Shown: positions 1 to 64,000 of the stretch, piece after piece
Numbering within the stretch: the first letter of the stretch is position 1
Layout: every line of letters begins with the position of its first letter
Origin: Candidatus Latescibacterota bacterium
Lineage (GTDB): Bacteria; Latescibacterota; UBA2968; GCA-2709665
Length of the DNA stretch: 64,000 bases
Assembly: GCA_965219995.1 (NCBI GenBank)
Contig: CBDCOX010000002.1
Location: forward strand, 192,001 to 256,000
Reading direction: 5' to 3'
Translations under genes and position numbers: made by a program
The notes under the pieces: model-generated
Seen by the model: only the letters and a program-made list of their open reading frames with translations
Told to the model about the DNA's origin: nothing
Databases searched by the model: none

Positions 1-224
1 TGGTTCGGGATATCGGGTGCAAAATCAACGTCATTCCCTGGAATCCTGTCGATGGCGCGCCATTTGCGCGGCCGCCCGAGGTAGCGGTAGACCGGTTTGT
101 ACGGGTCCTCAGGAATGCGCATCTGACAACCACGGTACGGCACAGCAAAGGGGTGGACATCGCAGCCGGATGCGGTCAACTCTATATCCATCCCGAGGCC
201 GCGGAAACCGCTTCGGACCTCTGA
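1..224 (+). CDS. rlmN: 23S rRNA m2A2503/tRNA methyltransferase RlmN, 3' end (partial)
   Basis: Not in the ORF track. Frame from nt 3 reads VRDIGCKINVIPWNP...TVRHSKGVDIAAGCGQL then TGA at 222-224, matching the RlmN C-terminal signature (NLIPxNP, DIxAACGQL). Confidence 0.9.
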   Translation, partial: VRDIGCKINVIPWNPVDGAPFARPPEVAVDRFVRVLRNAHLTTTVRHSKGVDIAAGCGQLYIHPEAAETASDL

Positions 225-293
225 ATTGCCCGGCATGCCGGAGCCGGCGCGTACCGGCGCCGCCAGACCGGCCGGTCGAGTGGGACAATTTGC

Positions 294-321
294 TTGATTT
301 TTTATAAAGATATGTTATATT
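294..321 (+). promoter_or_regulatory. Putative sigma70 promoter for murA
   Basis: TTGATT-16 nt-TATATT with a TG extended -10 in an AT-rich patch upstream of murA. Confidence 0.5.
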
Positions 322-388
322 GTAACTTACCACGATTTATGCAGAGTGTGGGTTCGATGGACCGAACATCGCCGGAGCACGTGTACTT

Positions 389-1681
389 ATGGAACAGTTC
401 GTAATCGAAGGCGGATTTCCACTTTCCGGAGCCATCACGCCAATCGGAAACAAGAATGCCGCACTGACACTCCTCGCGGCGACGCTGTTGACGGACGAGA
501 CGGTGGTGTTGAAGAACGCCCCGCCGATTGGAGACGTACTCACGCTGGTCAAGCTCCTCCGCGATCTGGGTGTCTCGGTCCGGCAGACTGGCCGGACCGA
601 ACTGACCGCGTGCGCCGCCTCGCTGCGTAACACCGCTCTGAATCCCGATCTGTGCAGCAAAGCCCGCGGGAGTATTCTGCTGGCAGGCCCGCTGCTTGCC
701 AGACACGGTCGTGCCACAACGCCCCGTCCGGGCGGCGACAAGATCGGCCGCCGCCGCCTGGATACCCATCTGCGTGCGCTGGAGGCCCTGGGCGCGTGTA
801 TCCGTACCAACCACGTCTACGAAATGCGGGCGCCGGGCGGATTGACGGGCGCCGACATTTTTCTGGATGAGCGAAGCGTCACCGGCACGGAGAACGTGAT
901 CATGGCATCCACGCTGGCCGAGGGCACGACCGTCGTCCGCAACGCCGCGTGTGAACCGCACGTGCAGGAGTTGTGTCATCTGCTCAACGCCATGGGCGCA
1001 CGGATTTCGGGCGTGGGAACGAATGAACTGACCATTGAAGGCGTAAAAACGCTCAGCGGCGGCGAACATACCATCGGACCCGATTATATGGAAGTCGGAA
1101 GCTTCATCGGCCTCGCAGCCGTCACCAGCGGAGAGATACGGATAAGAGACGCCGCGCCGCACCAGATGCGCCGGAGTCTGATGGTATTCGAACGGCTCGG
1201 TGTCGAGGTGGAGATTGACGGAGCCGATATTCTTGTTTCCGATCGACAGAAGCTCGAGATCGTCCGGGACGTCGGAGACGCGATTCCGAAGATTTCCGAC
1301 GATCCCTGGCCCGGTTTTCCAGCTGATCTGATGAGCATCGCGCTTGTGGTGGCCACGCAGGCGCGGGGAACCGTCCTGTTCTTCGAAAAAATGTACGAAA
1401 GCCGCCTCTTCTGGCTGGATCGGCTGATCGAGATGGGCGCCGAGATCATCATCTGCGATCCCCACCGGGCGGTTGTCGTCGGACCGTCGAAGCTATATGG
1501 TGAGCGGATTACAAGTCCCGATATCAGGGCTGGAATGGCGCTGCTGATCGCGAGTCTGTGCGCCGAAGGCCGGAGCGTGATCCGGAACATCGAACAGATC
1601 GATCGCGGGTACGACGCCATCGACGGGCGTCTTCGCGCGCTGGGCGCCCGGATCGAACGCGTCTCCGTACCGCTGGAATGA
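389..1681 (+). CDS. murA: UDP-N-acetylglucosamine 1-carboxyvinyltransferase
   Basis: [21 protein letters not shown] (Asp at the catalytic Cys position), [28 protein letters not shown] motifs. Confidence 0.97.
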
Positions 1682-3054
1682 GTCCCATGGCGTCTGCTCG
1701 CGACATGGCAATCGAAGTGGTCCGGCGCCTCCACGCACACGGGTTCCGGGCGTTGTTGGCCGGCGGGTGCGTACGGGATGTCCTGCTCGGGTTGGAACCC
1801 CGGGATTACGACGTTGCAACCGATGCCGATCCCAATCAGGTGATCGGCATTTTTCCACGCGCCCGGCCCGTGGGCGCGCACTTCGGCGTGGTGGAGGTGC
1901 GGCTTGGGGGGCACGCCTTCGAGGTCGCGCGTTTTCGACGTGATCTGGGCTACAGCGACGGGCGCCACCCCGACGCGGTGGAATTTTCGGACGAAACCGA
2001 AGACGCCCGGCGCCGGGATTTCACCGTAAACGGGATGTTTCTGGATCCCCTGGCGGATCGGGTGCTGGATTACGTGGGCGGACAGGAGGACCTGAAGGAG
2101 AAAGTAATCCGAACCATCGGCGCCGCCGACGATCGGTTTGCGGAAGACCGCCTGCGGATGATGAGGGCCGTGCGATTCGGATGCCGTTTCCACTGGAGGA
2201 TCGACGGCGCCACGTTTTCGGCGATACGGCGTCTGAGCGGGAGCGTCACGGAGGTCAGCAGAGAACGCATCCGGGACGAATTCGTCAGAATACTGATCGA
2301 GGGGGGCGCGCCCCAAGGGGTTAGATGGCTGATCGACTCCGGTCTGATCACCGGCATCGTCCCGGAGTTGCCGGCGCTCGACGGCGTCGCCCAACCACCG
2401 GAGTTTCACCCGGAAGGGGACGTGCTGACCCACACCCTGATCATGCTGGGGTTGATGCGCAATCCGTCGCCGGAATTGGCCATGGCGGTGCTGTTACACG
2501 ACGTGGGCAAGCCCGGCACGTTCGAATCCGCCGACCGTATTCGATTCGACAATCACGCCCGCGTGGGCGCACAGATGACGGAAGCGATATGCCGCCGGCT
2601 TCGGTTTTCCGGGGAGGCGACGCGCCACGTCGTTCGACTGGTGGCGGACCATCACCGCTTTATGCACGTACGTCAGATGCGCAAAAGCAAGCTGAAGCGG
2701 TTCTTGCGGATGGAGCGATTCGAAGAACACCTGGAACTGCACAGGGTCGACTGTCTGTCCAGCCACGGGAATCTGGATAATTACATATTCTGCCGGCAGG
2801 CCCTTGAAACTCTGGAACCCGACGAAATCCGACCCGATCCGCTGATTACGGGCAGGGACCTTATCGAACTCGGCTACACGCCGGGGCCGGCTTTTAAAGC
2901 GGCGCTCCAGGCAGTGGAGGACGGGCAGCTCGAAGGCCGGGTGAAAGACCGTGAAAGCGCGCTGCTCGTCGCACGGGGTCAGATCGACAGCGCGGCGCAG
3001 TCCGTGCGCACGGGTCCGGCCGAGTGCCGGTCCGGCAGGGAAACCCCGGCTTAG
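1678..3054 (+). CDS. cca: CCA tRNA nucleotidyltransferase with HD domain
   Basis: GGCVRD..DYDVAT, RRDFTVN, EDRLR and LLHDVGK motifs. ATG at 1678 overlaps the murA stop. Confidence 0.92.
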
Positions 3055-3089
3055 CCTCAATGCGAAAAAAAGAACATCGAAAAATTGGC

Positions 3090-3118
3090 CACAAAAAGCA
3101 CAAAAGGCACAATAAGCA
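3090..3118 (+). repeat. Three tandem imperfect 9-bp repeats
   Basis: CACAAAAAG CACAAAAGG CACAATAAG CA. Confidence 0.6.
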
Positions 3119-3201
3119 TCCGTGAAAAGCGGCGCCGGGGCGCATTGTTGGAACCATCGCCGTACAGCGGCGTTTCCAATTGGAGAAGCCCGCTTTACAT
3201 G

Positions 3202-3364
3202 AGGAGCTGTCTTAAAATCCCCAGCGGTCTTCGCGCGGCTGCAAAAGCGCCGTTCGGCGTTGGTCAAATCCACCCGTATAATCAAATATGGGCGGATTTT
3301 CCCGTCTTGACCGCCGCTTTTTCGCTCGCGCTCGGGACTCACCAGGAATTTTAAAACAGCTCCT
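3202..3364. mobile_element. MITE-like palindromic element (~163 bp)
   Basis: 17-bp terminal inverted repeats with 1 mismatch: AGGAGCTGTCTTAAAAT (3202-3218) and ATTTTAAAACAGCTCCT (3348-3364). Internal imperfect hairpin ATCCACCCGTAT-aatcaa-ATATGGGCGGAT. No transposase. Confidence 0.7.
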
Positions 3365-3398
3365 TACCGATTCACTCCTGCTTCGCGACGGGTGTCCG

Positions 3399-3974
3399 AT
3401 GTCCGGCCTGATTCGACTCTCGATGACCATCGCTGTTCTTGCCATCTGGGCTCCGCGGCCCGGCGCGACGACCGTTGTACGGTTCGCGTTCGAATCGCTG
3501 TGTGAAAAAGCGGAGACGATCGCCCACGTTCAGTGCGTGTCGCGCAGAAGTTTCGTGGATGAAGGCCGCGGTGAAATCGTAACGGAGTACCGGTTCCGGG
3601 TGATGACGCCGGTCAAGGGAAATCCCGGCGGCGAAATCGTCCTCACGCTGCCGGGGGGTACCGCCGAAGGCCACAGGCTTTACATACCCGGCATTCCCGA
3701 GTTCGGCGTCGACGAAGAGGCCGTTCTTTTCCTCACGGGCCCGGACATGCACGGATCGCCGTGGCCTCTCGGTCTCGGACAGGGCTGTTACCGCGTACCC
3801 GAAGCCCGGGAGGGCCGCGCGCAGGTCAGGATGCAACCCGGCGCCACGCCTCTGCCTGCGGGAGCGCTCTTCAAGCCCGCTCTCAACCGACCCTTCCGGC
3901 CCTTCAATGTGCCGCTGCAGCATTTTCTTCATCAGATTCGACTGACGATTCCCGAAGGGTCCGACGAGAGGTGA
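3399..3974 (+). CDS. Secreted hypothetical protein
   Basis: Signal peptide-like N-terminus (MSGLIRLSMTIAVLAIWAPRPGA), then TTV..L/PGGT/IPGIPEF..EEAVLFL/GLGQG. The ORF-track upstream extension lies inside the MITE. Confidence 0.7.
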   Translation: MSGLIRLSMTIAVLAIWAPRPGATTVVRFAFESLCEKAETIAHVQCVSRRSFVDEGRGEIVTEYRFRVMTPVKGNPGGEIVLTLPGGTAEGHRLYIPGIPEFGVDEEAVLFLTGPDMHGSPWPLGLGQGCYRVPEAREGRAQVRMQPGATPLPAGALFKPALNRPFRPFNVPLQHFLHQIRLTIPEGSDER

Positions 3975-4265
3975 GATGCCGGCGAAACTCCTGCGCCGGT
4001 GAGCGGATGGTTGAAATGTCCGCCGGCTTTTGCATAGCAACAGGCGGTTACGGGATCAACGGATGCATGCTCGCCTTCATCCATTGATCCTTTTTATTTT
4101 GCTTGACTTTGATCCGACATTGTTGCATCATATCGGCGCGGTATTATTGATCCCTTATGTGCGTGTAAAGTTCTGAATTTAAGTGACTTTGGCACATTCG
4201 GCATGCTTCGAGGGCGGCGTTGTGCCCTTTTTTTGTTGGCTTCGAACCGGGAAGGAGGCGCAGTA

Positions 4266-5459
4266 ATGTACAAACTGCATTTTGACATTCGGGACATCTT
4301 TCGGGTGGTTCGGCTCGGATGGTCCGGAAAGAAGATCTGGGTGGGTTTGTGCGGCACGCTGATTGCCTACGCAGGATACTCCATCCTGGCCATTGTCGAC
4401 CACCTTCTGGCAGGGGCCGCGCTCCGGGAGATCTGGCACAAGTACGGCCTCTTTCCCGGTACTGCTCCCTTTCCGGCCACACTGGCCGGCACGGCGATCG
4501 ACGTCGTCGCAATGCTGTACGTCTGGATCGTCGTTCTTTTGATGGTATGCGCGATCTGCAAGATCACCTACCAGCAACTGAAGGGGGATGATTTTTATTC
4601 CTCTGGCGACGCATGGAGATTCATCATTCAGAACTGGGGGGGTGTGGTCTGGGGGCCGGTGGCCACGTTGGCGCTGTTCATCTTCTTCATTGTCGCCGGG
4701 ATCGTCATCGGATGGCTGGCGGGGATGATTCCCTGGGCAGGTGAACTGGCATTCGGGATTCTCTTCATTCCGATCTTCTTCGCCGCGCTGGTCGCTGTCT
4801 TCATTTCAATCGCGTTTGTCGTGTCCATCACCATGGCTCCGGCCGTCGTGGGGACGGTCGGCGAAGATGCGCTCGAGGTGGCGATCCAGTCTTTTTCGTT
4901 GGCCTGGAGCCAGCCCTGGCGGTTGGTACTTTATATGGTCTGGATGAAGATTTCCGTCTCAATAGGGGCCATCTTGCTGGGAATCTTCATGGCCTCCGCA
5001 ATGGGCCTGGTCAGCTGGGCCTGCGGCCTGTTCATGAAGGAGAAACTGGCCAATCTGGTGTACGTCGCGGGTCTGTATGTTCCTTATGACTTCACCCGAA
5101 GCGAATGGCTGTCGATGGACATTACGGCGTTTCTCCCTGCTGCCGGCAACCCGACTGGATCCGAACTGCTGGCTGGCGGCATTCTGGGGGTGATGTTGAT
5201 TCTGCTCACGGCCATCTTCGGCTCTTACGTCCTGTCCGCGTACGCTTCGGGCATCAGCCTGATCTACGTGATTCTCAGGAAGCGCAAGGACGACGAGAAT
5301 CTTCTCGAATGGGAAGACGAAGCGTCGGAGCAGGATGAGGAACAGCCCGGGGATGTGGAGGCGACCGGGAGCAGCGGGGAGGACACGGTTGACGACACGT
5401 CCGCAGCATCGGAGAACGGAGACGGTGAGGCGTCGGACACCGAATCGGAACGGGACTGA
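4266..5459 (+). CDS. Multi-pass membrane protein with acidic C-terminal tail
   Basis: GGAGG RBS before ATG 4266, many hydrophobic segments, D/E-rich tail. Confidence 0.8.
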   Translation: MYKLHFDIRDIFRVVRLGWSGKKIWVGLCGTLIAYAGYSILAIVDHLLAGAALREIWHKYGLFPGTAPFPATLAGTAIDVVAMLYVWIVVLLMVCAICKITYQQLKGDDFYSSGDAWRFIIQNWGGVVWGPVATLALFIFFIVAGIVIGWLAGMIPWAGELAFGILFIPIFFAALVAVFISIAFVVSITMAPAVVGTVGEDALEVAIQSFSLAWSQPWRLVLYMVWMKISVSIGAILLGIFMASAMGLVSWACGLFMKEKLANLVYVAGLYVPYDFTRSEWLSMDITAFLPAAGNPTGSELLAGGILGVMLILLTAIFGSYVLSAYASGISLIYVILRKRKDDENLLEWEDEASEQDEEQPGDVEATGSSGEDTVDDTSAASENGDGEASDTESERD

Positions 5460-5478
5460 AAACCGGCATTCAGGAAAC

Positions 5479-6474
5479 GTGCTCGCGGACGTGGCGGCGG
5501 ACGCGCGCCTGGCGGAAGGACCGGAAGGCGTTCGACGGATTCTGAGAGCCGTCTATCGGGCAGGTACGCTGCCGGTTCGGGACCTGTCGCGGGAGACGGG
5601 TCTGCCGGTGCCGGTGGTGGCGGCGGTTCGCGGCGAGTTGGAAAAAAGGGGATGGGTGGAGAGGCGAGGGGGAGTCGTCCTTTCTTCAGCCGGTCGGAGT
5701 GCGGTTGAAAAACGCCTGGGTCTGGGTTGCCGCCGCCGGTTTCGAAGGCCGGCTTTTCCCGTGCTGGACGACGAGATGCGTGCAATGCGCGCACGGATGG
5801 AGGCGTTCGCGGAGCGCAGGCCGGTTGTCGACGTGCGGCTGGATCAATCCCATGCGACGGTGGAAACCGCGTTGCGGCGCGCCGTGTATCTGTTTGAGAA
5901 CGACGGGCTCGAAGGACGGGACATCCTGATCCTGGGAGACGACGACCTGACCTCCCTGGCGATCGGCCTCCTGGCGGAATTTCTGGGGGTTTCGGTGCGC
6001 CGGCTGGTCGTGCTTGAATGCGACTCGCGCCTGGTGGCCTTTCTGAACGCCGCGTCGGGTGAAACACAGCAGACCATCGAGGCCGTCGAACACGACTTGA
6101 GAGCCGATCTGCCTGGTGAACTGGTCTCCGGTTTCGATGTGTTCCTTACAGATCCGCCATACACACTTGCCGGGTTGGCGTTGTTCATCTCCCGGGGCGC
6201 AGCCGGGCTTCGGAAGGAGGCGGGCAAGCAGGGCTATATCTGTTTCGGCAGCCGAAGGCCGGAGGAAACGGTAGCCGCCATGGCTGAAATTACGGAAACC
6301 GGGCTTGCCCCGGTCGAAATTATACCGGATTTCAATCGGTACGCGGGCGCCCAGATGCTGGCCGGTGTCAGTCATCTGATTCGCACGGTCTCGACGGCGC
6401 GGCTGACGCCACAGGTCCAGGGGTTCTATGAAGGCGCCCTCTACACGGCCGACCGGACGCGGACGACGGGATGA
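5479..6474 (+). CDS. bpsA: BpsA-family (N4-bis(aminopropyl)spermidine synthase-like) aminopropyltransferase
   Basis: LDQSH, RRAVYL, ILGDDDLTSLA and FDVFLTDPPYT motifs plus an N-terminal HTH-like region. Start codon uncertain. Confidence 0.8.
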   Translation: MLADVAADARLAEGPEGVRRILRAVYRAGTLPVRDLSRETGLPVPVVAAVRGELEKRGWVERRGGVVLSSAGRSAVEKRLGLGCRRRFRRPAFPVLDDEMRAMRARMEAFAERRPVVDVRLDQSHATVETALRRAVYLFENDGLEGRDILILGDDDLTSLAIGLLAEFLGVSVRRLVVLECDSRLVAFLNAASGETQQTIEAVEHDLRADLPGELVSGFDVFLTDPPYTLAGLALFISRGAAGLRKEAGKQGYICFGSRRPEETVAAMAEITETGLAPVEIIPDFNRYAGAQMLAGVSHLIRTVSTARLTPQVQGFYEGALYTADRTRTTG

Positions 6475-7400
6475 AACTGCCGTTCACAGCCGAACCCGTT
6501 CACCCCGGGCATACGCGCCGGTTGCAGGGAATATTCGCGTCCGCCCTGAAGAACGCCTGGTGTTACTACGCTCCGTTTATCTGCTGTTTCAGCCTGCCTC
6601 CGGCGCGGGAAGTGTTCGTGGCCGAACACGATGGCGCACTCTGGCTTCCCGTGCGCCGCGCCGCGAGGAACGGCCGCGTCTGGTTCGATTTCGTGGTACC
6701 ACCGATTCCGCTTTGCGCACCGTCTCTCGTTGCGACGCTGAACGAGGTCCGTGCGATCAACGGCGGCCGCTGTCCTCGTATTCTGTGGTTGGATGAGGAG
6801 GACAGGCGGCGCATGCCGCCTGATGGACTGGAAGTAAGGACCAGGTCTCGCGAATATTTGTACGAACCGTCTAAGGTCGTGGCGGCGGCGGGGCGGCCGT
6901 ACCGCGACGTGCGGAAGAAACTCAGGCGCATTCGGAGATACGCGGATCCGCATTTTCGGGAAATGACGCCTGCCGACGTCCCGGCCTGCCACGCGCTGCT
7001 GCGAACCTGGAGGAAACGGCAGGGTCGCAAACGGGAATTCCTGCTTGACTGGGGATATACGCGGTCTGCGCTGTCAAGGTACGGACATTGGAATTCGGAA
7101 GAGCTCCAGGGGTGGTGCGTGGAACTGGATGGCCGGGTCGCGGCTTTCGCGTTCGCCGGACGCATGCACACGGGGCTGGCGAATTTTTTCGTGGCGAAAA
7201 CGGACCCCGACGTCCGGGGACTGTCGGAGTATCTTCGGACAGAGGTCTACCGGGCGCTGATGGACTACGATCTTGTCAATGACGCCGGAGACCTGGGGTT
7301 GCCGGGATTGCGGCAGCACAAGCGGAAGTTCAGGCCCGTCGGGCGGATTCCCGTATACAGCGCATCGTATTCGGTCCCAACACAAGGAGGCGGCACTTGA
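6471..7400 (+). CDS. DUF2156 / phosphatidylglycerol lysyltransferase C-terminal-like GNAT-fold protein
   Basis: EYLY, KTDPDVRGL and VNDAGDLGLPGLRQHKRKFRP resemble the DUF2156 C-terminal signature (INxEqDLGxxGLRxxKxxYxP). Confidence 0.75.
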   Translation: MKLPFTAEPVHPGHTRRLQGIFASALKNAWCYYAPFICCFSLPPAREVFVAEHDGALWLPVRRAARNGRVWFDFVVPPIPLCAPSLVATLNEVRAINGGRCPRILWLDEEDRRRMPPDGLEVRTRSREYLYEPSKVVAAAGRPYRDVRKKLRRIRRYADPHFREMTPADVPACHALLRTWRKRQGRKREFLLDWGYTRSALSRYGHWNSEELQGWCVELDGRVAAFAFAGRMHTGLANFFVAKTDPDVRGLSEYLRTEVYRALMDYDLVNDAGDLGLPGLRQHKRKFRPVGRIPVYSASYSVPTQGGGT

Positions 7401-8026
7401 CGGCAGCGAAAGCAACCAATATTGTCTGGCATGAAGGACACGTGAGCCGTGCCGAGCGGGAGCGGCTGTTGACGCAGGCGGGGTGTCTGGTGTGGTTGAC
7501 GGGTCTGCCTTCCTCCGGGAAGAGCACCATTGCGTTCACCGCGGAGCACGCGCTGGTTGCGCGGGGTCACATGGCCTATGTACTGGATGGAGACAATATC
7601 CGCCACGGACTGAACAGAAACCTGGGGTTTTCGGCTGAAGACAGGGCTGAGAATATACGCCGGATCGGGGAGGTGGGAAAGCTGTTCGTGGATGCCGGAA
7701 TCCTTGCGATCAGCAGCTTCGTGAGCCCGTACAGGGCCGACAGGGACGGCGTCCGGGGAATGCTGGACCCGGGCGACTTTCTGGAGATCTATGTGGACAC
7801 GCCGCTTTCCGTGTGCGAGGAGAGGGACCCGAAGGGACTGTACAAGAAGGCGCGCGCGGGAGAGATACGTGACTTTACCGGGGTCTCGGATCCCTACGAG
7901 CCGCCGGAGGACCCGGAGCTCGTGATCAAGGCAGCCGAATGTTCGCCCGAGGAGGCCGCACGGCAGATCCTCGATCTGCTGGAGTCACGGGGAAAGATTC
8001 CGATGCTGGAAGGCGTTGAACCGTGA
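7397..8026 (+). CDS. cysC: Adenylyl-sulfate kinase
   Basis: WLTGLPSSGKST P-loop, LDGDNIRHGL, RDPKGLY, FTGVSDPYEPP. Confidence 0.96.
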   Translation: MTAAKATNIVWHEGHVSRAERERLLTQAGCLVWLTGLPSSGKSTIAFTAEHALVARGHMAYVLDGDNIRHGLNRNLGFSAEDRAENIRRIGEVGKLFVDAGILAISSFVSPYRADRDGVRGMLDPGDFLEIYVDTPLSVCEERDPKGLYKKARAGEIRDFTGVSDPYEPPEDPELVIKAAECSPEEAARQILDLLESRGKIPMLEGVEP

Positions 8027-9399
8027 TGCCGCTGGACGGGCGGCGGGTGCTCGTGATGGGTCTTGGCCTGTTCGGCGGAGGCGCGGGCGCGGTGCGGTTT
8101 CTGTGCAGGGAAGGAGCGCGCGTTACCGTTACCGACCTGCGGCCGGCGGACGCGCTTCGGGAGTCGTTGCGGACGCTCGAGTCGTTGCCCGTCGCCTACA
8201 GGCTGGGCGGACACGAGGCGTCGGATTTCCGGGCGGCGGACCTTGTCGTGGCCAATCCCGCGGTGCCCCGGTCTTCTCCGTTCCTGAAGGATGCCGAAAA
8301 ACGGGGTATCCCGGTAACGACGGAAATCTGCCTGTTTGCAGAGCGCTGCAGGGCCCCGGTCGTGGGGATTACCGGCACCAGCGGGAAGACGACGACCGCG
8401 TCTCTGTTGGCCGAGATGATGCGGCGCAATTCACCCCGGACGCTGGTGGGCGGAAACATCGGGGGGTCTTTGCTTGAGCGTCTCGAGGAGATCACGCCGG
8501 AAACGCGCGTGGTCCTCGAGTTGTCGAGCTTTCAGCTCGAGCGGCTGACCGGGTTGAAATGGCGCCCGGAGACCGCCGTCGTTACGAATTTCGCCCCCAA
8601 TCACCTGGACATGCACGGCTCACTGGAGGCATATAAGCGGGCGAAACAACAGATCATCGCCCATCAGGGCGAAGGCGACTTCGAGGTTCTGAACGGCGAC
8701 GACCCTGAAGTCCGGCAGTGGCGAGCGCGCGGACGCCGCGTCGTATTCGGCACGCAACGGACGTCGGATTGCGACGTGTATCTGAAAGACGGAGAGATAA
8801 GACACCGGATCGGCCGATCCGAAAGAGCCGTCTGTCCGGCTGGCTCGGTCGCTCTGCCCGGACGGCATAACCTCGCAAACGCGCTGGCCGCGTGCGGGGC
8901 GGCGCTCTGCAACGACGTGTCCGAAACGGACATCGCGGGAGTGCTTCGCGCGTTCAAGGGCGTGCCGCACCGGTTGGAGCGGGTGGCCGAGATCGCAGGC
9001 GTTACGTATTACAACGATTCGATCGCCACCAGCCCGGATCGGACGCTCGTGGCGCTTGAAGCCGTGCCGCCCGGGGTGGTGCTGATCGCAGGGGGCTACG
9101 ACAAGGGTCTGTCATACGGCGCGCTTGGTCGACATATCGGGAGCAGGGTGTCGCATCTGATCCTGACGGGCGACACGGCGGACGCGATTGCGGCTTCGGT
9201 CCCGTCCGGATCTCCCACACGTATTTCACGCGTGGATTCGCTGGACGATGCCGTGTCCGCCGCAACGCGGCGGGCAGAAATCGGCGGTACCGTATTGTTT
9301 TCTCCGGCATCGGCCAGTTACGATCGCTTTCGCAATTACGTGGAGCGCGGAAACCGGTTCAAGACACTCGTTCTGGATACGGGGGGTTGTGATGGCTGA
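8023..9399 (+). CDS. murD: UDP-N-acetylmuramoyl-L-alanine--D-glutamate ligase
   Basis: GITGTSGKTTT, GGNIG, ELSSFQL, PNHLD, HRLE, NDSIAT, GGYDKG, SPASASYDRF. Confidence 0.95.
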   Translation: MMPLDGRRVLVMGLGLFGGGAGAVRFLCREGARVTVTDLRPADALRESLRTLESLPVAYRLGGHEASDFRAADLVVANPAVPRSSPFLKDAEKRGIPVTTEICLFAERCRAPVVGITGTSGKTTTASLLAEMMRRNSPRTLVGGNIGGSLLERLEEITPETRVVLELSSFQLERLTGLKWRPETAVVTNFAPNHLDMHGSLEAYKRAKQQIIAHQGEGDFEVLNGDDPEVRQWRARGRRVVFGTQRTSDCDVYLKDGEIRHRIGRSERAVCPAGSVALPGRHNLANALAACGAALCNDVSETDIAGVLRAFKGVPHRLERVAEIAGVTYYNDSIATSPDRTLVALEAVPPGVVLIAGGYDKGLSYGALGRHIGSRVSHLILTGDTADAIAASVPSGSPTRISRVDSLDDAVSAATRRAEIGGTVLFSPASASYDRFRNYVERGNRFKTLVLDTGGCDG

Positions 9400-10234
9400 A
9401 TCCATCGACTTGCGGGCGATCGCTCCGACCGTTGCCCGCGTTCTCAACGTGCCCGCGCCCCGTGGCGCCGAGGCGGCGCCGATCGCCGCCGTCATCGAGA
9501 CCCTGGATGCGACCGACCGGCTGGCGCTGGTGGTGGTGGACGGTTTCGGCTCGTCGCTGTGGGCATACGTTCGCGATGCCGTGCCGGTATTCAACCGGAT
9601 CGCTGCGCTGCGGCACCTCGAAATCCAATCCGTGCTGCCGTCCATGACGTATATCTGCATCTCGACGATGCTGACCGGCATTTCTCCGGCCTCCCACGGC
9701 GTGACGGATTTACAGACGATGATCCGCGCGACGCGGTCCCCTGATATGGATTCGGTTTTCAGTCGTGTCAGGGCCGCGGGCGGACAGACGTTGATGGCCG
9801 TGCACAAACGGGACGTGGCGGGTCTGGATATCGAACGGTTTGCCGACAGGACCGTCCTGGCCGAGGAACGAAACGATCTGGAAATCTACAGCCGGGTGCC
9901 CGGTTTGATCGTCGAAGACTCGCCAGGATTCGCGTTTGTGCATCTGCTCGATATAGACGAAGCCGGTCACAGGTACGGTCCCTATACGGAGGAAGTCCGC
10001 GAGGCCGCCGTGAACACGGACCGGCGCATGAAAGGCCTTCTGGCCTCTCTCGCGACCTCCGGATATGCCGTCGTAATCGTTGCGGATCACGGGATGCACG
10101 AGTCACCGCGCGGCGTTGCGGACGAAGACGGGAACCTCGGTACGCACGACGGTTCGGTTCAGGAGGACCTGCTCGTTCCGCTGCTGTGGGCGACGGCGGA
10201 GGAAGTGGGCGAAATCGCCGGCGAAGACGAATAA
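9392..10234 (+). CDS. Alkaline phosphatase superfamily (nucleotide pyrophosphatase/phosphodiesterase-like) protein
   Basis: VVDGFG, PSMT, DEAGHRYG, ADHG and THDG metal/nucleophile motifs. Confidence 0.8.
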   Translation: MAESIDLRAIAPTVARVLNVPAPRGAEAAPIAAVIETLDATDRLALVVVDGFGSSLWAYVRDAVPVFNRIAALRHLEIQSVLPSMTYICISTMLTGISPASHGVTDLQTMIRATRSPDMDSVFSRVRAAGGQTLMAVHKRDVAGLDIERFADRTVLAEERNDLEIYSRVPGLIVEDSPGFAFVHLLDIDEAGHRYGPYTEEVREAAVNTDRRMKGLLASLATSGYAVVIVADHGMHESPRGVADEDGNLGTHDGSVQEDLLVPLLWATAEEVGEIAGEDE

Positions 10235-10265
10235 AAAAAGCCGAGGCCGGACGTCCGGCCTCGGC
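10233..10265 (-). terminator. Intrinsic terminator after the sigma factor (possibly bidirectional)
   Basis: Perfect 26-bp palindrome GCCGAGGCCGGACGTCCGGCCTCGGC (10240-10265) next to A7 (a T-tail on the minus strand), between convergent genes. Confidence 0.85.
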
Positions 10266-10288
10266 CTGGAATGTTGTCATGTTCCGGT

Positions 10289-11152
10289 TCAGGCGCCGTC
10301 GGAATAGGGCATGAGTTTTCGCCCCCGGGTCGGGTGGCGAAGCTTCCTGAGTGCCTTTTCCTTGATCTGCCGGACGCGTTCGCGCGTGAGTCTGAACCGG
10401 ATGCCGATTTCTTCAAGGGTCATTTCGGTATCGCCGCCCAGGCCGAAATAGAGTCGAATGACTTCCCGTTCCCTTTCTTCCAGTGTATCCAGTGCCGCGA
10501 ATATTTCATCTTCAAGTGAATTCCGCATGAGCAAATGGTCTGGAGATTCCTGGTTTTCGTCCGTCATGATTTCCAGAAGGCTGTTCTCCTCGTCTTCGCC
10601 GAAGGTCATGTCGAGTGAGAGGATGCGCTGCCCGCTGGCAAGGGTATCGACCACCTGTTCGACCGTGATGCCCAGCTCCTTCGCGATTTCTTCTTCCGGG
10701 GGGCGCCCGGACGTCTCCTGTTGCCTGTTGTTCACGTAGCGGGAAATGCGGCGCAAGAGGTCCACCCGGTTCAGCGGAAGGCGCACGACCCTGGAATGTT
10801 CCGCCAGGGTTTGCAGGATGGACTGGCGAATCCACCAGACCGCGTAGGAGATGAACTTGAACCCCCTGGTTTCGTCGAACCGCTCCGCCGCGGTGATGAG
10901 CCCGAGGTTGCCGGCGCTGATCAGATCCGCCAGCGGCACGCCCTGGTTCTGATACTCGCGCGCCACGGTTATGACGAATCGAAGATTGGCCTCGACGAGT
11001 TTCCTGCGGGCATCGAGGTCTCCCTTCCTGATGCGGCGCGCAAGGTTGACTTCCTCCTGGGCCGACAGCGGTTCGGACGTGGCAACGTCTTCCAGGTAGC
11101 GGTGCAATGAGTCTTTCACGTCATCGCGGTAGATTCCGCTCTTTCTGGCCAC
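10289..11152 (-). CDS. RNA polymerase sigma70 factor, short RpoD/SigA type without region 1.1
   Basis: ANLRFV, GNLGL, FDETRGFKFISYAVWWIRQSI, TRERVRQIKEKALRKL. GTG start at 11152 with GAGGTG RBS. Confidence 0.93.
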   Translation of the reverse strand: MARKSGIYRDDVKDSLHRYLEDVATSEPLSAQEEVNLARRIRKGDLDARRKLVEANLRFVITVAREYQNQGVPLADLISAGNLGLITAAERFDETRGFKFISYAVWWIRQSILQTLAEHSRVVRLPLNRVDLLRRISRYVNNRQQETSGRPPEEEIAKELGITVEQVVDTLASGQRILSLDMTFGEDEENSLLEIMTDENQESPDHLLMRNSLEDEIFAALDTLEEREREVIRLYFGLGGDTEMTLEEIGIRFRLTRERVRQIKEKALRKLRHPTRGRKLMPYSDGA

Positions 11153-11536
11153 GAAGGTCACCTCGAATGGAACTGCGGATGTCGGATGGGAGCGGGCAAC
11201 CGGCGGGAGGGCGCCAAGGATAGAAATCAAATGTGAATATTCGGCGTACTTTCCTGGATGTCAAGCGAAATCTCCGGCGAAGACCGCGGGTGTCCGTGAC
11301 CGGAATTCCCGGTAACTTCCGCCGGCGCGGACAACGGAATTACCGGTCGTTCCGTTGCGACTTCATCCGGTCGTGCGCTCGACGTCGGCCGCAAGGCCGG
11401 ATCTCCGACCGGCCCCGACTTGACCGTGTCGCGGAATTGACATAAATTACGCATCATTCATTCCTGTGGGCGTTCCTTACACGTCCGATCCGGCGCCGCG
11501 ACGGCGTGCCGGACGAGGGCGAATGGAGGTATCTCC

Positions 11537-12586
11537 GTGGATGTGCGGATTGACCGTGTACGTCTCCTGAAATTGCTGGAAAAACTCCTGACCGCGCATG
11601 CCCCGCCGGGGGCCGAAGGGGAAGTCGACGCCATTGTATTGGACGAGGCGCAACCGTTCGCGGCGTCGGTCTGGCAGGATGCCGCGGAGAGCATCGTGAT
11701 CCATTTCGAGGGCCGCGGGGACGGCGCGCCGGTTGCCGTCACGGCGCACAAAGACGAGATCGCGCTGATGGTCAAGCGTGTCCAGGACGACGGTCGACTG
11801 CGCGTCCGGCCACTGGGCGGTCTCCATCCCTGGGCCGTGGGCGAGGGGCCGGTAGACGTACTGACGGAAGGTGAACCGGTAACGGGCATTCTGTCCGTCG
11901 GGTCGAAACATGTTTCCGACGAGAGTCCGGCGGGCCCTCTGAAATCCGGCAACCCGATAAAATGGGAGACGTTCTGGATCGAGACCAAGCGCTCCGCCGG
12001 CGAACTGAGTGAACTCGGCGTGCATCGCGGCAGCAAGGCCGTCGTGGCAAGGTCCCGAAAAACACCCGTGTACATGGGTGATTTCATCTGCGGTTACAAT
12101 CTGGACTGCAGGGCCGGACTGGCCGTGTTGCTTGAGGCGGCCAGGCATCTGGCGGAAACACCCCCGCCGCGCGACGTTTATCTCATCGCCAGTTCGGAGG
12201 AGGAGATCGGCGCGCAGGGCGCCGCGTTTTCAATCGGACAACTGCCCGCCCAGACCGCGATCGCGCTGGATATCGCCCCGGTGGCCGAGGAGTACCAGAT
12301 CGAGAACTGCGGCAATCCGGTTCTGCTCTGGGGCGACGCGTCGGGCGTTTACCATGAACGTACGTTGCGCCATCTGAACCGGCTGGCAGACCGGATGGGG
12401 TTCCAGACCCAGCCGGCCGTGGTGACTTCCTACGGGAGCGACGCCAGCATTTCAAAGCGCGTCGGGTCGGCCGGCAGGTCGGCCTGTATCGCGTATCCGG
12501 GAGAGAATACACACGGGTACGAGATCTGTTCGGTGGAAGGGATACTGAATACGGCGCGGCTGCTGATGGCGTATCTCGGCGCCTGA
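11537..12586 (+). CDS. M42 family metallopeptidase
   Basis: AHKDEI, LDCRAG, EEEIG, LDIAP and THGYE metal-ligand motifs. Confidence 0.85.
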   Translation: MDVRIDRVRLLKLLEKLLTAHAPPGAEGEVDAIVLDEAQPFAASVWQDAAESIVIHFEGRGDGAPVAVTAHKDEIALMVKRVQDDGRLRVRPLGGLHPWAVGEGPVDVLTEGEPVTGILSVGSKHVSDESPAGPLKSGNPIKWETFWIETKRSAGELSELGVHRGSKAVVARSRKTPVYMGDFICGYNLDCRAGLAVLLEAARHLAETPPPRDVYLIASSEEEIGAQGAAFSIGQLPAQTAIALDIAPVAEEYQIENCGNPVLLWGDASGVYHERTLRHLNRLADRMGFQTQPAVVTSYGSDASISKRVGSAGRSACIAYPGENTHGYEICSVEGILNTARLLMAYLGA

Positions 12587-12596
12587 CGATCCAATT

Positions 12597-13346
12597 ATGC
12601 TATTCGAGAACAAAAAAGGACAATTTCGATTCCTGAAAGGAATTGATCCCTATTCCTGCGGCGTTATTGCGGCGCCCGGATACGAGGTCGTTCACGCGAC
12701 GTTTATGGACCCGCCTCCGTGGCGAGAGGGGTTCCGGAAGGCGGACGGGCATCTTCGTGAATCGGGCCGGGGCCGGCACGCGCTTTGCGGGGTAGAACTG
12801 CGCTGTCCGGAACCGCGTCCGATGGACGGGTTCATCAGGTTCAACGTGGACTATTGCGACCTTCTGGCGTCCTGGGACCTGCACGTGGACGGGATGAATC
12901 CGGTTGCGCGAACGAATGTTGCTCCGGTTCACGGTCCGCCGGGTGAGACGGTGATGCACGCATTCTCGTACACCGTGCCCTGTCGTGAACAGGAAAACGG
13001 GACATTCGTCATCGCGGGTGCGGGTGAATTGCGTGAGGGCGTGCTCACCGACGACGCCATCGTGAGGCGTGGCGAGACAGGCTCCGGCGCATTGCGGGAA
13101 AAAGCGGCGTACGTGGTGCGGGTGATGGCGGATCGGCTGGCGGGCCTGGGCGCGGACTGGGACCGGGTCACGACGGTGGACGTCTACACGGATCACCCGC
13201 TTGAGGGCATTCTGGACGAGGTCGTGCTTCCCGGCGTCGGAGGGGCGCAACGTCAGGGATTCCGGCTGTACCGGGCGCGGCCGCCGGTGATCGAGATCGA
13301 ATTCGAGATGGATGTCCGGGGCATCAGGCGGGAAATCCGCATCTGA
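12597..13346 (+). CDS. CnbZ-like (2-amino-5-chloromuconate deaminase family) protein
   Basis: PYSCGV, LCGVELR, NPVARTNVAP, FSYTVP, GAGE and RPPV.EIEFEMDVRG motifs. Confidence 0.7.
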   Translation: MLFENKKGQFRFLKGIDPYSCGVIAAPGYEVVHATFMDPPPWREGFRKADGHLRESGRGRHALCGVELRCPEPRPMDGFIRFNVDYCDLLASWDLHVDGMNPVARTNVAPVHGPPGETVMHAFSYTVPCREQENGTFVIAGAGELREGVLTDDAIVRRGETGSGALREKAAYVVRVMADRLAGLGADWDRVTTVDVYTDHPLEGILDEVVLPGVGGAQRQGFRLYRARPPVIEIEFEMDVRGIRREIRI

Positions 13347-13408
13347 GGTCATCCGCCGCCTGCAAAGGCGCCCAGCGGTTGCCACACCCGCGGCGCGGCG
13401 GCATCCGG

Positions 13409-13449
13409 AAACCGGGACGAACGAACCGTTCGTCCCGGTTTTATTTTTA
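13409..13449. terminator. Bidirectional intrinsic terminator
   Basis: 15-bp stem AAACCGGGACGAACG-aac-CGTTCGTCCCGGTTT with a T-rich tail, between convergent genes. Confidence 0.85.
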
Positions 13450-13451
13450 TT

Positions 13452-14420
13452 CTACGGGATCAGGAGTACTTTTCCCGTTGTCTGTCTGCCTTCAAGGAGT
13501 CGATGGGCTTCCGAGGCGTCCGACAGCGGAAGCGTGCGGTCGATGCGGAGACGGAGTTTGCCGGTCTGTATCCAGCCAAGCACGTCGTTGGCGCGACGTT
13601 GCAGCTCCTCCCGGGTCGCAGTGTAGTCGACAAGGGTGGGGCGCGTCAGGAAGATTGAGCCGAGACGGCTGAGCAGCAGCGGGTCGACCGGCGGCACCGG
13701 GCCGCTGGCATTGCCGAACAGCACGAGGTAGCCCCTGGGGCGCAGGCAATTCATGCTCTTTTCCCACGTGGTCTTCCCCACTGAGTCGTATGCGACGTGA
13801 ACGCCCTGGCCGTCCGTGAGACGTTTGACTTCGGCTTCGAAATCCTGTTCGGTATATCGTATGACTTCATCCGCTCCGGCGCCCAGGGCCAGTTGCGCTT
13901 TCTCCTCCGTCGACACCGTCCCGATGACGCGCGCGCCCCGCATTTTCGCCATCTGAACCAGAATGAGTCCTACGCCTCCCGCGGCCGCGTGAATGAGTAC
14001 GGTGTCGTCTTCCAGGACGTTGCACGTACTGTGAACGAGGTAATGGGACGTCATCCCCTGGAGCATGGCGGCCGCGCCTGCGGCGGCGTCCACGCCATCG
14101 GGGAGTCTGACGAGTCTCTCCTGAGGCGCTGAGACGGTTTCGGCGTAGGAGGCGGGAACTCCCGCGTACGCCACGGCGTCCCCGGGTTGGAATTCGGTGG
14201 CGTCCGGGCCAAGAGCCGCCACCGTACCCGCGGCTTCGAGTCCCGGGATGAAGGGCAGGTCCAGCGGATAGAGGCCCGTGCGATGGTAGGCGTCAATATA
14301 GTTCAGACCGATGGCATCGATTCTCACCAATACCTCGCCAGGGCCGGGTTCGGGATTCGGTACGTCTTTGAACAGGAGGACCTCGGGTCCGCCGGTGCGG
14401 GAAACCTGGATCGCCTTCAT
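13452..14420 (-). CDS. qor: NADPH:quinone oxidoreductase (zeta-crystallin family)
   Basis: GGPEVL, GLNYID, HAAAGGVG, YDSVGK, LTRPTL, TTGKVLL. ATG at 14420. Confidence 0.92.
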   Translation of the reverse strand: MKAIQVSRTGGPEVLLFKDVPNPEPGPGEVLVRIDAIGLNYIDAYHRTGLYPLDLPFIPGLEAAGTVAALGPDATEFQPGDAVAYAGVPASYAETVSAPQERLVRLPDGVDAAAGAAAMLQGMTSHYLVHSTCNVLEDDTVLIHAAAGGVGLILVQMAKMRGARVIGTVSTEEKAQLALGAGADEVIRYTEQDFEAEVKRLTDGQGVHVAYDSVGKTTWEKSMNCLRPRGYLVLFGNASGPVPPVDPLLLSRLGSIFLTRPTLVDYTATREELQRRANDVLGWIQTGKLRLRIDRTLPLSDASEAHRLLEGRQTTGKVLLIP

Positions 14421-14439
14421 GGAAATCTCCTTGCCGGGT

Positions 14440-16653
14440 TCAGTACCGTGCGTTAATGCCGAGTGAAATGCGTCTGGGCGACCCCAGATTGCGTTCCACA
14501 ACGGCGTAGTTGTACGCCAGCGCATTATGTGCCTTGAGAACGATCTGGACGTTGCCGATGGCGTACGCGGTTGAGAGGTCGAGCAGGTAGACCGGAATCA
14601 GATCGCGGTTCCCTTCCGGCAGGAGTCCGGATGCACGCAGGATCCGGCTCCTGAACCTGAATCGGCATTCCAGCGTCAGGCGGCCCGACGTGGTTCGCGC
14701 GCCGGCCGAGGCAATGTGCCTTGGGCGATACGGCAGCGGCAGGTCGCCGCCGGGCAGATTCTCGATCGCGCTTATAAAGGTGTAGTTACCTTCCAGACGA
14801 ACCGGCCCCATCGCTGCGGCCAGACTCGTCTCGATACCGGCCGTCCTGCCCATGGCGACGTTCCTGAAACTGACGCGCCCTGTCGCGTCCGGACGGGCTT
14901 CGACAAGGTCCTCATAGCGGCTCCAGAACGCCGCGGCGTTGACGTGGGACCACGACGTGGGCCGGTGGTCCAGGGCGACTTCGGTGGAGATGCTTCGTTC
15001 CGCCACGAGGCCGGTATTGGGCACGATGGGAATCGCGGAGAAGGTGGCGTTGGTGTAGATCTCGGCGATCGAAGGGCCTCTGAAGCCCCATCCCAGGGTC
15101 GCGCGCAACGTGGTGCGCCTGGAGGGTCGATACGAGAAGCCCAGCTTGGGGCTGATGCGGTTCTCGGCGCCGCGGTCGTCGGTGCGGTACCGATCGTAGC
15201 GGCTGCCGCCTGACAGCGTCATCCGATCCGTGGCTTCGATTTCGGCCTGCGCATAGGCGGCAAGGTTGAGCCCGGTGTGATTGCCGAAGAGGTGATCCGA
15301 TGAATGCACGATGTCGTGAATCCACTGAGTTCCAACGGTAAGTGCCACCTTCCCGGAAGGCTGGAGGTCCAACTGGAGTTCCTGCCCGACCTTGTAGGCT
15401 TCCGACGAGGTCCGACCGCCGATTTCGTTGTCGAATTGCGTGCGGTACACAAACGATTTGAGTCTATAGCCCGTCTGCGGGCCGAGCAGGTGATAGAAAT
15501 CGACGTTCAGGTTCAGCTTCTGGGATACGGTCTTGTCGTTCTTGGCGCTGTCGGGCACTTCCAGGGGCTCGTTTCGGTCCTTCCACAGGACGAAGGTACC
15601 GTGATCGTCCAGGGCCCAGTTTGAGGTCGCGGTGATCGATGCCGCGGCCTTGAATCGATGTCTGAGCTTGCCGAAGAGTTTGTATCTCCGGTGCCAGGCG
15701 TTTTCTCGGAATCCGTTGGTCCATTTTTGTCCGGCCCCCAGAATGAACCCGGTATTGCCGGACTGCCGGGAATGGCTGATGTCCGTTCCCTCGAAATACC
15801 GCCCGCTGGACGACCATTGCCACTCCTGATGGCCGGGTTCGCTGTATCGACCGCCCAGAAACCGGATGTGCGTCTCCGGCTCGGTCGACGGATCCCGGGT
15901 AATGACATTGATGATGCCGCCGAGCGCGCCGGTGCCGTAAAGCGCGGATCCGGCGCCCTTGATGACTTCCACGCGTGCAATCTGGTCGATGGGGATGGCG
16001 TCCCACTTGACCTCGCCGTTGTCCGCGGACAGCGCCGGAAAGCCGTCGATCAGCATCAGCACGCGGCTTCCCGTTCCCCTGGAATAACCGCTTGACCCCC
16101 TGATGTTGACCTGACCTCCCACCATATTCACGCCGGGCACATATTCCAGCGACTCGTTCAGGGTGACGGAATTGTCGGACTGGATTTCCTCAGAGCCGAT
16201 CAGCGAGACGCTTGTTGGCGCGTCGACGACATTTCGCGCACGTTTGCTGGCGGAAACCACAATTGCGGGCATGTGGATCGGCGCGGACGAGAGTCCTACG
16301 GACAGCCGGAGGGTATCGTTCGCGGCAACCCTAACGTCTTTCGACATATGAGGCGCGAAACCCAGCAGGGAGACGGAGACGGTATAGACGCCCGGCGGCA
16401 ATCCGGTCAGGCCGAATTCTCCGTCGACGTCGGATTCGGTTCCGATGCCGGTACCCAGCAATACGACGCTGGCGCCGGGCAGCGGTTCACCTGTCGCCTC
16501 GTCGGTTATTCGTCCCGACATCGCGCCGGAGGTCTCCGCCTGCAGCGTTGAGCCCCGACAGAGAGGGCAGAGGAGGCAGAAAACCAGTGCAAATATGCCG
16601 ATCCGGCCGGTCGGCGCCCTGCACGAGGTCGAAGTAGGACTGAATGTCGACAT
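14440..16653 (-). CDS. TonB-dependent receptor with N-terminal carboxypeptidase-regulatory-like domain
   Basis: TGEPLPGASV domain, plug motifs NIRGSSG and RVEVIKGAGSALYGTGALGGIINVIT, barrel ending in aromatic Y. Start uncertain. Confidence 0.92.
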   Translation of the reverse strand: MSTFSPTSTSCRAPTGRIGIFALVFCLLCPLCRGSTLQAETSGAMSGRITDEATGEPLPGASVVLLGTGIGTESDVDGEFGLTGLPPGVYTVSVSLLGFAPHMSKDVRVAANDTLRLSVGLSSAPIHMPAIVVSASKRARNVVDAPTSVSLIGSEEIQSDNSVTLNESLEYVPGVNMVGGQVNIRGSSGYSRGTGSRVLMLIDGFPALSADNGEVKWDAIPIDQIARVEVIKGAGSALYGTGALGGIINVITRDPSTEPETHIRFLGGRYSEPGHQEWQWSSSGRYFEGTDISHSRQSGNTGFILGAGQKWTNGFRENAWHRRYKLFGKLRHRFKAAASITATSNWALDDHGTFVLWKDRNEPLEVPDSAKNDKTVSQKLNLNVDFYHLLGPQTGYRLKSFVYRTQFDNEIGGRTSSEAYKVGQELQLDLQPSGKVALTVGTQWIHDIVHSSDHLFGNHTGLNLAAYAQAEIEATDRMTLSGGSRYDRYRTDDRGAENRISPKLGFSYRPSRRTTLRATLGWGFRGPSIAEIYTNATFSAIPIVPNTGLVAERSISTEVALDHRPTSWSHVNAAAFWSRYEDLVEARPDATGRVSFRNVAMGRTAGIETSLAAAMGPVRLEGNYTFISAIENLPGGDLPLPYRPRHIASAGARTTSGRLTLECRFRFRSRILRASGLLPEGNRDLIPVYLLDLSTAYAIGNVQIVLKAHNALAYNYAVVERNLGSPRRISLGINARY

Positions 16654-17053
16654 TCTTCGTGGTTTCACCTGTGTGAACCTGCACCGGTGTGGGCAGGGTA
16701 TCGTTTCCAACGTGGTAACACCCGAGCAACGAGTCGAAGTTCCAGAACCCGCCCCGGGGCCGCCAGGCCACCACAATCCACTCATAGGTGCCCGGCTCTT
16801 CCAGGGGGACGAAATATTCGTACCGGACCGCCCCGATCGTCACGGTGGTGTCCCATCCGGCAATATTGAAGAAATCGGCCAGGGTTTGCGGGCGACGGCG
16901 ATAGACCGCCACGGCGACGTCGTCGGTTTCCGGCGGCCACTCGCCGTTGAATATGAGGGTACCCTTGATGCCGGTACCGTCGGGCGGCCCCGGACCCAGG
17001 CCGCCGCCGCAGGCAATGAGCACGAGAAGGACCGTTGGCAGGAAGCGTTTCAT
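16487..17053 (-). CDS. Hypothetical lipoprotein
   Basis: MKRFLPTVLLVLIAC lipobox and a beta-rich body, directly upstream of and overlapping the TonB receptor. Confidence 0.75.
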   Translation of the reverse strand: MKRFLPTVLLVLIACGGGLGPGPPDGTGIKGTLIFNGEWPPETDDVAVAVYRRRPQTLADFFNIAGWDTTVTIGAVRYEYFVPLEEPGTYEWIVVAWRPRGGFWNFDSLLGCYHVGNDTLPTPVQVHTGETTKNVDIQSYFDLVQGADRPDRHICTGFLPPLPSLSGLNAAGGDLRRDVGTNNRRGDR

Positions 17054-17202
17054 GACGGATACGCGGCGCGCAGGCGGGGATCCGAAGGGTCATCCGAAAT
17101 CCGCGTCGCCGCCCCGGTTTTGCTTGACACGCCCGGGGGTAAGAAATAAGTTCCAACAGGTCGAAACGGTGCGTGTTCTGCATTCATTCCGGAGGTCGCT
17201 CA

Positions 17203-18264
17203 ATGACTGTTTCATCGTTGCGGGAAGCCAAACGGGCGGCGGGCGCGGTTTTCGAACGAATCGACGGTATCGAGGCGGCTGCGCATTACGGCGATACCGC
17301 GTCCGAATACGCTTCCGTTCGAGAGGCCGTGGGGCTGGTCGATCGGAGCAGCCGGGGCCACCTGCTGGTTACCGGCTCGGACCGCACGCGGTTCTTGCAC
17401 GGGATGCTGAGCAATACGGTCGAGGGGCTGGAAACCGGGGCGGGCAACTATTCGACGATGACCACGCCACGGGGACAGACGCTGACGGATGTATGGGTTT
17501 ATCACCGCGCGGAAGGGTTCCTGCTTGAGACGGAGCCGGGATTGCAGGAAAAACTGATGGCGTCCCTGGACAGATACCTGATCGCGGACGACGTCGATAT
17601 CAAGGATGTCACCGGGGCGCAGGCCACGTTGGGCGTACACGGACCGGGCTCCCGCGCCCTGATCGCGCGTTTCCTGGGCGAGGTGCCCGTCGATCTCGCG
17701 GATTGCCATACCGTTTTCCGGACCCTGGGACGCGCGGATGTGTCCGTGACCGCGCGCGGCTATACCGGAGAACCCGGCTACGATCTCCGGATAGCGGCGG
17801 CCCTGGCCTCGCGCCTCTGGAGTGCGTTGACTTCCGCGGGCGCGCGGCCCGTGGGCGCCCGGGCACTGGAAGCATTGCGTATAGAAGCCGGCATTCCACG
17901 CTATGGCGTGGACGTGGACGAACGGGTCGTGCCCCTGGAAGCGGGCCTCTATCACGCGGTCGATTTCGCGAAAGGATGTTTTATCGGACAGGAAACGATC
18001 GCCAAAATGCACAATCTGGGCAAGCCCAGGCGGTATCTGGTTGGTCTCCGACTGGACTCGGAAATCGTCCCGCCCGCTGAAACACCGCTTCGAGACGGCG
18101 AACGACAGATCGGGTGGATCACGAGCGGCCTGCACTCCCCGGCCCTGCGGCGGGTGGTTTCGCTGGCCTCCGTCCGCCGGGGTTTCGAACGGCCCGGCCG
18201 GATGCTGTCCGTAGATGGCGGGGGCCGCGCCGAGGTTGTCGAACTGCCGTTCATACGGCGATAG
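17203..18264 (+). CDS. ygfZ: Folate-binding Fe-S maturation protein YgfZ (GcvT fold)
   Basis: LRIEAGIP and the KGCFIGQE YgfZ signature. GGAGG RBS. Confidence 0.85.
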   Translation: MTVSSLREAKRAAGAVFERIDGIEAAAHYGDTASEYASVREAVGLVDRSSRGHLLVTGSDRTRFLHGMLSNTVEGLETGAGNYSTMTTPRGQTLTDVWVYHRAEGFLLETEPGLQEKLMASLDRYLIADDVDIKDVTGAQATLGVHGPGSRALIARFLGEVPVDLADCHTVFRTLGRADVSVTARGYTGEPGYDLRIAAALASRLWSALTSAGARPVGARALEALRIEAGIPRYGVDVDERVVPLEAGLYHAVDFAKGCFIGQETIAKMHNLGKPRRYLVGLRLDSEIVPPAETPLRDGERQIGWITSGLHSPALRRVVSLASVRRGFERPGRMLSVDGGGRAEVVELPFIRR

Positions 18265-18389
18265 GGGGGCGACCCGGCAACGGCGCATCCTCCAACGATA
18301 ACGGCGAAAATCGGCGATGTCAAGGGCTTTTTGTCTCAGGAGCACGCGGTTGCAGGCAAGGTCCCCCCAGGCCTGAATCGAGAGGGTTG

Positions 18390-18418
18390 TTGACTCTGCA
18401 CATTTGTTCATTTATATT
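18390..18418 (+). promoter_or_regulatory. Putative sigma70 promoter of the folB-panC operon
   Basis: TTGACT-17 nt-TATATT. Confidence 0.6.
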
Positions 18419-18524
18419 GATAAACCAATGAAGGGTCGGGCATCGGACGGCCACCGCGCCGCAGGCCGGATCACAAGGGGCTGGCTAGGGTTCCGACATC
18501 GTCTGGAGGCGGCTGAAACAGGCA

Positions 18525-18881
18525 ATGGGAAACGACGTGTTGCGCCTGAGAAACATGAAGTTCTTTGCCTACCATGGGCTGATTCCCGAAGAGGCGAAAC
18601 TGGGGCAGTGGTTCGAAGTGGACGTGGAAATCTTCTCGGACTTCCGGGGCTATGCCCGTGGCGGGGAGACCGGCGCCGTCGACTATTCACAGGTTTACGA
18701 AACGACGAAGGCGATCGTCACCGAAGAGCGATTCGGTCTGGTGGAAGCGCTCGCGGACCGGATCGCGGAGGTGCTGCAGTCGAGCCACCAAATTGAGCGA
18801 CTGCGCGTTCGGGTGCGCAAACCCAATCCGCCCATCCAGGCGATGTTCGACGGCGTCGAGGCCGAAGTGGAGCGAGGATGA
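18525..18881 (+). CDS. folB: Dihydroneopterin aldolase
   Basis: FFAYHG..EE..GQ.F.VD, VDYS, LVEALA, VRKP. Confidence 0.92.
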   Translation: MGNDVLRLRNMKFFAYHGLIPEEAKLGQWFEVDVEIFSDFRGYARGGETGAVDYSQVYETTKAIVTEERFGLVEALADRIAEVLQSSHQIERLRVRVRKPNPPIQAMFDGVEAEVERG

Positions 18882-18884
18882 CCC

Positions 18885-19397
18885 ATGGCGCTCTCCTACA
18901 TCGGTATGGGGGCGAACCAGAACGACCGGGCGGCAGCGTTGCGCCGGGCCGCGTCCACGATCCACGAACACAACAGACTCGACGTTAAGCATGCCTCGCC
19001 GGTTTATGAAACCGCGCCGATCGGGGTCACCGGGCAGCCGATGTATCTGAATGCGGTGCTTGCGGTGGAAACGGATCTCGAACCTCGTGCGCTGCTGGCG
19101 TGTCTGTTGGCTGTCGAAAGGAGGTTCGGGAGAGTCCGGAAACAGAGGTGGGGCCCCCGTTCCCTCGATCTGGACATCCTCCTGTACGGGAATGAGATAA
19201 TCCGTGTTCGGGGTCTTCAAATCCCCCATCCCAGGTTGCACGAGCGGGCATTTGTGCTGATTCCGCTGCGCGAGCTGGCGCCGCGCGGCCGCCATCCCGT
19301 GTTCAACAGGACCTTTTCGGAATTGGCCGAATCGATCGTTCCGACGCAGGAAGTGAGAAAGCTCGACGGGGTCTCGCTGCTGTCGGTTTGCACGTAA
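18885..19397 (+). CDS. folK: 2-amino-4-hydroxy-6-hydroxymethyldihydropteridine diphosphokinase
   Basis: YETAP, YLNAV, RWGPRSLDLDILLY, PHPRLHERAFVL. Confidence 0.96.
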   Translation: MALSYIGMGANQNDRAAALRRAASTIHEHNRLDVKHASPVYETAPIGVTGQPMYLNAVLAVETDLEPRALLACLLAVERRFGRVRKQRWGPRSLDLDILLYGNEIIRVRGLQIPHPRLHERAFVLIPLRELAPRGRHPVFNRTFSELAESIVPTQEVRKLDGVSLLSVCT

Positions 19398-19408
19398 AGG
19401 CGTCATTT

Positions 19409-20050
19409 GTGGCGGTACGATATCTCGCAATCGAAGGGCCCCCCTGCGTGGGCAAGACCGATCTCGCACGGCTCCTCGGTAGATCGATGAAAGCGCGCCT
19501 GGTCCTTGAAGAGGCTGAAGAGAATCCGTTTCTGCCCCTGTTTTACGAGAATCCGGAGCACTACGGGTTTCAGACGCAGGTCTTTTTCATGTTGCACAGG
19601 TACAGGCAGCAGCAGGATCTGCATCAGATGGACCTGTTCGAGTCCACGGTGGTCAGCAACTACCTGTTGGCACGGAGCGGCATATACGCCCACGTCTGCC
19701 TGAACGACGCCGAACTTTCGCTCTACGAACGCGTGGCCGAGACGATCCGGGAAGAGGCGCCGAAGCCCGATCTGGTCATCTACCTCCACAATTCAACGGA
19801 GAGCCTCCTTCAACGAGTTCGCCGGCAGACGCCCTCTTACGAGCGGCTGATGACCGAATCTTACCTTGAAAGGCTCGTTGAGGCGTACACCCATTTCTTC
19901 TTTCACTATACGGAAACGCCGTTGCTCATCATCAATGTGTCGCAGGTCGACTTCGTTCGGAATCCTGAGGGTCTGGAGGAACTGCTGCAGCAGGTGAAGG
20001 CGCCGCCTGCCGGCACCCGCTACTATCGTCCGTCTCGCAATGAGGCCTGA
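19409..20050 (+). CDS. Deoxynucleoside kinase
   Basis: IEGPPCVGKT, ENPFL, QVFF..RY.QQ, PDLVIYL. Start may be 19388. Confidence 0.88.
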   Translation: MAVRYLAIEGPPCVGKTDLARLLGRSMKARLVLEEAEENPFLPLFYENPEHYGFQTQVFFMLHRYRQQQDLHQMDLFESTVVSNYLLARSGIYAHVCLNDAELSLYERVAETIREEAPKPDLVIYLHNSTESLLQRVRRQTPSYERLMTESYLERLVEAYTHFFFHYTETPLLIINVSQVDFVRNPEGLEELLQQVKAPPAGTRYYRPSRNEA

Positions 20051-20065
20051 TCGCGGAATACCGTC

Positions 20066-20944
20066 ATGGAATATGCAGATACAGTCAAGGGAGTCCGGGA
20101 GGCGCCCGACGGGGATTTGCGTACTGCACCCGGTTTTCTGACCGGGATGAAGCAGCGGGGTGAACCCATCGCCATGCTCACCTGCTACGATTTCCCCTCC
20201 GCCATCCTTCAGGACGCGTCGGACGTGGACGTCATCCTGGTGGGCGATTCGGTGGGGATAAATATCCTGGGGTACGAAAGTCCGCAGCAGGTCACGATGG
20301 CGGATATGCTTCACCATACCCGCGCGGTCAGGCGTGGCGTGCAGAAGGCAGTCCTGTTGGCAGATCTGCCATACCGGTCGTACGAAACGGATTCCAATGC
20401 CGTTGAAAATGCACGGATGCTGGCGGATGCGGGGGCCGATATGGTAAAGCTCGAAGGCGCGGAGGAAGTGGCGGGGAGGATCGGAGCGATAACCGCCGAG
20501 GGCATACCGGTCGTTGGCCACGTGGGTCATATGCCGCAGACGTGGAAGGGAAACCGGCATGTCTACGGAGACCGCGCCGATGAAGCGGCCCTGGTTCTTG
20601 CAGGTGCACTCGCGCTGGAGGCTGCGGGTGCGGTCGCCGTGGTGCTCGAATGCGTTCCCGAACAGGTGGCCGGCGTTGTTTCGCGGGCGCTGGGTATTCC
20701 CACAATCGGGATCGGGTCGGGTCGACGGTGCGACGGTCAGGTGCTTGTGACGCCGGACCTTTTGGGCCTCAACGACTTTTCGTTTCGGTATTCCAAGCGC
20801 TACGCGGAGTTGGGAACCACCATTTGCGACGCGTTTTCGGCCTACGTCAAGGATGTAAAGGCGAAGCGGTATCCAGCCGAAGAGCATCGATATCGAATCA
20901 GAAACGAAGAATTGAGGAAGTTCAAGGCCCTCGCAGGGGAATGA
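20066..20944 (+). CDS. panB: 3-methyl-2-oxobutanoate hydroxymethyltransferase
   Basis: LTCYD, LVGDS, ADLPY, VKLEG, PTIGIGSG..CDGQVLV. Confidence 0.95.
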   Translation: MEYADTVKGVREAPDGDLRTAPGFLTGMKQRGEPIAMLTCYDFPSAILQDASDVDVILVGDSVGINILGYESPQQVTMADMLHHTRAVRRGVQKAVLLADLPYRSYETDSNAVENARMLADAGADMVKLEGAEEVAGRIGAITAEGIPVVGHVGHMPQTWKGNRHVYGDRADEAALVLAGALALEAAGAVAVVLECVPEQVAGVVSRALGIPTIGIGSGRRCDGQVLVTPDLLGLNDFSFRYSKRYAELGTTICDAFSAYVKDVKAKRYPAEEHRYRIRNEELRKFKALAGE

Positions 20945-21033
20945 ACGCAACGTCGATACGTCGGGCGACACCACCGAGGGGCGGGGATCTCCCGCCCCTT
21001 GTTTCTTGTCTGGAGACAGGCGGCTCGCGAAGC

Positions 21034-21915
21034 ATGGAAACGGTAAGGGTCATACGTACCGCGAGAGAGATGCACCGCATCGCCGACCGGATGCGCGGAG
21101 ACGGATTCCGGATCGGGCTGGTTCCCACGATGGGATCTCTGCACCCGGGCCATTCGAGCCTGATTCGCATGGTGGATCGGGTGGCCGACCGGACGGTCGT
21201 GAGTGTCTTCGTCAACCCCGCGCAGTTCGGGCCCCAGGAGGATTTCGATACGTATCCGCGCGATTTCGAGCGCGACCGGGCCGTGGTTCGCGCCCAGGGA
21301 GGCGACCTGATCTACGCGCCGTCCGTGGAAGAGATGTATCCGCAAGGTTATGCGACCTACCTCGAGGTGGAACGACTGACGGACCATCTGTGCGGCGCTT
21401 CCCGTCCCGGTCATTTCAGAGGGGTGGCCACGGTGGTGACCAAACTTTTCGCGGCCGTGAAGCCGCACGTGGCCGTTTTCGGGCAGAAAGACGCCCAGCA
21501 GGCGGGTGTTGTCCGCCGGTTGACGAGAGACTTGAACCTCGACGTGGAAATCCTGATCGCGCCGACGGTGAGAGAGGCGGACGGGCTGGCGAAGAGTTCC
21601 CGCAACCGCAACCTTTCACCCCGGCATCGGCGGCGCGCCGCGGTAATCTACATGGCCTTGCAGGAAGGGAGGGACCTGGTGCTGGCGGGCGAAAAGCGCG
21701 CGTGCGCGGTAATCGACGCCATGGATCGACGCGTACGCCGGAAACCGGGCGCGGAGGTCGATTACATCGCGGCGGTCGATGTTCGGGATTTCCGGCCGCT
21801 GGACGTGATCGAGGGCCGGGTCCTTCTGGCGGCGGCCGTCCGTTTCGGCCAATCCCGGCTTATCGACAATATCGTCGTGGAAACCGACGGGCGGGCAGTT
21901 CAGGAAATACGATAA
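21034..21915 (+). CDS. panC: Pantoate--beta-alanine ligase
   Basis: VPTMGSLHPGH, FVNPAQF, RPGHFRGV, FGQKDAQQ, SSRN, RLIDN. Confidence 0.96.
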   Translation: METVRVIRTAREMHRIADRMRGDGFRIGLVPTMGSLHPGHSSLIRMVDRVADRTVVSVFVNPAQFGPQEDFDTYPRDFERDRAVVRAQGGDLIYAPSVEEMYPQGYATYLEVERLTDHLCGASRPGHFRGVATVVTKLFAAVKPHVAVFGQKDAQQAGVVRRLTRDLNLDVEILIAPTVREADGLAKSSRNRNLSPRHRRRAAVIYMALQEGRDLVLAGEKRACAVIDAMDRRVRRKPGAEVDYIAAVDVRDFRPLDVIEGRVLLAAAVRFGQSRLIDNIVVETDGRAVQEIR

Positions 21916-21955
21916 GTGTAAGTTTTTGTTATATGTAAGGGGGCCTGGAAATCGC

Positions 21956-21984
21956 TTGACGATAAGCCCGGACTTCGTTATATT
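21956..21984 (+). promoter_or_regulatory. Putative sigma70 promoter for sodA
   Basis: TTGACG-17 nt-TATATT. Confidence 0.6.
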
Positions 21985-22055
21985 TTGTGTTATTCTCATT
22001 CGATAGTTATGTCAGGTTCAGTCGATCATCCTCATCCAATCAAGGAGTGTACACA

Positions 22056-22670
22056 ATGGCACATTCACTACCCGATCTGCCGTACGGTTTCGATGCTCTT
22101 GAGCCCCATATAGACGCACGCACCATGGAGATTCACCATGGCAGGCACCATAACACCTATGTCACCAACCTGAACAACGCACTCGAGGGGCACGACGACC
22201 TTGCCGCCCTGAGTGTGGAAGATCTGATCAGCAATCTGGATGGTGTTCCCGAGGCGATTCGCACGGCGGTTCGGAACAACGGCGGCGGTCATGCCAATCA
22301 CAGTCTGTTCTGGACAATCATGTCGCCCGGTGGAGGCGGAGAACCCTCCGGAGATCTGGCCGACGCCATCAACGCCGCGTTCGGCAGCCTGGACGCGGCA
22401 CGGGACGAGTTCGTCCAGGCTGCAACCACCCGCTTCGGCAGCGGATGGGCATGGGTGGTCGTGAAGGACGGCAAGCTGGAGATTCTCAGTACCGCGAATC
22501 AGGACAGCCCGCTGATGACGGGCGACGGCACGCCCATCCTCGGACTGGACGTCTGGGAGCACGCCTATTATCTGAATTATCAGAACCGGCGTCCGGATTA
22601 TATCGAGGCCTGGGGAAACGTGATTGACTGGGACGCGGTGGCGGCCCGGTTCACGGAAGCAGCCGCGTAA
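22056..22670 (+). CDS. sodA: Superoxide dismutase, Mn-type signature
   Basis: [41 protein letters not shown]. Confidence 0.95.
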
Positions 22671-22749
22671 CCACAGGACGGAACAATGTTGACGGTTGTG
22701 CAGTCAGTTTGAGTGTACGGCCGGTATTCCGGAATCACACGAAAGGATC

Positions 22750-23232
22750 ATGACCATGGGGATCAACGTAGGCGACCAGGCGCCCGACTTCACGCTAACA
22801 AGCAAACGCGGCGACCTGGAAGACGTTGCATTGAGCAGTTTCAGGGGAAACAGAAACGTCGTGCTGCTTTTTTTTCCGCTGGCGTATACGTCGGTCTGCA
22901 CCGACGAAATGTGTTCGGTGAGCGGCGGTCTTTCCGAATACGACAACCTGAACGCGCAGGTGCTGGCCATCAGCGTGGACAGTCCGTTCGCTCAGGAGGC
23001 CTGGGCGGATCAGAACAACATATCCATCCCGTTGCTGAGTGATTTCAACAAGGAAGTGAGCGCCGCCTACGGAGCCCAATATCAGGATCTGTTGGGTTTC
23101 AGGGGTGTCGCAAAACGAGCGGCGTTCGTTGTCGACAAGGAAGGGATCGTCCGGTACGCGGAGGTCTCGGAGGACGCCACCGTATTGCCGGACTTCGACG
23201 CCGTAAAACGCTGTCTTTCCGAAATCGGATGA
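22750..23232 (+). CDS. Peroxiredoxin (AhpC/TSA redoxin)
   Basis: GDQAPDFTL, FFPLAYTSVCTDEMC (PxxxTxxC), ISVDS, LLSDF. Confidence 0.9.
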   Translation: MTMGINVGDQAPDFTLTSKRGDLEDVALSSFRGNRNVVLLFFPLAYTSVCTDEMCSVSGGLSEYDNLNAQVLAISVDSPFAQEAWADQNNISIPLLSDFNKEVSAAYGAQYQDLLGFRGVAKRAAFVVDKEGIVRYAEVSEDATVLPDFDAVKRCLSEIG

Positions 23233-23690
23233 GCGGAAGTGGTTCTAGTGTCCAGTCCCAAAAATACCTCACCGTTCTTCCGTCGATTCATCCCGACTCG
23301 ACGGCCGAATTCAGGCAACTTATTTCCGGGACAGAACACCAGGTCGCCGGGAAGGTCGAGGGTAAAATGGTAACGGTCACCGAAGCTGCCGCGGTAAAGA
23401 TCAAGGATCTGCTGGAACGCGAAGGCGTTCCGGATGCGGGTCTCCGGATGAAGGTGGTGGGAGGCGGGTGCTCCGGACTGCAGTACCAGTTGGGCTTCGA
23501 AGATGGCCCCGGCGAAGACGACGACACCATAGAGTGCAAGGGCGTCAGGGTGTTTGTGGACATGAAAAGCGCACTCTATCTCGCCGGGTCCGAACTGGAT
23601 TATGACGATGGGCTGATGGGGGTCGGCTTTAAGGTACTCAATCCCAACGCCACGAATCAGTGCGGCTGCGGGGAATCGTTTGGCGTATGA
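23229..23690 (+). CDS. Fe-S cluster assembly accessory protein (IscA/ErpA/HesB)
   Basis: GGGCSG and NPN..QCGCGESF. The core domain begins at ATG 23367; the upstream ATG overlaps the peroxiredoxin stop. Confidence 0.92.
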   Translation: MSGSGSSVQSQKYLTVLPSIHPDSTAEFRQLISGTEHQVAGKVEGKMVTVTEAAAVKIKDLLEREGVPDAGLRMKVVGGGCSGLQYQLGFEDGPGEDDDTIECKGVRVFVDMKSALYLAGSELDYDDGLMGVGFKVLNPNATNQCGCGESFGV

Positions 23691-23739
23691 TGGAATGAAC
23701 CGGTTCGGCCTGCTGTGGCGGCCGATGGACTGTCAAGGG

Positions 23740-23773
23740 AGGGAGGGGTCCGGTTCGGATGCCTCCCTTTGTT
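23740..23773 (+). terminator. Intrinsic terminator after sodA-prx-iscA
   Basis: AGGGAGG.GTCCG-gtt-CGGAT.CCTCCCT followed by TTGTT. Confidence 0.7.
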
Positions 23774-23990
23774 ATCCGATCGAACTGTTGAACCGGAGTC
23801 TTATGTTGTTCTTGCTGCACATTGCACGTCTGCTCCCGCAAGGGTCGCGGCGGCAATTGGCTCTGTTCGGGAATTCCGGAGAACCGGCGTCGCATTGTTG
23901 CAGGGACCGAGAGCGACAATTCACGGCGGGGCCAAATGTGCGTAAATCGATTGACCTGGACCTCAATTCTTACGAAAACGGGAGGCTTCA

Positions 23991-25790
23991 ATGGCGCTGG
24001 ATGCAACCTCAGTCAGTCTTGCCATTGCATGCGCGATTCTCCTCTTCGTTGCCGGTTGGTTCTTGTGCGCGAGGCTCAAGGCCCGCAAGATTCAGGAAAT
24101 TGAACACCACACTGAGCGTCGCATTTCGAAAATGGTCGAGAAGGCGGGCAGGGAGCGCAGAGCCACATTTCTTGAAGAGAAGAACAGATGGTACGACGCC
24201 AAGAACACGTTCGAGCACGAACTGGATACCAAGAGGCGAGAACTGGAACGCCGGGACGAGGACCTCAATGAAAAAGAGAGCGGCATACTGGAGCAGCGCG
24301 AGAACCTCAAACAGCGAGCCAGGGAGTTGAATCGCCGGGAGCGCGACGTTCGGCAGCGCGCGGTACGAATGGATCAGAATCAGCAGGAACTCGAACAGGT
24401 GCTGACCGAACAGCGCGGACTGCTGGAACGCATATCCGGCATGAATGTCGACCGCGCCCGGGAGATGCTCCTGGAGAATATCGAGACCGATCTCCAGCAT
24501 ACGGCAACCGCCATGGGTATGGAGATCATCGATCAGGCCAGGGAGCGGTCCGAAAGGGAATCCAAAAAGATCATTGCGCAGGCGATTGAACGCTGTTCCA
24601 CCGATCAGACCGTGCAATCGTCGATTTCTGTCGTGGCGCTGCCCGACGACGATATCAAGGGGCGAATCGTCGGCAAGGAGGGGCGGAATATCATCTCGTT
24701 CGAGGCCGCAACCGGCGTGAAGGTGATCGTTAACGATACGCCGGAAGCCGTGGTTCTCTCCAGCTTCGATCCGGTAAAGCGGGACGTGGCCAGGCTGGCG
24801 ATGGAACAACTGGTGAAGGAGGGGCGAATCAATCCCGGCAGGGTGGAGGAAGTCGTGGCCGAATGCGAAAGCCGAATCGAGACCCTGATCGAAGAGGAGG
24901 GGCGGCGGGCGGTCAAGGAAGTCGGCATCGACGACATGCACTCCGAACTGGTAACGATGCTGGGACGCTTGAAATACCGGACCAGTTACGGACAGAGCGT
25001 ATTGGGACATTCCAAGGAGGTTGCCTTCCTGTCGGGCGCGATGGCGGCGGAGCTCCGGATGGACGAGAATCTGGCGCGTCGTGCCGGTCTGTTGCACGAC
25101 ATTGGCAAGGCGGTCGATCAGGAACAGGAAGGAACGCATACCGACATTGGCGTCGCGATGGTGCGCCGGCTCGGCGAAGGACCGGAGGTGGGGAACGCCA
25201 TTCTCTACCATCACGGAGACGCCGAAGCCAGTTCTCCCATTTCCTTCCTGGTAAAGGCAGCCGACGCCATTTCATCGTCCCGCCCCGGCGCCCGGCGTGA
25301 CGATGCGGAAGGGTACATTCGCAGAGTTCGGGATCTCGAGGATATCGCGCGGGGTTTCCAAGGGGTTCGTGACGCGTATGCCATCAATGCGGGCCGCGAG
25401 ATCCGTGTGATGGTGAATGCCGGCCGGGTGGACGACGAGCACGCCAGGGGGCTTTCTTTCGAAATCGCGCAGCGTATCCGTGAGGGGATGACCTATCCCG
25501 GCGAGATTCAGGTTACGATAATCCGGCAGACGGTCGCCACCCAGTGGGCGGGCCGTTCAAACAAGCGGCGCAAGGGCAGGTCCCGGAACAGGAGAGGAGA
25601 ACGCCGTTATGAAAAAGGTCGGTCACGAAATGACACTGACCGAAAAAATGTATCTTCCGGCAATCACAAAGGGTCTGTCGTTGACCTTCAGGCATCTGCT
25701 CGGCAAAAAGATCACGATGCAGTATCCGGAGGAAACCTGGACAAAACCCGGCGGATACCGGGGGCTGCACAAGCTAACGAAGGACGATAA
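23991..25790 (+). CDS. rny: Ribonuclease Y, with long C-terminal extension
   Basis: N-terminal TM anchor, coiled coil, KH (KGRIVGKEGRNI), HD (RTSYGQ, LLHDIGK), YAINAGREIRV, YPGEIQVT. Confidence 0.95.
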   Translation: MALDATSVSLAIACAILLFVAGWFLCARLKARKIQEIEHHTERRISKMVEKAGRERRATFLEEKNRWYDAKNTFEHELDTKRRELERRDEDLNEKESGILEQRENLKQRARELNRRERDVRQRAVRMDQNQQELEQVLTEQRGLLERISGMNVDRAREMLLENIETDLQHTATAMGMEIIDQARERSERESKKIIAQAIERCSTDQTVQSSISVVALPDDDIKGRIVGKEGRNIISFEAATGVKVIVNDTPEAVVLSSFDPVKRDVARLAMEQLVKEGRINPGRVEEVVAECESRIETLIEEEGRRAVKEVGIDDMHSELVTMLGRLKYRTSYGQSVLGHSKEVAFLSGAMAAELRMDENLARRAGLLHDIGKAVDQEQEGTHTDIGVAMVRRLGEGPEVGNAILYHHGDAEASSPISFLVKAADAISSSRPGARRDDAEGYIRRVRDLEDIARGFQGVRDAYAINAGREIRVMVNAGRVDDEHARGLSFEIAQRIREGMTYPGEIQVTIIRQTVATQWAGRSNKRRKGRSRNRRGERRYEKGRSRNDTDRKNVSSGNHKGSVVDLQASARQKDHDAVSGGNLDKTRRIPGAAQANEGR

Positions 25791-26106
25791 GGGCCGCCCC
25801 AAATGTGTCGCGTGCTACATGTGCGCCACGGCGTGTCCCGCCGAATGCATCGCCATCGAAGCCGAAGAAGCGCCCTGGGAGGACCGGGAGAAGCATCCCA
25901 GGCGATTTGACATCGATATGCTGCGTTGTATTTTCTGCGGCATGTGCGTCGAAGCCTGTCCCGAAGACGCGATCGTCATGACGGAGCGAACCGAACTGGC
26001 GGCGGAAACCCGGGCTGAGCTGATTTATACCAAAGAGCGGCTGCTGGCCGTTGAAGACCGGGTGACCCTTACGCCGCCTAGAAGGCCGCTGGAAGATACA
26101 CGGTGA
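25609..26106 (+). CDS. nuoI: NADH-quinone oxidoreductase subunit I (stand-alone)
   Basis: TMQYPEE, YRGLH, CVACYMCATACP, IDMLRCIFCGMCVEACPEDAI. Strong AGGAGA RBS. Confidence 0.9.
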   Translation: MKKVGHEMTLTEKMYLPAITKGLSLTFRHLLGKKITMQYPEETWTKPGGYRGLHKLTKDDKGRPKCVACYMCATACPAECIAIEAEEAPWEDREKHPRRFDIDMLRCIFCGMCVEACPEDAIVMTERTELAAETRAELIYTKERLLAVEDRVTLTPPRRPLEDTR

Positions 26107-26127
26107 GCCGGCGGGTGGTTGGGCTCC

Positions 26128-26508
26128 ATGGCAGAGATTTATAGTGAAATCGCCCTCGATCACTTCAGGAATCCTCGCAATGCCGGAACCATGCGCGACG
26201 CGGACGGCGTCGGCTCGGTGGAAAATCCGGCATCCGGCGCGGTGGTCTCGCTTCAACTGAAAGTTGTCGATGAACGGGTCGTCGGGGCGATGTTTCAGGC
26301 CCAGGGCTGCACGGCAACCATCGCCGCGGCTTCCATATTAACGGAGATGGTGGCGGGCCTGCCGGTTGCGGCGGCGGCGGCGGTTACGCGTGCGGATGTC
26401 GAGGCCGGATTGGGCGGTTTGCCGCCGACAAGAAGACATGCCGCCGCGCTGGCCAGAGACGCGGTCAGGGCGGCGCTGGCGGATTTCAGGGCCCGGGTGA
26501 AGGCCTGA
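26128..26508 (+). CDS. IscU/NifU-N-like scaffold protein, degenerate (single Cys)
   Basis: YSEIALDHFRNPRNAG, GCTATIAAAS, LGGLPP. Two of the three scaffold Cys are missing. Confidence 0.8.
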   Translation: MAEIYSEIALDHFRNPRNAGTMRDADGVGSVENPASGAVVSLQLKVVDERVVGAMFQAQGCTATIAAASILTEMVAGLPVAAAAAVTRADVEAGLGGLPPTRRHAAALARDAVRAALADFRARVKA

Positions 26509-26534
26509 CGGCTCAAATACTGTTGTTCATACAC

Positions 26535-26566
26535 AAGGACAGGGCGCGTCCGTTCCCTGTCCTTTT
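26535..26566 (+). terminator. Intrinsic terminator
   Basis: AAGGACAGGG-10 nt-CCCTGTCCTT followed by TT. Confidence 0.7.
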
Positions 26567-26583
26567 GGGCTTGTTTGGCGCCC

Positions 26584-27828
26584 ATGGCGGCGGATATGGT
26601 CATCGGAAAGCGGCAGTTGACCGCGCAGATCAAGCGGAAGGCGAACAGGATGGGGTTCGGCCCCGTCGGGGTCGCGCCCGCCGGCCCGCCGGAGCACTGG
26701 GACTTTTTTCTGGACTGGCTGACACGGGGGTATGGCGGTCAGATGGCCTATCTCGGTCGGAATCTCGACCGCAGGTCGCATCCGGGGCAAGTGCTTCCGG
26801 GCGCCAGGAGCGTCCTCTGCGTGGGGATGAATTACGATCAGGAACCAGGCGATCATCCCGTCAACGGGCCGCGGAGGGGCAAGATTTCCAGGTATGCAAG
26901 GGGCGACGACTATCACGACATGATGTCTGCCCGTCTGAAGCGTCTCCTGGAATGGATTCAGGTGCGGGAACCCCGCGCGAAGGGACGGATCTACGTGGAC
27001 ACCGGGCCGGTGCTCGAGCGCGATTTCGCCGCCCGCGCCGGCATGGGATGGTTCGGCAAGCACACCAACCTCATCCACAAGCGCAGAGGGTCGTGGTTTT
27101 TCCTGGGCGAAATCCTGCTGACCATCCCTCTGGTCTACGACCGTCCCGTTGCCGACCATTGCGGGACCTGCACGTTGTGTATGGATGCCTGCCCCACCGA
27201 TGCGATTCCACAGCCCTACGTGCTGGATTCCAATCGATGCATCTCGTATCTGACGATTGAGCTGAAAGGGTCCATTCCAAGGGCGTATCGGGAAAAAGTA
27301 GGAAACTGGATCTATGGATGCGACATCTGCCAGGAAGTCTGCCCGTGGAACCGGAAACACGCCGCCCCGACGACGGAGCCCGCGCTGAAAGCCCGCGATG
27401 GCCTGGACGCGCCCGATCTCTCCGAATTGCTTGCCATGGACCAGGCGGCATTCAGCCGGCGGTTCCGCGGAAGCCCCATCAAACGCGCCAAACGACGCGG
27501 TCTGTTGCGGAACGCCGCCGTGGCCCTGGGCAATCGGGGAAGAGCGGACGATATTCCCGCGCTGTCTGCGGCGCTTTCCGATCCTGAACCCCTTGTGCGC
27601 GGGCATGCGGCATGGGCATTGGGCCGTATCGGCGGTCCCGAGGCCCGCCGCGCGCTTTCGGCGGCCCGCGGCTCCGAGACCGACGCGGCCGTCCGAGAGG
27701 AAATCGGACAGGCGATAAACGAGATCGAACGGGATGGCGAAGAACGGGGACACCGCTGCCTGAAGCAGGAAGTTCCCGTCAAACCGAAGAAGGGCCATCA
27801 TCACGGAGTGCCGCATGCAGCTTCTTGA
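26584..27828 (+). CDS. queG: Epoxyqueuosine reductase
   Basis: SRYARGDDYH, VDTGPVLER, GSWFFLG, CGTCTLCMDACPT, CISYLTIE, GCDICQEVCPWN, C-terminal HEAT repeats. Confidence 0.96.
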   Translation: MAADMVIGKRQLTAQIKRKANRMGFGPVGVAPAGPPEHWDFFLDWLTRGYGGQMAYLGRNLDRRSHPGQVLPGARSVLCVGMNYDQEPGDHPVNGPRRGKISRYARGDDYHDMMSARLKRLLEWIQVREPRAKGRIYVDTGPVLERDFAARAGMGWFGKHTNLIHKRRGSWFFLGEILLTIPLVYDRPVADHCGTCTLCMDACPTDAIPQPYVLDSNRCISYLTIELKGSIPRAYREKVGNWIYGCDICQEVCPWNRKHAAPTTEPALKARDGLDAPDLSELLAMDQAAFSRRFRGSPIKRAKRRGLLRNAAVALGNRGRADDIPALSAALSDPEPLVRGHAAWALGRIGGPEARRALSAARGSETDAAVREEIGQAINEIERDGEERGHRCLKQEVPVKPKKGHHHGVPHAAS

Positions 27829-29191
27829 CATCGAACGGCAGCCGGACATTTCCACGGAGGAAGATCTGATTCCGCGCGTTTCCGCGGCGGCGCGGCGGGT
27901 CTATATCGAAACCTATGGCTGCCAGATGAACGTGTCCGACACGGAACTGATGACGGGCGTTCTGAAGAAGGCGGGTTTCCGCACGGCGATCGGCGTTGAA
28001 GATGCGGACGTGGTGCTGTTGAACACCTGCGCCATTCGAGAGCGCGCTGAAGAGCGGGTGGTGGGCCGGCTCTCGCAGCTCAGCCAGGCGAAACGGTCGC
28101 GCCCGGACCTCGTACTCGGCGTGAGCGGATGCATGGCCAAGCACCTTGCCGAACAGCTCCTCAACGAGTTGCCTTACGTGGACCTCGTGGTCGGGCCCGA
28201 TTCCTATCGCCGCCTGCCCGAACTGATCGGTGAAGCGTCCGGGAATCCGGCGCTTGACGTGCGGCTCGACCGCCGCGAGGACTATCTGGAACTGGATCCC
28301 GTACGGCAGGCGGGTACCAACGCCTGGATCACGATCATGCGGGGATGCGACAAGTTCTGCACGTTCTGCATTGTGCCCTATGTCCGCGGTCGGGAGCGGA
28401 GCGTGCCTGCGGCCGACCTGTTGCGCCAGGTCCGGATGGCCGCGTCGGAGGGGTTCCAGGAGGTGACCCTTCTAGGACAGACCGTGAACTCCTATCACGA
28501 CGGAGAAACCGATTTTGCCGACCTCCTGAAGCTGGTGGCCGGTGTGGAGGGAATTCGGCGGATTCGCTTTACGTCGCCGCATCCCAGTGACTTTTCGCCG
28601 AAACTGATCGATACGATGGCAGAGGAGAGGAAAATCTGCCGGTTCATCCATCTGCCGGTACAGTCCGGTTCCGACAGGGTTCTGAAGGCGATGAAGCGGA
28701 CCTATTCCCCCGAAGGGTACATGGACCTGGTCGCACGCCTGCGGGCCGCCCTGCCGGGGCTCTGCCTGTCCACGGACATCATCGTGGGATTCCCGGGTGA
28801 GGAGGATTCGGATTTCGAATCGACCCTGGCGCTGATGCGGCGTGTACGGTACGACTCGGCCTTTATGTTCAAATATTCACCCAGGAAGGGTACGGTGGCC
28901 TACAGGGAGATTCCCGATACGGTCCCGGAGACCGAAAAGGCGCTGAGGCTGGAGGCCGTGATTGCCCGGCAGACGAGGATCTCCGGCGAGATCAACAGGC
29001 GTTACGTCGGAAAGCTGGAGAAGGTGCTCGTCGAGGGCGATGCAAGGCGGGGCAAGGGACAGGCGGTGGGAAAATCAGACGGATTCAAAACCGTGGTGTT
29101 TCCGAGAAGCGGGGTCGGGACGAATACATTCGTGGATGTCAGAATCACCGACGCAACCTCGCACACGTTGATCGGTCATCCCGAAACCTGA
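27815..29191 (+). CDS. miaB: tRNA-i6A37 methylthiotransferase
   Basis: ETYGCQMN, NTCAIRE, GCDKFCTFCIVP, RFTSPHP, TDIIVGFPGE, TRAM domain. Confidence 0.97.
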   Translation: MQLLDIERQPDISTEEDLIPRVSAAARRVYIETYGCQMNVSDTELMTGVLKKAGFRTAIGVEDADVVLLNTCAIRERAEERVVGRLSQLSQAKRSRPDLVLGVSGCMAKHLAEQLLNELPYVDLVVGPDSYRRLPELIGEASGNPALDVRLDRREDYLELDPVRQAGTNAWITIMRGCDKFCTFCIVPYVRGRERSVPAADLLRQVRMAASEGFQEVTLLGQTVNSYHDGETDFADLLKLVAGVEGIRRIRFTSPHPSDFSPKLIDTMAEERKICRFIHLPVQSGSDRVLKAMKRTYSPEGYMDLVARLRAALPGLCLSTDIIVGFPGEEDSDFESTLALMRRVRYDSAFMFKYSPRKGTVAYREIPDTVPETEKALRLEAVIARQTRISGEINRRYVGKLEKVLVEGDARRGKGQAVGKSDGFKTVVFPRSGVGTNTFVDVRITDATSHTLIGHPET

Positions 29192-29237
29192 GTTGTCGTG
29201 AAGGGCCCGGCAATCGACACCGTGCCGCGACGCCTTT

Positions 29238-30125
29238 ATGATCCTGCAAATCGAAAACCAGAACCCGAGAAAAAACCGGCGGCTGCCGGACTGGTTCCGG
29301 GTACCCGCGCCAGGCAATGCCGGGTACCGGGAATTGAAACGCCTGATGCGGGAACTGGACCTGCACACCGTTTGCGAAAGTGCACGGTGTCCGAATATCG
29401 GCGAATGCTGGGGCGCCGGTACGGCCACGTTTATGATCCTGGGAGACATCTGTACCCGCAGTTGCGGGTTCTGCGCGGTAAAGACCGGTAGGCCGGAGGG
29501 CCTCGATCTGGGAGAACCCGGCAGGGTCGCCGAGGCTGTGCGGCGGCTGGGCCTGAGACATGCCGTCGTGACTTCCGTGAACCGTGACGAATTGCCGGAC
29601 GGAGGAGCGTCGATTTTTGCAGCCACCATCCGGGCGATCCGCCGGTTGCGGCCCGAAACCCGGGTGGAAGTCCTGATTCCGGATTTTCAGGGAAACTGGC
29701 CGGCGCTGGAGACGGTGATGTCCGCCGGCCCCGACATACTGAACCACAATGTGGAAACCCCGCCCAGACTGTACCGCCTGATGCGCCCGCAGGCGAATTA
29801 TACCCGATCTCTCGAACTGCTGAGGCGCGCCCGAAAGGCCGACCCACGTATTGCAACGAAGTCAGGGATCATGGTCGGCGCGGGCGAGAGCGTGGAAGAG
29901 GTGTATCAGACCATCGTCGACATTGCCGAACAGGGAACGGATATTCTCACGGTGGGTCAATACCTGCAGCCTTCGCCGACCCACGTTTCCATTGCCAGAT
30001 TCTACCGTCCGGAAGAATTCCGGAAGATCCGGACTTTTGCGGAAATGCGAGGTTTCCGCCACGTGGAGTCGGGTCCGCTGGTACGGAGTTCCTACCACGC
30101 CGCAAGCCACGTTTCCGCAGGGTGA
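29238..30125 (+). CDS. lipA: Lipoyl synthase
   Basis: [40 protein letters not shown]. Confidence 0.97.
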
Positions 30126-30129
30126 GTGC

Positions 30130-30522
30130 GTGTTCAAGTTGAATCTGCGACGTGCGAAAGACCGGCGTGGCGCCGGTCGTTCCGCTCCCGGCGGCTCAGG
30201 CCGACAGCAGCGGTTCTTTCGCGTGGCTTCGATCCGGGAAGTCCCGCCCGGAAAGGGCAAGCTGGTGACGATGATGGGACGTGAAATCGGGCTGTTCAAC
30301 GTGGCCGGCAGAATCGAGGCGCTTGACAACGTCTGCCCCCACAACCAGCGACCCATCGGCACCGAAGGGATCAGCGGCGCCACGCTGACCTGTTTCTGGC
30401 ACAACCTCACATTCGATCTCGAGTCCGGAATCTGTACCGAGGCGCCGCATTTCAAGATCAGGAAATACCCCGTACGTGTCCGGGAGGATGAAATTTACGT
30501 CTCTCCCGATGCCGGGGTCTGA
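30130..30522 (+). CDS. Rieske [2Fe-2S] ferredoxin
   Basis: CPH...CFWH Rieske ligands. Start uncertain. Confidence 0.82.
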   Translation: MFKLNLRRAKDRRGAGRSAPGGSGRQQRFFRVASIREVPPGKGKLVTMMGREIGLFNVAGRIEALDNVCPHNQRPIGTEGISGATLTCFWHNLTFDLESGICTEAPHFKIRKYPVRVREDEIYVSPDAGV

Positions 30523-30544
30523 CGGGTTGCCGGGCGCTTTGGAG

Positions 30545-30573
30545 TTGACTTGAAGGTCGGTGTTCAATACATT
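30545..30573 (+). promoter_or_regulatory. Putative sigma70 promoter
   Basis: TTGACT-17 nt-TACATT upstream of the GWxTD gene. Confidence 0.5.
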
Positions 30574-30686
30574 GCCTGTTTCGGCTCCGGGCGGGAAGCC
30601 GCCCGGCCGAAGTCGACTTCCGGCGCCCCGTCCCTGGACAGGACACCGGATTCGGATCGTTCCAGACAACCTCGGAGACCTGGGAA

Positions 30687-32063
30687 ATGGGATCTAGAGA
30701 TCGGCATTGGATAGGCGTCCTGCTGTTTGTGGGCGTCTCGTTCTGGTGTGCGGATGGGCATTGCGGCGAGGCGACGGGCGTGGACCTGCCTCTGATCGGC
30801 GAAGGCGATCTGGCGTTTTTCACGGACACCGCCGGCTTCCAGGCGTCGGTCGGATATACCCGCCAGGAGATTTACGTTCTTCTCGACGCGAGTCAGTTGA
30901 AATTCAGGCGGAAGAGAAAACGGTACGAAGCCGAAATGGAACTGTCCATTTCTCTGACCGACTCGGCCGGCGCGGTCGTCAACGAAGAGACCTGGAAGCG
31001 CAAGGTGTGGGTCGAGAGCGCAGACGACGTGGAAGGCGCCGGACTGCCCTTTCGCGATATGATCGGATTCGATCTGAAGCCCGGCGCCTACCGGATGACG
31101 CTTTCGGTTCGAGACCTCAAGGAAAAAAAGAAAGCGGTGGCCGAAGGAGCGTTGCAGGTTCGGAATTTTGAAGGGCAGACGTTGAAATCCAGCGATCTTC
31201 TGTTCGCAACCGGACTGTCAAAAGCCGAGACCGACAGTCGGTTTTCGCGATACGGCTGGCTGGTGACCCCGAATGTCACGCGGACCTATCCCGCCGGCGG
31301 GGATATCGAAGTCTATTTCGAGATCTATCACCTCTCGCCTCCGGCTGAGGGAGCGGACAATACGTTTCTGCTGGGTTACAGCGTGCTGGATACAGCCGGC
31401 GCCGTGCTTGCGAAGTTTGCCGACCAGCGGTTGATGAAGCCCGGGACCAGCGCCGTCAAGACAGAGATCTTCAACACCGCCGATCTGCCACCGGGCACCT
31501 ACTATCTTCAGGTCGAGGCGCTGGATCGGAGCAACCGCGCGGTACACAGGGAGAAGCGGATGCTCTCGCTGGCCCGGAAGCAGGAAGTTGTCGAATTGAC
31601 CCAGGAGGAACGGGACAACATTCGATTTTACAGAGATATCCGGTATGTCGCCAGGGGTTCGCAGCTCAAGGAATACAAGGAACTGAAGAACCGGCAGGAA
31701 CAGATGATGTTTCTGAAGGTATTCTGGAAGGAACAGGATCCTACGCCGGCCACCGACGAAAACGAACGCCTGATCCAGCACATTCAGCGAATGCGGTTTG
31801 CCGAGAACAACTACGCCGCCAGCCGGGGAAAGCGGGGGTCGGATACGGACAAGGGCCGGGTCTACATCAAATTCGGCGAGCCGAGCGACATCCAATACAA
31901 CCTGGCGGCATCCAACGAAAAACCGTTTGAAGTCTGGACGTACGAAAACCAGCGGGGTGTCCGGTTTATTTTCATGGACCGGCGCGGCGCGGGGGTTTTC
32001 GAACTCGTGCACTCCACCCATCCGGCGGAAACGTATAATCCGAACTGGCGGCTTATCGAGTAG
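30687..32063 (+). CDS. GWxTD domain-containing exported protein
   Basis: Signal peptide; FWKEQDPTPATDENE, GSDTDKGRVYIKFGEP, EVWTY and FIFMD motifs. Confidence 0.85.
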   Translation: MGSRDRHWIGVLLFVGVSFWCADGHCGEATGVDLPLIGEGDLAFFTDTAGFQASVGYTRQEIYVLLDASQLKFRRKRKRYEAEMELSISLTDSAGAVVNEETWKRKVWVESADDVEGAGLPFRDMIGFDLKPGAYRMTLSVRDLKEKKKAVAEGALQVRNFEGQTLKSSDLLFATGLSKAETDSRFSRYGWLVTPNVTRTYPAGGDIEVYFEIYHLSPPAEGADNTFLLGYSVLDTAGAVLAKFADQRLMKPGTSAVKTEIFNTADLPPGTYYLQVEALDRSNRAVHREKRMLSLARKQEVVELTQEERDNIRFYRDIRYVARGSQLKEYKELKNRQEQMMFLKVFWKEQDPTPATDENERLIQHIQRMRFAENNYAASRGKRGSDTDKGRVYIKFGEPSDIQYNLAASNEKPFEVWTYENQRGVRFIFMDRRGAGVFELVHSTHPAETYNPNWRLIE

Positions 32064-32148
32064 TGCGCCGTCCGTGGCCGGGAGCCCGTGCGGTTCCGGG
32101 TTCACGGCAGTTGTTGCATTCGGCACGGAACCATCCAAGGAATTCGCC

Positions 32149-35100
32149 GTGGATCCGAGATTTCTCCTGGAAGAAGGCGTTGGGATCTTTACCGGCAATG
32201 AGCTCATTGTCAAGGGCGGTCTGGAACACCGCATGGGGTTGCTGACCGGCTACCCGGGCTCTCCGGTCGCCGAGGTCTTCGATGCCGCGGAACGCATCCG
32301 GGAACTGCTGGTGGAGCAGGGCGTCGTCGTACAGATCGCCAACAACGAAGCGCTCAGTGCCGCGCGGCTCAACGGTTCCCAGATGGCGCCCGTGCGCGCG
32401 ATGGCGGTAATGAAGAGCGTGGGCGCCCATGTGGCTTCCGACGGGCTTGCTCTCGGCAATATGGCGGGCACGGCGCCCGGAGGCGCGGCGGTTGCGGTGT
32501 TCGGCGACGATACCTGGTCCGAAGGCACCCAGGTGCCGGCCGATTCCCGGTTTATTGCCAAACATCTCTATATGCCCATTCTTGAGCCAAGTACGTTCCA
32601 GGAAATCAAGGACTGGATCGGGGCCGCGTTCGACCTGTCGGAAAAGACACGCCTTTACGTGGCCTATCTGGTGACATCCAACCAGGCCGATGGAGGGGGC
32701 ACGGTCGAGGTGGCGGCCAATCGTTTTCCCGACCTGACGGCGAACACGCCCTTAACGATCGACAGCGGGTCGATTCCGCTGGACGACCGGGTGATCATCC
32801 CGCCAAGCACGGCCGTCAAAGAGGAGGACGTCCTTCATCGACGGATGCCGGAGTTTATCGAATGCGCCCGTGAATACAATCTCAATCGCATTCTGTATCC
32901 GCCTGAATCGGGGAAAAAACGATTGGGATTCGTCAGTTCCAGCCTCGCCTACTGCTATCTGGAGCATGTGATGAATATGCTGGGGCTGGAAGGCAGCATT
33001 CCGATTCTGAAATACGGGCTGACGTATCCGGTCGACCCGGAGATACTGAAGACCTTCGTGGCCTGTGTCGACGAAATATACGTCGTGGAAGAAAAGCGCG
33101 GGTTTCTGGAGGGGCAGGTCACGGCCGCGCTGCAGAGGCTGCATCAGGATGGTGAGATCGGCCCGTTCCGAGTCTGGGGGAAGCGCTTTCCCGGCGGCCA
33201 ACCGGGCATTCCGGACAGCAAGGGGATGAATCCCTCCATCCTGCTCAAGGCGCTCTCGCCCGTACTGCTGCGGCTGGACGATCCCACCGTCCCCATCGAT
33301 CGGGAGCGGATTGCGCGGGAAGTGGACCTGGTAAACGAGACGGCCGGCTACCAGATTCAGGCGGCGGTTCGCACCCCGTCCTTCTGTCCCGGTTGCCCCC
33401 ATCGCGATTCCGCCAGTGTCTTGAATCGGGTCATCGACGATTTCAGCAGCGCGGACTATATGAGGAAACACCATCAGAGAGATCCCGCCGACCTGGTGTT
33501 TCACGGCGACATCGGTTGCTATTCCCTCCTGAAATACAAGCCTTTCGACCGGCTGATGCACAATTTGTCCGGTATGGGTCTGGGCGGCGGCACGGGCGCC
33601 GGGATCGATCCCTATATAGATAACAAGCAGCTTGTCTTTATGGGAGACTCGACCTTCTTTCACAGCGGAATGGCGGCGATTTCCGATTCCATCAAACATG
33701 GCCAGGACATTACCTACGTCATTCTGGACAACAAGACGACGGCGATGACAGGGCACCAGCCCACGCCGGGCGTCGACGTGGATATTCTCGGCAAGCCGAC
33801 GTTCGCACAGGATATCGAGCAGGTTGTGCGGGGGATGGCGGGCGACGGGGAAAGCGTGTTTATCGCGCGGATGGATCCGGCGGAGCGGACGTCCTATCGG
33901 CAGAACCTTGAGCGCGCGCTCTTGAAGGACGGCGTGAAGATCATGATTGCGGACAAGGAATGCGGAATCACCTTCCACCGCAGGCAGCGAGCCTTGCAGA
34001 ACGATATCGTTCAGGACAGGGGATACCTGCCCGAGGAGCGTCACATCAACATTACGCCGGAGGTCTGCGAATATTGCCTGGAATGCACGCGGGCAACCGG
34101 GTGCAGCGGATTGACGGTGGAGGAGACGCTCCACGGTCCGAAAATTGCCACGGATCTGTCCCTGTGTGTCGCGGACGGCGCCTGCACTCGGGTGACCGTT
34201 TCGAACGGCGACGGCACCTGCCCGTCGTTCGAAGAGGTTATCGTCAGGCGCTCCCGGGCCACGCGGCGACAGACGGAAGCCATCGACCTTTCGAATCTGC
34301 CGGCGCCCGACGTCAAGAAGTTTGACGCCACCTGGTACGCGTACATCGCCGGTGTGGGGGGCATGGGCATCAATACCATCGCCGCGATTCTCTCCGTGGC
34401 CGGCGCCCGTCAGGGGTACACCGTACGGTTTACCAACAAGAAGGGGTTGGCGATCCGAAACGGGGCCGTGTATTCCCACGTGAGCTTCGCGAAGGGCGAC
34501 CGCGTGATTTCCCAGATCACCCCCTACGGTCATGCCGATTTGCTTCTGGGCCTGGATATCCTGGAGGCGGTGCGCGGACTGGAATCCCTGGGAAACGGAC
34601 GTGTGGCCAGCCCCAGGCATACGACCGCGGTGGTGGAGACCGGGAAGCGGCACACGGTGCTGACGCTCACCGGTCAGGACGAGTTCGATACCGCGGAACT
34701 GGAGGAAGTGCTGAAGCGCCACACCAGATCCGAGGCGTATTTCGGGATGGACCTCGGGGAGATATCGGAGCGTTTCCTGGGCAACAAGATCTACGCGAAC
34801 AGCATCCTTCTCGGAGTTGCGTATCAGCGGGGCGTGTTGCCTCTGGATCTGGAGAACATAAGATGGTCGATGCGGCGCAACATTAAACGCAGCGACCTCG
34901 AGTCCAATTTCAGGGCCTTTGATCTCGGACGCAAGATCGCCATCGATCCGGAAGTCGTCGCGCAGGAGAAACCCGCGCTTTCCTCCAACGAACTGATTGA
35001 AGACAAAGCCGGCATTCTTGAACGCGGAAGGGGCAGGAAAGCGAGCGCGGCGTACCTCGAGCTGACAGCCGAGGCTGCGTCGCTGGACCTTGCTGAAGAG

Positions 35101-35754
35101 GATCGTCTGCAGTTTGCCCTGGGTGTGTACGATCTGATGCAATGGGATGGCGCGGACTACGCCGGGTCGTACGTGAGGCGGGTGCGGAAGGTGTACGAAA
35201 GAGACCGCCCCGACGAGGGATACGAGGCGACCCGCGCGGTCATCAGATATCTGCCTCGCGTGATGGCCTACAAGGATGAGGTGTACGTCGCGCATCTGCT
35301 GACCAGTGAAGAAAAATACCGGCGCGACCGCGAGCGATTCAACGTGAGCGCCGAACGCGGAGACCGGATTTCCTACCGTCACTTCAACCGGGGCAATTTC
35401 AATATTCTCGGGTTCAACGTGTATCTCAAGCTGACAACCCGGGACTGGATGCTGAAGTTGATGAAACGAATGAAATTCCTGCGGAAGTTGATGCCGGCGT
35501 GGCATCGGGAGGAAAAGGCGTACCGCGACTGGTACGTCGATTTTGTCGACCGGTTCGAATACGATCATGAGGAACGGTACGGGGACTACGTGCGGGTGTT
35601 CCGCATGCCGGAGGAAGTGCGTGGCTATCGCGAGGTGATCCGCCCCAGGATCAAGGCGGCGTATCAGGCGGCCGCAGCGATGATGGACGGCAACGGACGC
35701 CCCCGGTCGGCCGAACCCTATCTTGCCATCGAGCCCGTTGTTGAACGGGTCTGA
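32149..35754 (+). CDS. Fused indolepyruvate:ferredoxin oxidoreductase family protein (alpha-beta plus DUF6537-like C-terminus)
   Basis: GYPGSP, NNEALSA, VEEKRGFLE, FCPGCPHR, GDIGCY, TPP motif GDSTFFHSG..NKTTAMTG, ferredoxin Cys, GVGGMG, YKDEVYVA. Confidence 0.88.
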   Translation: MDPRFLLEEGVGIFTGNELIVKGGLEHRMGLLTGYPGSPVAEVFDAAERIRELLVEQGVVVQIANNEALSAARLNGSQMAPVRAMAVMKSVGAHVASDGLALGNMAGTAPGGAAVAVFGDDTWSEGTQVPADSRFIAKHLYMPILEPSTFQEIKDWIGAAFDLSEKTRLYVAYLVTSNQADGGGTVEVAANRFPDLTANTPLTIDSGSIPLDDRVIIPPSTAVKEEDVLHRRMPEFIECAREYNLNRILYPPESGKKRLGFVSSSLAYCYLEHVMNMLGLEGSIPILKYGLTYPVDPEILKTFVACVDEIYVVEEKRGFLEGQVTAALQRLHQDGEIGPFRVWGKRFPGGQPGIPDSKGMNPSILLKALSPVLLRLDDPTVPIDRERIAREVDLVNETAGYQIQAAVRTPSFCPGCPHRDSASVLNRVIDDFSSADYMRKHHQRDPADLVFHGDIGCYSLLKYKPFDRLMHNLSGMGLGGGTGAGIDPYIDNKQLVFMGDSTFFHSGMAAISDSIKHGQDITYVILDNKTTAMTGHQPTPGVDVDILGKPTFAQDIEQVVRGMAGDGESVFIARMDPAERTSYRQNLERALLKDGVKIMIADKECGITFHRRQRALQNDIVQDRGYLPEERHINITPEVCEYCLECTRATGCSGLTVEETLHGPKIATDLSLCVADGACTRVTVSNGDGTCPSFEEVIVRRSRATRRQTEAIDLSNLPAPDVKKFDATWYAYIAGVGGMGINTIAAILSVAGARQGYTVRFTNKKGLAIRNGAVYSHVSFAKGDRVISQITPYGHADLLLGLDILEAVRGLESLGNGRVASPRHTTAVVETGKRHTVLTLTGQDEFDTAELEEVLKRHTRSEAYFGMDLGEISERFLGNKIYANSILLGVAYQRGVLPLDLENIRWSMRRNIKRSDLESNFRAFDLGRKIAIDPEVVAQEKPALSSNELIEDKAGILERGRGRKASAAYLELTAEAASLDLAEEDRLQFALGVYDLMQWDGADYAGSYVRRVRKVYERDRPDEGYEATRAVIRYLPRVMAYKDEVYVAHLLTSEEKYRRDRERFNVSAERGDRISYRHFNRGNFNILGFNVYLKLTTRDWMLKLMKRMKFLRKLMPAWHREEKAYRDWYVDFVDRFEYDHEERYGDYVRVFRMPEEVRGYREVIRPRIKAAYQAAAAMMDGNGRPRSAEPYLAIEPVVERV

Positions 35755-35817
35755 TACGGAAGGCGGCGGCGGCCCGGCAGCCTCAAGGAGCCGTCGCGTC
35801 CTGTCCGGGAAGGAGAT

Positions 35818-36867
35818 ATGTTAAAGGTCGGGGTTGCCGGTTTGAGGCGTGGACGTGGCCTTGCGAATACGTTTCAGAACCATCCGGAAGCGCGACTTGC
35901 GGCGATCTGCGATCCTGTAAGGGAACGGAGGGAGCAGGAAGCCGAGGCCTTCTGCGTCGAATCGGCGTACGCGGATTTCGACGCGTTTCTGGAGGCGGGC
36001 CTGGATGTCATCGTGGTAGCGACGCCGGCGCCCATGCACGCGAACCATTCCATTCGGGCGATGGAAGCTGGCGCCCACGTCCTGAGCGAGGTTCCAGCCG
36101 CCTGGTCGCTGGACGAGGCCAGCGCGCTGGCCGATGCCGTTCGCCGCACCGGGCGGATCTACATGATGGCAGAGAATATGAACTTCTACCATTATGTTCA
36201 GGACTGGAAGACGAAGATTCAATCGGGTGCGATCGGGCGAGTCTTCTATGCCGAGGCCGAGTATATACACGATTGTCGGAAACTGATGCAGGGTCCGGAG
36301 GGAGAACTGACGTGGCGGGCGTCGATGCCTCCCATTTATTACTGTACCCACAGCCTCGGTCCGGTATTGGATATCCTGGACGACCGTTGTGTTTCCGCGG
36401 TGGGCATGTCGACGGGCACGCATACCGAGCCCCAGATCGGCTCGATTGACATGCAGGTGGGGTTGTTCCGGACCGCGAAGGGTAACGTCATCAAGATCCT
36501 GTGCGGGTTTACGGTGACCAGGGAGCCCGGGATGCACTGGCAGATCTTCTACGGTACCGAGGGTACCCTGGAAAACAGACGGGCGCCGTGGGAAGACGCC
36601 AAGATTTTCCGTATGGGTGAGGGGCCAATGGAGAAAATCCAGGCACTGGACTCCGATCCCGATGCGTCCGTGGAGGCCAGGGCCGGTGGGCACGGGACCT
36701 CGGAACATTTCATGGTGGACCGGTTCGTGCGGGCCGTCAATGGACAGGGTCCCGTACCGATAGACGTCTACCGTTCGCTGGACTTTTCGGTCCCGGGACT
36801 GTGCGCGCATCTGTCGGCTCAACAGGGAAGCGCGCCGGTCGACGTTCCGGATTACAGGGGCCGCTGA
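35818..36867 (+). CDS. Gfo/Idh/MocA family oxidoreductase
   Basis: N-terminal Rossmann fold, VATPAPMH, HVLSEVP, YMMAEN, YCTHSLGP. Confidence 0.88.
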   Translation: MLKVGVAGLRRGRGLANTFQNHPEARLAAICDPVRERREQEAEAFCVESAYADFDAFLEAGLDVIVVATPAPMHANHSIRAMEAGAHVLSEVPAAWSLDEASALADAVRRTGRIYMMAENMNFYHYVQDWKTKIQSGAIGRVFYAEAEYIHDCRKLMQGPEGELTWRASMPPIYYCTHSLGPVLDILDDRCVSAVGMSTGTHTEPQIGSIDMQVGLFRTAKGNVIKILCGFTVTREPGMHWQIFYGTEGTLENRRAPWEDAKIFRMGEGPMEKIQALDSDPDASVEARAGGHGTSEHFMVDRFVRAVNGQGPVPIDVYRSLDFSVPGLCAHLSAQQGSAPVDVPDYRGR

Positions 36868-37066
36868 GTTCCGGCGTTCAGGTACGGCGCCGGGGTCGGC
36901 CCGGCTGCGAACCTGATTCGGGATCCTCGTCTGCAATCTTGAAACGGTCGACCCGATTGGGAATATTCGACGGGCAATCGGGCGAAATCTACGAAACGGG
37001 TCCGGTCGGAACCAGCGGGATTCGACCGCATCCTACGCTGTTTTCAATTTCCAAGGAGGGCGTGTT

Positions 37067-38212
37067 TTGGCTGCCAATGAGTGGACGACGGTCAATGCTT
37101 CGGGAAATCTGCGCGTGGTGGTTACCAAGGAGCTTCCTGGCGACCGCTGGCTGAATATTCTGGAACAGGCGGGCTGTCGCGTTGAATACAATACCTCCAC
37201 CCGGATCCTGCAGGTGGATGAAATCGAAGCGGCAATCGGCAATCGTTGCGACGGCGTGATCGGACAGCTTACCGAAGATTGGGGCGAACCGCTCTTTTCG
37301 GCACTGAAAACGGCCGGCGGAAAAGCCTACAGCAACTACGCGGTAGGCTATAACAACGTGGACGTGGACGCGGCCACGCAGAATGGAATTCCCGTGGGAA
37401 ACACGCCGGGCGTATTGACGGAGACCACTGCCGAAATGGCGATCGCGCTCACGTTCTCGGCCGCGCGCCGCGTGGTGGAAGCGGATGAATACATGCGCGG
37501 CGGAAGGTACGAAGGTTGGCTTCCCACCCTGTTCCTGGGGCAGTTGCTCAACCGGAAGACCGTCGGCGTGATTGGCGCCGGGCGAATCGGTGCGACCTAT
37601 GCGCGAATGATGGTCGAAGGGTTCAAGATGAACTTCATCTATTACGATCCCTACCCGAATGAACGACTCGAAGATTACTTTCGGGACTACGCCGCGTTCC
37701 TTGAGGCTCACGGCGAAGAGCCCGTGAGCGTGACCAGGGCGGACACCGCGGAAGAGGTGTTGCGCGAGGCCGACGTGGTAAGCCTGCATCCACTTCTGGA
37801 TCCGACAACGCACCACCTGATGAACGAGGAACGCCTGAACCAGATGAAGTCCGATGCGATTCTGGTAAACGCGAGTCGCGGCCCCGTCATCGACGAAACC
37901 GCGCTCGTGGCGCACTGCAGGAAGAATCCGGACTTCCGGGTCGGGCTCGACGTCTTCGAAGACGAGCCGGAAATGAAGCCCGGATTGAATGAACTGAACA
38001 ACGTGGTGATCGTTCCCCACATTGCGTCGGCGACGAGTTGGACCCGCGAAGGTATGGCGACGCTCGCCGCCAGCAACGTCGCCGGCGTTCTAAGGGGCTT
38101 TCCCGCGTGGGCGGACCAGAACGACATCCTGCCCTTTCTGGGCGACGGCGCGCCCAACGCGTGTCCGAGTATCGTGAATGCAGAAGAACTCGGACTGCCG
38201 GTCGCCGGGTAA
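37067..38212 (+). CDS. Hydroxypyruvate reductase/D-glycerate dehydrogenase, plant HPR1-like
   Basis: CDGVIGQLTEDWGE, AVGYNNVDV, GNTPGVLTETTAE, GAGRIG, RGPVIDE, GLDVFEDEP, PHIASA. Confidence 0.9.
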   Translation: MAANEWTTVNASGNLRVVVTKELPGDRWLNILEQAGCRVEYNTSTRILQVDEIEAAIGNRCDGVIGQLTEDWGEPLFSALKTAGGKAYSNYAVGYNNVDVDAATQNGIPVGNTPGVLTETTAEMAIALTFSAARRVVEADEYMRGGRYEGWLPTLFLGQLLNRKTVGVIGAGRIGATYARMMVEGFKMNFIYYDPYPNERLEDYFRDYAAFLEAHGEEPVSVTRADTAEEVLREADVVSLHPLLDPTTHHLMNEERLNQMKSDAILVNASRGPVIDETALVAHCRKNPDFRVGLDVFEDEPEMKPGLNELNNVVIVPHIASATSWTREGMATLAASNVAGVLRGFPAWADQNDILPFLGDGAPNACPSIVNAEELGLPVAG

Positions 38213-38248
38213 TCAAACCCGTCCGGCTGCGGATGACCAGAAACAGAG

Positions 38249-38297
38249 CGGCGGGGTTCCACGCGCACAAGGCGTGAAATCCCGCCGTTCGGTTTTT
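38249..38297. terminator. Hairpin/terminator between convergent genes
   Basis: CGGCGGGGTT..CACGC / GCGTG..AATCCCGCCG imperfect stem with downstream T-run. Confidence 0.5.
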
Positions 38298-38313
38298 CGT
38301 GGCACGGCGCCTT

Positions 38314-39171
38314 TCACTCCGTTATCTTCGCAATTGCGATTCCGTATTCACCGGCGACGGAGTAGAGAAGATAGGTATCGGCGTCCTCCCGGTAGATCCC
38401 CGGATCGCGAAGCTGCCGCACCCGCTCGGGGGACCATCCGCGGCGGGAGGGCTCGAGGGGAAGCTCGGCCCCTTCGTAGTCGGTTTCGGGTTCGAGGATG
38501 ACCTCGGCCTCGGACGCCCGCCAATTCATCCAGTCCGGCGTAAGGTCGACGCGGGAGAGCAGAATCCGTTCGGGGCAGTCGTGTGCGTCTGAATAAAGGA
38601 CCGAAAGTGTGTCACCATCCAGTTTCACGGCCGTATGGCGCTGGTCTTCGGTGAACAGCATGGGACCCTGCCGGAAATCCGTCAGGCCATCTCGCGACCG
38701 ATAGAAAACGCCGGGCATACCCAGCGCATACGTCTCGCCGCGCCACCGGAAGACCCGGAAGTAGGAATTGCCGAGATTTTCCGGATAGGCTGTGAAGTGA
38801 ATCCCGTCGGCCGACAGCGCGACTTTGGACTGCTGGCCGTGGCCCGGCACCGGTCCGTGGTAGTACATCCTGATTTCACGATTCCGGTTGTCCACGTGGA
38901 CGTCCGGCGAGGCGAGGTGTCCGGTCGTGTAGGCGTCGTTCAGGTCCAGCACCCCGGGTTCGTAGGTGGTCCACGGACCCGAGAGCCGGTCCGAAAAGGC
39001 AAGGCGGATATACTCGCCCCGATGGTGGCCGAAATAGAGATAGTACCTGCCGAGGGGGTCCGGGAGCCACTCTGGGACCCGGACGAGCGATGGACCGTTG
39101 ATGTTGTCACCCATCCGGGAGTCCATATGCGGACGGATGATGGGATTGTTCGGCAGTCTTTCGATGCGCAT
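38314..39171 (-). CDS. Hypothetical beta-propeller glycoside hydrolase-like protein
   Basis: NPII.P, NINGPSL, YYLYF, ASPDVHVD, LRDPGIY, YLLYSVAGE blade-like repeats. Confidence 0.65.
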   Translation of the reverse strand: MRIERLPNNPIIRPHMDSRMGDNINGPSLVRVPEWLPDPLGRYYLYFGHHRGEYIRLAFSDRLSGPWTTYEPGVLDLNDAYTTGHLASPDVHVDNRNREIRMYYHGPVPGHGQQSKVALSADGIHFTAYPENLGNSYFRVFRWRGETYALGMPGVFYRSRDGLTDFRQGPMLFTEDQRHTAVKLDGDTLSVLYSDAHDCPERILLSRVDLTPDWMNWRASEAEVILEPETDYEGAELPLEPSRRGWSPERVRQLRDPGIYREDADTYLLYSVAGEYGIAIAKITE

Positions 39172-39260
39172 TGACGGATCCTCCTTCAGGCCGGCTGCGC
39201 CTTGACGCGGGCCGCGCCGCCGCCGGCCGTACGGTCTTTCACCAGAGCGGGAGTCTGACG

Positions 39261-40244
39261 TTGGCGGAAAAGAGGTTCAACAGACGCCTGTCGGTCGCAC
39301 CGATGATGGACTGGACGGACAGGCACGAACGGTATTTCCTGAGGTTGTTTTCACGGCACATCCTTCTATACACCGAGATGATCACCGCGGATGCGGTCCT
39401 GCGGGGCCGACGAGAGCAGCTTCTGAAACACCATCACCGTGAGCATCCGGTGGCGCTTCAGCTGGGAGGGTGCGATCCGGCGGCGCTGGCGCGCTGTGCG
39501 CGGATCGGCCGGGACTTCGATTACGACGAGATCAATCTCAACGTGGGCTGCCCGAGCGACCGCGTGCAGGCCGGCCGGTTCGGCGCCTGCCTCATGGCGG
39601 AGCCCGATCTGGTCGCACGTTGCGTAGCGGCCATGCGCGAATCGGTAGAAATCCCGGTCACCGTGAAGACGAGGATTGGTATCGACAACCGGGACTCCTA
39701 CGCGGACCTCGCGCATTTCGTGCGGACGGTTTCAGGCGGCGGATGCCGCGTGTTCGTCATCCACGCGAGAAAGGCGTGGCTGCATGGATTGAGTCCGAAG
39801 CAGAACCGGGAGATCCCTCCGCTGCGATACGACGTGGTACATCGTCTGAAACAGGACTTCCCGGACCTGGAGGTCGTTCTGAATGGAGGAATCACAACCC
39901 GCGAGCAGGTGCGGGAACACCTCGAGTACGTGGATGGCGTCATGATCGGGCGCGAGGCCTATCAGAATCCCTATTTCCTGGCGTCGATGGACCAGGCGTT
40001 CTACGGCGATCCGCGCCCCGTGGCCGGGCGGGGGGAGATCCTGGATCGATTCTGTGAATACGTCGACGATCAGTTGCGCCTGGGGATGCCGCTGGTTGGC
40101 ATGACGCGGCACATCCAGGGCCTTTTTCAGGGGTTGCCGGGCGCCCGCGCCTGGCGCCGGCACCTGAGCGAGAACGCGCACAGGCGCGGATCGGGTGTCG
40201 AGGTGATCCGGCAGGCCGCCACCTTCGTCCTGGGGCCGTCGTGA
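39261..40244 (+). CDS. dusA: tRNA dihydrouridine(20/20a) synthase
   Basis: APMMDWTDRH, QLGG, NLNVGCPSDRVQ.G.FGACLM, HARKAWL.GLSPKQNR, GVMIGR. Confidence 0.95.
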   Translation: MAEKRFNRRLSVAPMMDWTDRHERYFLRLFSRHILLYTEMITADAVLRGRREQLLKHHHREHPVALQLGGCDPAALARCARIGRDFDYDEINLNVGCPSDRVQAGRFGACLMAEPDLVARCVAAMRESVEIPVTVKTRIGIDNRDSYADLAHFVRTVSGGGCRVFVIHARKAWLHGLSPKQNREIPPLRYDVVHRLKQDFPDLEVVLNGGITTREQVREHLEYVDGVMIGREAYQNPYFLASMDQAFYGDPRPVAGRGEILDRFCEYVDDQLRLGMPLVGMTRHIQGLFQGLPGARAWRRHLSENAHRRGSGVEVIRQAATFVLGPS

Positions 40245-40289
40245 CTCGCCCTACACCTGACGATGATGGACTCCTTTCCGAACGGCTGC

Positions 40290-41075
40290 TCACGTCTGTG
40301 ACGCCTGCCGGCAGGCTGCAACCAGTTCGCTGTGGGACGTGGTGTATCCTATATTGACTTCCGTATCGATGACGGCGGCCCGGGACAGGTCCAGATTTTC
40401 GGACGTGTCCGCGACTTCGATGGCGGTGGTGCAGTCTCTGATGAGGATGACGTCGTACCCGCGGTCTTTCATGGCCCTCATGCCGTAGTCCCTGAAGGGG
40501 ACGCACATGTTTGCGGCGAAGCCGGCGTAGAACAGGTGCAGGATCCCCCTGTGCTTCAGCAGGCGGTGCAGCTGGGCGCCGGTTACGACAACTTCGTCAC
40601 CGTCGCAAGGTTCGGCTTCGGGAATGATGCGGCGGTTCCTGATGGTGTCTTCGAACTCCTGATCGTGCGGGTCTTTCGGCTGTGCCCACGCTTCGTAGTC
40701 GCCCGTCCTCGAGCGGAATTCCGCGGGAGGCCAGTCATCGGGGGCCGGACCGGGGCGTCCGAAGACTTCGTCATCGCCCGCAAAGCGGGTCCACGCCTCA
40801 TAGCGTTTGGCGCAGTCCGGGCTGGGCGCGTGGATCACCGCGGCGTCGACCGATCGGAAGGCCTCCGCAACGGGAATGATGCGTTCAAGGGTGATGTCTC
40901 TCCCGCGCTTCAGGTGCGTGCTCACAAAGTGGTCGCTCCACACGTCCACCAGCACCAGTGCGATCCGGTCCGCAGGATAGTCTCGCCGCAGGGTCCGGAG
41001 ATGGAATTCGTCCTCGGTCACTTTGGCGCGCCGGGTGAGGTGATAGTACCGGACGTCCAGCCGGATGTTCTTCAT
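40290..41075 (-). CDS. Isochorismatase-family cysteine hydrolase
   Basis: ALVLVDVW, YAGFAANMCV (catalytic Cys), IRDCT. ATG at 41075. Confidence 0.8.
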   Translation of the reverse strand: MKNIRLDVRYYHLTRRAKVTEDEFHLRTLRRDYPADRIALVLVDVWSDHFVSTHLKRGRDITLERIIPVAEAFRSVDAAVIHAPSPDCAKRYEAWTRFAGDDEVFGRPGPAPDDWPPAEFRSRTGDYEAWAQPKDPHDQEFEDTIRNRRIIPEAEPCDGDEVVVTGAQLHRLLKHRGILHLFYAGFAANMCVPFRDYGMRAMKDRGYDVILIRDCTTAIEVADTSENLDLSRAAVIDTEVNIGYTTSHSELVAACRQASQT

Positions 41076-41269
41076 GGCGGACCTTTCGTTTCGGGGCGGA
41101 GATTTCGAACCGTTTTTCCGAATGTAATATGGCGAGGGTCGAACACCGGTGTCAAGGACAACCCGCGGCCCGGGGGGTTTCGGCGCCGCCGATCCGGCGT
41201 GTACGGGCGGCATTGGTTTTTGGAAGGTCAACTTAAAACAGCTTCTAAGAGAGGAAGGCGGCTTTCGGG

Positions 41270-42640
41270 ATGAAGAGAGAGCACATCTGGGCGCATCATG
41301 AGTGGGACGCAACGATCAACTGGAAGTTGATGGAAGGCGGCTACGCCAACATGCAGAGCGTGAAACCGGGGGAGGAAATCACCTTGCACATTTCGAGCTC
41401 ACGGTCGTACTACGAGATCTTCATCTTCCGGGAAGGCGCCAAACGGGAACTGGTCAAGACAATAGAGGGCCTGCGCGGGACGCTTCAGGAGGTTCCGGAA
41501 CTGGGCTATCGGGATGGCTACGGGTGGGCGCCGGCGGTGTCCTTCGTCATTCCGGATACGTGGAAGAGCGGAATTTATATCGCAACCTTCCCGACCGGAC
41601 AGGGGCTGCGCGAGATTTTCTTCGTGGTCCGTCCGAGGTCACCCGAATCTCCGATGTTGCTGACGGTTGCGACGAATACCTACCAGGCCTACAACAACGT
41701 GGGCGGCAAGTGCTTCTACGACTATATATCAACCGACCGGCAGCATGCCAAGCTGCTCAGTTTCGAACGCCCCCTTCAGATGGAGTGCCTGGGCAACTTC
41801 TACATCTGGGACCAGTTTTTCACCTCGTGGCTGGATGCGGAGGGGTACGGCGTCGATTATTGCGTGAACGGCGACCACGACGCGGAACCCGATATTCTGA
41901 ACGACTACCGGGCAAACGTGCGTTTCTGCCACGACGAATACAACAGCAGAAACGAGTGCGAACAGTTACAGCGTTTCGTTCAGAATGGAGGCAATCTCAT
42001 CCTGTTCGGCGGGAACTGTTTCTGCCAGGAAATCGAGCTGAGAAACCACGGCAGGCAGATTTATTGCGCAAAGCCCTACTATCACGATCATCCCACGCCC
42101 GAGCGTCCGGAAACGTCGTTTCTCTGCTTTCTGGACGACCTTCGCCAGCGCACGATCGGCGTGTTCTACACGTCGTTTGTCCACACGAAGACGTCAGATC
42201 CGAATGTTTTCCTGGCTCCCACGACCGGGGACTGGGGGTACTACCGCGTGTGCGACCCGGAACACTGGGTGTATGAGGGAACAGGGTTGGCCGAGGGGGA
42301 CGAATTCGGACGGGAGGACTCGATCGTCGGCGTGGAGGCGGACGCGGCGGACCTGAAATTCAATGACGGCCGGCCCGTGTACACGGGTGCGGACGGGGTA
42401 TCGCCGGAGTACAGGATCGTGGCGCTTGCGGATTGCATGACCCCCGACGGTCACCGTCTGGCGAAGGAAGGGGGGAAAGAGGGCGTTGCGCCGTGCTACG
42501 GCACGGTGGCCATCAATGAAACGGAGTTCGAGGGCACGGTCTTCAACGCCGCCACCATCGAATGGGCTCATGGGTTGTACCGTGATGAGAGCGTGGTGGC
42601 CGGGATTACCCGCAACGTTCTGGACAGGTTGGCGACGTAA
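41270..42640 (+). CDS. N,N-dimethylformamidase large-subunit family protein
   Basis: SVKPGE, WKSGIY, FVVRP, TYQAYN..GGKCFYDY, SFERP, HDEY, GGN, HWVYEGTGL, GTVFNAATIEW. Confidence 0.75.
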   Translation: MKREHIWAHHEWDATINWKLMEGGYANMQSVKPGEEITLHISSSRSYYEIFIFREGAKRELVKTIEGLRGTLQEVPELGYRDGYGWAPAVSFVIPDTWKSGIYIATFPTGQGLREIFFVVRPRSPESPMLLTVATNTYQAYNNVGGKCFYDYISTDRQHAKLLSFERPLQMECLGNFYIWDQFFTSWLDAEGYGVDYCVNGDHDAEPDILNDYRANVRFCHDEYNSRNECEQLQRFVQNGGNLILFGGNCFCQEIELRNHGRQIYCAKPYYHDHPTPERPETSFLCFLDDLRQRTIGVFYTSFVHTKTSDPNVFLAPTTGDWGYYRVCDPEHWVYEGTGLAEGDEFGREDSIVGVEADAADLKFNDGRPVYTGADGVSPEYRIVALADCMTPDGHRLAKEGGKEGVAPCYGTVAINETEFEGTVFNAATIEWAHGLYRDESVVAGITRNVLDRLAT

Positions 42641-42699
42641 CGGGACCGATCCGGTTTCTCACGGCAACACATGGAAACGCTTCGAACGGGGTACAGCCA

Positions 42700-44367
42700 A
42701 TGTCTGATGCGGGTGTGCGAATTCAATTGGACCTGAGCATCCCGATGAGAGACGGGGTGACGCTCTACGGCGCGGCATATCGGCCCGCGCACGGCGAGTG
42801 CTTTCCCGTTCTGCTGATCCGGTCGCCCTACAGTACCGAGCATCCCAGATACGTGGACTGGGCGGTCCGGTTCGCGAGGTCCGGCTACGCGGTGATCATG
42901 GTGGACAGCAGGGGGCGGTACGAATCGGAAGGGGAGTGGCGGGCCTATGCGGACGAAGCTCGCGACGGCTACGACACGCAACAATGGATCGGGGCGCAGG
43001 CATGGTGCGACGGGAATATCGGGATGTTCGGGATTTCCTATCCGGGCTTCACCCAGATTCTGCCGGCCCCGTTCCGGAGCCCCTTCGTCAAGGGGCTGAT
43101 GCCCATCGCAAACCAGGAGGACAACTACGGTCACCTGCGCTACAATGGTCTCCTTCAGCTGCAGAATGCGATGAACTGGATCTGGCTCGGAGGACGGACC
43201 AACCAGAACGCGCCGCGGGAACTGCTGGACTGGGAACGCATCTACCGCCGGCTGCCGCTGATCTCGGCAATGGACGGCATCGCGGAACGGCCTTTTTTCA
43301 GAGAGGTGGTCCGGCACGGCGAATTCGACGAATTCTGGTCGTCAACCAGCATGAAAGGCCGGTACCGGGAAGTGAACGCGCCGGCCTATTTCGTCACGGG
43401 ATGGTACGACAATCTCGTCCACGAGGGCTTCAAGTGTTTTCGCGGCTGGCGTACGGAGCCGGCAGACGCCCGGACCCGAACGTTGACCCGCCTGTTGGTC
43501 GGGCCGTGGACGCATTCGCAGATCGGGAGCGCGGAGCCGTACGGGGACATCGATTTCGGATCGAATGCCGCGGTGGATATTCCCGGCGAACACCTGCGCT
43601 GGTACGACCGGCGGCTGCGCGGAATCGATACGGGGATCGACGAGGAGCCGCCCGTCAGGATCTTTGTGATGGGCCGGAATTCCTGGCGGTGGGAAAACGA
43701 GTGGCCGCTGGCGCGAACGAAATACACGGCGTACTATCTCCACAGCGGCGGCCGCGCCAATACTTCGTTCGGCGATGGAACGCTCAGCCGTGAAGCGCCG
43801 GGGGACGAGCCCGCGGACCGGTTCGACTACGATCCGGAGGATCCGGTGACCACCGTGGGCGGGCAGAGCATGTTTTCCGCCAACACGGGTCCCCGGGACC
43901 GGCGGGGCCTGGAAACCCGCGAGGACGTGCTGGTATACACAACGGAAGCCCTGACGTCGGACGTGGAGGTGACCGGCCCCGTGGAACTCACCCTGTTCGC
44001 CGCATCGGATGCGCGCGATACGGACTTTACGGCCACCCTGGTCGACGTGTATCCCGATGGCGCGGCGATCCACATTACGGAGGGCATCGTGCGGGCCCGT
44101 TACCGAGAATCTTTTCGCAGGCCGAGTCCGATCCGTCCGGGGGCGGTGGTGGAATACCGGATCGTACTCTGGGAGACGAGTAATCTGTTCAAGGCCGGCC
44201 ATCGGATCAGGCTGGAAGTCTCCAGCAGCAACTTTCCCCGTTTCGACCGGAATCTCAACACCGGCAATACCCCCGGCCTGGACGACGAAATGAGAGTCGC
44301 CCGTCAGACGATCCATCACAGCGGCCAATATGTCTCCTTTCTGCGTCTCCCGGTCATTCCCCAATGA
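42700..44367 (+). CDS. CocE/NonD family serine hydrolase
   Basis: PMRDGVTL, RSPY, RGRYESEG, GISYPG nucleophile, GWYD, GPWTH, SSSNFPRFDRN. Confidence 0.92.
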   Translation: MSDAGVRIQLDLSIPMRDGVTLYGAAYRPAHGECFPVLLIRSPYSTEHPRYVDWAVRFARSGYAVIMVDSRGRYESEGEWRAYADEARDGYDTQQWIGAQAWCDGNIGMFGISYPGFTQILPAPFRSPFVKGLMPIANQEDNYGHLRYNGLLQLQNAMNWIWLGGRTNQNAPRELLDWERIYRRLPLISAMDGIAERPFFREVVRHGEFDEFWSSTSMKGRYREVNAPAYFVTGWYDNLVHEGFKCFRGWRTEPADARTRTLTRLLVGPWTHSQIGSAEPYGDIDFGSNAAVDIPGEHLRWYDRRLRGIDTGIDEEPPVRIFVMGRNSWRWENEWPLARTKYTAYYLHSGGRANTSFGDGTLSREAPGDEPADRFDYDPEDPVTTVGGQSMFSANTGPRDRRGLETREDVLVYTTEALTSDVEVTGPVELTLFAASDARDTDFTATLVDVYPDGAAIHITEGIVRARYRESFRRPSPIRPGAVVEYRIVLWETSNLFKAGHRIRLEVSSSNFPRFDRNLNTGNTPGLDDEMRVARQTIHHSGQYVSFLRLPVIPQ

Positions 44368-46463
44368 ATCGGACTTCATATCGAATCGGCGCCGACGTTG
44401 GCGGAACCTTCACGGATGTCATCCTCATGGACGGCGAGGGGAATATATGGACCCACAAGATCCCCTCGACGCCGCCGGACTTCGAGCAGGCCGTGCTGGA
44501 CGCCATCGCCCGCCTGCTGGGAGATTCCGGCATCCCGGGCGGAGAGATCGGTGATGTCTCCCACGGGACCACCGTGGCGACGAATGCGGTCCTGGAGCGG
44601 CGGGGCGCCAGGACCGCGCTGATTACCACGCGCGGATTCCGGGACGTTCTGGAACTGAGGCGCATCAGGGCGCCGCAGATGTACGATCTGTTCTTCGACA
44701 AGCCTGAACCGCTGGTGGCCCGGTATCTCAGGTTCGAGGTGACCGAACGCTTTGCCGCGAATGGTGACGTTCTGGCGCCCCTGGACGAGGCGGACCTCAA
44801 GGCGGTCATCTCAGCGCTGGAGAAGGAAAGGGTGGAGTCGATTGCGGTCTGCACGCTTCACTCGTACGCGTATCCCGAGCATGAACACGCAATTGGCCGG
44901 TGTCTCGAAGGCGCGTGTCCCGGTGTACCGGTGTCTCTCTCGACGGAGATTCTGCCGGAGCGGCGGGAGTACGAACGAACGGCAACCACGGTGCTGAATG
45001 CGTACGTGCGTCCGGTGATGCAGCGTTATCTCACGGCGATGCGGGATGGGCTGAGTGAGCAGGGCATTCTGGCGCCGGTGCTGATCATGCAGTCCGCCGG
45101 GGGACTGACGCCTGAAGCCGACGCGGCGCGGCGTCCGGTGTACGTTCTCGAGTCGGGACCCGCGGCCGGCGTTTTCGCCGCCCGTTCCGCCGGCGAGCAA
45201 CTGGAAATCGACGACCTCATCACGTTCGATATGGGAGGCACCACTGCCAAGGCGTCCATCATCGAGAATGGCGAAATCTCCTACAGCCCGGAATACGAGG
45301 TCGGCGCGTCCGTATCGGCCGGAAACCGGCTGGTGGGCGGAGGCGGGGAGCTGATCCGCGCGCCCAGCATCGATATCGCGGAGGTGGGATCGGGCGGCGG
45401 CAGCGTGGCCTGGCTGGATGGGGCCGGCGGGTTGCGGGTGGGGCCAAGAAGCGCGGGCGCGGTTCCGGGCCCCGCATGTTACGGCCGGGGAGGTACGGAG
45501 CCCACAGTGACCGACGCGAATGTGGTGCTCGGATATATCCGGCCGGGCGAATTGGCCGACGGGGAGGTCTCCGTAGACCTTGAGGCGGCGAGAAGGATCG
45601 TCCACGACCGGATCGCGGGTCCGCTGGGCATGGACCTGCTCGAAGCGGCCGAGGGCATACACCGCATTGCCAATGCCCGGTGTATGCGAGCGCTTCGGTC
45701 CGTGTCCACCGAGCGGGGCCGCGATCCAAGGGCGTTCGCTTTGATCGCCTTCGGCGGGTCCGGTCCGATTCATGCAGCCGGGCTGGCCAAAGAGCTCCTC
45801 AGCCCCAGGGTGATCGTACCTCCGCTGCCGGGGCTGTTCAGCGCGCTGGGGCTGCTGTTTTCCGGCGTTGAACATCATGAAATATACAGTTGTCTGCTCT
45901 CCGGCGACGGACTGAGCGCCGGGGCGCTCGGCGGCATCCAGACGGACCTGAAACAGAAAATGCTGGCCAGGTTCGGGGCAGAGGGGTATTCCGCCGAACA
46001 GGTGGCGTTGTACGACAGTGTCGACGTGCGTTTCAGAGGCCAGGCGTCCGAAATCCGGATTCCGGTGCCGGAGTCACCGGCGACGGACGCAGCTATTGGT
46101 CGTCTGCGCGGAGCGTTTGAACGCGCCCATCGGCAGATGTACGGACATTCGTCGGACCCGGACAATCCGGTCGAGGTGGTTGCCGTTCGTCTGATCGGCA
46201 GAACCGCCCGCCGCGACGCAAGTGGCCGGATGCGCGCCATGCGGCGCAGCGGGCCGGGCACCTCGGCGCGTCGGGCGTATTTCGGAAAGGCCTGGGGGAC
46301 CGTGGAAACGCCCGTGATCGAACGAGCGGATCTGACTGCGCCGCGGGTCGGGCCCCTGCTGATCGATGAATACGACTCCACAATCGTGGTGCCGCCGGAA
46401 ATGCGGGCGTATCGGGACCGGCAGGATTACCTGATTCTGGAAGCCGCCGGGGGGCAGGGATAA
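44364..46463 (+). CDS. Hydantoinase A/5-oxoprolinase ATP-binding subunit
   Basis: DVGGTFTD, HGTTVATNA, EYER, SGPAAG, DMGGTT, GPRSAGAVPGPACYG, FGGSG. Confidence 0.93.
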   Translation: MNRTSYRIGADVGGTFTDVILMDGEGNIWTHKIPSTPPDFEQAVLDAIARLLGDSGIPGGEIGDVSHGTTVATNAVLERRGARTALITTRGFRDVLELRRIRAPQMYDLFFDKPEPLVARYLRFEVTERFAANGDVLAPLDEADLKAVISALEKERVESIAVCTLHSYAYPEHEHAIGRCLEGACPGVPVSLSTEILPERREYERTATTVLNAYVRPVMQRYLTAMRDGLSEQGILAPVLIMQSAGGLTPEADAARRPVYVLESGPAAGVFAARSAGEQLEIDDLITFDMGGTTAKASIIENGEISYSPEYEVGASVSAGNRLVGGGGELIRAPSIDIAEVGSGGGSVAWLDGAGGLRVGPRSAGAVPGPACYGRGGTEPTVTDANVVLGYIRPGELADGEVSVDLEAARRIVHDRIAGPLGMDLLEAAEGIHRIANARCMRALRSVSTERGRDPRAFALIAFGGSGPIHAAGLAKELLSPRVIVPPLPGLFSALGLLFSGVEHHEIYSCLLSGDGLSAGALGGIQTDLKQKMLARFGAEGYSAEQVALYDSVDVRFRGQASEIRIPVPESPATDAAIGRLRGAFERAHRQMYGHSSDPDNPVEVVAVRLIGRTARRDASGRMRAMRRSGPGTSARRAYFGKAWGTVETPVIERADLTAPRVGPLLIDEYDSTIVVPPEMRAYRDRQDYLILEAAGGQG

Positions 46464-46495
46464 GCCGCGGCGCCGCCGGGAAGGTCGATGGCACG

Positions 46496-48250
46496 ATGAC
46501 GGAAATAGACCCGATCACGCGTGAGATCATGCAGAATGCACTGGCTGCGGCCGCCGACGAAATGAGCGCCGCGCTGTATCGCACGGCCTATTCCACCATC
46601 GTGCGCGACTGCCTGGACTACTCCACGTCGCTGTGCAGTGCGGATGGCCAGATGATCGCGCAGGGCGTCACGATACCACTGCATCTGGGATCTGTCCCGT
46701 ATGCTCTGAATGCGCTGCTCGAGCGGTTCGGCGATGACATCAACCCCGGCGACGTGTTCATCCTGAACGATCCGTTCGACGGCGGGATGCACATTCCGGA
46801 CATCTTTATCGTACAACCGGTCTTCTGGAACGGTGAGCGGGTGGCTTTTGCGGTGAGTACGGCGCACCATCTGGATCTGGGCGGACGCCTTCCCGGCAGT
46901 TCCGCCTGCGACAACACGGAGATCTTTCAGGAAGGGTTTCGCATTCCGTGGCTGAAGCTCTATCGCCGGGGCGAGCCCGACGAGTCCATATTTTCCCTGA
47001 TCCGTGCGAACGTGCGCGTGCCCCAGATGACGATCGGGGATATCAGGGCGCAGTTGGCGGCCTGCCATATGGGGGAACGGGCGGTGCATGCGCTGATCGA
47101 GCGGTACGGATCCGGGACGTTTCTGGCGTGCGCGCAGGATCTGATCGACTATACGGAACGGCTGGTTCGTGCGGAGATTGCTTCGTGGCCCGATGGCTCC
47201 CATACCTTTACCGATTTCCTGGACAGCGACGGGGTGGGCGGGCCCAGGGTGCGGATCCGGGTGACCGTAACCGTGCGGGGAGACTCGCTCACGGCCGATT
47301 TCACGGGGACGGACCCCCAGGTTCGCGGCGCCGTCAACAGTACGCTCTCGTTTACCGCGGCCGTCGTGGCCCTTTGCGTGCGCGCCGTAATGCGGGAGGA
47401 GATTCCGAATACGGAAGGGATGTTCCGGCCGCTGGAGATCATCGCGCCCGAGGGTACGCTCGTGAACGTGAGGATGCCGGGCGCGTCGTCGATGCGCGGC
47501 GTGACCGGGTTCCGGATGACGGACGTCGTGTTCGGGGCGCTGGCCGGGCTGCTGCCCGACCGTGTGCCGGCCGCCGGCGAAGGCGGCAACACGCTGGTCA
47601 TCATCGGCGGACAGCGGCAGGACCGGTCGCCTTACGTCTATTATGAGTTGCTCTCCGGGACATGGGGGGCGCGGCCGGACAGGGACGGAAACGACGGACT
47701 GTGCAATCCGGCCAACGTGGCCAGCAATATACCCGTTGAACAGGCCGAATGCGAATATCCCGTGAGAATCGACCGGTACGGACTGGTCCGCGACAGCGGC
47801 GGTGCGGGCAAGTACCGGGGCGGATTGGCGATCGAGCGGGAGTGGACGCTGCTTTCGGGAGAAGCGCATCTGGCAATCCGGTCCGATCGACGAGACCATC
47901 TGCCCTACGGATTGTGCGGGGGCCAACCGGCGACGGGGTCGACAAACGTGCTCTATGACAGCGACGGCGGCGAGGAGTTGCCGACGATGATTTCGACGAC
48001 GATGGGGGCCGGAGAGCGGATCTACCACCGGCAGGCGGGCGGCGGGGGATGGGGAAATCCGATGGAACGGGACCCGGGGGCGGTCGCGCGGGACGTGAAA
48101 AACGGGAAGGTGTCGGTGGACCGGGCGCGGGAGCAGTACGGCGTGGTGATCGAAAGCGGGACGCTGGCGGTCAACGAGACGGAAACAGGGAAGGCGCGGC
48201 GGAGGATGGCGCCGCCCGGTACCGTGTCCGAAGGCGGCGACGTGGGTTGA
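46496..48250 (+). CDS. Hydantoinase B/oxoprolinase subunit
   Basis: HLGS, NDPFDGGMHIPD, HHLDLGG, QEG, SGGAGKYRGG, GGGGWGNP. Confidence 0.93.
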   Translation: MTEIDPITREIMQNALAAAADEMSAALYRTAYSTIVRDCLDYSTSLCSADGQMIAQGVTIPLHLGSVPYALNALLERFGDDINPGDVFILNDPFDGGMHIPDIFIVQPVFWNGERVAFAVSTAHHLDLGGRLPGSSACDNTEIFQEGFRIPWLKLYRRGEPDESIFSLIRANVRVPQMTIGDIRAQLAACHMGERAVHALIERYGSGTFLACAQDLIDYTERLVRAEIASWPDGSHTFTDFLDSDGVGGPRVRIRVTVTVRGDSLTADFTGTDPQVRGAVNSTLSFTAAVVALCVRAVMREEIPNTEGMFRPLEIIAPEGTLVNVRMPGASSMRGVTGFRMTDVVFGALAGLLPDRVPAAGEGGNTLVIIGGQRQDRSPYVYYELLSGTWGARPDRDGNDGLCNPANVASNIPVEQAECEYPVRIDRYGLVRDSGGAGKYRGGLAIEREWTLLSGEAHLAIRSDRRDHLPYGLCGGQPATGSTNVLYDSDGGEELPTMISTTMGAGERIYHRQAGGGGWGNPMERDPGAVARDVKNGKVSVDRAREQYGVVIESGTLAVNETETGKARRRMAPPGTVSEGGDVG

Positions 48251-48275
48251 CTCGGGCGCGGAATGGTGGTATATT
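48247..48275 (+). promoter_or_regulatory. Putative sigma70 promoter for the ankyrin gene
   Basis: TTGACT-17 nt-TATATT with TG extension. Confidence 0.6.
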
Positions 48276-48324
48276 TGGATTGAGGCTGGCGGAAGATCTG
48301 ATGACGTTAATCAGGAGGTGTCCT

Positions 48325-49170
48325 ATGTCCCGAAAAATCAATCAGTTCATTCTGGTTCTTCTGTTGTTCGGGTTCGCGGGCTGCAGCGCCCCGCTGACGG
48401 AGTTGTCGCGGCGCGGAGACGCCAGGGGCGTTCAGCGGGCCCTCGAACGCGGACGCGACGTAAACGCAAGGACGCCGCAGGGCCACAGCCCGCTGACGCT
48501 GGCATCCAGAGAGGGTCACCTGGAGGTCGTTCTCGACCTGCTCCGGGCCGGCGCGGACGTCCACGCCGTGGCCTGGACCGTAGGCGCCCACACCATTGAA
48601 AGCCAGGACCGACACGGCGGCTACGCGTTCATCAGGGAACGGTACGTCAATCCCGACAGTTCCGGCCCGCAGTCCAGATTCATGGCGCAGCGTACGCGCG
48701 GCTCGGCCGGCTGGGTGCTCAGAGACGGGAAGACAGCGCTGATGCTGGCTGCCGAGGCGGGTCACGAGGACGTGGTCCAGGCGCTGGTCGAGGGCGGCGC
48801 CGACCTGTTTGCGACCAGCGGCGGTGAAGTCGTGACCGCGGGAATGCCTTCGTTCAAGGATTACGATGCGTATATCTCCGGATATACCGGCGCGCAACCC
48901 GAAGACATCGGCCGCGAAGAGGATAAACATGGCGGCAGTTACTACGGGCCCGAGCACGGCCGTGTTCTCTATTACGATATTGTCCATTCCTATCCCGAGC
49001 GTCCTTCCTGGTCGATCGGCGGAAGCACGGCGCTGGACCTCGCGTACCGGAACGGACACAAAAAGACCATCGAGTTTCTCCTGGAAGCCGGCGCGGGAAT
49101 GACACCGTCGAAACTGAATCAGAATCCTCCAACGTCCGGTGAAGAGGCGACCGATGTCTCTGAGGATTAA
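48325..49170 (+). CDS. Ankyrin-repeat lipoprotein
   Basis: AGGAGG RBS, lipobox FAGC, repeats GHSPLTLASREGH, GKTALMLAAEAGH, GSTALDLAYRNGH. Confidence 0.85.
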   Translation: MSRKINQFILVLLLFGFAGCSAPLTELSRRGDARGVQRALERGRDVNARTPQGHSPLTLASREGHLEVVLDLLRAGADVHAVAWTVGAHTIESQDRHGGYAFIRERYVNPDSSGPQSRFMAQRTRGSAGWVLRDGKTALMLAAEAGHEDVVQALVEGGADLFATSGGEVVTAGMPSFKDYDAYISGYTGAQPEDIGREEDKHGGSYYGPEHGRVLYYDIVHSYPERPSWSIGGSTALDLAYRNGHKKTIEFLLEAGAGMTPSKLNQNPPTSGEEATDVSED

Positions 49171-49292
49171 CCGTTTCAGAACTGGTTCCTGAAGCGTTCT
49201 TGTCCGTTGGATATTCGGTCTCGTAACAGTACATCCTTGCGAGACCGTTTTTGTATCGGTGTATCTGGATTCCGTAATAACGTGAAGCCATC

Positions 49293-50882
49293 ATGGATCT
49301 GGTGATTTCGGGCGGTACGGTAGTTGACGGTACCGGCGCCGCTCCCGTCCCGGGAGACGTGGCCGTGGCCGACGGCCGGATCGTCGGCGTCGGACGTTTC
49401 CCCTTGCCGGAGGGAGTGCCCTGCGTCGACGCGGCAGGTTGCTACGTAACGCCCGGGTTTATCGATATACACAGTCATTCCGATTTCACGCTGGTCGTGG
49501 ATCCGCGAGCGGTGAGTTCGGTCACGCAGGGCGTGACGCTCGAGGTGGTGGGGAACTGCGGGCACGGTTGCGCGCCCATCATGGACCCGGAGCGCGCCCG
49601 TGCGAACATCTACGGGTGCAGGACCGGTCACGAAATTCAATGGCGCACCGTCGGCGAATACCTGGACGTCCTGGAAGCGCGGCGCCCGGCTGTAAACGTC
49701 GTGACGCTGGTGCCCAACGGAAATCTGAGACTGGCGGTCTGCGACGCGGTGGATCGCCCGTCCACGCCGGATGAACTCGCCACAATGAGACGGATGCTGG
49801 CGCAGGGGATGGAGGAAGGCGCCGCGGGGTATTCCACGGGTCTGGAATACGGCGCCGAGCGGGACTGTCCCGAGAGAGAGATCGCCGACCTGTGCGCGGT
49901 CGCGGCGGAATACGGCGGGATCTACGCAACCCATACCCGCAACCGGATGGGCGAGGCGGAGGAGGCCGTCGAGGAAGCGATCCGTACCGCCGAAACGGCG
50001 GGCGCGCCCCTCCAGATTTCCCACATTTCATCCGTCGCGCGGCTAGCGGACGACGGCGGATGGGCGGTCAATCGGGCACTTGAACAGGTCGACAGTGCGC
50101 GCAGCAGCGGCCTGGACGTGCAGTTCGACATGCACACGCGGCTCTTCGGGACAACCAATCTGAGCGCCGCGCTGCCGTCGTGGGCGCTGGAGGGACATGA
50201 GTGCGACATTGCGCGGCGCCTGCGCGAACCATCCGTTCGGCGGGAGATGGAAGACTGTCAGAGTATCGTCTCCGCGCTGGCGCGCGGAGACTGGGGGCGG
50301 ATCGTCGTCTTCCACTCGCCCGTGCAGCCGGAGCTTGCGGGGAAGAGCATCGCCGAACTTTCCGCCGCCGGAACCGGCAATGCCTTCGACACCATCTGCG
50401 ACGTCCTGGTTGCGGCAGGCGACCGGCTGCACGAAATCATGGTGATCGCGTTCAGCTATCGGGAGGCGGACGTCCGGCCGGCATTCGAACACCCGTTCTG
50501 TATGGTCGGATCCGACGCGACCGCGCTGGCCACCGACGGACCATTGAGAGAAGACACGTTCCACGGCGCCTACACATGGGCATCCTGGTTCTTCCGTCAT
50601 TTCGTACGGGACCGGAAGCTGCTCAGCCCGCAGGAAGCCGTGCGCCGGTTGACGGCGCTGCCGGCCGCCCGGCTGGGGATCGGTGACCGGGGCGTGATTT
50701 GCGAGGGCGCGCGGGCGGATCTGGCCGTTTTCGATCCGGATGGTTTTTCCGAGCGCGGGACCACGTTCGAACCCAACCGCACGGCCGTGGGCATGCGCCA
50801 CGTACTGGTAAACGGCGGCTTCGCGGTGAAGGAAGGCGCCCTTACGGGTCAACGGCACGGCCGGGTATTGCGACACGAATGA
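49293..50882 (+). CDS. N-acyl-D-amino-acid deacylase (amidohydrolase)
   Basis: PGFIDIHSHSD, GVT..VVGNCG, STGLEY, HTR, ISH, GSDA, ADLAVFD. Confidence 0.9.
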   Translation: MDLVISGGTVVDGTGAAPVPGDVAVADGRIVGVGRFPLPEGVPCVDAAGCYVTPGFIDIHSHSDFTLVVDPRAVSSVTQGVTLEVVGNCGHGCAPIMDPERARANIYGCRTGHEIQWRTVGEYLDVLEARRPAVNVVTLVPNGNLRLAVCDAVDRPSTPDELATMRRMLAQGMEEGAAGYSTGLEYGAERDCPEREIADLCAVAAEYGGIYATHTRNRMGEAEEAVEEAIRTAETAGAPLQISHISSVARLADDGGWAVNRALEQVDSARSSGLDVQFDMHTRLFGTTNLSAALPSWALEGHECDIARRLREPSVRREMEDCQSIVSALARGDWGRIVVFHSPVQPELAGKSIAELSAAGTGNAFDTICDVLVAAGDRLHEIMVIAFSYREADVRPAFEHPFCMVGSDATALATDGPLREDTFHGAYTWASWFFRHFVRDRKLLSPQEAVRRLTALPAARLGIGDRGVICEGARADLAVFDPDGFSERGTTFEPNRTAVGMRHVLVNGGFAVKEGALTGQRHGRVLRHE

Positions 50883-50935
50883 CGGCCTGTGTGCCAGTTT
50901 GTCTGTTCACGGTCATTCAGGCGTGGAGAGGATAC

Positions 50936-51937
50936 ATGGAACGGGACCTGCAGTCAGTACGCATCGTCTGGAGATGCAGCGGCGATCATCCGGTCATCGC
51001 GCCGGGACAGTTGCACGCGGATATGGATAGTCGGCGCGCCGGCGCGGCACACGTCATACAGGTCGGGGACCGGTACCGGATGTATTACTGGGGTACCGGT
51101 ACAGACGGACACCATCGAATTCTGATTGCCGAGAGCCCCGTGGATGCGCCCAACGAATGGCAGCCGGCAGGCGTGGCGCTCATCCGGCAGCCGGACACGG
51201 AATACAACGACCAGGGGCCGGGGTTTCCGTTTGTGGTTCCGAGAAACGACGGCCCATGGCTCCTGTACTTTTGCGGTTGGGGGAAACCCAGGGAGGACGG
51301 CAAACTGCCGAATACAACGGGCGTGGCAGTCAGCGACGACGGCGGATACAGGTTCGATACCCCGAAGCGGGAACCCGTTCTGCCATTGGACCGGGACTGG
51401 GACCGGGAGGGCACCGGAAGCGTATGTGTCTTGCGCGTCAATGGCCGTTACCGCATGTATTATACGTCGATCGGTGTCTATTTCGATCGGCCCGAGGGCG
51501 CCATAACGGGCCACGGAGACGTGATTCCACGCATCGGCGTTGCGTACGCAACGTCGCCGGACGGGATCGTGTGGACCAAACCCACAAATGGTCTGATGGT
51601 CAGACCAAGAGGCTTCGACACCGAACCCTACGAATACATCTGTTCGAAGCCCTTCGTCTTACGGGAAGGCGGGGGCTACCGGATGTGGGTGAATACGTTC
51701 GGCACGGCCTATCGGATCAGGAGTCTGGTCGGAACGGACGGCATGGAGTGGCGCTGGTGCGACAGCGGACCCGACGGTGAACTGGGGGTGGGCAGGCCGG
51801 GCGCGTTCGACGACAGACAGCGGTGCTACGTCAGCGTCGTCCGATGCGGAGACGAGTACCGGTGCTGGTATACCGGAAACGGGTTCGGCGTCACGGGGAT
51901 GGGTTACGCGGTGGGGGTGGTTGAAGACGAGCGATGA
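50936..51937 (+). CDS. Hypothetical beta-propeller glycoside hydrolase-like protein
   Basis: Repeated YRMYY/YRMWV/YRCWY strands and SDDG/SPDG/TDG turns. Confidence 0.7.
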   Translation: MERDLQSVRIVWRCSGDHPVIAPGQLHADMDSRRAGAAHVIQVGDRYRMYYWGTGTDGHHRILIAESPVDAPNEWQPAGVALIRQPDTEYNDQGPGFPFVVPRNDGPWLLYFCGWGKPREDGKLPNTTGVAVSDDGGYRFDTPKREPVLPLDRDWDREGTGSVCVLRVNGRYRMYYTSIGVYFDRPEGAITGHGDVIPRIGVAYATSPDGIVWTKPTNGLMVRPRGFDTEPYEYICSKPFVLREGGGYRMWVNTFGTAYRIRSLVGTDGMEWRWCDSGPDGELGVGRPGAFDDRQRCYVSVVRCGDEYRCWYTGNGFGVTGMGYAVGVVEDER

Positions 51938-52035
51938 ACGGGAATCGTTCGATGCGGTCCCGGCGCGGAATCTTCAACCGCCGGGATCGGCGGCAGGGGA
52001 TTCTTGTCCAATGTTGACGATCGGGAGTCAGGCGC

Positions 52036-52758
52036 ATGAAACTGGAAGAGTCGAAAGTGCGGCAGTATGAGAACGAAGGATATACCGCGGTTGAAGGGCT
52101 GATTTCCACCGCCGAGGCCGCCGCGGTGCGAAAGCGGCTGATGGAATTGATGGACGGAGAGCATGACTGGCCGGACCTGCATTTTCAGGTCCTGGATCCC
52201 GCGAAGTTCCGCAATTCGAAGGATAAATTCGTACCGATCGGCGTCCAGAGGCCCGCCAGGCAGGAGGCCGTATTCCGGGAGGTTGCGGACCACGCCAATC
52301 TGAGGCGGGCGATGTCGCAGCTGCTGGGCGGGCCGGTGAAGCGATTTACGGATCAGGCGCTCATCAAGAACCGCGAGATCGACGGCCAGTCGTTCTATCA
52401 CCAGGACTCCTACTACTGGAAGATCGAGCCGAAGCGGGGGTGCAATGCCTGGATCGCGCTGGATGAGGTGGGGACGGACGCCAGCGCGCTGGGCATCCTG
52501 CCCGGGTCCCACGCGGACTGGACGCTGACCGCCCACGAACGCTATTACGATGAGCCCAATTACTACGCCGCGCGGACCGGCGAAGCGTTCACCCGCTGGC
52601 GGATTCCGACAGAGGGTGTCGACCTGTCCCGCGAAGTCGTACTGCCGATGCGGCCCGGAGACGCGGCTTTTTTCTCCAATTATACGTGGCACCGGTCGGA
52701 GGTGAACCGGTCGGGCGAGCACAAGACGGCCTACGCGATCGCGTACCAGTTGCGGTAG
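52036..52758 (+). CDS. Phytanoyl-CoA dioxygenase (PhyH) family Fe/2OG oxygenase
   Basis: Y..EGY, HQD, WIALD, PGSH, PGDA.FF, WHRS..NRS. Confidence 0.9.
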   Translation: MKLEESKVRQYENEGYTAVEGLISTAEAAAVRKRLMELMDGEHDWPDLHFQVLDPAKFRNSKDKFVPIGVQRPARQEAVFREVADHANLRRAMSQLLGGPVKRFTDQALIKNREIDGQSFYHQDSYYWKIEPKRGCNAWIALDEVGTDASALGILPGSHADWTLTAHERYYDEPNYYAARTGEAFTRWRIPTEGVDLSREVVLPMRPGDAAFFSNYTWHRSEVNRSGEHKTAYAIAYQLR

Positions 52759-52835
52759 ATCCCCACCGGCGGCGATGTGAGCGGCAAGTCCGGTGTACGC
52801 GCGGTTGCGTCGTCGAATGCTGAGAGAGGATCCGG

Positions 52836-54293
52836 ATGGTACGAAGAACGGAACGCGCGCCGACCTCCCGCGTGCGCTTTGGCTTTGCGCGGGTGGATAT
52901 AACGCCCCCGGTGGGGATCTACCATCGGATGTGGGGTGCGGCCCGGCACGACAGGTCGACGGGGGTTCATAGCCCCATTCTGGCCGACGTGCTGGCGTTC
53001 GGGTCGGTGGACGCGACGGGGGAAATCGCGCTGGTTCGGGCGCATCTGGACCTGGTCGGCCTGGTCGCCCAACAGTATGCGGCGCTCGTGAAGGCTCTCT
53101 GCGACGCCGCTGGGGTAGGGCCGGATCGCGCGGACGTGACGTTCTCGCACACCCATGCCTCGGGATGGTACGCACCGGATCGATTCGGCATGCCGGGTGG
53201 CGAACTGATACAACCGTTTCTGAAGGATGTCGGAGAGAAGCTCGCACGGGCCTGTACGAACGCGGTGGCGGGGATGCGGGAGGTGCTGATCACCTACGCG
53301 GACGGGCACTGCAGTATGGCGGCAGACCGGGATTACCGGGACGACGTGTTCGGCGGATACGTGTGCGGGTACAATCCGGAAGGAGACGGCGACGACACAT
53401 TGCTGGTGGGCAGGATCTGCGACGAGGAGGGGACGCCGGTGACAACGGTGGTGAATTACGGATGCCACCCGACGACGCTCGCCTGGGAAAATTCCCTGAT
53501 CAGCCCGGATTACGTGGGTGCGATGCGGGAGGAAGTCGAGAGGGTGACCGGTGCGCCGTGCACGTTCGCGCTGGCGCCCTGTGGAGACCTGGGACCGAAA
53601 CAGGGGTTTGTCGGAGACCTCGCGGCGGCCGAGAAGAACGGCCGGCAGCTCGGTTTTGCGGCGCTGTCCGTCCTGATGTCGATGGGCCCGCCGGGTATGG
53701 ACTTCGAATACCGGGGGCCCGTGATCTCGGGCGCCACGCTGGGCACGTGGGCGCATTCGGCATTCGGTCGGGAGCGTTTGCGGGCGGCTTCTCTCGTCAC
53801 CGGCGGCGTCTGGTCCGTGGACCTGCCGATGGTGGAGCGGCCCGACCGGGAAACGCTCCGGGAAGACGTGGCGCGGTGGACCGAGGCCCAGCGGGCCGCT
53901 GACGAGGACGGGGATGACCTGAAAGCCCGGTCCTGCGGCGCCCGGGCCGAACGGGCCCGGCGCTGGCTCGCGCGGGTCGCAAACCTGCCGCCTGGCGAGT
54001 CGTATCCCTATCGATTTTCGGTAACCCGAATGGGAGACGCGATCTGGGTGACCTGCGGCGGGGAACCGTACAGCGATCTTCAGGTCGCGTTGCGCCGGCG
54101 GTTTCCCGGGTTCTCGATTCTGGTTTCCCCGCTGGCGGGCAACGTACAGGTCGCTTACCTGCTGAGGAGAGACGCGTACGGCAAGGGATTGTACCAGGAG
54201 GAGCCGTCGAGTCTCGCGCCGGGCTGCCTCGAAATCCTGACCGAGGCCATCGCGGAACGAATCGAAAAACTCGTTGCTTTGGAAGCTTCTTGA
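52836..54293 (+). CDS. Neutral/alkaline ceramidase-like amidase
   Basis: RVDITPP, SHTHAS, NYGCHPT, ISPDYVG, CGDLGP, GEPY. Confidence 0.7.
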   Translation: MVRRTERAPTSRVRFGFARVDITPPVGIYHRMWGAARHDRSTGVHSPILADVLAFGSVDATGEIALVRAHLDLVGLVAQQYAALVKALCDAAGVGPDRADVTFSHTHASGWYAPDRFGMPGGELIQPFLKDVGEKLARACTNAVAGMREVLITYADGHCSMAADRDYRDDVFGGYVCGYNPEGDGDDTLLVGRICDEEGTPVTTVVNYGCHPTTLAWENSLISPDYVGAMREEVERVTGAPCTFALAPCGDLGPKQGFVGDLAAAEKNGRQLGFAALSVLMSMGPPGMDFEYRGPVISGATLGTWAHSAFGRERLRAASLVTGGVWSVDLPMVERPDRETLREDVARWTEAQRAADEDGDDLKARSCGARAERARRWLARVANLPPGESYPYRFSVTRMGDAIWVTCGGEPYSDLQVALRRRFPGFSILVSPLAGNVQVAYLLRRDAYGKGLYQEEPSSLAPGCLEILTEAIAERIEKLVALEAS

Positions 54294-54307
54294 GTGGAGA
54301 CGTCGAC

Positions 54308-55192
54308 ATGGCGGAATTGAAATACGATGGCGGCGCCGATACGTATCGGTTCGAGACGGAAGCGATGACGGGTGAGATCCGCGCGTCGGGAAACTACCAC
54401 GGGGTGTGGACGCTTACGGACAAAGCCACGGGCAGACAGGTGATCCATCCGGAATATTCGGCACTGAACCTGTTCCGGCTGTTCGCGGTTCACCAGGGCC
54501 TGGACCAGCCGCGCCTTATGGACCGCACGATCGAAGCCGTGGACAAAGCCTTGGAAGTGCATTGGCCCGTTACCGAAACACACCAGGGCGCGCTGACTGC
54601 ACGGTACGAAGTGAACGAGCCCAACGTTGTCGATCTGACGGTGACGGTGAGTTGCGAAGGGACCTACGCGGGATATGAACTCTTCCTTTCCAACTATTTC
54701 CACAAGACACTGCGGCCGCACGTCTATCTCCACGGAAGCCGGTACGGCCGGGCGAGCACGGCGCCGGAGCTTGTCGTTCCCATGGTCAACGACGTCTTTC
54801 GCGGAACCGTCGTCGTATTTCCGCGGGACCCGCACGGAGCCCGGCGATGCGTGGACGGGCGGTGGAACCGTAGTGAGGGTAACTCGCCCACGGTGCAGAT
54901 GTGCCCGGTGCGGTATTATGGGTATCCGTTCTCCTTCCTGACGGACACCGCGAACCGGCTGGGCGTTGTGCTGATGTCCACGGTAGCGGACTGCTATGCC
55001 ATCAGTACGCGTTACCACGTGAACGACGAAGCCGATCGCATGACGGATTACAGCGCGTTCGACTTTTCGCTGTTCGGCGACGACCTGGTGCCCGGCAGCC
55101 GACGCACGGTCCGGATGCGGCTGGTATTGACAGAGCTCGATGAAGACATGTCCCAGCCTCTGGCGCACTATCGGGCGTTTGCAGGGGTTTGA
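54308..55192 (+). CDS. Hypothetical protein (beta-rich)
   Basis: Co-oriented ORF filling the gap, GGAGA RBS, plausible composition, no recognised motif. Confidence 0.65.
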   Translation: MAELKYDGGADTYRFETEAMTGEIRASGNYHGVWTLTDKATGRQVIHPEYSALNLFRLFAVHQGLDQPRLMDRTIEAVDKALEVHWPVTETHQGALTARYEVNEPNVVDLTVTVSCEGTYAGYELFLSNYFHKTLRPHVYLHGSRYGRASTAPELVVPMVNDVFRGTVVVFPRDPHGARRCVDGRWNRSEGNSPTVQMCPVRYYGYPFSFLTDTANRLGVVLMSTVADCYAISTRYHVNDEADRMTDYSAFDFSLFGDDLVPGSRRTVRMRLVLTELDEDMSQPLAHYRAFAGV

Positions 55193-55200
55193 CGGCGCCC

Positions 55201-55209
55201 TGCTATAAT
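55201..55209 (+). promoter_or_regulatory. Extended -10 promoter for the NHL-TlpA-barrel-methyltransferase operon
   Basis: TGCTATAAT, a perfect TGnTATAAT. Confidence 0.55.
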
Positions 55210-55327
55210 GGCATTCAGGGCGCGGTTCGCCGTTGGGTCCCGAGTACAGGCCCCAATGCGCGGAATTCAGGGTACCGAATCGATTTCGGGGTTGAATCGC
55301 GGACGGCTTGTACCTATTTTTACACAG

Positions 55328-56521
55328 ATGAAATTACTGAAACAGTTGTGGGTTCGGCTCGTGTTGGTGGTCGGGGCTTCCGCGGCCGTGGCGGCCTGCG
55401 GAAAGACGCCACCCACCGTGGACGATGATTTATACGAAGAGTATCCAGGGTTGCCCTACGGGATCATGATCACCCTCGCCGGCACCGGAGATCCGGGCAG
55501 AAGTGCCGCGGGATCGGGTCCTCTTGATACGAACCTGTATTTCCCCCAGGACGTGGCCGTCGGACCCGGCGGCCGAACGTACATTCTGGACTGGAACAAC
55601 AATCGGGTTGTTGTGATCGACAACGGAATCGCCCGGCCGCTCATCGGTAACGGCGAGCCGGGCAAGGCGCTTGCAGGCCCCGCGCTGGAGACGGGGGTCG
55701 ATCACCCGACCCATATTTCTTTCGATCTCCAGGGGCGGCTGGTTCTGTCGGCGTGGCAGAATTCCACGATTCTGAGATACGACGCGACCTCGGGTCGCGT
55801 CGAACCGATTGCCGGGCGTGGAGACCGCGGGTTCGGGGGTGACGGCGGGCCCGCTCTCGAGGCTTCGCTGAACCTGCCGAGTTCCACGGTATTCGACCCG
55901 GCCGGTCGTATGTATATCTCGGACCAGGGCAACCTTCGCATAAGAATGGTGGATCTCAACGGTGTGATCTCCACCGTTGCGGGCACCGGACGGGAGGGGT
56001 TTTCCGGGGACGGCGGTCCGGCAGTCCTGGCCGACCTCTATGCGCCCACGGGAGACGCCGCGCAGCCGGGGGGCCGGATAGCGATGGATGGCCGGGGCAA
56101 CCTCTACATCGCCGATACGTTCAACAACCGCATCCGCATGGTGGACGCCACGGGCAGGATCAGTACGGTGGCCGGCGGCGGCAGCATCGGCCCCACAGCC
56201 GGAACGTATTCCGGAGACAGCGGCCCGGCGACTCAGGCCAGCCTTTCCCGCCCCAGCGACGTGGCCGTCGACGCGGAGGGAAATCTGTATATTGCCGATA
56301 CCGGCAACCACTGTATCCGGAAGGTGGATACGGAGGGGGTCATTACCACGCTTGCCGGGAGGTGCGGCGAGCCGGGTTTCAAGGGCGACAGCGACCATCC
56401 CCGGTGGGGCAAGCTCCGGAGTCCGTTCGGGGTCGCGCTCGATCAGGAAGAGAATCTGTACATCGCCGACACGTTCAACCATCGCATCCGCGTGGTGTAC
56501 AAGCACGTCGCCGAAAGATGA
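55328..56521 (+). CDS. NHL-repeat (teneurin-like) beta-propeller lipoprotein
   Basis: Lipobox VAAC; repeated GFSGDGGPA...L..P..VA.D..GNLYIADT.N.RIR units. Confidence 0.9.
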   Translation: MKLLKQLWVRLVLVVGASAAVAACGKTPPTVDDDLYEEYPGLPYGIMITLAGTGDPGRSAAGSGPLDTNLYFPQDVAVGPGGRTYILDWNNNRVVVIDNGIARPLIGNGEPGKALAGPALETGVDHPTHISFDLQGRLVLSAWQNSTILRYDATSGRVEPIAGRGDRGFGGDGGPALEASLNLPSSTVFDPAGRMYISDQGNLRIRMVDLNGVISTVAGTGREGFSGDGGPAVLADLYAPTGDAAQPGGRIAMDGRGNLYIADTFNNRIRMVDATGRISTVAGGGSIGPTAGTYSGDSGPATQASLSRPSDVAVDAEGNLYIADTGNHCIRKVDTEGVITTLAGRCGEPGFKGDSDHPRWGKLRSPFGVALDQEENLYIADTFNHRIRVVYKHVAER

Positions 56522-56586
56522 TCCTTCGGGCATTCGCCCGCAGACAAAGCACAGGGGATCGAACGCGGCTCCCTGAGGGTTTGATA

Positions 56587-57087
56587 ATGGGTCGAATGCA
56601 ACGGCTCCGCATCACCGGTATCGTACTGACCGCGGGTCTGTTCATTTTTTCCGGTGATACCGCGGCCGCGGGGGATTTGCCCGACCCACTGCCCCGGGTG
56701 CAGGTCGTCACGCTCGAAGGAGATACGCTGAGTCTGACGGACGTCTGCAATGGGAAGACGTCCTTTGTCTATCTGTGGGCAACCTGGTGCAAGACATGCA
56801 AAAGGGAGTTGAAGCACGTCTACAGGTTGAGGAAGAAATACGGAGACAGGGTGCAGGTGTTCGGGATCGCGTGGAAGAACAGCGCGGAGGAAATACAGAC
56901 CTACTTCGCCGACAAGAAGGAATCGCTGCAAAGCTATATAGATTGGGATGGCCGGGTGTTCGATGCCTTCGAGACCCGATTGACGCCCACGGTTGTCATC
57001 GTAAACGCCCGGGGAGAGGTCCTTTTTTCGGGGTACGGTTCATTTCGAAAATACCGGAAGATTCTGGATAAGTCATTGAAGGGTTAG
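56587..57087 (+). CDS. TlpA-family thiol:disulfide oxidoreductase, exported
   Basis: Signal/anchor peptide, WATWCKTC, cis-Pro TPT. Confidence 0.9.
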   Translation: MGRMQRLRITGIVLTAGLFIFSGDTAAAGDLPDPLPRVQVVTLEGDTLSLTDVCNGKTSFVYLWATWCKTCKRELKHVYRLRKKYGDRVQVFGIAWKNSAEEIQTYFADKKESLQSYIDWDGRVFDAFETRLTPTVVIVNARGEVLFSGYGSFRKYRKILDKSLKG

Positions 57088-57101
57088 TCGCCGAAGGAGC
57101 C

Positions 57102-58082
57102 ATGACCATGAGACGCACGATACCTGGTTTCACGTTATTTCTGTTTGCGCATCTGGTTCTCGCAATCCAGCCCGTTCAGGCGCAGCCCGGCGTGAGCTGA
57201 CGCCGTCCCGTGCTCCCGGGCGGGAGAATGCTGCAGGGCAGTCTGATCACCAGGGACCTGCTGGTTCTGAGCGTGAATTACGAGTATGAGTACCTGGGCG
57301 ACGCAATGTACGGTACCGGGCCGATCCCCAACATCAACCAGGAAGTGACCAGCATGTCCACGGTATCCGTTTTTGCCAGTTACGGGGTCAAGGACTGGTT
57401 CGGCGCCGCCGTGGTTCTGCCGTTTCGTTCCATAACCAACGACAAAATCCTCCTTCCGGGTCAGTACGACAACCAGTATCAGGGCGGCAAGTACATACGG
57501 CATGCCGCGGGCCTCGGCGACGTCGTTCTGATGTTGAACTTTGCTCCTCCTCTGCCGGAATCATTGCCGGGCCTGCTCTTTTCTGCAGGCGTCAAACTCG
57601 CGAACGGGTCGACCCACGCGGTCGACGAATACGGCGAGCGCTTCGCCGACCTTCTGCAGGTGGGATCCGGAAGCATGGACCCCATTTTCTCCGTCAGTCT
57701 GTCGCGTGCATTCGACAGCCTGTTTTTCAACGGTATGCTGTTCACCCGCATCATTTCCCGCGAGAATGTTTACGGGTACAAATACGGGAACGAGTTTCAG
57801 GGCATCTTTTCGATGGATTATATGCACGGGGACAAGCTTGTTGCGGGTGTCAGCATGAATCACGTCTACACGTCGCGTGATTATTTCCAATATGGAAAGA
57901 TCGCCCGAAAACGCGGCGGGACATGGGTTTATCTCGCACCGAAGCTGGGCATACGGGCAACGGAGAGTCTGAGCCTCGAGGCCCGGCTGCCGCTACCGGT
58001 CTATCAGAAGGTGAACGAAAGCCAGTTGACGTCCGACTACCAGCTCCACGTGGGCGCCACGTATCACTTTTTCGCTCGTTAG
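57102..58082 (+). CDS. Outer-membrane beta-barrel 'transporter' family protein, candidate selenoprotein (UGA at codon 33)
   Basis: AAGGAG RBS, ATG 57102/57108, signal peptide ending VQA, then QPGVS-TGA(57198-57200)-RRPV in frame with ORF 57210-58082. Barrel motifs SYG, GLGD, GVKL, QVGSGSMD, GNE, PVYQ..N..QL and an aromatic C-terminus. Confidence 0.75.
57205..57239 (+). promoter_or_regulatory. SECIS-like hairpin
   Basis: CTCCC-GGGC-GGGAG (57213-57226), with the G-initial loop starting 18 nt after the TGA. Extended pairing CGT/ATG and GTCC/GGGC. Confidence 0.55.
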
Positions 58083-58097
58083 TGTCCGGAGGCTTCC

Positions 58098-58832
58098 GTG
58101 GCACCCAGAGAAACCGAGAAGATGTGGGCCGCTCTGGCGCCGTTCTACGACGTGATGTATCAGTGGAAGGATTACCGGGCCGAGTCGGAGCAAGTTCATC
58201 GGCTGATCCAGGCAAGGCGCGTGTCATCCGGCCGCTCCCTGCTGGACGTCGCGTGCGGGACCGGAGAACACACCCGGTTCTTGCGGGAACACTATGATGT
58301 TACCGGGCTCGATTTGAACCGGGAAATGTTGAAGGTGGCGCGAAACAAGAACCCGGGTATCCCGTTGCGCTGCGGCGACATGACCTCCTTCGACCTGAAG
58401 CGCCGCTTCGACGCCGTCGTCTGCCTGTTCAGTTCGATCGCCTACGTACGGACGTACCGGAACCTGAGGCGGTCGATCGCATGCTTTGAAAAACACCTGA
58501 AACCGGGCGGCGTCCTTGTGATCGAGCCCTTCTTCACGACCGGGACGTTTCTTCCGGGTTCGATCCACGGCGGCACCATGGAAGGAGAGGGCGTCAGAAT
58601 CTCCAGGCACAGCGTGAGCAGACGCCGCGGAAACCTGGCCGTTCTCGATTTCCATTTTCTCCTGTCCACAAAAAAGGGCGTACGATATTTCCACGACACC
58701 CACGAACTGGCCCTCTTCGACCCGTCGCGGTTCCTTGAAATCCTTTCGGACGCCGGGCTCCGCGCCCGGTATTGCGAGGATGGATTGACGCCGGGTCGAG
58801 GGCTGTACGTGTCGTTGAAAGCACTCCCGTAA
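58098..58832 (+). CDS. Class I SAM-dependent methyltransferase (TylM1/DesVI-like)
   Basis: YD..Y..KDY, LLDVACGTG, GDM, CLFSSIAY, HLKPGG..VIEP. Confidence 0.88.
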   Translation: MAPRETEKMWAALAPFYDVMYQWKDYRAESEQVHRLIQARRVSSGRSLLDVACGTGEHTRFLREHYDVTGLDLNREMLKVARNKNPGIPLRCGDMTSFDLKRRFDAVVCLFSSIAYVRTYRNLRRSIACFEKHLKPGGVLVIEPFFTTGTFLPGSIHGGTMEGEGVRISRHSVSRRRGNLAVLDFHFLLSTKKGVRYFHDTHELALFDPSRFLEILSDAGLRARYCEDGLTPGRGLYVSLKALP

Positions 58833-58892
58833 GCCTCCCCGCCAGGATCGTCGATGGGTCTGAAACCTTTGACCCCCGCAGCGTTTCCTCCT

Positions 58893-58920
58893 TTGACATC
58901 ATTCGGCCCTGCCGTATTAT
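58893..58920 (+). promoter_or_regulatory. Putative sigma70 promoter of the methylamine locus
   Basis: TTGACA-16 nt-TATTAT. Confidence 0.55.
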
Positions 58921-59018
58921 CTACCGACTACCCCCTGATGCATAGACGATTGAACGCGTAAGTGTGCGCAGCTCCCGGGTCCACGATTCTCCGAAGCTGA
59001 CGCCAGGAGTGACGGGTC

Positions 59019-60389
59019 ATGGATACACCCGGAAATGACGTTTCCGGAAACGGCCGGACCGGCCGGAACCCGCAGGTTCTGGGCAGGAATTTCATGTTTC
59101 CGCCCCAGGTGATCGACGACATCCACATCAAGGCCAATCTGGGTCGGTACCGCATGCGCGGCATGGCGCTCTTCAAGCAGATTCCATCGTGGGACGACCT
59201 GACGTTTCTTCCCGGAACGCTCACGAGGTTCGTCATCGAGGGATACCGCGAGAAATGCGAGACGCGGACGGTGATCGGACCACGGGCCGAACGGCCGCTC
59301 GAGCTGGATATTCCCATATATATTACGGGCATGAGCTTCGGCGCGTTGTCCTACGAGGCGAAGGTGGCGCTGGCAAGAGGTGCCACCATGGCGGGTACCG
59401 CGACCTGTTCGGGAGAAGGCGGCATGCTGCCCGACGAGCGCCGGTATTCCGAGAAGTGGCTCTACCAGTGCATCCAGTCCCGCTACGGGTTCAACCCGCA
59501 CCACATGCGTCTCGCCGACGGCGTGGAGTTCTTTATCGGACAGGGATGCAAGGTGGGCCTCGGCGGACATCTGATGGGCCAGAAGGTGACGGACCAGGTG
59601 GCCGAAATGCGTTCGCTGCCCGCGGGGATCGACCAGCGGTCGCCGGCGAGGCACCCGGACTGGCTCGGCCCCGATGACCTTGCCCTGAAGATCGAAGAGA
59701 TCCGCGAGGCGACCGACTGGCAGTTGCCCATTCAATTGAAACTCGGCGCGGCCCGGGTCTACGACGACGTGCGGATGGCGGCGAAGACGGGGCCCGACAG
59801 CATCTATATGGACGGGATGGAGGGCTCGACCGGGGCGGGGCCCCACCTTGCCACCGAGGAGACGGGCGTGCCGGGGATCGCGGCCATACGGCAGGCCAGA
59901 AAGGCGCTGGATGACGTGGGCAAGACCGGGGAGATCACGCTCGTATACGCGGGCGGGATTCGCAACGGAGCCGACGTTGCCAAGGCGCTTGCGCTCGGCG
60001 CCGACGTGGTGGCCATCGGCACGGCGGCGATGGTGGCGCTGAATTGCAACAAGGATATCCCCGAGGCGGACTACGAGGGCACGGTAGGCGTACCAGCGGG
60101 GCAATGCTACCACTGCCATACAGGACTCTGTCCCGTGGGCGTGGCCACCCAGGATCCGGTATTGCGCAGCCGGCTGGACCCGGATGAGGCGGCCGAGCGG
60201 GTGTATAACTTCCTGCATACGCTTGCGATCGAATGCCAGATGTTCGCCAGGGCCTGCGGCAAGACCGATGTCCATTCCCTGGAGCCGGAGGATCTCGCCG
60301 CGCTCACCATGGAAGCCTCCGCCATGGCGGAGGTCCCCCTGGCCGGCACCCGATATACCGTCGGGCATCCCGAAATGAACAGGTATTGA
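59019..60389 (+). CDS. FMN-binding glutamate synthase family protein (N-methylglutamate synthase subunit C / GlxD-like)
   Basis: GMSFGALS, GEGG, GQGCKVGLGGHLMGQKV, RHPDWLGPDDL, GGIRNGAD..KALALGAD, CYHCHTGLCPVGVATQ. Confidence 0.88.
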   Translation: MDTPGNDVSGNGRTGRNPQVLGRNFMFPPQVIDDIHIKANLGRYRMRGMALFKQIPSWDDLTFLPGTLTRFVIEGYREKCETRTVIGPRAERPLELDIPIYITGMSFGALSYEAKVALARGATMAGTATCSGEGGMLPDERRYSEKWLYQCIQSRYGFNPHHMRLADGVEFFIGQGCKVGLGGHLMGQKVTDQVAEMRSLPAGIDQRSPARHPDWLGPDDLALKIEEIREATDWQLPIQLKLGAARVYDDVRMAAKTGPDSIYMDGMEGSTGAGPHLATEETGVPGIAAIRQARKALDDVGKTGEITLVYAGGIRNGADVAKALALGADVVAIGTAAMVALNCNKDIPEADYEGTVGVPAGQCYHCHTGLCPVGVATQDPVLRSRLDPDEAAERVYNFLHTLAIECQMFARACGKTDVHSLEPEDLAALTMEASAMAEVPLAGTRYTVGHPEMNRY

Positions 60390-60419
60390 ACGGCGGAAAG
60401 ACAGGAACAGGAGACGCCG

Positions 60420-60857
60420 ATGGACGAAGCCAAAGACGTGAACTACTACCTGAAATCCACGGGGCTGGACTCGGACCGGGAGAAGGAAATCGGACAGCAC
60501 ATCGGATACCGGTACGATGTGAACCTGCCGCCCCACTACGGGCTTCTGACGCCGTTCCTGGAGCGGTACATCGAGGTGATGGGGTGGAGGGACCTGAACT
60601 GGCTGGAAGACGTACATATGGGATACGAAGACGGAAAGCCGGCAGTATTCGACCGGAACATCAATGGCTGGGTGCTGGTTCCCGAAGATATGCCCCTGCC
60701 CGACAACCAGCAGGAACGTGACATGATTGCGCGGGAGTTGCTCGTCAAGTTTCAGATGTCCGCAAAACATCCGATGATGGAACTTGGAGATGCCTACGGC
60801 CTGAAGCTGGAAGCCGAAGACGGCGAGCATGGAGCAGTCTCAAACCCGGCAACCTGA
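60420..60857 (+). CDS. Hypothetical protein (145 aa)
   Basis: AGGAG RBS, acidic/aromatic globular sequence, operonic position. Confidence 0.8.
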   Translation: MDEAKDVNYYLKSTGLDSDREKEIGQHIGYRYDVNLPPHYGLLTPFLERYIEVMGWRDLNWLEDVHMGYEDGKPAVFDRNINGWVLVPEDMPLPDNQQERDMIARELLVKFQMSAKHPMMELGDAYGLKLEAEDGEHGAVSNPAT

Positions 60858-60873
60858 AAACCCGGGAGGCGCA

Positions 60874-62268
60874 ATGAGCAATACGAAGATGTGGGGCCCG
60901 GAGGCGTTCTGGGGTCTGGACTACGACTGGGATCCCCAATGGGTATTGACGCCCGGCCAAAAGGCGCTCCAGGAGAGACTGATCGACCTCTGCCGGACAA
61001 CGCTGCGGGACAACGCCGTAGAGAGCGATCGCAACCTCGTGTTTCCACGGGAAAACTTCGAGGCGCTGGCTTCGCTGGGCCTGCTTGGACTGAACGTGCC
61101 CCGGGAATGGGGAGGCCTGGGAGAAGACCACACGTGTACGGCGATGGTGGTGGAGACGATCGCGCGTTACGGGTGCGCCAGTACCGCGATGTGTTATACC
61201 ATGCACGTCGGGGCCGTGGCCGCCGCCATGTTCCGGGCGCACGACAACGCGACGCTTCAGGCCCTCATGAAGCGCCTCGACAGCGACGTGCTGGTGGGCA
61301 CGTTATCCTATTCGGACCCGGAGACGGGCTCCCATTTCTGGTACCCCATTTCTTCCGGGGCCGAACGGGTGGAAGGCGGCTGGAAGGTGCGAAAAAAGGC
61401 GTCGTGGACGACGTCCGCGGGTTTCGCCGACTGGTACATCGTGCAGACGACGAGCCCCGATTTCGCCGGTGATTATTCGAATCTTTCCTGCTTCCTCGTC
61501 ATGGCGGACGAGGTGAAAGCGGAACCGTCGCTGTGGGACGGCCTGGGTCTGCGCGGGAACCAGTCCGGCACATTGGAGGTCGACAACGTCACGATGCCGG
61601 AAAGCAGGCTGGTGGGGCCGGTGGGCGACGGGGCGAATTCGAATGACGAGACGGTGGATCCGTTCTTCCTGTTATGTTCATCGGCCTGCTGGAACGGGAT
61701 TTCTCTGGGGATGATCGACATCGCCAGGCGGCACACCACGGCGCGGCGACACGCCGACGTGGGGATGCGGGTGGCGGACTATCCGACAATCCAGGACTAC
61801 GTGGGCGAGGCCGTGATCGATACCAACACCTCCCGGTCCTTTGTGTACATGATGGCCCGTGCGATGGACGACGTCACGAATCAATGCGACTGGTCCATCC
61901 ACCGGGACCTCTCCTGCATGCCAAGGGCGGACGTGCTGCACTGGATGTGGCAGGTAAAGTTCACCGCGGCGAAGAACGTGGCAAACGTCTCCGACAAGAT
62001 GCTTCATGCCTGCGGCGGGACGGGGTACAAACCCGATCTGGGGATTGAACGGTACCTGCGCGACGGCAAGGCCGGCTGGGTGATGGGCCCCACGAACGAG
62101 GTCCTCCGCCAGTTTGTAGGGAAGAGCGTACTGTTGGGATTCGACTCGCTGGATTACTGGAACCAGTCGGTGAACGAGCGCCTGTTGAGGAACGAACTCA
62201 AGAAGATGGACGGCGAGACGAAGAAGGAACTCGCGCGTCAGCTTCTGGCTGAAACCGAAGACGGGTGA
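60874..62268 (+). CDS. Acyl-CoA dehydrogenase-fold flavoprotein
   Basis: FPRENF, VPREWGGLG, SDPETGS, K.SWTTS, GLRGNQSG, GGTGY, ERYLRDGKA. GGAGG RBS before ATG 60874. Confidence 0.88.
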   Translation: MSNTKMWGPEAFWGLDYDWDPQWVLTPGQKALQERLIDLCRTTLRDNAVESDRNLVFPRENFEALASLGLLGLNVPREWGGLGEDHTCTAMVVETIARYGCASTAMCYTMHVGAVAAAMFRAHDNATLQALMKRLDSDVLVGTLSYSDPETGSHFWYPISSGAERVEGGWKVRKKASWTTSAGFADWYIVQTTSPDFAGDYSNLSCFLVMADEVKAEPSLWDGLGLRGNQSGTLEVDNVTMPESRLVGPVGDGANSNDETVDPFFLLCSSACWNGISLGMIDIARRHTTARRHADVGMRVADYPTIQDYVGEAVIDTNTSRSFVYMMARAMDDVTNQCDWSIHRDLSCMPRADVLHWMWQVKFTAAKNVANVSDKMLHACGGTGYKPDLGIERYLRDGKAGWVMGPTNEVLRQFVGKSVLLGFDSLDYWNQSVNERLLRNELKKMDGETKKELARQLLAETEDG

Positions 62269-64000
62269 TGCCTGCAGATGTCCAAATGACGGGGACGGGG
62301 TTGCTGAGGTGGATGCCGGGCAGGGAGCGCTATCGGGTGCCGGGCGGGGGGGCGATCGCCCTTGTGCTGTCGCCTGGCGACCGGCTGGCGGTTGTGGACG
62401 TGGAGGGGCGCCAGCGCTGCGAACTGGGTGTGTTCGGCCCGGATGGCAATGCCGATCCGTCCAGGCTGGGCGTCCGGGCCGATGGCCCGATGGAGGGTTT
62501 CACGTCCGCGCTCAGGCGGGGCGACGAAAGCGCCCAGGCGGCCGACGCGGCGCTTCGGCGGCGCGGCGTTGACCTTGCCCTGGCCACAGCGGTGCAGGTT
62601 TTCGGCGGAGAAACGGAAGCCGGCGCCGAAGCGTGCTTCGACGCCGCGGACGACGCCGTTTGCCTGATTGCTGCGCCGGGCGGGCCGATGAGGGTGGATG
62701 CCCAGAACCCTCCCACGGACCTCGATGTCGTGGTCAGGCGCTCGCGCGTTGCGGCGCCGGAACGCCCCCCGCTGCCTTCGCCTCTTGGTGACGTGCGCCT
62801 GGACCTGGAGGTGGAGAAGGCGTCGGCGATCGCTTACGAGGTAAAGGCCGGAGAGTTCATCCAGGTGATCGACGCCGCCGGCAGGCAGTGTTCCGATTTT
62901 CTGGCCTTCGACGCCAGGCAGTTGCAGCGGGGCATCGAGCGGGGGCTGGACGCGACCACGACGCGGACGCTCATGGGCACGGCCTATCCCGGCCCGGGAC
63001 TATTCTCGAGATTCTACGACCAGGATATGCAGCCGCTGGTCGAAGTCGTTCGGGATACGGTAGGCCGGCACGATACGTTTGCGCTTGCGTGCACCGCGAA
63101 ATATTACGAGGATATGGGTTACCCGGGCCACGTCAACTGTACGGACAACTTCAACGCGGCACTGGACCCGTATACGATTCAGTCCCGCCGCGGCTGGCCC
63201 GCGGTGAATTTTTTCTACAATACGAGAATAGACCTTAATAACGTCCTCTTCATGGATGAACCATGGTCTCGTCCGGGTGATTACGTGCTGCTGAAAGCCC
63301 TGACGGACCTGGTCTGCCTGTCGTCCGCGTGCCCGGACGATATCGATCCGGCCAACGGCTGGGAGCCAACGGAGATCCAGGTCCGCGTCTACCCGGAACG
63401 GTACCGGTTTTCCAGAGGAATTGCGCACCGGATGACGGCCGACGCCGAACCGAAGTTGACGAGGGAGACGGCCTTTCACCAGCGAACCTCGGCCCTGACT
63501 CGACATTTCGAGGAATACCGCGGTTTCTGGCTGCCGTCAGCCTACACGGGGACCGGCGCCGTCGAGGAATATTTCGCATGCCGCGAGGCCGCGGCGGTGA
63601 TGGACCTGTCCGCGCTTCGCAAGTTCGAGGTACTGGGCCCGGACGCCGAGGCATTGTTACAGCACACGATTACACGAGACGTTCGCAGGCTTTCGCCCGG
63701 GCAGGTGACGTATTCCGCCATGTGTTACGAAACCGGCGGCATGATGGACGACGGCACCCTGTTCCGGTTGGGCCCCGAGAATTTCCGTTGGATCTGCGGC
63801 GACGAATACGGCGGCGCGTGGCTGCGCGAACAGGCCGGTCGCCTTGGAATGCGGGCATGGGTCAGAAATTCGACCGATCAGCTCCACAATCTTGCCGTTC
63901 AGGGCCCCCGAAGCCGGGATATTCTGCGTGGGGTCATCTGGACGCCTCCGTCCCGCCCGTCCCTGGCCGAATTGGGCTGGTTCAAATTCACGGTGGGTCG
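62268..64000 (+). CDS. tdm: Trimethylamine N-oxide demethylase (DUF1989 plus GcvT-like), partial, runs off the window
   Basis: Absent from the ORF track. ATG overlaps the upstream TGA. Reads RERYRVPGGG..VDVEGRQRCEL, GRQCSDF, GRHDTFALACTAKYYEDMGYPGHVNCTDNFN, SSACPDDIDPANGW, then GcvT motifs DLSALRKFEV and GGMMDDGT. Confidence 0.88.
   Translation, partial: MPADVQMTGTGLLRWMPGRERYRVPGGGAIALVLSPGDRLAVVDVEGRQRCELGVFGPDGNADPSRLGVRADGPMEGFTSALRRGDESAQAADAALRRRGVDLALATAVQVFGGETEAGAEACFDAADDAVCLIAAPGGPMRVDAQNPPTDLDVVVRRSRVAAPERPPLPSPLGDVRLDLEVEKASAIAYEVKAGEFIQVIDAAGRQCSDFLAFDARQLQRGIERGLDATTTRTLMGTAYPGPGLFSRFYDQDMQPLVEVVRDTVGRHDTFALACTAKYYEDMGYPGHVNCTDNFNAALDPYTIQSRRGWPAVNFFYNTRIDLNNVLFMDEPWSRPGDYVLLKALTDLVCLSSACPDDIDPANGWEPTEIQVRVYPERYRFSRGIAHRMTADAEPKLTRETAFHQRTSALTRHFEEYRGFWLPSAYTGTGAVEEYFACREAAAVMDLSALRKFEVLGPDAEALLQHTITRDVRRLSPGQVTYSAMCYETGGMMDDGTLFRLGPENFRWICGDEYGGAWLREQAGRLGMRAWVRNSTDQLHNLAVQGPRSRDILRGVIWTPPSRPSLAELGWFKFTVG

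Follow-up and report, generated by a model that had tools for sequence, protein, structure and literature searches.

A conserved in-frame UGA in Latescibacterota and related bacteria marks a probable outer-membrane beta-barrel selenoprotein

The window analyzed here, a 64,000-nt stretch of one contig from a Candidatus Latescibacterota bacterium, contains at positions 57102 to 58082 what is probably a single gene for an outer-membrane selenoprotein, for which a mechanism is proposed below. The family to which it belongs is conserved, is cut short by gene callers, and is missing from recent selenoprotein inventories as far as their available parts extend. Features of the gene and its surroundings are listed in Table 1.

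Table 1. Positions of the proposed selenoprotein gene, its signals, and neighboring genes in the window
Feature	Position	Strand	Details
NHL-repeat beta-propeller	55328..56521	+	Inner ATG 55328; Pfam NHL 5.1e-28; first gene of the cluster
TlpA/ResA-like periplasmic thiol:disulfide oxidoreductase	56587..57087	+	WCKTC; Pfam Redoxin 2.6e-12, AhpC-TSA 1.3e-11
Shine-Dalgarno-like GAAGGAG	57093..57099	+	Read from sequence; ends 2 nt ahead of ATG 57102
Full gene, probable selenoprotein	57102..58082	+	326 codons including UGA-33; stop TAG 58080-58082; product modeled as outer-membrane 12-stranded barrel
Predicted signal peptide MTMRRTIPGFTLFLFAHLVLAIQPVQA	57102..57182	+	Putative cleavage site
In-frame UGA, probably read as selenocysteine	57198..57200	+	Residue 33, about 6th mature residue; motif GVS-U-RRPVLPGG
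Truncated table-11 ORF	57210..58082	+	GTG start, 290 aa; gene-caller form, without signal peptide
SECIS-like hairpin	57213..57226	+	CTCCC 57213-57217, loop GGGC 57218-57221, GGGAG 57222-57226
Class I SAM-dependent methyltransferase	58098..58832	+	Methyltransf_25 1.2e-17; 15 nt downstream of the barrel gene

The standard gene call starts past the UGA and yields a barrel without a signal peptide; the same frame continues upstream through the TGA to an ATG preceded by a ribosome-binding-site-like GAAGGAG, which falls in the 14-nt gap between the upstream redoxin gene (stop codon at 57085-57087) and the barrel gene. Translated with TGA as selenocysteine (Sec), the read-through product is 326 residues long and contains no Cys. 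All three points had been made in the original prediction, and all three stand. At 41 of 41 related genome loci, the frame ahead of the TGA encodes a basic and then hydrophobic N terminus that closes in A-Q, and in the AF2 model of the barrel the signal peptide region forms a helix (residues 8 to 20). Matches found by tblastn in relatives cross the TGA, running from residue 1 to 5 through to residue 323 to 326, and the homologs held in databases are mostly proteins of 276 to 289 aa that start just past the TGA column.

In alignment A5, TGA occupies the same column in all 64 homologous sequences of at least 36% identity that have readable DNA. It is present at 41 of 41 related genome loci (36 to 95% identity), at 21 of 21 metagenome loci, and in the paralog encoded by the same genome (52% identical), so that the column keeps TGA instead of the Trp, Arg, or Gly that the original prediction had named as a sign of a nonsense mutation. 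The genome loci are labeled Latescibacterota, Gemmatimonadota, KSB1, Calditrichaceae, Marinimicrobia/Neomarinimicrobiota, and Fidelibacterota; the TGA form thus spans several phylum labels of the FCB group. Upstream and downstream of the TGA alike, variation peaks at the third codon position (mean column entropies by codon position of 0.63, 0.52, and 1.39 upstream and 0.96, 0.55, and 1.48 downstream), so both flanks evolve as coding sequence, and UGA 57198 is a conserved in-frame codon between two coding flanks. The codon is kept unchanged in contigs from sequencing runs X1 (probably the source), X5, and X8; the complete list of 29 differences in X8 has no entry at 57198-57200.

That the TGA is a nonsense mutation or a sequencing or assembly error in the pseudogene of an ordinary barrel, a reading that could draw on the truncated database forms left by gene callers that stop at the TGA and on the Ser sense codon at this column in two close homologs, is refuted for practical purposes by the unbroken column across many genomes and metagenomes, by the coding-type conservation on both flanks, and by the sequencing runs, with the TGA present at depth 54 in X1, the likely source, and again in contigs of two other studies. 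A reading of TGA as an ordinary sense codon in the manner of code 4 or 25 could appeal to the Trp at the column in two database proteins (P0058 and P0193, presumably code 4 gene calls) and is extremely improbable, since these organisms continue to use TGA as a stop, as 9 of the 41 related genes show by terminating with it at the aligned C terminus; in the window's genome, moreover, the only stop inside SelD and inside an FdhA-like match is one TGA each, at the known Sec position, SelA has none, and G+C content is high, with ordinary long ORFs (ORF list). The TGA-terminated genes are L021, L025, L038 to L040, L043, L044, L047, and the short L036.

The hairpin that the original prediction had described 18 nt after the TGA is present, with the first G of its G-initial loop 18 nt past the A of the TGA and 17 nt between UGA and loop. 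Taken alone, it is no better than chance; the fold energy of the 71 nt around it is unremarkable (z = 0.76, with 160 of 200 shuffles folding at least as well), and a permissive Rfam scan of 57000-57400 returned only a chance match to CRISPR-DR19 on the opposite strand (E 8.2). Its conservation exceeds chance. Across 53 distinct sequences, the 5-bp stem is paired in 99.6% of 265 helix cells, against 28 to 79% for slid controls, and the wobble pair is CG in 36, UA in 9, AU in 4, UG in 3, GC in 1, and unpaired in none, a covariation score that 0 of 500 shuffles reached. Every sequence has G at loop position 2. Of the five stem pairs, four lie in codon positions fixed by the protein motif LPGG(S/R), which leaves only a single pair as independent support for an RNA structure; homologs with neither Sec nor Cys still retain part of this motif (MPVGS in P0075 and MPGGW in P0069). 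A longer stem of 8 bp was rejected, as the 29-46 pair is open in 25 and the 30-45 pair, the sixth of the stem and present only in some sequences, in 18 of 39 distinct sequences.

Two other genes of the same genome allow the hairpin to be compared with SECIS elements at known Sec sites. In selD (motif CGUAAK), a 7-bp stem carries the loop GGUC 17 nt past the UGA, and in the FdhA-like gene (motif CSRAUHAP), a 7-bp stem carries the loop GGUCU 18 nt past the UGA. The barrel hairpin shares with both an apical loop GG(U/G)C that is closed by a C-G pair and lies 17 to 18 nt past the UGA, and differs in having a stem of 5 bp. A crude scan of the 5.4-Mb genome for the combination of TGA, a spacing of 16 to 18 nt, and a GG loop on a stem of 5 bp or more, with the frame open in both directions, gave 50 matches that were mostly noise; the only credible ones were the barrel gene, its paralog, and selD. 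Sites at C2:3460904, 3121142, and 3402328 were rejected as noise ahead of real starts or as out-of-frame ORFs.

Decoding of UGA as Sec depends in the original prediction on selA, selB, selC, and selD, and all four were found. SelA (473.8 bits, with no internal TGA) and SelD (359.9 bits, itself interrupted by a TGA) are both encoded in the genome, as are tRNA-SeC(tca) and a SelB recognized by its wing domain (71.4 bits); selA, selB, and the tRNA-Sec gene are clustered at G000:C2:1802578-1805869. Among the genomes compared, SelA was found in four of five with the TGA form of the barrel, the exception being a 1.6-Mb MAG, versus none of five Flavobacteriia genomes with a Cys-Cys form.

It is improbable that the UGA is recoded to something other than Sec (with the hairpin stimulating read-through by a near-cognate tRNA that inserts Trp, Cys, or Arg), or that the locus yields a 32-residue peptide and a barrel translated from a downstream start. 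The short stem, the absence of Cys from close homologs, and a 32-aa ORF called separately in databases (P0180) would fit such an outcome, but start codons downstream of the TGA are not conserved: the first lies 70 to 110 codons in at several loci and is found far inside in, for example, L044 (3430) and L037 (3307). Moreover, a barrel depends on Sec/BAM export and cannot reach the outer membrane without a signal peptide, so the product of such a start could not get there. The loop type and spacing of the hairpin match those of selD and the FdhA-like gene, and SelA accompanies the TGA form, not the Cys-Cys form. Judging from sequence, we regard it as highly likely that Sec is truly inserted at UGA-33, about six residues into the mature protein as had been predicted; the conserved TGA, the covarying hairpin, the decoding machinery, and the reads all support this.

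The protein is modeled as a 12-stranded barrel of the COG4313/FapF type. The AF2 model (pLDDT 90.1, pTM 0.83) matches structure 4rl8 best, with Z 26.4 and an rmsd of 2.2 Å over 255 residues (model 39-323 versus chain 1-268), and FapF (5o65) second best (Z 23.9; Foldseek E 4.4e-11). By sequence profile, the best match is FapF (E 3.3e-7), and a profile of alignment A3 matches the 4rl8 chain with E 0.0068. No Pfam family, PF13557 included, matches the window's protein at E <= 0.01; precomputed PF13557 matches exist for 8 of 45 homologs, several of them at 50% identity. Around the Sec, residues 32-33 form a beta-bridge in the model and residues 43-46 a helix (pLDDT 72 to 75), with a pLDDT of 72 over residues 31-40.

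The best structural match, the COG4313 channel Pput2725 of Pseudomonas putida F1 (4rl8, PF13557 Phenol_MetA_deg), is likewise a barrel of 12 strands and monomer size in which a short segment precedes strand 1. It differs in sequence (about 10% identity), in the length of this segment (14 residues, compared to about 25 in the window's protein, the probable Sec among them), and in genetic context, which is aromatic catabolism for Pput2725 and a redoxin and propeller lipoprotein for the window's barrel. The segment of Pput2725 folds into the lumen from the periplasmic side and occludes the channel (PMC4493636), and cysteine is nowhere mentioned in the available text of that paper. FapF, an amyloid secretion channel of Pseudomonas, also has a plug ahead of the first of 12 strands, but the match to it begins at chain residue 98, whereas in the window's protein the barrel follows after only about 25 mature residues, which leaves no room for a long FapF-like N-terminal domain. 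No fap-type neighbors were seen in the loci scanned.

Many barrels of this type were expected from the original prediction to carry Cys motifs just after the signal peptide, and 28 of 30 full-length distant representatives do (30 fetched of 150 listed), with CC in 24, CxC in 3, and CxxxxC in 1. The CC dyad sits in a Gly/Ser-rich context in the 24 representatives that have it, and the Cys-Cys of distant homologs falls in the same N-terminal motif as the Sec. Its exact alignment depends on the method: with U treated as X, the dyad lies 2 to 3 residues before the Sec, and with U treated as C, or in an ungapped comparison by distance to the first strand, it lies in the Sec column. Close homologs without TGA have Ser at this column (two proteins, P0012 and P0023), and none has Cys; in a quick tree, the 20 Sec rows and the 2 Ser rows form one clade (SH-aLRT 93).

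Three genes accompany the barrel in the window, all on the same strand. The redoxin comes closest to the ResA and TlpA models of NCBIfam, in each case under the cut-off, and lies immediately upstream of the barrel gene, with which it is probably cotranscribed; by tblastn, it is directly upstream at 14 of 14 orthologous loci and at 10 further loci with other phylum labels, and it was not found beside the paralog group. The NHL propeller is probably a lipoprotein, to go by the ...VAAC|GK lipobox in its translation. It occurs at 14 of 14 orthologous loci, and a propeller lipoprotein also lies directly downstream at 16 of 16 sampled nonorthologous TGA loci as well as beside the genome's own paralog. 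The methyltransferase follows the barrel at 14 of 14 orthologous loci and is absent from the other locus types. At five of five Flavobacteriia loci, the partner of the Cys-Cys form is a DUF3179 protein. The loci scanned contain no genes for metal resistance, for metal-sensing regulators, or for metal chaperones.

A mechanism can be proposed that links these components. SelB and Sec-tRNA would bind the hairpin while the ribosome stands on the UGA, and selenocysteine would be inserted as in established bacterial Sec decoding. Following export through the Sec secretion pathway and cleavage of the signal peptide, the protein would fold as the modeled 12-stranded barrel. By analogy with Pput2725, the approximately 25 residues ahead of strand 1, with the Sec near their tip, may fold from the periplasm into the lumen. 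A lone selenol would there replace the Cys-Cys dyad of distant homologs and, carried on a mobile plug, could act as a nucleophile that captures or reduces a soft electrophile in the channel, for instance an oxidant, a metal(loid), or some species of sulfur or selenium. The neighboring TlpA-like CxxC reductase of the periplasm could reset the Sec to the selenol, and the beta-propeller lipoprotein encoded beside every copy may be a substrate-binding or catalytic partner. We offer this redox plug, as worded, only tentatively. More speculatively, a passive channel would here be an enzyme as well, in which the plug selenol reacts with compounds in transit through the pore, either reducing or detoxifying an oxidant or binding sulfur, selenium, or a metal(loid) as a covalent adduct; the plug would then swing to the periplasm for regeneration of the selenol by the TlpA-like reductase, while the propeller handles the substrate. 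The Cys-Cys barrels paired with DUF3179 in Bacteroidota would be the sulfur-based counterpart of this machine.

Vicinal Cys-Cys or Cys-Sec tails are found in other proteins, as in the C-terminal Cys-Cys of mercuric reductase and the Gly-Cys-Sec-Gly of mammalian thioredoxin reductase. Their resemblance to the proposed plug, a lead only, lies in a flexible end whose reactive selenol or chalcogen pair moves back and forth between a partner and a buried site. These tails are C-terminal and belong to soluble flavoenzymes, whereas that of the window's protein would be the N-terminal tip of a membrane barrel without a flavin domain.

If Sec is inserted, its role could instead lie in binding and handing over a metal(loid) or chalcogen and not in catalytic redox chemistry, with Hg, Cu, As, Se, or polysulfide, for example, caught on a swinging N-terminal arm in the manner of vicinal Cys-Cys or Cys-Sec pairs in other proteins. 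We consider this somewhat unlikely, although several observations are consistent with it. A Cys-Cys dyad in a Gly/Ser-rich setting occurs in 24 of the 30 distant representatives fetched, and a SAM methyltransferase follows the gene at every orthologous locus. In the available text of a 2026 review, many predicted Sec sites are metal ligands, Sec-bearing transport proteins are tied to metal and metalloid resistance, and DUF3179, the Flavobacteriia partner of the Cys-Cys form, is a listed selenoprotein family (PMC13188914). Against this reading stand the scanned loci, which hold no gene for metal resistance, metal sensing, or metal chaperoning, and the replacement of Sec by Ser in two homologs; a redox cycle would also better explain the dedicated TlpA-like reductase.

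The suggestion that this may be an undescribed family agrees with NCBIfam, Pfam, and the selenoprotein table, all of which lack a match. NCBIfam release 20 has no match at E <= 0.01 for the window's protein, nor for two TGA-form relatives or one Cys-Cys relative, and no COG4313, PF13557, or FapF-type entry appears in the available part of the 2026 table of 119 selenoprotein families (PMC13188914). The literature searched, with BSepDB and groundwater-MAG candidate lists outside its scope, contained no description of a barrel selenoprotein family of this kind. Sec in the outer membrane does have precedent, as two outer-membrane beta-barrels with predicted Sec are already listed (PMC13188914, Table 1). 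As described in the part of the table available, these two have other folds and sizes, and their NCBIfam models miss the window's protein and its paralog types; the FCYXU type carries CxxU, whereas the window's barrel would carry a lone Sec in a mature protein free of Cys.

Annotation cuts every member of the family, leaving a protein of 276 to 289 aa without a signal peptide, a Trp at the site, or a separate 32-aa ORF, and so the family goes unrecognized, whether as exported proteins or as selenoproteins. It has in this way been hidden in Latescibacterota, KSB1, Calditrichota, and the Marinimicrobia/Fidelibacterota group, and would be an addition to selenoprotein inventories, judging by NCBIfam release 20 and the available part of the 119-family table. 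With a lone Sec predicted on its plug and a gene for a periplasmic reductase alongside, this COG4313/FapF-type barrel hints at thiol or selenol chemistry in some small outer-membrane channels, and the larger family of Cys-Cys barrels gains a first functional handle.

A promoter and terminator scan of 54800-59100 gave sites no more numerous than in shuffled sequence. Three contigs of a relative from X19, an RNA library, fall on the gene, and one spans 57000-57230, across the redoxin-barrel junction and the TGA. This last contig was rejected as evidence of transcription, as it has 6 unlisted differences and only 30 letters beyond the TGA, and as RNA libraries of this kind can contain DNA. Runs that hold the window's stretch include sponge, coral, and marine metagenomes.

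The barrel gene can be read in the window as one frame, from a Shine-Dalgarno-like sequence and an ATG, through a single in-frame TGA at codon 33, to a TAG. The layout in the original prediction (ribosome binding site, upstream ATG, one TGA, a later GTG where the mechanical ORF begins, a hairpin, and a protein devoid of Cys) is present in the sequence in full. By translation, the N terminus, MTMRRTIPGFTLFLFAHLVLAIQPVQA, resembles a signal peptide, and Cys is absent from the whole read-through product.

Features of the Sec barrel gene, its relatives, and the Sec genes of the same genome (G000:C2, the window's genome outside the stretch; L, genome loci; other positions, the window)
Feature	Position	Strand	Basis or remark
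Shine-Dalgarno-like GAAGGAG	57093-57099	+	sequence
Start ATG of barrel gene	57102	+	sequence
In-frame TGA of barrel gene	57198-57200	+	sole interruption of frame before TAG
Mechanical ORF start GTG	57210	+	ORF listing
Hairpin CTCCC-GGGC-GGGAG	57213-57226	+	sequence
Stop TAG of barrel gene	58080-58082	+	sequence
SAM methyltransferase, class I	58098-58832		15 nt past barrel stop
Sec-barrel paralogue (L066)	G000:C2:802232-803185	minus	52% identity, one TGA
selA + selB + tRNA-SeC cluster (L001/L060)	G000:C2:1802578-1805869	minus	profile/tRNA matches
selD (L061)	TGA at G000:C2:2652952		itself a selenoprotein gene, CGUAAK
FdhA-like molybdopterin oxidoreductase gene	G000:C2:899794		one in-frame TGA, motif CSRAUHAP
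FG-GAP / ASPIC-UnbV neighbors	L025:277-2109, L038:651-2417, L041:618-2387		same strand as set in L025

A protein search with the read-through barrel found 45 relatives, nearly all 276 to 289 aa long and starting right after the TGA column, lengths that have the look of truncated gene calls. Scanning the DNA of a single genome for each species yielded 53 barrel loci, and all 41 loci of 36 to 95% identity for which DNA was fetched had TGA in the same column, within the motif AQ(G/P)G(V/I)S-TGA-RRPxLPGG and downstream of an in-frame signal peptide. Their records are labeled Latescibacterota, Gemmatimonadota, candidate division KSB1, Calditrichaceae, Marinimicrobia/Neomarinimicrobiota, or Fidelibacterota. 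Two copies are present in most Latescibacterota genomes, one in an orthologue group (83 to 95% identity) and one in a paralogue group (~51%). Metagenomes added 21 further loci, all with TGA, and a 22nd without the N terminus, so that the conserved TGA foreseen as one outcome for homologues was found in both sets.

Within 90 nt around the codon, variability by codon position was 0.63/0.52/1.39 bits upstream and 0.96/0.55/1.48 bits downstream; the third-position peaks on both flanks indicate that one frame is translated across the TGA. No start codon downstream of the TGA was conserved across the barrel loci compared. A pseudogene is ruled out by this conservation of TGA and coding signal together with independent contigs: the codon, which had been proposed for confirmation in reads, is identical in contigs from two other studies and from the run that is the likely source (depth 54), and run X8, from one of those two studies, has 29 differences, all listed, none at the TGA. 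Homologous loci and the contigs from other studies likewise rule out a sequencing error. Because TGA ends 9 of the 41 barrel genes at the aligned C terminus, it works as a stop codon in these organisms, and a reassigned genetic code is excluded.

Taken alone, the hairpin means little. As a single sequence, the 71 nt around it folded with z = 0.76 (160 of 200 shuffles did equally well or better), and the region had no match in Rfam. When the 5.4-Mb genome was searched with a crude pattern for similar sites (TGA, a distance of 16 to 18 nt, five or more stem pairs, a loop with GG, and open frames before and after), 50 matches came up, nearly all noise. Across relatives, the predicted SECIS-like element held up: in an alignment of 64 sequences (53 distinct), five stem pairs formed in 99.6% of cells. 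Four are invariant, in codon positions set by Leu-Pro-Gly-Gly-Ser/Arg, and are not independent evidence, since homologues without Sec keep part of this peptide motif. The fifth, joining the wobble bases of Leu CUN and Gly GGN, covaries (CG, 36; UA, 9; AU, 4; UG, 3; GC, 1; unpaired, 0), with switches in several separate branches judged from the alignment and a quick tree. None of 500 shuffles reached its covariation score, and pairing in slid controls was 28 to 79%. Loop position 2 is G in all aligned sequences. The loop, GGGC (GGUC in one lineage), starts 17 nt past the UGA, as does the GGUC loop on the 7-bp stem of selD in the same genome; the FdhA-like gene has a 7-bp stem with GGUCU starting at 18 nt. 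The hairpin of the paralogue L066 is CUUCC-GGGC-GGAAG.

The Sec machinery called for by the original prediction is complete in this genome: selA (473.8 bits), selB (wing domain, 71.4 bits; 647-aa frame), tRNA-SeC(tca), and selD (359.9 bits). The recoding site of the barrel gene is conserved, has SECIS-like features, and lies in a genome competent for Sec. SelA was found in four of five tested genomes with TGA-form loci, the exception being a 1.6-Mb MAG, and in none of five tested Flavobacteriia genomes whose distant homologous barrels have a Cys dyad. The FdhA-like gene scores below the TIGR01553 cutoff (143.9 bits).

Cys motifs after the signal peptide, which the original prediction ascribed to many such barrels, occurred in most of 30 full-length distant representatives, fetched from 150 listed and picked for length and N-terminal coverage (Cys-Cys, 24; CxC, 3; CxxxxC, 1; none, 2). 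The place of the dyad relative to Sec is ambiguous and shifts with the alignment: it coincides with the Sec column when U is written as C or when ungapped spacing from the first strand is counted, and it falls at −3/−2 when U is masked as X, with Ser −1 and Pro +3 matching. Two close full-length homologues (P0012 and P0023) have Ser at the Sec column. Since they are nested in the Sec clade beside KSB1 forms (22 rows; SH-aLRT, 93; quick midpoint-rooted tree), secondary loss of Sec is suggested. Database proteins P0058 and P0193 have W at this column, and P0180 is a separate 32-aa ORF that covers the signal-peptide piece. The more distant COG4313-like barrels compared lack both Sec and Cys. Very distant ones (L097, L099, L100, L106, and similar) have the N terminus ADPIQGVSARTQFF, in which QGVS-A-R resembles GVS-U-RR in the Sec barrels; the likeness may be accidental or may be what is left of a plug motif common to both.

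An AlphaFold2 model built with a 53-sequence alignment (pLDDT, 90.1; pTM, 0.83) predicts a barrel of the COG4313/FapF type. The best structural match was the COG4313 channel Pput2725 (4rl8; Z, 26.4; rmsd, 2.2 Å; 255 residues), with model residues 39 to 323 superposing on chain residues 1 to 268, followed by FapF (Z, 23.9); by sequence profile, E values were 3.3e-7 for FapF and 0.0068 for 4rl8. In Pput2725, the 14 residues ahead of strand 1 fold into the lumen from the periplasm and leave it almost closed, and relatives have pre-strand segments twice as long (PMC4493636). In the barrel protein, the mature pre-strand segment is ~25 residues, with Sec six residues ahead of the part superposing on chain residue 1. 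By analogy, Sec would lie at the tip of a lumen-inserted plug, where model confidence is moderate.

The read-through protein had no match in Pfam or NCBIfam release 20, and a 2026 review's table of 119 prokaryotic selenoprotein families has no entry of COG4313/FapF-type fold (PMC13188914). No description of the family was found in the literature compared on selenoproteins, Latescibacteria, Marinimicrobia, and COG4313, a comparison outside which lie the BSepDB list and groundwater-MAG candidate lists. Within that scope, the suggestion of an undescribed family stands, and the barrels are probably a hitherto unlisted form, carrying Sec, of a channel fold that is already known. Outer-membrane selenoproteins, called rare in the original prediction, have two other barrel entries in that table (PMC13188914).

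Gene order in the window is NHL propeller (probable lipoprotein), TlpA/ResA-like CxxC redoxin, barrel, and methyltransferase, with gaps of 14 to 15 nt flanking the barrel gene. By tblastn, all four flanking proteins queried, one of them from a glutamate-synthase-like gene farther downstream, are present in 14 of 14 orthologous loci, and the redoxin lies directly upstream in 10 more loci (KSB1, Calditrichaceae, Marinimicrobia/Fidelibacterota, or unclassified labels); no redoxin was found beside paralogue-group barrels. Outside the orthologue group, a 350- to 420-aa protein is next downstream in 16 of 16 sampled TGA loci and at the genome's own paralogue; these proteins are interrelated and have a lipobox, and 16 of 23 neighbor proteins scanned matched a 7-bladed Lactonase propeller family. 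Redoxin and propeller are conserved neighbors of the barrel. In the mechanism we propose, Sec would be inserted at the UGA by a SelB-dependent route, and the exported protein would fold with its Sec-tipped N-terminal segment inside the lumen. The lone selenol would be the reactive group, reset by the TlpA-like reductase, and could either catalyze redox reactions or capture a metal(loid) or chalcogen.

Directly after the Cys-Cys barrel in five of five Flavobacteriia loci (L048 to L052; e.g., L049:2980-5057) is a lipoprotein of the DUF3179 family that has a CPLT motif. DUF3179 is one of the tabulated selenoprotein families (motif UxxC/T; PMC13188914); of the three DUF3179 genes in the window's genome, none has an internal stop. 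The paralogue L066 precedes a lactonase-like propeller lipoprotein and is also bordered by a gene for a type I phosphodiesterase. The methyltransferase, conserved in the 14 orthologous loci only, has a weak TehB-like Pfam match (19 bits) amid many generic ones. Gemmatimonadota-labeled MAGs (L009, L012, L014, L022, L026, and L032) have orthologues 88 to 89% identical to Latescibacterota-labeled ones in the same gene order, and the labels of one set may be inconsistent. In KSB1/Marinimicrobia-type loci, an FG-GAP / ASPIC-UnbV protein that ends in a sorting tail for type 9 secretion adjoins the redoxin-barrel-propeller set.

Follow-up and report, generated by a model that had tools for sequence, protein, structure and literature searches.

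Methylated amines constitute a large pool of organic nitrogen in the sea and in soils and are precursors of climate-active gases, and gene surveys score their turnover by tmm, tdm, dmmDABC and gmaS. Enzymes that oxygenate an amine nitrogen also occur among the two-component monooxygenases of the ACAD fold, which include the nitrososynthases and isobutylamine N-hydroxylase, while in acyl-CoA dehydrogenases the E of a Y-E-G motif serves as the catalytic base. For the dimethylamine (DMA) step, the domain PF11927 is carried by DmmC of DmmDABC. In PMC5520151 and PMC3870248, many abundant bacteria are described as having no dmmDABC, SAR11 included (PMC5520151), and DMA is called a 'bottleneck' or its route 'in question', the latter wording being used for the DMA metabolism of SAR11 (PMC3870248).

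The locus under study lies at the end of a window of 64,000 nt, which is the whole stretch of DNA analyzed. Its four ORFs, all on the plus strand, were verified, and the promoter-like site located about 100 nt 5′ of the first gene, glxD′, is present as the first-pass annotation had described it (Table 1). This site is the best of five in 14.5 kb, whereas shuffled sequence gave a mean of 3.2. The promoter, glxD′, the 145-aa gene, the ACAD-fold gene and tdm form the front part of an operon of ~12 kb for methylated amines, which continues after tdm, past the window end, with a PF01613 flavin reductase gene, amt, fhs and gmaS. The flavin reductase resembles the HpaC, HsaB and StyB types, and the 444-aa GS-like protein of the operon, encoded outside the window, is GmaS, with a TIGR03105 score of 596 bits (cut-off 469.6) and matches to solved structures of 444 bits (7cql) and 382 bits (9qur, 'glutamate--methylamine ligase'). 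The tdm ORF is open from 62265, and the overlap of the ACAD stop with the tdm ATG, already noticed in the first reading of the sequence, was found as TGATG at 62266–62270. The earlier assignment of tdm was upheld by the full-length protein of 778 aa (L002 4266-6602), which reaches 1240 bits on NF053776 against a cut-off of 1100, with the portion inside the window alone reaching 878 bits, and which is composed, in order, of DUF1989 (PF09347), GCV_T (PF01571) and GCV_T_C (PF08669).

Table 1. Features of the methylated-amine locus, with positions counted from the first letter of the window.
Feature	Position	Strand	Remarks
Sigma-70-like promoter match	58893..58920	+	TTGACA-16 nt-TATTAT, 11/12 hexamer positions; consensus match only
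GlxD′ (FMN-binding glutamate-synthase-domain protein, 456 aa)	59019..60389	+	PF01645 E 8e-91, 305 bits
145-aa protein	60420..60857	+	AGGAG 7 nt 5′ of ATG
ACAD-fold flavoprotein, 464 aa	60874..62268	+	PF02771, PF02770 and PF00441 above cut-offs
tdm (TMAO demethylase)	62268..64000	+	first 578/778 codons; runs ~600 nt past window end

The host genome is 98.6% complete in two contigs, and throughout it there were zero matches to PF00743 and NF058570 (Tmm) and zero matches to PF11927 (DmmC), so that the lack of tmm and dmmABC first remarked upon for the window extends to the whole genome; Oxidored_FMN gave only a weak partial match. The PF11927 model does find DmmC elsewhere, inside methylamine loci of 6/50 and 11/37 genomes. 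The other genes of the pathway were recovered from the host, gmaS just beyond the window and mgdABCD at a separate mgsABC locus (mgsA-mgsB-mgsC-soxBDAG at C2:1,458,429-1,466,996). Of 168 genomes from the phylum of the window, 18 have Tdm, and almost all of these belong to one family.

The first gene of the operon had been called mgsC-like. This call stands for the PF01645 domain and fails for the identity of the copy, as the protein is, judging from its sequence, an MgsC paralogue and not the canonical N-methylglutamate synthase copy: it shares 59% identity with the MgsC of its own genome, which is encoded beside mgsAB-mgdABCD (C2:1.46 Mb), and is 81–96% identical to the gene located directly 5′ of the 145-aa gene in other phyla. 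The 145-aa protein belongs to an abundant family, with 7997 relatives among 8000 scored candidates, and the 120 relatives listed are 62–89% identical to it and 'hypothetical' wherever named. Zero Pfam or NCBIfam matches were obtained for it, its best PDB sequence match has an E of 0.017, and on its structure model (pLDDT 61) Foldseek returned nothing at E ≤0.001 and the best VIA-align Z was 2.5.

Across genomes, the 145-aa protein is the constant last gene of a set arranged in the order DAO-like oxidase, 488-aa GS-like protein (GS488), GlxB′, GlxC′, GlxD′ and 145-aa protein. In 75 of 80 genome loci, GlxD′ lies no more than 1 kb 5′ of the 145-aa gene (median gap 48 nt); in the remaining five, the available upstream sequence is shorter than 400 nt. 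Where enough upstream DNA was available, GlxC′ was present in 64/69, GlxB′ in 59/64, GS488 in 54/60 and the DAO-like gene in 28/58 loci. GS488 is ~30% identical to GmaS and scores 309 bits against the TIGR03105 cut-off of 469.6. The module is split in the host genome, with GS488-glxB′-glxC′ lying 1.2 Mb away and the DAO-like gene elsewhere again.

Profiling for complementary distribution was run separately for each of the two unexplained genes, and each gave a pattern with one of the known monooxygenases. The 145-aa gene occurs in 27/37 Tdm+ versus 12/364 Tdm− alphaproteobacterial genomes (odds ratio 79), and its distribution among the 37 Tdm+ genomes is complementary to that of strong DmmC, with one genome carrying both, 26 the 145-aa gene only, seven DmmC only and three neither (p 8.5e-5, in a test that, like the other co-occurrence tests here, counts related genomes). 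Four independent contrasts were available for this pair, about two of them opposite and none the same (p 0.5); here, as for ACAD and Tmm, the number of phylogenetically independent contrasts is too small to reach significance. The second module, composed of the DAO-like oxidase, GS488 and GlxB′C′D′ and paralogous to GmaS/MgsABC, would most likely feed the DMA released by Tdm into the N-methylglutamate route in replacement of DmmDABC, possibly by way of gamma-glutamyl-dimethylamide, N,N-dimethylglutamate and then N-methylglutamate. The 145-aa protein would serve this module as a small fourth component, whether as a subunit or as a factor for assembly or regulation. No precedent was found for a GS-like or glutamate-synthase-like enzyme that handles a secondary amine in this way.

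A somewhat unlikely alternative is that the GS488-GlxB′C′D′-145-aa set is a second N-methylglutamate isoform for monomethylamine or another primary amine, which may differ, for example, in affinity or nitrogen regulation and may have the 145-aa protein as a regulatory or stabilizing subunit, the Dmm pattern then reflecting shared ancestry. The domain set is indeed identical to that of GmaS/MgsABC, the independent contrasts for the Dmm pattern fall below significance, and the set is also carried by the 12 Tdm− genomes. A sox-glnT-...-gltB2 run in Ca. Pelagibacter ubique, whose sox protein rises strongly under nitrogen limitation according to PMC3870248, resembles the module as well, by the gene order and names given there only. 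Against an isoform, however, canonical GmaS already coexists with the 145-aa module in 23 of 27 genomes, a streamlined genome of 1.4 Mb keeps both full sets side by side, the tie to Tdm is strong, and both the DAO-like oxidase and the 145-aa gene would be superfluous for a monomethylamine route.

The ACAD-fold gene keeps different company. A survey of its partners covered 80 metagenome loci found with ACAD, 18 of which are flanked by 3 kb or more in each direction. The PF01613 reductase was present in 44 of the 80 loci (within 1.5 kb in 38), Tdm in 38 and Tmm in none; of the 18 well-flanked loci, 13 have the reductase, 15 have Tdm, 12 have both and 16 have at least one of the two. The gene order ACAD-tdm-reductase-amt is kept in 10/10 loci of the same genus, and Virgifigura deserti has its reductase gene directly next to ACAD, 3 kb from tdm-tmm. 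Among Tdm+ genomes of the alphaproteobacterial sample, one was ACAD+Tmm+, eight were ACAD+Tmm−, 19 were ACAD−Tmm+ and nine were ACAD−Tmm− (Fisher p 0.0055); the corresponding counts in a Tdm+ set chosen by the 145-aa gene were 5, 7, 24 and 2 (p 0.0017), and the anticorrelation in the union of 71 Tdm+ genomes has a p of 1.2e-4. The Tmm query, taken from V. deserti, scores 861 bits against the NF058570 cut-off of 675. On the Tdm gene tree, seven independent ACAD contrasts were counted, with Tmm opposite in ~3, the same in 0 and unchanged in ~4 (sign test p 0.25). Exceptions exist, since Tmm is also present in 5 of 19 ACAD+ genomes, two of which have a close ACAD orthologue (V. deserti, where tmm shares the locus with ACAD, and G046), and 9/37 Tdm+ genomes have neither ACAD nor Tmm. 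Of the 18 well-flanked ACAD loci, two lack tdm and the reductase alike.

Our preferred reading, a tentative one with a confidence slightly short of even, is that the ACAD-fold protein and the flavin reductase make up a two-component flavin-dependent TMA N-oxygenase of the ACAD-fold class that replaces Tmm, with the second GS/GOGAT-like module handling DMA. Flavin reduced by the PF01613 enzyme at the expense of NAD(P)H would be taken up by the ACAD-fold protein, on which it would react with O2 to a flavin C4a-hydroperoxide; one of the oxygen atoms would then be transferred to the lone pair on the nitrogen of trimethylamine. The resulting TMAO would be cleaved by Tdm to dimethylamine and a C1 unit, and reductase and ACAD-fold protein would in this way stand in for the FMO-type Tmm, absent from the host genome. 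Directly observed were the genes present, their partners, how conserved they are and where they co-occur, and the missing catalytic base of the dehydrogenases; both substrates and all of the chemistry of the ACAD and 145-aa modules are what we infer.

It is distinctly unlikely that the ACAD-fold protein and its reductase are instead a DMA monooxygenase or N-hydroxylase replacing DmmABC, with TMAO being imported and not made from TMA. The ACAD gene does adjoin tdm, whose product is DMA, and DmmC is missing from the host genome and from 8 of the 9 ACAD+ genomes of the sample. However, ACAD shows no complementarity with DmmC, which is carried by 1/9 ACAD+ versus 7/28 ACAD− genomes (p 0.65), and such an activity leaves the ACAD/Tmm anticorrelation unexplained. 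Moreover, every ACAD+ genome of the sample already holds the Dmm-complementary 145-aa module, and the operon contains an Amt-type channel, encoded by amt, and no ABC-type TMAO transporter.

The ORF of the ACAD-fold protein (60829-62268) is an open frame of 479 aa, and ATG 60874 is the more likely start, since it yields the length of most close homologues, 464 aa, and is preceded by GGGAGG 6 nt 5′ of it; with this start there is therefore no overlap with the 145-aa gene. The 25-residue N-terminal extension of the family is conserved, and its members are 70–95% identical across phyla. The best named family for the protein is Rv1679/FadE16 (NF049984), yet it scores only 218 bits against a cut-off of 600 and is therefore not a member, and all 17 NCBIfam models listed for it are far under their cut-offs, those of SfnB, DszC, HsaA and the HPA-hydroxylase oxygenase giving 50–69 bits against cut-offs of 430–850. 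When the family is aligned by profile with two solved ACADs, 3pfd and 2dvl, an invariant V-M-G-P falls opposite their I-Y-E-G. All 18 of the 18 family members aligned have M-G-P at the Y-E-G motif, with Gly in the place of the catalytic Glu, so that the dehydrogenase base at the MCAD/SCAD-type position is lost. Foldseek matched the structure model, which is as poor as that of the 145-aa protein (mean pLDDT 61 for both), to ACADs and also to DszC, XiaF and 5z8t ('flavin-containing monooxygenase').

It is improbable that the protein is just another acyl-CoA or acyl-ACP dehydrogenase, or that it oxygenates an unrelated substrate and adjoins tdm by chance or for a side reaction. Source annotations of the relatives do read AidB-like or acyl-CoA dehydrogenase family, acyl-CoA dehydrogenases head the PDB sequence matches, and several less well-flanked loci have neighbors of other kinds (a chitinase, a RES toxin, ABC transporters and an NRPS-like gene), but the missing Glu, the low scores on every NCBIfam equivalog and the recurrence of the gene beside flavin reductase and tdm across phyla all stand against it. 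The pairing first proposed, in which a single two-component step of N-methyl oxidation would be shared by the 145-aa protein and the ACAD-like enzyme, is very improbable and largely refuted by gene distribution, for although the two genes adjoin in the window, where they are probably transcribed together, the loci L085, L086 and L132 are arranged alike, and the 145-aa gene is present in 9/9 ACAD+ genomes of the alphaproteobacterial sample, ACAD is found in the flanks of only 4/80 145-aa loci, all from the window's own family, the 145-aa gene in only 11/80 ACAD metagenome loci, ACAD is lacking in 37/50 carriers of the 145-aa gene in a 50-genome subset and in 18/27 in the alphaproteobacterial sample, and each gene has its own partner, glxD′ for the 145-aa gene and the flavin reductase for ACAD.

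Gene neighborhoods and co-occurrence agree with the first-pass annotation in placing both undescribed genes in methylated-amine metabolism, and the conclusion is supported that both are real and take part in methylated-amine breakdown, apparently in two different enzyme sets, each of which may take the place of an established step in TMA degradation. No description of either gene was found in the searchable literature, and both families, highly conserved and abundant, yet bear generic or 'hypothetical' names. The broader proposal, that the 145-aa-marked set is a widespread and hitherto undescribed pathway, the missing DMA route of the many Dmm-lacking Tdm+ bacteria, alongside an ACAD-fold oxygenase replacing Tmm, is possible though doubtful; if true, the DMA module and the ACAD-fold oxygenase would together provide a full TMA-to-glutamate route that uses neither textbook monooxygenase. 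If the 145-aa module handles DMA, the question of the DMA route becomes directly testable, and surveys by marker genes would so far have overlooked this route in bacteria that lack Dmm. Should TMAO be the product of the ACAD-fold protein and its reductase, counts of TMA oxidizers based on tmm would leave out a set of lineages, among them the Latescibacterota-/Gemmatimonadota-labelled family of the window. Carriers of the module, on the DMA-route reading, probably include SAR11-like streamlined genomes.

Compared with known systems, the ACAD-fold protein is like Tmm (NF058570) in its proposed reaction from TMA to TMAO, in its adjacency to tdm and in a largely either-or occurrence among Tdm+ genomes. 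However, the two are unrelated in fold and mode of action: Tmm, a member of the FMO family, works with NADPH and FAD as a single component, whereas an ACAD fold and a separate PF01613 reductase are found here, and the window protein is proposed as a functional stand-in for Tmm, not as a member of its family. With DszC/DszD, HsaA/HsaB, p-hydroxyphenylacetate hydroxylase and SfnB it shares the ACAD fold, the loss of the base and an HpaC/HsaB-type reductase nearby, but sequence similarity to these two-component monooxygenases is weak and the N-terminal extension belongs to the window family. The 145-aa module is comparable to DmmDABC in the step proposed for it, the clearing of DMA made by Tdm, and in its complementary distribution; the two have no homology, and a haem-dependent monooxygenase in DmmDABC contrasts with the ATP-dependent glutamylation and transfer proposed here. 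Finally, the module matches GmaS, MgsABC (GlnT/GlxBCD) and MgdABCD in its GS-like, class-II amidotransferase, GXGXG and FMN domains and in its neighborhoods, but it differs from the N-methylglutamate pathway in being a paralogous set, with GlxD′ 52–59% identical to MgsC, in having the DAO-like oxidase and the 145-aa gene in addition, and in coexisting with the canonical set.

From 59019 to the end of the window, four closely packed ORFs lie on the plus strand (Table), and the reading of ORFs and domains, together with the overlap of the ACAD stop and the tdm ATG as TGATG (62266-62270), agrees with the four-gene layout claimed for this stretch by the first-pass annotation. The gene junctions look like those of an operon, and a sigma-70-like site matching 11 of 12 consensus positions is found at 58893-58920. 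The ACAD start was taken as 60874, because most close homologues are about 464 aa long. The genome (5.44 Mb, two contigs, 98.6% complete), in which the window occupies G000:C2:192001-256000, carries the operon further; the full-length Tdm has 778 aa and reaches 1240 bits against NF053776, the model for TMAO demethylase (cut-off 1100), and the 444-aa GS-like protein scores 444 bits against the solved gamma-glutamylmethylamide synthetase 7cql. The flavin reductase lies past the window end, out of sight of the first-pass annotation, and puts the ACAD gene in a different light. No Rfam family was matched at E 0.1 or better in the 14 kb of the operon.

Table. Genes of the tdm operon and of the related sets elsewhere in the genome (plain numbers are window positions; L002, extracted locus, coordinate = window coordinate minus 57999; G000:C2, the window's own genome and contig)
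Feature	Location	Strand	Description
glxD'	59019 onward	+	456 aa; glutamate synthase FMN domain PF01645, E 8e-91
145-aa gene		+	no Pfam or NCBIfam family; AGGAG 7 nt ahead of its ATG
ACAD	preferred start ATG 60874	+	ORF of 479 aa with all three ACAD domains; GGGAGG 6 nt upstream of that ATG
tdm		+	DUF1989 + GcvT protein; first 578 codons within the window
flavin reductase	L002 6721-7209, after tdm	same as tdm	PF01613, 162 aa; closest to HpaC, HsaB and StyB types
amt	after reductase	same as tdm	Amt-family channel
fhs	after amt	same as tdm	formate-tetrahydrofolate ligase
gmaS	after fhs	same as tdm	444-aa GS-like protein; 596 bits on TIGR03105 (cut-off 469.6)
mgsA-mgsB-mgsC, soxB-soxD-soxA-soxG (mgdABCD), GS488-glxB'-glxC'	G000:C2:1,455,095-1,466,996	-	one run, outside the window
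DAO-like oxidase	G000:C2:911,917-913,257		standing alone

Metatranscriptome contigs from four marine or coral runs, 90-99% alike, covered most of the relatives' operon and span the glxD'/145-aa and ACAD/tdm junctions; being contigs that may include DNA, they are no proof of a transcript, and the middle of the ACAD gene was thinly covered or uncovered, and this carries no inference. Between the reductase and amt, about 1.2-1.7 kb beyond the window end, 476 nt with 52% GC (L002 7199-7674) are made up of a roughly 100-nt dispersed repeat with 173 blastn matches genome-wide. This stretch is absent in relatives, such as the same-genus genome G499, where amt starts about 40 nt past the reductase, and contigs from two of the metatranscriptome runs omit L002 7198-7674. 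The stretch resembles a small repeat element that was inserted within the operon. Immediately upstream of the promoter-like site, a 244-aa SAM-dependent methyltransferase gene (58098-58832, plus strand) holds the same position in the extracted loci L003, L004, L005 and L085 (75-78% identity); its top NCBIfam matches, the daptide methyltransferase and the glycine/sarcosine N-methyltransferase, are far under their cut-offs, and in the related locus L006 a GS488-glxB'-glxC' run stands in its place. Past gmaS, on the same strand, is a 447-aa Nramp-family metal transporter (L002 12600-13943; 105 bits, cut-off 50). Tdm is reported to require metal ions, and the transporter may be relevant through this need.

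The family of the ACAD protein is conserved; its relatives among the matches listed (120 at 75-95% identity) bear generic names only, and those with a named source come from Alpha- and Gammaproteobacteria, Acidobacteria, Udaeobacter and Latescibacteria. None of the NCBIfam equivalogs came near its cut-off, the best being Rv1679/FadE16 (218 bits vs 600), and the weaker matches include oxygenases such as SfnB, DszC, HsaA and the HPA hydroxylase oxygenase. In a profile alignment, an invariant V-M-G-P in 18 of 18 family members aligns with the I-Y-E-G of solved ACADs, a motif which we take to contain the catalytic glutamate. The structural model was weak (pLDDT 61), and by Foldseek dehydrogenases and monooxygenases were not separable with it. 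Among 80 metagenome loci found with the ACAD protein, the PF01613 reductase occurred in 44 (38 of them at ≤1.5 kb) and Tdm in 38; 11 had the 145-aa gene, and Tmm was absent throughout. Where at least 3 kb were available on either side (18 loci), the reductase was present in 13, Tdm in 15, one or the other in 16 and both in 12. The order ACAD-tdm-reductase-amt was kept in 10 of 10 loci of the window's genus, and in Virgifigura deserti tdm, tmm and a peptidase gene are followed by ACAD and reductase, adjacent on the opposite strand. The combination of an ACAD fold that, as judged from sequence, lacks the catalytic base with a flavin reductase dedicated to it is characteristic of ACAD-fold two-component flavin monooxygenases. 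The metagenome locus L159 (8914-13498) has an ACAD homologue between a PhyH-family dioxygenase and a copper amine oxidase, with a Tdm-like gene (46% identity) and an Amt gene downstream, and may be a variant amine-oxidation cluster.

The first-pass annotation had noted that tmm and dmmABC are not in the window, and this absence holds genome-wide, as neither an FMO-like gene nor an NF058570 or PF11927 match was found in the window's genome; a single weak partial Oxidored_FMN match was all that was recovered, so that no candidate for a TMA or DMA dehydrogenase was found. The channel of the operon is Amt-type, and an ABC-type TMAO transporter is absent from the operon. The distribution of ACAD was compared with those of Tmm and DmmC within Tdm-bearing genomes, the Tmm query being a V. 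deserti protein (861 bits on NF058570, cut-off 675). Among 401 evenly drawn alphaproteobacterial genomes, Tdm was detected in 37, of which one had both ACAD and Tmm, eight ACAD only, 19 Tmm only and nine neither (p 0.0055). A second set took 50 of the 80 genomes that the 145-aa gene had led to, with preference for longer contigs; its 38 Tdm-bearing genomes gave 5, 7, 24 and 2 in the same order (p 0.0017), and with ACAD matches of at least 65% identity only, a manual count found them in 6 of 9 Tmm-negative vs 2 of 29 Tmm-positive genomes. The union of 71 genomes gave 5, 14, 41 and 11 (p 1.2e-4, kinship ignored). ACAD and DmmC were unrelated in the alphaproteobacterial sample, DmmC being present in 1 of 9 genomes with ACAD vs 7 of 28 without it (p 0.65). 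On the Tdm gene tree, seven independent ACAD contrasts were obtained, with Tmm changing in the opposite way in about three, the same way in none and equal in about four (p 0.25); the contrasts run in the expected direction, and their number does not suffice for significance.

Read most economically, ACAD and the reductase would make TMAO from TMA in the place of Tmm. Counter-examples to this reading are V. deserti and the genome G046, in which Tmm coexists with a close ACAD, the nine of 37 Tdm-bearing genomes with neither, and certain ACAD loci that lie among unrelated genes. V. deserti has two Tmm-like genes (in locus L084 and at G002:C23:24370-25761, the second 63% identical to the first), and with the ACAD/reductase pair added it holds up to three candidate TMA oxygenases.

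The 145-aa protein had been proposed to form a single two-component step with the ACAD enzyme, a pairing that the gene neighbourhoods contradict. In 80 genome loci from records labelled Latescibacterota, Gemmatimonadota, Alpha- and Gammaproteobacteria, a GlxD'-type gene with 79-96% identity to that of the window was located ≤1 kb upstream of the 145-aa gene in 75 (median gap 48 nt), the remaining five having <400 nt of upstream DNA. Farther upstream, in loci with enough DNA, were a GXGXG protein (64/69), a class-II amidotransferase (59/64) and GS488 (54/60), with a less constant 446-aa DAO-family oxidase (28/58). ACAD was detected in the flanks of just four of the 80 loci, all within the window's own family, and the reverse count was the 11 of 80 ACAD loci. 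From gene order, then, the 145-aa gene appears to go with the preceding gene, glxD', and not with the following one.

Almost all scored candidates of the 145-aa family (7997/8000) were relatives, the best 120 having 62-89% identity and, where source names exist among the matches listed, being called only 'hypothetical protein'. When 1.84 billion representatives (50% clustering, a library without names) were searched with a profile, 299 matches were obtained, mostly fragments of the same family by length and matched range, with no distinct family evident. The AlphaFold model was weak (mean pLDDT 61); with it, nothing in the PDB was found by Foldseek at E 0.001 or better, and the top VIA-align wide match had Z 2.5. 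The protein gave no usable match in the ESM Atlas and was unmatched in the plasmid collection, and a predicted complex with GlxD' scored 0.00, which speaks neither for nor against binding. The 145-aa sequence is present inside 26 longer proteins. Three of the four fusions of about 600 aa whose junction was inspected (P0243, P0245 and P0257) look like frameshifted gene calls, in which the GlxD' part ends early and a non-GlxD' stretch follows, and the fourth, P0247, runs from GlxD' to the 145-aa sequence in frame. Others carry it joined to unrelated domains, and the fused forms were not counted as Rosetta-stone evidence; two apparent long open frames, in the genomes G430 and G024, are artefacts that arise out of frame in high-GC DNA.

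The 145-aa gene was detected in 39 of the 401 alphaproteobacterial genomes, namely in 27 of 37 with Tdm vs 12 of 364 without it (odds ratio 79). Strong DmmC matches (PF11927 at E 1e-40 or better, within methylamine loci) were obtained in eight of the 37; of all 37, one had both DmmC and the 145-aa gene, seven DmmC alone, 26 the 145-aa gene alone and three neither (Fisher p 8.5e-5, kinship ignored). In three streamlined genomes of about 1.4 Mb (G075, G334 and G429), PF11927 has matches that are weak and cover the model at positions of about 73-267 (E 1e-14 to 1e-16), which may be another DUF3445/HODM family member and not DmmC; when these are included, the counts become 3 with both, 24 with the 145-aa gene alone, 8 with DmmC alone and 2 with neither (p 1.6e-4). 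This complementarity is the pattern expected of a substitute for the dimethylamine monooxygenase. The Tdm gene tree offers four independent 145-aa contrasts, with DmmC opposite in about two and the same way in none, and with four contrasts significance is out of reach. The complementary profiling proposed at the outset found its pattern for ACAD with Tmm and for the 145-aa gene with DmmC, and not for ACAD with DmmC. We propose two candidate non-orthologous replacements within one operon, each backed by conserved gene partnerships and a complementary distribution, both distribution patterns being statistically fragile once shared ancestry is counted.

In the mechanism we infer, the reductase would use NAD(P)H to reduce free flavin, and the ACAD-fold protein would bind the reduced flavin and O2 and form a C4a-hydroperoxyflavin that oxygenates the nucleophilic nitrogen of TMA. 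Tdm would then convert TMAO to DMA and a C1 unit on tetrahydrofolate, which fhs would connect to formate. These steps would follow the established chemistry of the enzyme classes. DMA would next be glutamylated by GS488, GlxB'C'D' with the 145-aa protein as fourth component would transfer the amine to position 2 of glutamate or 2-oxoglutarate, and the DAO-like oxidase would take off one methyl to give N-methylglutamate; no precedent was found for a secondary amine passing through such a GS-like/Glx route. Canonical MgdABCD would complete the route, with monomethylamine handled by GmaS and MgsABC.

Tdm was found in 18 of 168 genomes of the window's phylum, that is, the window's own, 16 of 21 others of its family, including 13 of 14 from its genus, and one from a second family, which makes the trait a speciality of the family within the phylum. 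The nearest records, two labelled Candidatus Latescibacterota and one Gemmatimonadota, are grouped with the window at genus or family level. The expectation of something undescribed at this locus was borne out. Searches of open-access papers and bioRxiv for an ACAD-fold or two-component TMA/DMA monooxygenase, glutamyl-dimethylamide or dimethylglutamate routes and glxBCD with methylamine turned up no account of either gene family.

The second set (GS488, GlxB'C'D' and the 145-aa protein) is distinct from the canonical N-methylglutamate pathway. A genome search for gmaS and mgdABCD, also proposed earlier, located gmaS in the operon beyond the window and mgdABCD at C2:1.46 Mb, in a separate mgsA-mgsB-mgsC-soxBDAG run whose mgsC is 59% identical to the window's glxD'. 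GS488, glxB' and glxC' come straight after that run, so in this genome the second set is split, its glxD' and 145-aa gene having moved to the tdm operon. GmaS was above the cut-off in 23 of the 27 genomes with the 145-aa gene among the 37 Tdm-bearing alphaproteobacterial genomes, and in a 1.4-Mb genome (locus GC 36%) both full sets are adjacent; the keeping of two sets in a streamlined genome argues for two functions. GS488 itself differs from GmaS, reaching 309 bits on TIGR03105, under the cut-off, with about 30% identity to true GmaS. In published work, R. pomeroyi has the operons gmaS-mgsABC and dmmDABC (PMC13390433), SAR11 is without dmmDABC (PMC5520151) and carries glxBCD and glnT (PMC3160333), and its DMA route is described as 'in question' (PMC3870248). 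In the latter, the HTCC1062 gene order is SAR11_1304 sox, 1305 glnT, 1308 gltB2 and 1310 amt, adjoined by 1313-1316 glxBCD-glnT, and from these gene names and their order SAR11_1304-1309 of Ca. Pelagibacter ubique HTCC1062 would correspond to the 145-aa module.
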